From the IMG/VR virus record IMGVR_UViG_3300045988_036782, positions 1 to 5,698 of that record: a stretch of 5,698 bases of DNA; one strand, 5' to 3'. The position numbers were made by a program, and so were the translations under genes. Position 1 is the first letter of the stretch; each line of letters begins with the position of its first letter. The notes below the pieces were generated by a model. It was not told where the DNA came from. It ran no database searches and was given only the letters and a program-made list of their open reading frames with translations. Shown piece by piece: positions 1 through 5,698 of this stretch. The DNA comes from a virus.

Positions 1-55
1 CAGCTGGCAGAGGCCGTCAGAAGCAGCAGCGCTCAGACCTCGACCACCAGAGAAA
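1..55. repeat. Terminal redundancy (left copy), identical to 5644-5698; signature of a circular molecule assembled with overlap
   Basis: Base-by-base comparison: cagctggcagaggccgtcagaagcagcagcgctcagacctcgaccaccagagaaa occurs at both 1-55 and 5644-5698. Confidence 0.97.
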
Positions 56-132
56 GCACCGACAGCAAACAGGTCAACGTAAGCGGTGAACTGTCCGGGG
101 AATGGACGAACAAAAAAGACCGCAGAAGATAG
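1..132 (+). CDS. C-terminal end of VP2 (DNA pilot/minor capsid protein), continuing from 4849-5643 on the circle; stop TAG at 130-132
   Basis: Frame 1 is open from base 1 (QLAEAVRSSSAQTSTTRESTDSKQVNVSGELSGEWTNKKDRRR*). Base 1 equals 5644, which is a codon start in the VP2 frame, so the ORF closes to 308 aa. Confidence 0.85.
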   Translation, partial: QLAEAVRSSSAQTSTTRESTDSKQVNVSGELSGEWTNKKDRRR

Positions 133-161
133 TTGACAAACACAGAAAAGAGGTGTATATT
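133..161 (+). promoter_or_regulatory. Sigma70-type promoter P1: TTGACA (133-138), 17-nt spacer, TATATT (156-161)
   Basis: Perfect -35 hexamer, optimal 17-nt spacer and a 5/6 match in the -10 hexamer. It starts directly after the VP2 stop and lies about 40 nt upstream of the RHH gene and its AGGAGG ribosome-binding site (RBS). Confidence 0.7.
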
Positions 162-171
162 ATGAGTGTAC
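152..171 (+). promoter_or_regulatory. Two direct GTGTA boxes (153-157, 166-170) 13 nt apart, overlapping and following the P1 -10; candidate operator
   Basis: The two sites read GGTGTAT and AGTGTAC. The same box sits at the same offset from the -10 hexamer in P2. Confidence 0.45.
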
Positions 172-202
172 TAATCACACACTTGGCTACAGGAGGATAA
201 CC

Positions 203-415
203 ATGAGAAGTCAAATCACAAAACGATTCAATATCAACCTGACGGAGAAAGAACAGGCAGCACTGGAAAACCTGAAAAAAGAATATGCAAACCGAAACTG
301 GAAAGCAAACACTTCAGACATCATCCGAGACGCTATCGTATACTACAGCGAAAAGATGACGGACTATAAAATTGCAGCAGAGGCAATCAGCGAAGAGGAA
401 GACTTGCCCTTCTAA
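203..415 (+). CDS. Ribbon-helix-helix (CopG/Arc/MetJ-type) DNA-binding protein, 70 aa
   Basis: AGGAGG at 191-196, 6 nt before the ATG. The N-terminus KRFNINLTEKEQAALENLKKEYA...TSDIIRDAIVYY fits the RHH pattern: a basic residue plus an alternating beta-strand, helix 1, a loop, then helix 2. The C-terminal tail is acidic. Confidence 0.72.
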   Translation: MRSQITKRFNINLTEKEQAALENLKKEYANRNWKANTSDIIRDAIVYYSEKMTDYKIAAEAISEEEDLPF

Positions 416-420
416 GAGAC

Positions 421-448
421 GATTTTGCCGGGGAGACCCGGCCAAATC
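421..448 (+). repeat. Hairpin: GATTTTGCCGGG / GAGA loop / CCCGGCCAAATC (12-bp stem, one T-C mismatch)
   Basis: Read directly from the sequence. It starts 6 nt after the RHH stop. No adjacent T-tract, so it is not a canonical intrinsic terminator. Confidence 0.6.
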
Positions 449-495
449 TGCAACATTTATCCATAGGTTTTTTTGAGAAAATGCTAAATTTTGTG

Positions 496-540
496 TCAGT
501 GGGCCCCTATAACATCAAGAGGGTTATAGGGGCCCACTGA
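496..540 (+). repeat. Perfect 18-bp inverted repeat with a 9-nt loop (TCAGTGGGCCCCTATAAC / atcaagagg / GTTATAGGGGCCCACTGA)
   Basis: The arms 496-513 and 523-540 are exact reverse complements. It ends 21 nt upstream of the rep ATG and overlaps the start of the GAGGAAAGG Shine-Dalgarno (SD)-like tract. Confidence 0.9.
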
Positions 541-561
541 GGAAAGGCGCAGCGAAACTAT

Positions 562-1671
562 ATGTCATGTACGAGACCGCTCGTCAGGATACCGACAAGC
601 GACGGTGATTTCCGCGTAGTGAGCCTAAAAGGATACTTAAGCCACAGCGGAAAAAACCTCGAATTTATCGCAGACAAAGAGCGTCAAGATCTGAACGAGA
701 AAAAAATCAAAGAGCTGCTGAAAGCTCAAGAAGCGCAGTTGCTACCATGCGGACAATGCCCGGGATGCAAAATGGCAGCAGCATCCAGCTGGGCAAACCG
801 AATGGAGCTAGAGCTACCATACCATCAAAATGCGTGGTTCATTACATTTACATACGATGATGACAATATACCATACCGAATGACCTGGGACGAAGGCACA
901 GGCGAAATACTGGTAGAAAATTACAGTCTGCGGTATGAAGATATGCAAAAGTTCTGGAAACGTCTCAGAAGATACTTGGAATATCACAAGATAAACAACG
1001 GAAAACTGATGTACTTCCAGTGTGGTGAATATGGTGGAAAAACACACAGACCGCATTATCATGCGATCGTGTACGACATACCATTCACCAAAGAAGACCT
1101 AAAGGTCTACAAAAAGAAAAACGGCGCTGTATACTACAACGTCGATTGGTTCACAGAATTATGGGGCATGGGCCATGTGGTCATCGCAGCAGCAGAGTGG
1201 AAAGCAATGGCATACACAGCAAGATACACCACAAAAAAGGTATACGGAAAGGAAGGCAAAGAATTTTACAAAGAGCTGGGAATACTACCTGAAAAGTGTA
1301 ACATGAGCACAAGACCAGCAATCGGAGCAAAATATTTTGAAGAACATAGCGAAGAAATCTATGCAAAAGACAAAATCCAGCTGAAGAACGGAAAAGTTTG
1401 CAAACCTCCAAGATACTTTGATAAACTATACGATGCACAGTGTCTTAGAAAACCACTCTCAGACAAAGAGGTAGAAGACATTGAGCTAGTAATAGAAAAA
1501 GCCGAGTCCGATGAGCTCAAAGCAATAAAGAGAAAACGTCGCAAGTTAGCAAACGACGCACTCTTCGCCAAGCTCAAACAGAACAACGGCTTAACCATGC
1601 AAGAATATTATAACAAAGAGGAACAGAAAATACAAGACAGGTTCAAAAAACTCATCCGGGAAGAAATCTAA
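562..1671 (+). CDS. Replication initiator protein VP4 (HUH rolling-circle endonuclease, phiX174 gpA-like), 369 aa
   Basis: Motif 1 FITFTY (838-855). HUH motif PHYHAIVY (HYH at 1054-1062). Catalytic Tyr motif YTARYTTKK (1213-1239). Gokushovirus-typical N-terminus MSCTRP and Cys cluster LPCGQCPGCK. Confidence 0.92.
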   Translation: MSCTRPLVRIPTSDGDFRVVSLKGYLSHSGKNLEFIADKERQDLNEKKIKELLKAQEAQLLPCGQCPGCKMAAASSWANRMELELPYHQNAWFITFTYDDDNIPYRMTWDEGTGEILVENYSLRYEDMQKFWKRLRRYLEYHKINNGKLMYFQCGEYGGKTHRPHYHAIVYDIPFTKEDLKVYKKKNGAVYYNVDWFTELWGMGHVVIAAAEWKAMAYTARYTTKKVYGKEGKEFYKELGILPEKCNMSTRPAIGAKYFEEHSEEIYAKDKIQLKNGKVCKPPRYFDKLYDAQCLRKPLSDKEVEDIELVIEKAESDELKAIKRKRRKLANDALFAKLKQNNGLTMQEYYNKEEQKIQDRFKKLIREEI

Positions 1672-1695
1672 GGAACGGCTAAATAAGGAAATGCA

Positions 1696-1730
1696 GACGG
1701 CGTGACATCGAAAGGCTGCGCCGTCCTTTT
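1696..1730 (+). terminator. Possible intrinsic terminator after rep: GACGGCG (1696-1702) / CGCCGTC (1719-1725), then CTTTT
   Basis: 7-bp GC-rich stem, a 16-nt loop and a short T-tract (1727-1730), 25 nt after the rep stop. Weak by canonical criteria. Confidence 0.4.
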
Positions 1731-1733
1731 CAT

Positions 1734-1750
1734 TCGGCGCACCGCGCCGA
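1734..1750 (+). repeat. Small GC hairpin TCGGCGC / acc / GCGCCGA
   Basis: 7-bp perfect stem with a 3-nt loop. Part of a GC-rich structured island (1696-1760) inside an AT-rich region. Confidence 0.6.
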
Positions 1751-1777
1751 CCGGACGGCCTCAAACTCAAAAAGTGC

Positions 1778-1806
1778 TTGACAAGTGTATGTTTTAAGTG
1801 TATAAT
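1778..1806 (+). promoter_or_regulatory. Sigma70 consensus promoter P2: TTGACA (1778-1783), 17-nt spacer, TATAAT (1801-1806)
   Basis: 12/12 match to the consensus hexamers with the optimal spacer. It lies 28 nt upstream of the ATG at 1834. Confidence 0.82.
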
Positions 1807-1816
1807 AAAGGTGTAG
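1784..1816 (+). promoter_or_regulatory. Three direct GTGTA boxes at 1785, 1798 and 1811 (13-nt register) spanning the spacer, -10 and +1 region of P2; candidate operator
   Basis: The sites read AGTGTAT, AGTGTAT and GGTGTAG. A degenerate fourth copy (GGTGC) sits near 1824. Confidence 0.5.
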
Positions 1817-1833
1817 AAAGGACGGTGCTTAAA

Positions 1834-2016
1834 ATGACCGACATTGAAAAAATCAAAAAGAGCATCCAGAACCAGATAGAACAACAGGAAAGAAACTACT
1901 ACAAAGACCTTAAGAGCAAAGCAAAGCACACAGACGGAACGGAGATGTACAAAGTAGACAACCACAAAATCGAAGCGCTGGAAACAGCACTGAGAATAAT
2001 CGAAATGTATGAATAA
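1834..2016 (+). CDS. Hypothetical 60-aa protein, probably helical, no family recognised
   Basis: ATG at 1834 preceded by AAAGGA (1817-1822). It has its own consensus promoter and a downstream terminator. The track start at 1798 is a GTG inside the promoter -10 region, upstream of the expected transcription start. Confidence 0.6.
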   Translation: MTDIEKIKKSIQNQIEQQERNYYKDLKSKAKHTDGTEMYKVDNHKIEALETALRIIEMYE

Positions 2017-2023
2017 ACCAAAA

Positions 2024-2066
2024 AACGTGAGGTTGACGAAATTCAGCCTTGCGTTTTTTTTTTTTT
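2024..2066 (+). terminator. Rho-independent terminator: extended stem 2024-2036 / 2043-2055 (includes G-U wobbles), then a T13 run (2054-2066)
   Basis: AACGTGAGGTTGA / cgaaat / TCAGCCTTGCGTT followed by 13 consecutive T. It starts 8 nt after the 60-aa ORF stop. Confidence 0.75.
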
Positions 2067-2112
2067 GGTAAAATTGACATAGAGAGCCAGCACCACAAAA
2101 CGAAAGGAGAAA

Positions 2113-2130
2113 AGCACTGCCTCCAGTGCT
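2113..2130 (+). repeat. Hairpin AGCACTG / cctc / CAGTGCT in the leader of the late gene block
   Basis: 7-bp perfect stem with a 4-nt loop, read directly. Confidence 0.6.
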
Positions 2131-2185
2131 GGCGATCTGTGCTTCAAACCATTTACACAAATCTGAAAAGAAAGGAGGTGCTGCC

Positions 2186-2290
2186 ATGATCACTATCAAA
2201 GACGTAAAGGGTATCTTTAATCAACTGCGCAAGATTTTGGCCATGCTGGATAAAATTTACCACACACTCAACCTAAATAAGGAGGAATAA
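2186..2290 (+). CDS. Hypothetical 34-aa protein (MITIKDVKGIFNQLRKILAMLDKIYHTLNLNKEE)
   Basis: Strong RBS AAAGGAGGTG (2171-2180), 5 nt before the ATG. The stop TAA (2288-2290) is 1 nt before the next ATG, suggesting translational coupling. Below the track length cutoff. Confidence 0.5.
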   Translation: MITIKDVKGIFNQLRKILAMLDKIYHTLNLNKEE

Positions 2291-2291
2291 T

Positions 2292-2411
2292 ATGGCACAT
2301 CGTATGCCGGTCAACCCGAAAAAGGACAAGCGAGTGTTTACCAACACCGCGAAGAAAACCAAGAAGATCAACGTCAATCCGAAGCCGTCGAGGGGCGGGA
2401 TCCGACTGTAA
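2292..2411 (+). CDS. Small basic DNA-binding/packaging protein, J/VP8 (ORF8)-like, 39 aa
   Basis: MAHRMPVNPKKDKRVFTNTAKKTKKINVNPKPSRGGIRL has 12 K/R in 39 residues. The C-terminal RGGIRL resembles the RGG-basic tail of gokushovirus ORF8 peptides such as SpV4 ORF8. RBS AAGGAGGA at 2279-2286. Confidence 0.7.
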   Translation: MAHRMPVNPKKDKRVFTNTAKKTKKINVNPKPSRGGIRL

Positions 2412-2423
2412 AGGAGAAACAAT

Positions 2424-2507
2424 ATGGTAGACATCCTGCAGAGCACAGCAATCGTGCTCATCGCCGCATACATCATCATGAACGAGATCAGAAATTGGAG
2501 GAAGTAA
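2424..2507 (+). CDS. 27-aa single-pass transmembrane peptide (MVDILQSTAIVLIAAYIIMNEIRNWRK)
   Basis: RBS AAGGAGA (2411-2417), 6 nt before the ATG. A hydrophobic core is followed by a basic tail. The stop TAA (2505-2507) is 1 nt before the next ATG. Confidence 0.5.
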   Translation: MVDILQSTAIVLIAAYIIMNEIRNWRK

Positions 2508-2508
2508 G

Positions 2509-2772
2509 ATGGAATATCAGGTTTACGCAATCAAGGATGAACTGGCAGGAACCTTCGGCAATCTCATGGTAGTCAACGAGAAGGTGGCCGATCGGACGAT
2601 GAAGTGGATGGCCCAGGAGATGGAGAAGGCCGACTGCGAGGATAAACGAGTCTATCTGCTGGGCAGCTACGACAACGAAACCGGACTGATCAGACCGGAG
2701 CAGATGCCGCATCTGAGCTACAATCTCGAGCTGATGAAAAAGGAGCAGACGAATGGGAGTCAGAATCTTTAA
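2509..2772 (+). CDS. VP5-like conserved gokushovirus non-structural protein, 87 aa
   Basis: RBS GGAGG (2496-2500). The N-terminus YAIKDELAGTFGNLMVV and the later YLLGSYDNETGLI match the pattern I recall for this small gokushovirus family (x-Y/F-x-I-x-D-x-K-A ... L-x-x-G-x-F/Y-D-x-x-T-G). It occupies the syntenic position before VP3. Confidence 0.6.
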   Translation: MEYQVYAIKDELAGTFGNLMVVNEKVADRTMKWMAQEMEKADCEDKRVYLLGSYDNETGLIRPEQMPHLSYNLELMKKEQTNGSQNL

Positions 2773-3250
2773 ACCCTACGAGGACGAAAAACCTGTTGCG
2801 CTGCCGAACGAACCGGGAAACCGGTATGAACCGGAGTACAAAGAGCGCTATGATGACCGCGGCCAACCGTACCTTGAAAAGGTCGGTGAGGTGGACACCT
2901 ACGAAAAAATCCAGAGTTACAAAGACGAATGCGACGTTATGGCAATCCTGAGCCGGTACGCTGCCGGAGACGAGAGCGTTTTGGCAAAACCGGGCTGGTA
3001 CATCGATACGAGCCGTCTGCCGCAGACCTATACCGAGTATATGAACCTGATGAACGAGAGGCGGGAAGAGTTTAACCAGCTGCCACTGAGCATCCGTCAG
3101 GCATTCGGCATGAACTTCGAAAACTGGATAGCAACAGCCGGTGAGCAGGAATGGCTGGATAAGATGGGCATCAAAATTCAGCAGAATGAACAAAAGAAGG
3201 ACGATGCTGCCATTGAGACTGTTCTGCAGAAAGGAGAAAATAAGGAATGA
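2753..3250 (+). CDS. Internal scaffolding protein VP3 (Chlamy_scaf-like), 165 aa
   Basis: RBS GGAG (2742-2745). Size, position immediately upstream of VP1, and motifs (DTYEKIQSYKDECDVMAILSRYAAGDESVL; acidic/charged C-terminus) are typical of gokushovirus VP3. Overlaps the upstream ORF by 20 nt and VP1 by ATGA. Confidence 0.8.
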   Translation: MGVRIFKPYEDEKPVALPNEPGNRYEPEYKERYDDRGQPYLEKVGEVDTYEKIQSYKDECDVMAILSRYAAGDESVLAKPGWYIDTSRLPQTYTEYMNLMNERREEFNQLPLSIRQAFGMNFENWIATAGEQEWLDKMGIKIQQNEQKKDDAAIETVLQKGENKE

Positions 3251-4836
3251 ACCGCAACGCTGAACAGCACTATTCTCAGGTGCCTCATGCAAACGTACCG
3301 CGAGCAAGGTTCAAAAGGGACTTTTCGCTCCTGACCACGATGAACGAAGGCGATCTCGTACCGATCTACTGTGATGAGGTGTTGCCGGCTGATACGGCAA
3401 AGATCGACCTGAATGCGCTGATGCGCATGAGTACGCCGCTGTATCCTGTTATGGATAACTGTTACTGTGATTTCTACTTCTTCTTCATTCCCGCACGTCT
3501 GCTCTGGGAGCACTTCGAAAACCTGATGGGCCAGAACGACTCTACCTTCTGGGCAGAGACCACGGAGTACACGACTCCGAAGACAACTGCACCAGAAGGC
3601 GGGTGGAACGTGGGAACGCTGGCAGATTACTTCGGCATACCGACCGGAGTAGCAAACCTTCAGGTGAACTCACTGCCGTTCCGCGCCTATGCCAAAGTGT
3701 GGAACGAATGGTTTAGAGACGAAAACCTGCAGCAGCCTGTCACGATGAGCAAGACGGACGCAACGACCACAGGCAGCAATACCGGCACGAAACTCACAGA
3801 CGCCGAAGCGGGCGGGCTGCCGCTCAAAGTGTGCAAGTACAAGGATTACTTCACGAGCTGCCTGCCGAGCCCGCAAAAGGGCGAAGCTGTAAAGTTGCCG
3901 ATGAGCGGAAACGCACCGGTGCTGGCATACCCCAAAGCAAACCGCGAAACTCCCGAAAATGGAAAATATCCTCAGGGTGGAATCAGCAGCTTGGAAAGCT
4001 ACCCGGCACTGATGGGTGTAGTAGGAACAACACCGACAGGAACGGCATACCTCGGCGCGAGACTCGACAAGATAACCGCAGCAACCATCAACGAGCTCAG
4101 ACAGGCCATCGCAGTGCAGCACATCTTGGAGCGTGACGCACGAACCGGAAGCCGGTACAAAGAATACCTTCAGGGAGCGTGGGGCGTGACGAGTCCTGAT
4201 GCACGTCTCGACCGATCAGAATACATCGGCGGCTACAGACTACCGATCAACATCAATCAGGTCATCCAGACCTCGGCGACCGACACGACGAGCCCGCAGG
4301 GCAACACGGCAGCGTTCAGCATGACGACCATGTCCCGGAACATGGCTACCTACTCGGCAACCGAACACGGCTTTATCCTCGGTCTGGCAGCAGTACGAGT
4401 TGATCACAGCTATCAGCAGGGCCTGTCTCGTATGTGGACGCGAAGCACTCGCTTTTCGTACTACGACCCGATGCTAGCAAACCTGGGGGAACAGGCGATT
4501 CTTAATCAGGAGATCTATGCACAAGGCACCGCACAGGACGAAGAAGTCTTTGGCTATCAGGAAGCCTGGGCCGATTACAGATACCGCACCAACATGATCA
4601 CCGGAGAAATGCGCAGCACCTACTCTAAGACTCTGGAGGCATGGCACTACGCGGACAAATACACAGAGCTGCCGAAGCTCTCCAGCGACTGGATCAAAGA
4701 AGGTACCGAAAACATCGACCGCACGATTGCAGTGCAGAGCGAAAACAGCCGTCAGTTTATCTGCAACTTTTATTTCGACCAGACATGGACGCGGGCAATG
4801 CCGATCTACAGCCTGCCGGGCCTTAATACGATCTAA
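3247..4836 (+). CDS. Major capsid protein VP1 (Microviridae F protein family), 529 aa
   Basis: Hallmark N-terminus (PRARFKRDFSLLTTMNEGDLVPIYCDEVLPADT), TINELRQAIAVQHILERDARTGSRYKEYLQGAWGV, and C-terminus FDQTWTRAMPIYSLPG. Start overlaps the VP3 stop (ATGA at 3247-3250). Confidence 0.96.
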   Translation: MNRNAEQHYSQVPHANVPRARFKRDFSLLTTMNEGDLVPIYCDEVLPADTAKIDLNALMRMSTPLYPVMDNCYCDFYFFFIPARLLWEHFENLMGQNDSTFWAETTEYTTPKTTAPEGGWNVGTLADYFGIPTGVANLQVNSLPFRAYAKVWNEWFRDENLQQPVTMSKTDATTTGSNTGTKLTDAEAGGLPLKVCKYKDYFTSCLPSPQKGEAVKLPMSGNAPVLAYPKANRETPENGKYPQGGISSLESYPALMGVVGTTPTGTAYLGARLDKITAATINELRQAIAVQHILERDARTGSRYKEYLQGAWGVTSPDARLDRSEYIGGYRLPININQVIQTSATDTTSPQGNTAAFSMTTMSRNMATYSATEHGFILGLAAVRVDHSYQQGLSRMWTRSTRFSYYDPMLANLGEQAILNQEIYAQGTAQDEEVFGYQEAWADYRYRTNMITGEMRSTYSKTLEAWHYADKYTELPKLSSDWIKEGTENIDRTIAVQSENSRQFICNFYFDQTWTRAMPIYSLPGLNTI

Positions 4837-4848
4837 GGGGGTGCAGCA

Positions 4849-5698
4849 ATGTCACTCACCTTGATGGGCCTGATCAAAGGCGGTCTGACTCTGGCAAGCA
4901 CGTTAGCCAGCATCTACAGCACCATCAAAGGCAGCACTTCGAGCGCACGACAGCAAGGCACTATGCAAAACACTGTCCAGAGCGGCACGACGATGGGAAC
5001 GACCGCACAGGATACTACAAGCACAGGCGGCAGCACTCAGACCGGCAACACAGGAGCACTGGGAAATCTACTGTCAACAGCACTCGGCACGCCGACCGGG
5101 AACAACGCAGGAGCAGCCGCAAACTTTAACGCCGGACAGGTGCAGACAGCCAACAATCTGCAAAACGGTATGTGGAGCCTGGGCAACGTCATCAACCTGG
5201 GAAGTATGCTGGCGTCCAACGCAATGAGTGCAGCAAGCCAAAGCAGCGCAATGCGGTACAACTCCAAAGAGGCCAAAGCTCAAAGAGACTGGCAAGAGCG
5301 TATGAGCAGCACCAGCTACCAGAGAGGCGTGGCAGACCTCAAAGCAGCAGGGCTCAATCCGGTACTGGCAGCATACAACGGCTTTGGAGCACAGACACCG
5401 TCAGGCGGGTACGGAAGCCTGGGCGGGGGTCAGACCTTCGGTCATACTCAGGCTATGGCAATACCGACGGCAAAAAATGCAACCATGCAAGCCATGTACG
5501 ATTATGGCAACAACACAGCTCAAATCGTAGAGAACTATCAAAACGCCATCAACAGCGCAAAACAATCGTCGGACTACCGGACAGCCGAACACCTTGAACA
5601 GATGCAGCAGCAGAGCGTAAGCAGCAGCGCTCAGACCGTGGGCCAGCTGGCAGAGGCCGTCAGAAGCAGCAGCGCTCAGACCTCGACCACCAGAGAAA
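4849..5698 (+). CDS. DNA pilot/minor capsid protein VP2 (H-like); open to the window end and completed by 56-132 on the circle (308 aa in total)
   Basis: RBS GGGGGTG (4837-4843), 5 nt before the ATG at 4849. Hydrophobic N-terminus, then a low-complexity G/T/S/Q/N region. Conserved gokushovirus VP2 motif WQERMSSTSYQRGVADLKAAGLNPVLA (about 5290-5370). Missing from the track because there is no in-window stop. Confidence 0.88.
   Translation, partial: MSLTLMGLIKGGLTLASTLASIYSTIKGSTSSARQQGTMQNTVQSGTTMGTTAQDTTSTGGSTQTGNTGALGNLLSTALGTPTGNNAGAAANFNAGQVQTANNLQNGMWSLGNVINLGSMLASNAMSAASQSSAMRYNSKEAKAQRDWQERMSSTSYQRGVADLKAAGLNPVLAAYNGFGAQTPSGGYGSLGGGQTFGHTQAMAIPTAKNATMQAMYDYGNNTAQIVENYQNAINSAKQSSDYRTAEHLEQMQQQSVSSSAQTVGQLAEAVRSSSAQTSTTRE
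5644..5698. repeat. Terminal redundancy (right copy), identical to 1-55
   Basis: Exact 55/55 match to the window start. Confidence 0.97.

Follow-up and report, generated by a model that had tools for sequence, protein, structure and literature searches.

Microviruses are textbook phages without dedicated regulators, and the locus described here raises the question of why one of them should carry a small gene directly in front of its replication initiator, and what the product of that gene may do. The window analysed, a stretch of 5,698 nucleotides from IMG/VR record IMGVR_UViG_3300045988_036782, is a circular gokushovirus genome; because bases 1-55 are repeated as bases 5644-5698, the true genome length is 5643. 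On its plus strand, positions 562-1671 encode Rep (VP4), an HUH initiator with an HYH motif and a two-tyrosine motif (YTARY), which matches PF23343 (E 4.5e-15) and phrog_942 (E 7.8e-98) in profile searches. Upstream on the same strand lies an open reading frame of 70 amino acids (203-415), preceded by a Shine-Dalgarno sequence, AGGAGGA (191-197), that is kept in relatives. An earlier note on this DNA had described the frame as a CopG-like RHH gene placed in the same orientation directly 5' of rep, forming a plasmid-style copy-control cassette. The layout is as described, and the spacer between the two genes (416-561) contains a hairpin.

The frame is a real gene under purifying selection. Its 62 homologues, with 55-96% identity, lie nearly all on contigs of about 5.6 kb; pN/pS is 0.21 within the class of 70 aa and, with all classes taken together, 0.29 in the first 20 codons. 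The gene, which a clade of gut gokushoviruses carries, is located between VP2 and rep in every examined genome of this Rep clade, all of which carry the RHH-rep module. The earlier note had described the VP2-VP4 junction of classical gokushoviruses as gene-free, and so it is in the closest relatives without the RHH gene (Dulem viruses 202 and 206, chicken microvirus mg7_10), where the gap measures 91-146 nt and holds the hairpin only. In all five GenBank genomes with the gene it is left unannotated, and no paper mentioning RHH or CopG jointly with microviruses was found in the literature searched. In MG945569, the structural genes share 86% nucleotide identity with the window, the Rep protein is 62% identical, and the RHH gene has diverged beyond tblastn detection. 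It is extremely improbable that the frame is either a spurious product of conserved non-coding DNA or the antitoxin of a toxin-antitoxin pair. The former is ruled out by the low pN/pS of 0.21 together with the family-wide conservation. As for the latter, antitoxins are frequent among RHH proteins, the weak matches of the family include ParD, CcdA and VapB, and MG945373 has an extra 61-aa frame between the promoter P1 and the RHH gene; yet the window encodes no toxin-like partner and the gene next to RHH is rep in all genomes examined, and the toxin-antitoxin reading was rejected for want of a partner gene.

Several convergent lines, each individually below threshold, point consistently to an RHH fold for the 70-aa protein. 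The predicted order of elements is that of the superfamily, with an N-terminal strand of alternating polar and hydrophobic residues (KRFNINLT), a helix at residues 15-30, a turn (NTS), a second helix at 37-53 and a disordered tail; in the strand, R8, N10 and N12 each show a family-wide conservation of 90% or more. The window protein itself scores 13.9 bits (E 0.053) against PF01402 (RHH_1), whose gathering cut-off is 20.5, and 14 of 42 family members match that model at E < 0.1, the best at 1.1e-4, the remaining matches being scattered. When the family profile was compared with PDB sequences, TTHA0139, CopG, ORF56 (2k9i) and ParD came out on top, where a shallow profile had returned noise only. 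An hhalign comparison with CopG gave a probability of 68% (P 4.9e-5) over CopG residues 2-42, i.e., the strand, helix A and helix B, and NCBIfam yielded weak matches to the ORF56 copy-control and aCcr1 families. An AF2 monomer model built from a 42-sequence alignment (pLDDT 81), which replaced an earlier one from 25 sequences (pLDDT 62, Foldseek uninformative), has two helices and an extended N-terminus, the latter being expected of a strand whose pairing partner comes with dimerisation. The best PDB matches to this model in Foldseek are RHH proteins (CdbA, NikR, ParD2) and the best BFVD match is an RHH protein of an Arthrobacter phage (probability 0.91), with E-values against other proteins of 0.14 or worse. 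The RHH assignment of the earlier note is thus favoured by agreement among profile and structure searches, although no single test rises above a curated threshold. A dimeric RHH DNA-binding protein is, on these predictions, the best explanation of the product.

The RHH gene was said to have a near-consensus promoter of its own, and this proved correct. P1 (133-161, plus strand; TTGACA-17 nt-TATATT) scores 11/12 against the sigma-70 consensus, second in the genome only to P2 (1778-1806, 12/12), in a scan that returned 8 sites against 4.1 +/- 2.0 in shuffled sequences. Its position is kept in 44 genomes; the distance to the RHH start codon is some 70 nt in L161, L176 and L184 and, with few exceptions, in the 38 IMG/VR relatives compared. 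Mean column identity is 0.88 from the -35 to the -10 element and 0.85 over the next 28 nt, falling to 0.47 in the 60 nt upstream. A 32-aa frame at 102-200 overlaps P1 and was set aside, its presence being explained most easily by the conservation of the promoter and leader DNA. P2, which scores at least 11/12 in 22 of 39 genomes scanned, drives a variable accessory frame of 60 aa that begins with the ATG at 1834 and differs from relative to relative; 3' of it lies the sole plus-strand intrinsic-terminator-like site of the genome (2020-2069). Between the RHH gene and rep (416-561), the scan returned neither a plus-strand promoter of at least 9/12 nor a terminator-like site on that strand, which agrees with the claim that rep has no separate promoter there. 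Nor was a minus-strand promoter found in this spacer, the lone minus-strand sigma-70-like site of the genome being at 2314-2287. In RHH-less relatives, the VP2-rep gap likewise lacks a promoter.

Both strong promoters carry short repeats that are candidate operators. At P1 (140-183), GTGTA occurs at 153-157 and 166-170, with inverted copies ACACA at 140-144 and ACAC(T) at 177-183; at P2 (1778-1815), GTGTA recurs at 1785, 1798 and 1811. In each case the repeats follow a 13-nt phase and overlap the -10 element and the predicted +1, and the two promoters share the motif GGTG-TATAWT-AnrGGTGTA. A phase of 13 bp exceeds one helical turn and is unusual for cooperative RHH arrays. Five of the eight plus-strand GTGTA copies fall in P1 and P2 with this spacing; the genome-wide enrichment is modest (13 copies against 7.2 +/- 2.7 expected, a count reached in 8 of 200 shuffles). 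Promoters of at least 10/12 in seven RHH-less relatives are without the GTGTA architecture, a co-occurrence of repeats and RHH gene that is confounded by phylogeny, since all RHH-bearing genomes form one clade. The AGTGT/ACACT palindrome at P1 retains pairing in relatives in which its outer pair changes from A-T to G-C; this conserved +1 palindrome could alternatively be a 5'-terminal stem-loop of the mRNA. We infer from the pattern that the GTGTA repeats are putative RHH operators, and their presence at P2 makes a regulon beyond rep likely.

The module would then read, as the best explanation of its layout, P1/operator, RHH gene, SL1, origin-like hairpin and rep, a self-contained unit of which RHH is the first gene. 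We propose that RHH is an autorepressor heading this module, with a C-terminal tip that contacts host proteins binding the tail of SSB, a composite reading whose chances we regard as about even. RNA polymerase would start at about position 167, transcribe the RHH gene and, as the spacer is free of U-tracts, continue into rep. The protein would read the GTGTA repeats at P1 and P2 through residues R8, N10 and N12 of its beta-strand, and, when bound at the -10/+1 region of P1, would shut off synthesis of both itself and Rep. Such negative feedback would resemble that of CopG at Pcr and ORF56 on pRN1; binding at P2 would bring the accessory cassette under control too. The very stable 18-bp hairpin between the two genes could attenuate read-through.

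A repressor on both strong promoters could also silence the phage as a whole and allow it to persist as a plasmid or prophage, in line with the plasmid-like or carrier-state replication that the earlier note had envisaged. Besides the putative operators, one 48-kb metagenome contig, in which such a phage is joined to ParM-like and HTH genes, appears to favour this. On the other hand, Illumina adapter sequence stands at the end of this contig and its phage part equals one genome minus 92 nt, as is typical of a mis-join, and it was therefore rejected as evidence of integration. No integrase, partition gene or dif-like site was found, every contig but this one is a circle of 5.4-5.8 kb, and a search of 185,579 species-representative genomes found no relative of either the RHH protein or this Rep clade. 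The suggestion of persistence thus found no backing, and we regard such a lifestyle as very unlikely.

The spacer between the RHH gene and rep holds two hairpins. SL1 (423-446; GCCGGG-GAGA-CCCGGC), just 3' of the RHH stop codon, varies in sequence among relatives with its pairing preserved, and a similar element is present in the RHH-less Dulem virus 202. The second, which the earlier note had not described, is a perfect inverted repeat of 18 nt (496-513/523-540) enclosing a 9-nt loop (514-522); together with the flank TTGTGTCA (491-498), it forms an element (491-540) that runs CCTCTTGAT…TGACAC on the minus strand. Covariation is seen in 14 of the 18 stem pairs, the loop sequence TCAAGA (TCTTGA on the minus strand) is invariant, and the element is found in 17 gokushovirus lineages, RHH-less ones included. 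It was rejected as an intrinsic terminator, as no T-run follows the hairpin on either strand, and as an RHH operator, being equally present in RHH-less relatives; and an RNA-only structure is unlikely, as G-T pairs occupy only 1 of 396 stem cells. An Rfam scan gave no matches. A search of IMG/VR with TTGTGTCA-N12-22-ATCAAGA was unspecific, the matches listed being mostly unrelated contigs together with 8 microviruses. What the element does resemble is the phiX174 origin: the minus strand of 491-540 is CCTCTTGATGTTATAGGGGCCCACTGACAC, and the origin of phiX174, annotated at 4306, is CAACTTG^ATATTAATAACACTATAGACCAC, so that the two share a CTTGAT core followed 15-16 nt downstream by GAC(C)AC. They differ in that the phiX174 core lies inside gene A without a hairpin, whereas that of gokushoviruses occupies the loop of an intergenic, covarying hairpin; in the window, the motif is on the strand complementary to the genes. 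CTTGAT-type nick sequences have also been assigned to pC194, and CTTGAT alone occurs in the window at chance frequency. On this resemblance, we put 491-540 forward as a candidate for the origin of gokushoviruses, so far unmapped. The strand bearing the motif is the T-rich one in each of the 17 lineages examined, which makes it conceivable that the antisense strand is the one packaged in many gokushoviruses.

The tail of the RHH protein, whose end the earlier note had not remarked upon, is the second unexpected feature. The codons at positions 389-412 encode SEEEDLPF immediately before the stop codon, and pLDDT drops to about 52 over residues 61-70. An end rich in D or E and closed by LPF occurs in 58 of 135 family members, in at least eight unrelated linker contexts of 58-114 aa and with differing codons; AISEEEDLPF in the window corresponds to IIDDDDDLPF and EIDDDDDLPF in relatives. 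The C-terminal motif of SSB (SSB-Ct) reads DDDIPF in E. coli and, in Gram-positives, DISDDDLPF (PMC5872125, PMC5531588); as in the RHH tip, an acidic run is followed by [IL]-P-F at the extreme end of a disordered tail. The predicted RHH C-terminus, with acidic residues and a final LPF after a disordered linker, has what defines an SSB-Ct motif. The bearer of the tip differs: in SSB it is an OB-fold that binds single-stranded DNA, and here a modelled fold for sequence-specific binding of duplex DNA. The literature searched yielded no description of such a tip on a natural phage protein other than SSB. Many family members are without the tip, which is therefore not essential to the core function; where present, it suggests a function beyond simple repression. 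In the autorepressor model, the likeliest role of the tip would be to tether the regulator, once on DNA, to host proteins specific for SSB tails, be they replication and repair factors or a ClpXP-type turnover that makes the repressor short-lived.

Two rival readings take the tip as their starting point. One holds that RHH is a replication adaptor rather than a repressor, sitting on the phage duplex at the GTGTA sites or near the hairpin and using its tip to recruit or titrate SSB-interacting proteins such as PriA, DnaE, RecQ, RecJ or RecG, so as to promote priming of the complementary strand or protect displaced single-stranded DNA. The retention of an SSB-Ct-like tip behind unrelated linkers speaks for it, as do the distance of 80 nt between the RHH gene and the origin-like hairpin, the module that the RHH gene shares with rep, and the many protein contacts that the SSB-Ct mediates (PMC5531588, PMC5872125, PMC10018359). 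More than half of the family lacks the tip, however, no partner protein is known, and the conserved candidate sites lie on promoters and not at the hairpin, which is independent of RHH since it and its GTGTCA flank are equally conserved without that gene. We consider this adaptor rather unlikely. The other reading, to which we attach a clearly smaller chance, takes the terminal LPF as a ClpXP degron and RHH as a timer, whose repression of P1 and P2 would decay fast and require continuous synthesis. The last three residues of Streptococcus mutans SsbA, LPF, suffice for ClpXP degradation, yet the same paper reports this recognition to be strain-dependent and absent in other bacteria (PMC5143411); labile RHH repressors, RelB and other antitoxins among them, are common (PMC2812701). 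The acidic run before the LPF is also conserved, which fits an SSB-Ct better than a three-residue degron.

A bolder and tentative combination, more likely wrong than right, would make RHH a sequence-specific "SSB-tail decoy" sitting on the phage duplex next to the origin, its tip bringing or withholding host replication and repair proteins that are clients of SSB. The nick site of the module apparently lies on the non-coding strand, and this clade and other A-rich gokushoviruses may displace and package the complementary strand, which would make them negative-sense microviruses. If true, a mimic of the SSB tip mounted on a protein that binds duplex DNA would give a tiny phage a new route into the host SSB interactome.

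Comparison with known systems places the autorepressor reading in context. P22 Arc and Mnt and the omega protein of pSM19035 are small RHH repressors that bind repeated short sites overlapping promoters and control more than one transcription unit. They belong to dsDNA phages or theta-replicating plasmids, read 21-bp palindromes or 7-bp heptads, and have neither a link to an HUH Rep nor an SSB-like tip. Closer in arrangement is the Sulfolobus plasmid pRN1, in which the CopG-like RHH repressor ORF56 is co-transcribed with the replication protein (PMC4234260). ORF56 (2k9i) and its NCBIfam model are among the weak matches of the RHH family; pRN1 is archaeal, however, its ORF904 is a primase-polymerase/helicase and not an HUH nickase, and an SSB-like tail is absent.

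The nearest parallel, and the one drawn in the earlier note, is the copG-repB operon of pMV158, in which both genes are transcribed together and RNA polymerase is blocked at Pcr by CopG (PMC2724298). The parallel survives in its architecture and fails in several of its parts. The window differs in that its Rep is of the microvirus VP4/phiX174 A type with two tyrosines and not of the RepB type (Rep_2), that no promoter of the antisense RNA II type was found in it (minus-strand scan; no Rfam match), that its origin-like hairpin separates the RHH gene from rep whereas the pMV158 origin lies upstream of the promoter, that its repeats recur at a second promoter, P2, and that its RHH protein has 70 aa with an SSB-like tail against the 45 aa of CopG. 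The two share a small RHH gene directly 5' of a co-directional HUH rolling-circle initiator, one strong promoter with overlapping operators (candidate ones in the window), and an RHH family profile that aligns over the whole CopG fold. The window element is a virus, and a conserved regulator in a portable module of P1, RHH, origin and rep would extend the plasmid-style feedback on HUH initiators to a virus; such a layout would also explain the swapping of replication modules among gut gokushoviruses (cf. MG945569).

All the features that the earlier note had described for this region, including the RHH ORF, its promoter and the layout, are found in the window. Because bases 1-55 repeat 5644-5698, the genome is circular and 5643 nt long, with its genes on the + strand throughout: VP2 (4850 across the junction to 82), the 70-aa RHH ORF (203-415), Rep/VP4 (562-1671), a small accessory ORF (1834-2016), a 34-aa ORF (2186-2290), a VP8/J-like gene (2292-2411), VP5 (2509-2772), VP3 (2753-3250) and VP1 (3247-4836). 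Directly 5' of VP5, a 27-aa hydrophobic ORF (2425-2508; MVDILQSTAIVLIAAYIIMNEIRNWRK) with its own Shine-Dalgarno sequence is possibly a membrane or lysis peptide. The nearest GenBank record is Human gut gokushovirus KX513873 (89.6% identity).

The 70-aa ORF is a real gene. Its pN/pS is 0.21, and its 62 homologues (55-96% identity) lie almost all on contigs of ~5.6 kb. It is carried by 38 complete IMG/VR circles and stands 5' of rep in 54/54 genomes obtained by searching for the window's Rep clade. Five GenBank genomes have the gene (KX513873, MG945186, MG945797, MG945569 and MG945373), and it is annotated in none of them. A set of 1.84 billion representative proteins contains 41 clusters (50% identity) of this small family, whose invariant core is KR-x-N-x-N-L-T … SDIIRDAI. 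In MG945373 (locus L176), an additional 61-aa acidic ORF (3769-3954) lies between P1, the promoter 5' of the RHH gene, and the RHH start, which it overlaps (ATGA), so a second small gene can fit in the cassette.

As to the ribbon-helix-helix assignment, all tests agree in direction and none reaches a curated threshold alone. RHH_1 matches the window protein with an E-value of 0.053 and 14/42 family members with a best E-value of 1.1e-4, the remaining matches being scattered singletons; among NCBIfam models, weak matches are those for ORF56 copy control and aCcr1. When the PDB was ranked by the 42-sequence profile, TTHA0139, CopG, ORF56 and ParD came out on top, and hhalign against CopG gave 68% probability (P 4.9e-5) over the entire CopG fold. 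In the AlphaFold2 model from the same alignment (pLDDT 81), an extended N-terminus precedes two helices (15-30 and 37-53), and confidence is low in the tail. The best Foldseek matches of the model are RHH proteins, namely an Arthrobacter phage protein in BFVD (probability 0.91) and, in the PDB, CdbA, NikR (rmsd 2.5-2.8 Å) and ParD2.

The two top sigma-70 matches of the genome, both on the + strand, are P1 (133-161, 11/12), which bears out the near-consensus promoter proposed for the RHH gene, and a second promoter, P2 (1778-1806, 12/12), 5' of the accessory ORF. The accompanying proposal that rep has no separate promoter in 416-561 also holds: this interval contains no + strand promoter of at least 9/12, no + strand terminator-like site and no minus strand promoter. 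P1 lies ~70 nt 5' of the ATG in nearly all relatives, even where RHH identity is only ~45%, and has the consensus TTGACA-aanacAgAAAaGAGGTG-TATAtT-ATGaGTGTAcnAATCaCACACtT. Column identity averages 0.88 between -35 and -10 and 0.85 in the next 28 nt, compared with 0.47 in the 60 nt 5' of P1, which encode the variable VP2 C-terminus. GTGTA repeats, always spaced by 13 nt, overlap the -10 and the expected +1 of both promoters (153 and 166 at P1; 1785, 1798 and 1811 at P2). In the relatives that bear P2, it has the GGTG-TATAAT-AAAGGTGTA architecture in common with P1, and the GGTGTA…ACACC palindrome of P1 often recurs there; this architecture is absent from promoters of at least 10/12 in seven RHH-less gokushoviruses. 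In the protein, the likely DNA-reading residues are R8, N10 and N12, each with a conservation of 90% or more. Together, these patterns are good circumstantial evidence that both promoters, P1 and P2, are targets of the RHH protein. Common descent confounds the co-occurrence of GTGTA promoters and RHH, and instead of an operator the palindrome at +1 could form a stem-loop at the 5' end of the mRNA. As a separate observation, P2 is flanked by an inverted repeat (1718-1729/1817-1828) and drives a small ORF that varies among relatives and lies 5' of the sole terminator-like site of the + strand; this segment (1778-2069) looks like a swappable accessory-gene slot, and no P2 of at least 11/12 was detected in 17/39 genomes scanned.

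Folded as ssDNA, the RHH-rep spacer gives a z-score of -7.8. Directly 3' of the RHH stop codon, a small hairpin (423-446) has a GC stem and a GAGA loop; relatives differ in the stem sequence yet preserve its pairing, and Dulem virus 202, which lacks RHH, has a comparable element. Further along lies a perfect 18-bp hairpin (496-540). Across 22 distinct sequences, compensatory changes affect 14/18 stem pairs and 94% of cells are paired, a level matched by 0/500 shuffles, with a G-T pair in one cell only; neither the loop TCAAGA nor the 5' flank TTGTGTCA varies. The same hairpin occurs in Dulem viruses 202 and 206 (Rep ~50% identical) and chicken microvirus mg7_10, whose short VP2-rep gaps hold it without RHH gene or promoter, which makes it independent of RHH. 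Its minus strand, CCTCTTGATGTTATAGGGGCCCACTGACAC, closely resembles CAACTTG^ATATTAATAACACTATAGACCAC, the annotated origin of phiX174. From the covarying stem, the invariant loop, this independence and the likeness to phiX174, we read the hairpin as a candidate Rep nick site, i.e., the double-strand origin. A different A-rich gokushovirus lineage, represented by MT121961 (L180, 2847-3179) and KX513876 (L182, 5300-5637), has many iteron-like GTTTTCAACA(C) copies in its VP2-rep gaps, 5' of a similar hairpin, and no RHH ORF was seen there.

The origin-like hairpin takes two orientations among gokushoviruses. At 4-fold degenerate sites, the window's coding strand has A 0.31 and T 0.13 (AT skew +0.41; relatives +0.37 to +0.68), and that of phiX174, Chp2, SpV4 and several gut gokushoviruses is T-rich (-0.37 to -0.82). 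Wherever the hairpin is perfect (17/17 lineages), the T-rich strand is the one that bears the CTTG(A/T)T loop and TGACAC flank; this strand is coding in nine lineages and non-coding in eight, including the window's clade (window 491-540, minus strand; other loci L177, L178, L179, L181, L183, L186, L188 and L190-L197). The exceptions are two IMG/VR genomes of weak skew, L121 and L105, whose coding-strand hairpins are imperfect; A-rich phiMH2K has no such hairpin. In phiX174, the T-rich strand is nicked, displaced and packaged. If the same holds here, the window's clade, with the hairpin loop on its T-rich non-coding strand, would package the strand antisense to its genes. Literature searches found nothing on antisense-strand packaging in gokushoviruses.

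The RHH protein of the window ends in AISEEEDLPF (the last eight residues, SEEEDLPF, encoded by nt 389-412), resembling the C-terminal tip of Gram-positive SSB, DISDDDLPF (DDDIPF in E. coli), a docking site for many proteins (PMC5872125, PMC5531588, PMC10018359). Divergent members of 58-114 aa with unrelated linkers end in DDLPF, NEDLPF, EEDELPF, DDNLPF, DEDKLPF and, twice, DDDDDLPF. Altogether an acidic-[LI]PF C-terminus occurs in 58/135 members with differing codons, tip-type ends being noted in family proteins P0079, P0080, P0083, P0090, P0093, P0095 and P0097; others end in GYTFANEW… or are tailless. P0097 comes from a 5.7-kb gokushovirus with P1 and the order VP2-RHH-hairpin-rep as in the window. 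LPF is also reported to be a strain-dependent ClpXP degron in S. mutans (PMC5143411). A literature search found no report of an SSB-like tip on a non-SSB phage protein. The LPF form, sigma-70/SigA-type promoters and strong Shine-Dalgarno sequences suggest a Firmicute host.

The suggested extension to a plasmid-like carrier state found no support. No relatives of RHH or of the window's Rep clade were found among 185,579 species (one genome each). A single 48-kb contig (L003; ENA ERZ27281030 k141_41694) contains a related phage genome (6174-11856; one genome minus 92 nt) joined to ParM-like, DUF5720 and HTH genes, the junction falling at about window position 2095, just 3' of the terminator. Because the contig ends in Illumina adapter sequence (AGATCGGAAGAGCACACGT), it is probably a mis-join, integration being the less probable reading.

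Since the candidate origin hairpin is also present without RHH, an origin-rep unit appears to have come first, the RHH gene and P1 having been inserted between it and VP2; P1 would supply a promoterless rep with a dedicated, probably self-limiting promoter. MG945569 matches the window's structural genes at 86% nucleotide identity, yet Rep identity falls to 62% and the RHH has diverged beyond tblastn detection, which argues that the module is exchanged as a unit. A microvirus replication module, P1/operator-RHH-origin-rep, is the most fitting description of the cassette, whose regulator bears an SSB-tail motif in addition. The likeness to copG-repB drawn in the earlier note holds for the architecture and is plausible for the mechanism, although the cassette departs from the pMV158 family in several of the features that define membership.

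Follow-up and report, generated by a model that had tools for sequence, protein, structure and literature searches.

Is transcription in this small virus controlled by a protein of its own and, if so, how far does that control reach? To our knowledge, microviruses are the textbook minimal phages, thought to be expressed constitutively and without a transcription factor of their own. The stretch of 5,698 nt analyzed here, hereafter the window, carries two strong predicted promoters on which copies of the pentamer GTGTA are placed in the same register. On this basis, the first-pass annotation had proposed a single-repressor regulon in which one small ribbon-helix-helix (RHH) protein silences the entire genome. 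Whether these boxes are operators, which protein would read them and which genes lie under their control are addressed below by analysis of the window and of related genomes.

Two predicted promoters carry GTGTA boxes in a common register

A promoter scan of the window returned as its two top hits P1 (TTGACA-N17-TATATT, 133-161, 11/12 consensus matches) and P2 (TTGACA-N17-TATAAT, 1778-1806, 12/12), followed by a minus-strand site with 10/12 matches. Both are predicted sigma70/SigA-type promoters, with hexamers at 17-bp spacing, a gene downstream and a ribosome-binding site preceding its start codon (AGGAGG, 191-196, behind P1; GAAAGGA, 1816-1822, behind P2). They had been described as the only near-consensus promoters of the sequence, which holds for their rank in the scan but overlooked a box-free extended -10 promoter at 2066-2074, which the scan missed as well. 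The elements of P1 and P2 are as follows.

133-138, plus strand: P1 -35 hexamer TTGACA (promoter scan), kept in 51 unique P1 sequences
153-157, plus strand: P1 box 1, GTGTA, its last two bases being also the first two of the -10 TATATT (156-161)
166-170, plus strand: P1 box 2, GTGTA, 13 nt past box 1 and across the start site at ~168 (predicted from its distance to the -10), invariant in relatives
178-182, plus strand: P1 inverted box, CACAC (TACAC in some relatives), with near-invariant AATC and ACAC columns
1778-1783, plus strand: P2 -35 hexamer TTGACA (promoter scan)
1785-1789, plus strand: P2 box a, GTGTA, in the spacer and adjoining the -35
1798-1802, plus strand: P2 box b, GTGTA, overlapping the -10 TATAAT (1801-1806)
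1811-1815, plus strand: P2 box c, GTGTA, across the predicted start at ~1813

In P1 and P2 alike, the -10 hexamer begins at the fourth base of one GTGTA, and a second GTGTA lies 13 nt further downstream, across the expected start site. Over the whole window, GTGTA occurs on the plus strand at 153, 166, 1069, 1296, 1785, 1798, 1811 and 4016, and five more copies are found on the minus strand. Steps of 13 nt link 153 and 166 at P1 and 1785, 1798 and 1811 at P2, all on the plus strand. The coordinates previously assigned to boxes and promoters all proved correct, among them the P2 box at 1785, which abuts the -35 and lies 13 nt upstream of its neighbor, and the computed count bears out the statement that only three further plus-strand copies exist (1069, 1296 and 4016).

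The eight plus-strand copies compare with 2.1 expected from dinucleotide shuffles (p ~0.001). For the 13-nt phasing, the first-pass annotation had proposed a permutation test. Three or more GTGTA pairs of the same spacing (any spacing of 5-30) occurred in 0 of 5000 dinucleotide shuffles, the maximum being one; with any 5-mer and any spacing of 6-30 admitted, three pairs were reached in 35 of 1000 shuffles (p ~0.035). Judged on the window alone and with the choice of 5-mer and spacing left free, the phasing is thus of only modest significance. The deciding evidence comes from the comparative data. Among 39 related genomes, plus-strand GTGTA spacings within 5-40 nt were 13 nt (82 times), 26 nt (20 times) and 36 nt (once), and a separate set of 26 metagenome contigs gave 13 nt (56 times), 26 nt (15 times) and four others.

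Across 58 related microvirus genomes, most of the IMG/VR relatives coming from one dataset (3300045988), and the 26 metagenome contigs, the core GGTGTATAwTATGrGTGTAnnAATCryACAC is invariant, although the RHH proteins encoded downstream are as little as 37% identical in their first 55 residues. The block GGTGTATA at box 1 shows no variation across the 51 unique P1 sequences. Box 2 and the inverted box together form a 17-bp near-palindrome, GTGTAnnAATCryACAC (166-182), and several relatives have a perfect TACAC, yielding GTGTA-N7-TACAC downstream of P1, an element missed in the first-pass annotation. Some relatives vary in their boxes, the extra copies being in register: three-box versions of P1 are present in two genomes (L052 and L140), exactly one 13-nt unit has been lost in another (L035), and a divergent genome (L138) with box a and box 1 keeps TACAC at the +25 offset from box 1.

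At P2, information content was computed across 29 unique sequences and reaches 1.90 bits for the -35, 1.88 bits for box a and 1.29 bits for the spacer outside box a. A promoter spacer holds no bases read by the polymerase. Box a is as conserved as the -35 although it lies in the spacer, which points to a selection beyond that exerted by RNA polymerase. In addition, two relatives (L019 and L013) possess a fourth P2 box at exactly +13. Collectively, these comparisons support that the GTGTA boxes are real, phased and operator-like elements under selection.

A CopG-like protein accompanies the boxes

Two genes lie behind P1.

203-415, plus strand: 70-aa CopG-like RHH protein, candidate box-binding repressor, with the C-terminal tail EEEDLPF
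562-1671, plus strand: replication initiator (Rep/VP4; Pfam PF23343 REP_ORF2-G2P, E 4.5e-15)

The first of these had already been read as an RHH ORF, possibly driven together with rep from P1. It lies directly behind P1 and ahead of rep, the order P1-RHH-rep being found in 58/58 relatives, and it is CopG-like by profile: hhalign of the family profile against CopG gave a probability of 86.5% (E 4.5e-6), with the strand and both helices covered. The top PDB profile hits were TTHA0139 and then CopG, the latter at a non-significant E of ~0.1. An AF2 monomer model (mean pLDDT 79) displays an extended N-terminus and helices at residues 15-30 and 37-53. When this monomer was searched against the PDB with Foldseek, RHH proteins were retrieved (CdbA and NikR best-ranked, also ParD and Arc), none of them significantly (all E > 1); the protein is too small and its fold forms only as a dimer. 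Pfam RHH_1 recognizes 6 of the 34 members of the family, and the protein from the window falls under the cut-off (13.9 versus 20.5 bits). The conserved parts of the family are the near-invariant N-terminal strand KRxN[IV]NLT, whose first K may also be R and which is predicted to read the DNA, and the helix motif SDIIRDAI. RHH proteins act as intertwined dimers, in which a two-stranded sheet contacts the major groove at repeated operator sub-sites; the GTGTA boxes are candidates for such sub-sites. The features of an RHH protein, namely an N-terminal strand, two helices and homology to known members of the fold, are thus all found.

Conservation of the boxes in related genomes, which the first-pass annotation had suggested examining, links them to this protein. 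At least one GTGTA-N8-GTGTA pair is present in 58/58 RHH-encoding relatives, always on the plus and never on the minus strand, and in 0/21 distant microviruses without the RHH gene, an association which coincides with clade membership and is not phylogenetically independent. The position of the pair was determined in 54 of these genomes, at 47-63 nt before the start codon of the RHH gene. The same association holds in 26/26 further contigs, retrieved by a peptide pattern and not by a DNA pattern, and the boxes are kept with very divergent RHH members (P0097, 34% identity; P0098, 29%). One member (L137, a single example) has a different strand, KKITINIS, and another genome position, and lacks the boxes.

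Between the RHH gene and rep, the plus strand (415-562) contained no promoter or terminator in our scan, and a common transcript of rep and the RHH gene from P1 is probable, although a very stable hairpin region (z = -5.4) lies between the two. A candidate origin hairpin is located at 496-540.

A single-repressor regulon is therefore plausible from these sequence features, one repressor acting on both promoters being the most economical reading. Of the earlier proposal, the boxes, the RHH ORF and the two promoters stand, whereas the reach over a whole latent genome finds no support.

P2 is a portable cassette and the structural genes probably lie outside direct box control

Downstream of P2, three further features follow one another.

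1834-2016, plus strand: 60-aa orphan accessory ORF behind P2
2017-2059, plus strand: strong intrinsic terminator, a 17-pair stem followed by a T-run, closing the P2 unit
2066-2074, plus strand: P3, extended -10 promoter TGGTAAAAT, with no -35 and no GTGTA boxes, ahead of the structural genes

The 60-aa ORF is predicted to be driven by P2. Different relatives harbor at least eight unrelated small ORFs in this slot, and searches of these accessory ORFs, the 60-aa ORF included, returned no significant Pfam match (one sub-threshold only) and no PHROG match. P2, as judged by its -10/start-box motif, is lacking in 27/58 relatives, i.e., about half. Wherever P2 is present, a hypervariable small ORF follows; where the ORF is missing, P2 is decayed (L003 and L028) or absent. 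By this distribution, P2 is a portable three-box promoter cassette.

The terminator (folding z-score -4.5) is kept in position, and its stem sequences differ between clades yet remain complementary. As for P3, TGGTAAAAT is a single match in the window, and a T-run followed by T[GA]nTAn[AG]AT is present in 54/58 relatives, in most of them as TGnTAAAAT. TGn before the -10 is also the prevailing form among Clostridial control promoters (29 of 41, see below). A candidate stem-loop lies downstream of P3.

Being located behind a terminator and a box-free promoter, the structural genes are not directly under box control. The proposal that P2 read-through feeds the structural block is contradicted by this arrangement and by the loss of P2 from about half of the relatives, and one repressor silencing the entire genome is at odds with a structural block devoid of a direct operator. 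What the RHH protein would probably throttle is the replication gene, together with an exchangeable accessory gene; the genome as a whole would not be silenced.

Proposed mechanism

The reading we favor, with a probability of about 0.6, is that the GTGTA boxes are operators of the phage's own CopG-like RHH protein, which would exert feedback on itself and Rep and shut off the accessory gene; binding of this protein to the boxes, and repression by that binding, are what we infer from the sequences. After conversion of the incoming single-stranded genome to the double-stranded form, P1 would fire and yield the RHH protein and Rep from one transcript, while P2, a strong promoter, would yield the small accessory protein. 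With rising levels of the RHH protein, dimers of it would fill the R-GTGTA boxes. At P1, these cover the -10 and the start site, and the inverted copy lies at about +11 to +15; at P2, they adjoin the -35 and cover the -10 and the start site. Filled boxes would exclude RNA polymerase. The outcome would be a negative feedback on RHH and Rep synthesis with the accessory gene switched off, following the copG-repB logic of rolling-circle plasmids, and the structural genes would escape direct RHH control. Besides the limits given above (an association bound to clade membership, relatives drawn mostly from one dataset, Pfam and Foldseek scores short of significance and a single covariation case), two points speak against this reading. 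The 13-bp period is not a helical repeat, and characterized RHH repressors which bind side by side cooperatively do so about one helical turn apart, as do the four sites of CopG (PMC2724298). Moreover, Rep is also encoded in every box-bearing genome and could have a role at the boxes.

Confirmation would make this the first circuit of transcriptional control to be described for Microviridae. A gut microvirus clade of at least 58 genomes appears, from its sequences, to encode its own transcription factor, with an operator more conserved than the protein and a second copy of it on a portable cassette driving hypervariable orphan genes. Confirmation would also provide a very small system for studying how an RHH protein reads direct repeats of 13-bp period, a test of Rep dosage control common to rolling-circle plasmids and single-stranded-DNA phages, and a route to the function of swappable early accessory genes.

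Comparison with known systems

The closest likeness is to copG-repB of plasmid pMV158, in which a 45-70-aa RHH gene lies directly upstream of a rolling-circle replication initiator and the CopG operator overlaps its own strong promoter, Pcr, leading to negative feedback on Rep synthesis (PMC2724298, PMC5717011). The CopG element is a 13-bp pseudo-symmetric sequence with TGCA inverted repeats 5 bp apart, centered on the -35, with four sites on one DNA face (PMC2724298). This layout, a 13-bp element at the -35 with sites one turn apart, is not found in the window; here, non-palindromic R-GTGTA direct repeats recur every 13 bp over the -10 and +1, with one inverted copy. In contrast to copG-repB, a second operator array is present on a separate promoter for an accessory gene, and the replicon is a Microviridae virus, not a plasmid. 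The second control element of CopG-RepB, an antisense RNA against the rep leader, has no counterpart that we could detect: the scan of the minus strand over 415-562 gave no promoter-like site and Rfam no match anywhere in the window, which is weak negative evidence.

Omega (pSM19035, inc18) and ParG are small RHH dimers which recognize short non-palindromic boxes in direct and inverted arrays at several promoters, with a box period that is not a helical turn, and which co-regulate copy-number and accessory functions. Arrayed short boxes at several promoters and a non-helical period are thus shared with the present system. However, omega reads contiguous 7-bp heptads in arrays of 7-10, compared with 2-4 boxes at a 13-bp period here, and no partition ATPase is encoded in the genome. 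Neither omega nor ParG was among the top PDB profile hits.

Phage P22 also encodes RHH repressors (Arc and Mnt, immI), and their operators likewise extend over the cores of promoters; Arc is among the structural matches of our protein, and Arc and CopG have been described as parallel systems (PMC2724298). Arc differs by its single 21-bp operator with inverted TAGA boxes, by its large temperate double-stranded-DNA phage and by its target, an antirepressor and not a replication gene. Phages of the phiX174 type belong to the same family as the present virus and similarly use host sigma70-type promoters and intrinsic terminators. The promoters of phiX174 are constitutive and its terminators leaky, and we know of no transcription factor that it encodes. 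Our search of the full-text literature turned up no account of an RHH protein, a repressor or an operator in a microvirus.

Alternative explanations

The boxes might bind another protein, either Rep, whose iterons would also be auto-repressing as at geminivirus Rep promoters, or a host DNA-binding protein. Short direct repeats at a non-helical period look like iterons, Rep accompanies the boxes in every genome and a candidate origin hairpin separates the RHH gene from rep, while the 17-bp near-palindrome of P1 would suit a dimeric host regulator. However, the two sets of boxes are 330 nt and more than 1200 nt away from this hairpin and are locked to promoter elements, the second array travels with an accessory-gene cassette and with no replication feature, and the boxes are invariant in a clade whose Rep proteins go down to 47% identity. 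Furthermore, the protein feature that tracks the boxes is the RHH strand, the box-less L137 included, and the boxes match no host regulator consensus known to us. We hence regard another binder as unlikely.

It is likewise improbable that no regulator is involved and that the GTGTA register is intrinsic to the promoters, as a strong-promoter template of the host polymerase or the remnant of a promoter duplication. Two boxes do fall on the -10 and the start site, elements that would be conserved in any case, and the three-box P1 variants (L052, L138 and L140) look like P2, suggesting a common ancestry. The 19-nt P1 core was moreover encountered at apparent housekeeping promoters in Clostridia MAGs, including that of a RecA-like gene (identities by eye). 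Against this, the 52 hits of this core in 185,579 genomes compare with ~69 expected by chance (our own estimate, from 17 fixed bases and 1.2e12 positions). As a control, an unselected sample of 41 near-consensus promoters was taken from the same loci as these hits (158 kb of Clostridial DNA). A TGn extended -10 was present in 29 of them, GTG abutted the -10 in 1/41 and GTGTA was at the start site in 0/41. The host template was accordingly dropped, the Clostridial pattern being TGn-TATAAT and not GTG-TATAAT. Box a, the inverted box (+11 to +15) and the fourth box lie outside the base requirements of the polymerase, yet they are conserved or recurrent in register.

A more ambitious variant, which we consider decidedly unlikely, would place the RHH protein at the center of a minimal switch, early-to-late or carrier-state, its EEEDLPF tip coupling shut-off to host replication proteins or marking an unstable repressor. 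This acidic C-terminal tip, found in the lineage of the window, resembles the Gram-positive SSB tip DDDLPF. In SSB, replication and repair proteins dock onto this C-terminal tip, which in one species is also a ClpXP degron. Array-bound RHH protein could thus recruit or compete for host replication proteins; alternatively, the repressor would be deliberately unstable, and its decay would re-arm the phage.

Finally, the RHH protein has been viewed as a latency repressor: with P1 and P2 shut and P2 read-through lost, the genome would fall silent, allowing a dormant state, either carrier or lysogenic. This scenario too fits the box and RHH evidence, a repressed rep would indirectly keep the copy number low and with it the dosage of the late genes, and in one 48-kb contig (L013) a member of the clade is connected to Firmicute-like genes of plasmid or conjugative-element type. 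However, the phage end of this contig carries an Illumina adapter and the join may be chimeric. The absence of P2 in 27/58 relatives and its decay without the accessory ORF, like the terminator and box-free P3 described above, leave the structural (lytic) genes outside direct operator control. Of the 52 operator-pattern matches in a scan of 185,579 species-representative genomes, none comes with an RHH or Rep gene, all 26 metagenome loci with an RHH gene are on contigs of at most 6.2 kb, and no convincing prophage copy was seen in either set. The genome encodes no integrase or partition gene, and we found no maintained quiescent form with integration or maintenance functions. A minimal latency switch, as initially put forward, thus appears very unlikely, and the present evidence reveals no new latency mechanism.

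An RNA-level role of the boxes was dropped, as the 5' leaders of P1 and P2 fold like shuffled sequences (z ~0) and most boxes are upstream of the start. A locus from a CPR bacterium (L094) has, by eye, three GTGTA-like boxes before an RHH-like ORF; with spacings of 12 and 13 nt, it was taken as a chance occurrence.

Box-bearing promoters in the window

The window holds one circular genome of 5643 nt, with bases 1-55 recurring at 5644-5698, from a gokushovirus-like microvirus in which every gene lies on the + strand. The closest GenBank record, Human gut gokushovirus SH-CHD10 (KX513873), is 89.6% identical and is annotated with VP1-VP4 only. Promoters P1 and P2, which precede the 70-aa ORF and the 60-aa ORF, respectively, are the two best matches in a promoter scan, and all the coordinates that the first-pass annotation had assigned to these promoters and their GTGTA boxes are correct. 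So is the shared register it had described: in both promoters, the -10 hexamer starts at the fourth base of GTGTA. A further box lies in each case ~7 nt past the -10, over the transcription start site that we infer there.

Features of the window (coordinates, strand, description)
133-161, +, promoter P1, TTGACA-N17-TATATT, 11/12 consensus matches
153 and 166, +, GTGTA boxes 1 and 2 of P1
203-415, +, 70-aa ORF
562-1671, +, replication initiator VP4 (Rep), Pfam REP_ORF2-G2P
1778-1806, +, promoter P2, TTGACA-N17-TATAAT, 12/12 consensus matches
1785, 1798 and 1811, +, GTGTA boxes a, b and c of P2
1834-2016, +, 60-aa orphan ORF (accessory ORF)
2066-2074, extended -10 of promoter P3, TGGTAAAAT
+, three tiny ORFs
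+, VP5, Pfam Phage_ORF5
+, VP3 scaffold
+, VP1 capsid protein
+, VP2, spanning the repeat at the window's ends

P1 carries a third element that had been missed, an inverted copy (CACAC, 178-182) which is a perfect TACAC in several relatives and which forms, together with box 2, a 17-bp near-palindrome. Other + strand copies of GTGTA, at 1069-1073 and 1296-1300, both fall within rep codons, the former encoding I-V-Y of the HYHAIVYD motif; since relatives have them at identical codon positions, they are attributed to protein coding and not to operator function.

The 13-nt phasing withstood permutation for GTGTA itself, with none of 5000 dinucleotide shuffles containing three same-spacing pairs at any spacing. 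The test is weaker for any 5-mer at any spacing of 6-30, where 3.5% of shuffles equal the window. Because the pentamer was picked post hoc and this share of shuffles does as well, the phasing in the window by itself is suggestive rather than conclusive.

Conservation of the boxes among relatives

The phasing question is settled by the conservation of the boxes. Relatives were collected by protein similarity, the boxes never being used for retrieval (8 loci that encode the 70-aa protein; first 33 and later 75 that encode Rep; 4 GenBank genomes; and a later set of 26 metagenome contigs). A homologue of the 70-aa protein is encoded by 58 genomes whose Rep is 47-98% identical, most of the IMG/VR relatives coming from one dataset, and the pair GTGTA-N8-GTGTA is present in 58/58, in every case on the + strand and in none on the - strand. 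It sits 47-63 nt upstream of the start codon in the 54 genomes where its position relative to the gene was determined. Neither the protein nor the phased pair was found in 21 more distant microviruses (Rep 27-42% identical); the association between gene and boxes is confounded with phylogeny. Short-range GTGTA spacings in 39 genomes are 13 (82 times), 26 (20 times) and 36 (once); the 26-contig set gives 13 (56 times), 26 (15 times) and four strays, with the P1 core in 26/26 and a three-box P2 in 14. Across 51 unique P1 sequences, GGTGTATAwTATGrGTGTAnnAATCryACAC is essentially invariant, while the upstream spacer and the downstream leader vary freely.

The 70-aa protein as candidate binder

Profile comparison and structure prediction identify the 70-aa protein as a CopG-like ribbon-helix-helix (RHH) protein. 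Its family profile can be aligned along the strand and the two helices with CopG, the repressor of plasmid pMV158 (hhalign 86.5%, E 4.5e-6), and its best PDB matches are TTHA0139 and then CopG, both weak (E ~0.1). The AF2 model has an extended N-terminus followed by two helices (mean pLDDT 79); its Foldseek neighbours are mostly RHH proteins (CdbA, NikR, ParD, Arc), none of them significant. Pfam RHH_1 matches 6/34 family members, the window protein being sub-threshold. At 50% identity, the family amounts to 40 clusters within a set of 1.84 billion proteins, and all genomic contexts examined belong to microviruses.

Over the first 55 residues, identity averages 58% with a minimum of 37%. The strand has near-invariant residues at R8, N10, N12, L13 and T14, and helix 2 has one at R42, within its conserved motif SDIIRDAI; R8, N10 and N12 align with base-contacting residues of CopG. 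An invariant operator and an invariant putative reading head in drifting proteins are what a repressor-operator pair should look like. Two very divergent members also lie behind phased boxes: P0098 (29% identity) follows TTGACA-AGTGTA-N8-GTGTATATT with TACAC at +25, and P0097 (34% identity) follows three direct boxes and GTACAC. The only member with a differing strand (KKITINIS) is a distant homologue in L137 (1560-1814), an AT-rich microvirus whose accessory slot it occupies, downstream of rep. GTGTA is absent from the consensus-like promoter in front of it, which supplies one data point of protein-box covariation, no more. On this partial contig, no RHH gene was found within the 312 nt upstream of rep.

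The window protein ends (395-415) in an acidic tail, ISEEEDLPF, matching the Gram-positive SSB tip DDDLPF, as also in L022 and L033. This tip is the docking peptide of SSB, and LPF is a ClpXP degron in S. mutans (PMC5143411). At least three RHH subfamilies that otherwise differ have similar tails (EEDELPF, DDDDLPY, DDDDDLPF, DDNLPF); 12/58 genomes have such a tail and the remainder do not.

A portable cassette at the accessory slot

Rather than the late promoter, P2 is a portable promoter-operator cassette (TTGACAAGTGTAT-N5-AGGTGTATAATAAAGGTGTAGAAAGG). The cassette was found in 30-31 of 58 genomes, invariably before a small ORF, from at least eight unrelated families. Where the ORF is lacking, the cassette is missing, decaying (TTAACA, GTGCA and ATGTA in L003) or abutting the terminator, as in L028, where P2 leads directly into it with no ORF between. 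At 1.88 bits, box a matches the conservation of the -35 (1.90 bits) and exceeds that of the remaining spacer (1.29 bits), although a promoter spacer contains no bases read by polymerase. Two relatives (L019 and L013) have a fourth box exactly 13 nt beyond the third. In L035, one 13-nt repeat unit (TAATAAAGGTGTA) is deleted together with the -10 it contains, the accessory ORF remaining intact; slippage or recombination between boxes is the likely cause.

The slot itself (1834-2016 in the window) is hypervariable, holding at least eight unrelated ORFs of 50-72 aa across relatives, such as MTDIEKIKK..., the AAALYDGGWR family, the Cys-rich DYRYEHCDGxCExCPC family, MTLKSYRIEM... and MKQWKFLAYVYY...; those tested against Pfam and PHROGs were all orphans. 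A longer, different gene occupies it in L020-L022. Twelve nucleotides of the hairpin region after rep (1718-1729, GCGCCGTCCTTT) are complementary to the P2 ORF's ribosome-binding region (1817-1828, AAAGGACGGTGC), which such pairing could mask in P1 read-through transcripts; the complementarity is not conserved in L011.

A separate promoter ahead of the structural genes, and latency

The first-pass annotation had proposed that P2 reads through into the structural block, such that one repressor would silence the whole genome as a latency switch. Read-through and whole-genome silencing both fail, since the structural genes have their own promoter, P3, which has no boxes and lies behind a 17-pair terminator (2017-2059; folding z = -4.5) whose stem differs in sequence among clades but keeps its complementarity. 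Directly past the T-run, T[GA]nTAn[AG]AT is found in 54/58 genomes, mostly as TGnTAAAAT, the canonical Gram-positive extended -10. TGn also precedes the -10 in 29/41 control promoters, which come from Clostridial DNA. Terminator and promoter are fused (2017-2074), the T-run running into the extended -10 in the same 54/58 relatives, and many IMG/VR contigs end exactly at this T-run.

Latency is, on present evidence, not borne out: no integrated copy was found in the 185,579 species genomes scanned, and 26/26 metagenome loci are on genome-sized contigs. On one 48-kb ENA contig (L013; regions 6100-6200 and 11800-11856), a clade member is joined to other DNA at the equivalent of window position 2095. 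The joined genes resemble those of Firmicute plasmids or conjugative elements (FtsX/ABC-transporter, HTH, DUF5720 and ParM-type actin-like proteins). This junction reflects either integration or an assembly chimera, the latter being plausible since the opposite end of the phage segment runs into an Illumina adapter (AGATCGGAAGAGCACACGT).

Proposed mechanism and alternatives

We propose, with a probability of about 0.6, that the RHH protein feeds back on its own gene and on Rep and shuts off the accessory gene while P3 still drives the structural genes. On infection, P1 and P2 would fire, rep being presumably co-transcribed with the RHH gene; the RHH protein would build up and fill the boxes that cover the -10 and +1 and, at P2, the one beside the -35. 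Polymerase would then be excluded, limiting synthesis of the RHH protein and Rep and turning the accessory gene off, with structural genes continuing to be expressed from P3.

The control logic is that of CopG and its promoter Pcr. In pMV158, one transcript carries copG and repB, and CopG not only blocks polymerase but also displaces it (PMC2724298); a plasmid entering a new cell meets no repressor, which leads to a burst of Rep (PMC5717011). The operator of CopG is a 13-bp pseudo-palindrome located at the -35, its sites being spaced by one helical turn. The phage boxes, in contrast, are direct repeats that recur every 13 bp across the -10 and +1; this difference in architecture places the module outside the CopG cassette class. 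No antisense RNA partner like that of the CopG cassette is evident in the window. The non-helical period, which recalls the heptad arrays of omega, is the main mechanistic oddity. Full-text literature searches returned no paper on an RHH protein, repressor or operator in any microvirus. The phage would carry an autoregulatory module of CopG-like type, although its virus family is not known to encode transcription factors; the operator of this module is unusual in consisting of direct repeats, and a second operator lies on a portable promoter cassette.

One alternative, that the boxes are Rep iterons or host-factor sites, retains some probability; against it, their positions follow promoter elements and a mobile accessory cassette rather than the candidate origin hairpin (496-540). 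A second possibility is that they are intrinsic to the promoter, as part of host promoter grammar. Some of the 52 matches to the 19-nt core in the 185,579 species genomes are indeed promoters of Clostridia genes that look like housekeeping genes, one of them RecA-like (identities assigned by eye from translated ORFs), but ~69 chance matches are estimated for 17 fixed bases in 1.2e12 positions. An RHH or Rep gene was found at 0/52. A GTG directly before the -10 occurs in 1/41 unselected near-consensus control promoters taken from these loci, and GTGTA at the start site in 0/41; the boxes are therefore not host promoter grammar, which would also leave box a, the inverted box and the fourth box unexplained. 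An RNA-structure reading was rejected, the P1 and P2 leaders folding no better than shuffles.

A pattern scan also retrieved a Levyibacteriota (CPR) chromosome fragment (L094, 4690-4760) with an RHH-like ORF, recognized by eye, after a map gene. The sequence in front of it, TTGACA-GTGTGTA-N7-GTGTATATT-N4-GTGTA, has spacings of 12 and 13 nt; as it was found solely through the pattern, the resemblance, though curious, is probably due to chance.

Other hairpins

The leader past P3 (2083-2135) may form a stem with a GGAG/CTCC pair inside it; the stem would be CCAGCAC/GTGCTGG in the window, and CCGGCGCC/GGCGCCGG or CCAGAG/CTCTGG in relatives. RNAalifold alternatively pairs an invariant GCCTCC with the ribosome-binding site of a 34-aa ORF. 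Covariation is modest: 79.6% of cells are paired, both sides have changed in 3 pairs, and 27/500 shuffles score as high.

The spacer between the RHH gene and rep (416-561) folds far better than shuffles (z = -5.4). It contains a perfect 18-bp hairpin (496-540) whose stem shows many compensatory changes in relatives, being wholly different in L007, while the loop is kept (ATCAAGAGG). This pattern would fit a rolling-circle origin/nick site or a complementary-strand origin. Just past the RHH stop codon lies a small GC stem-loop (427-442, GCCGGG-GAGA-CCCGGC), no obvious terminator since no T-run follows. Relatives conserve this stem-loop, and in L021 a change on one side of the stem is compensated on the other (GACGGG...CCCGTC).
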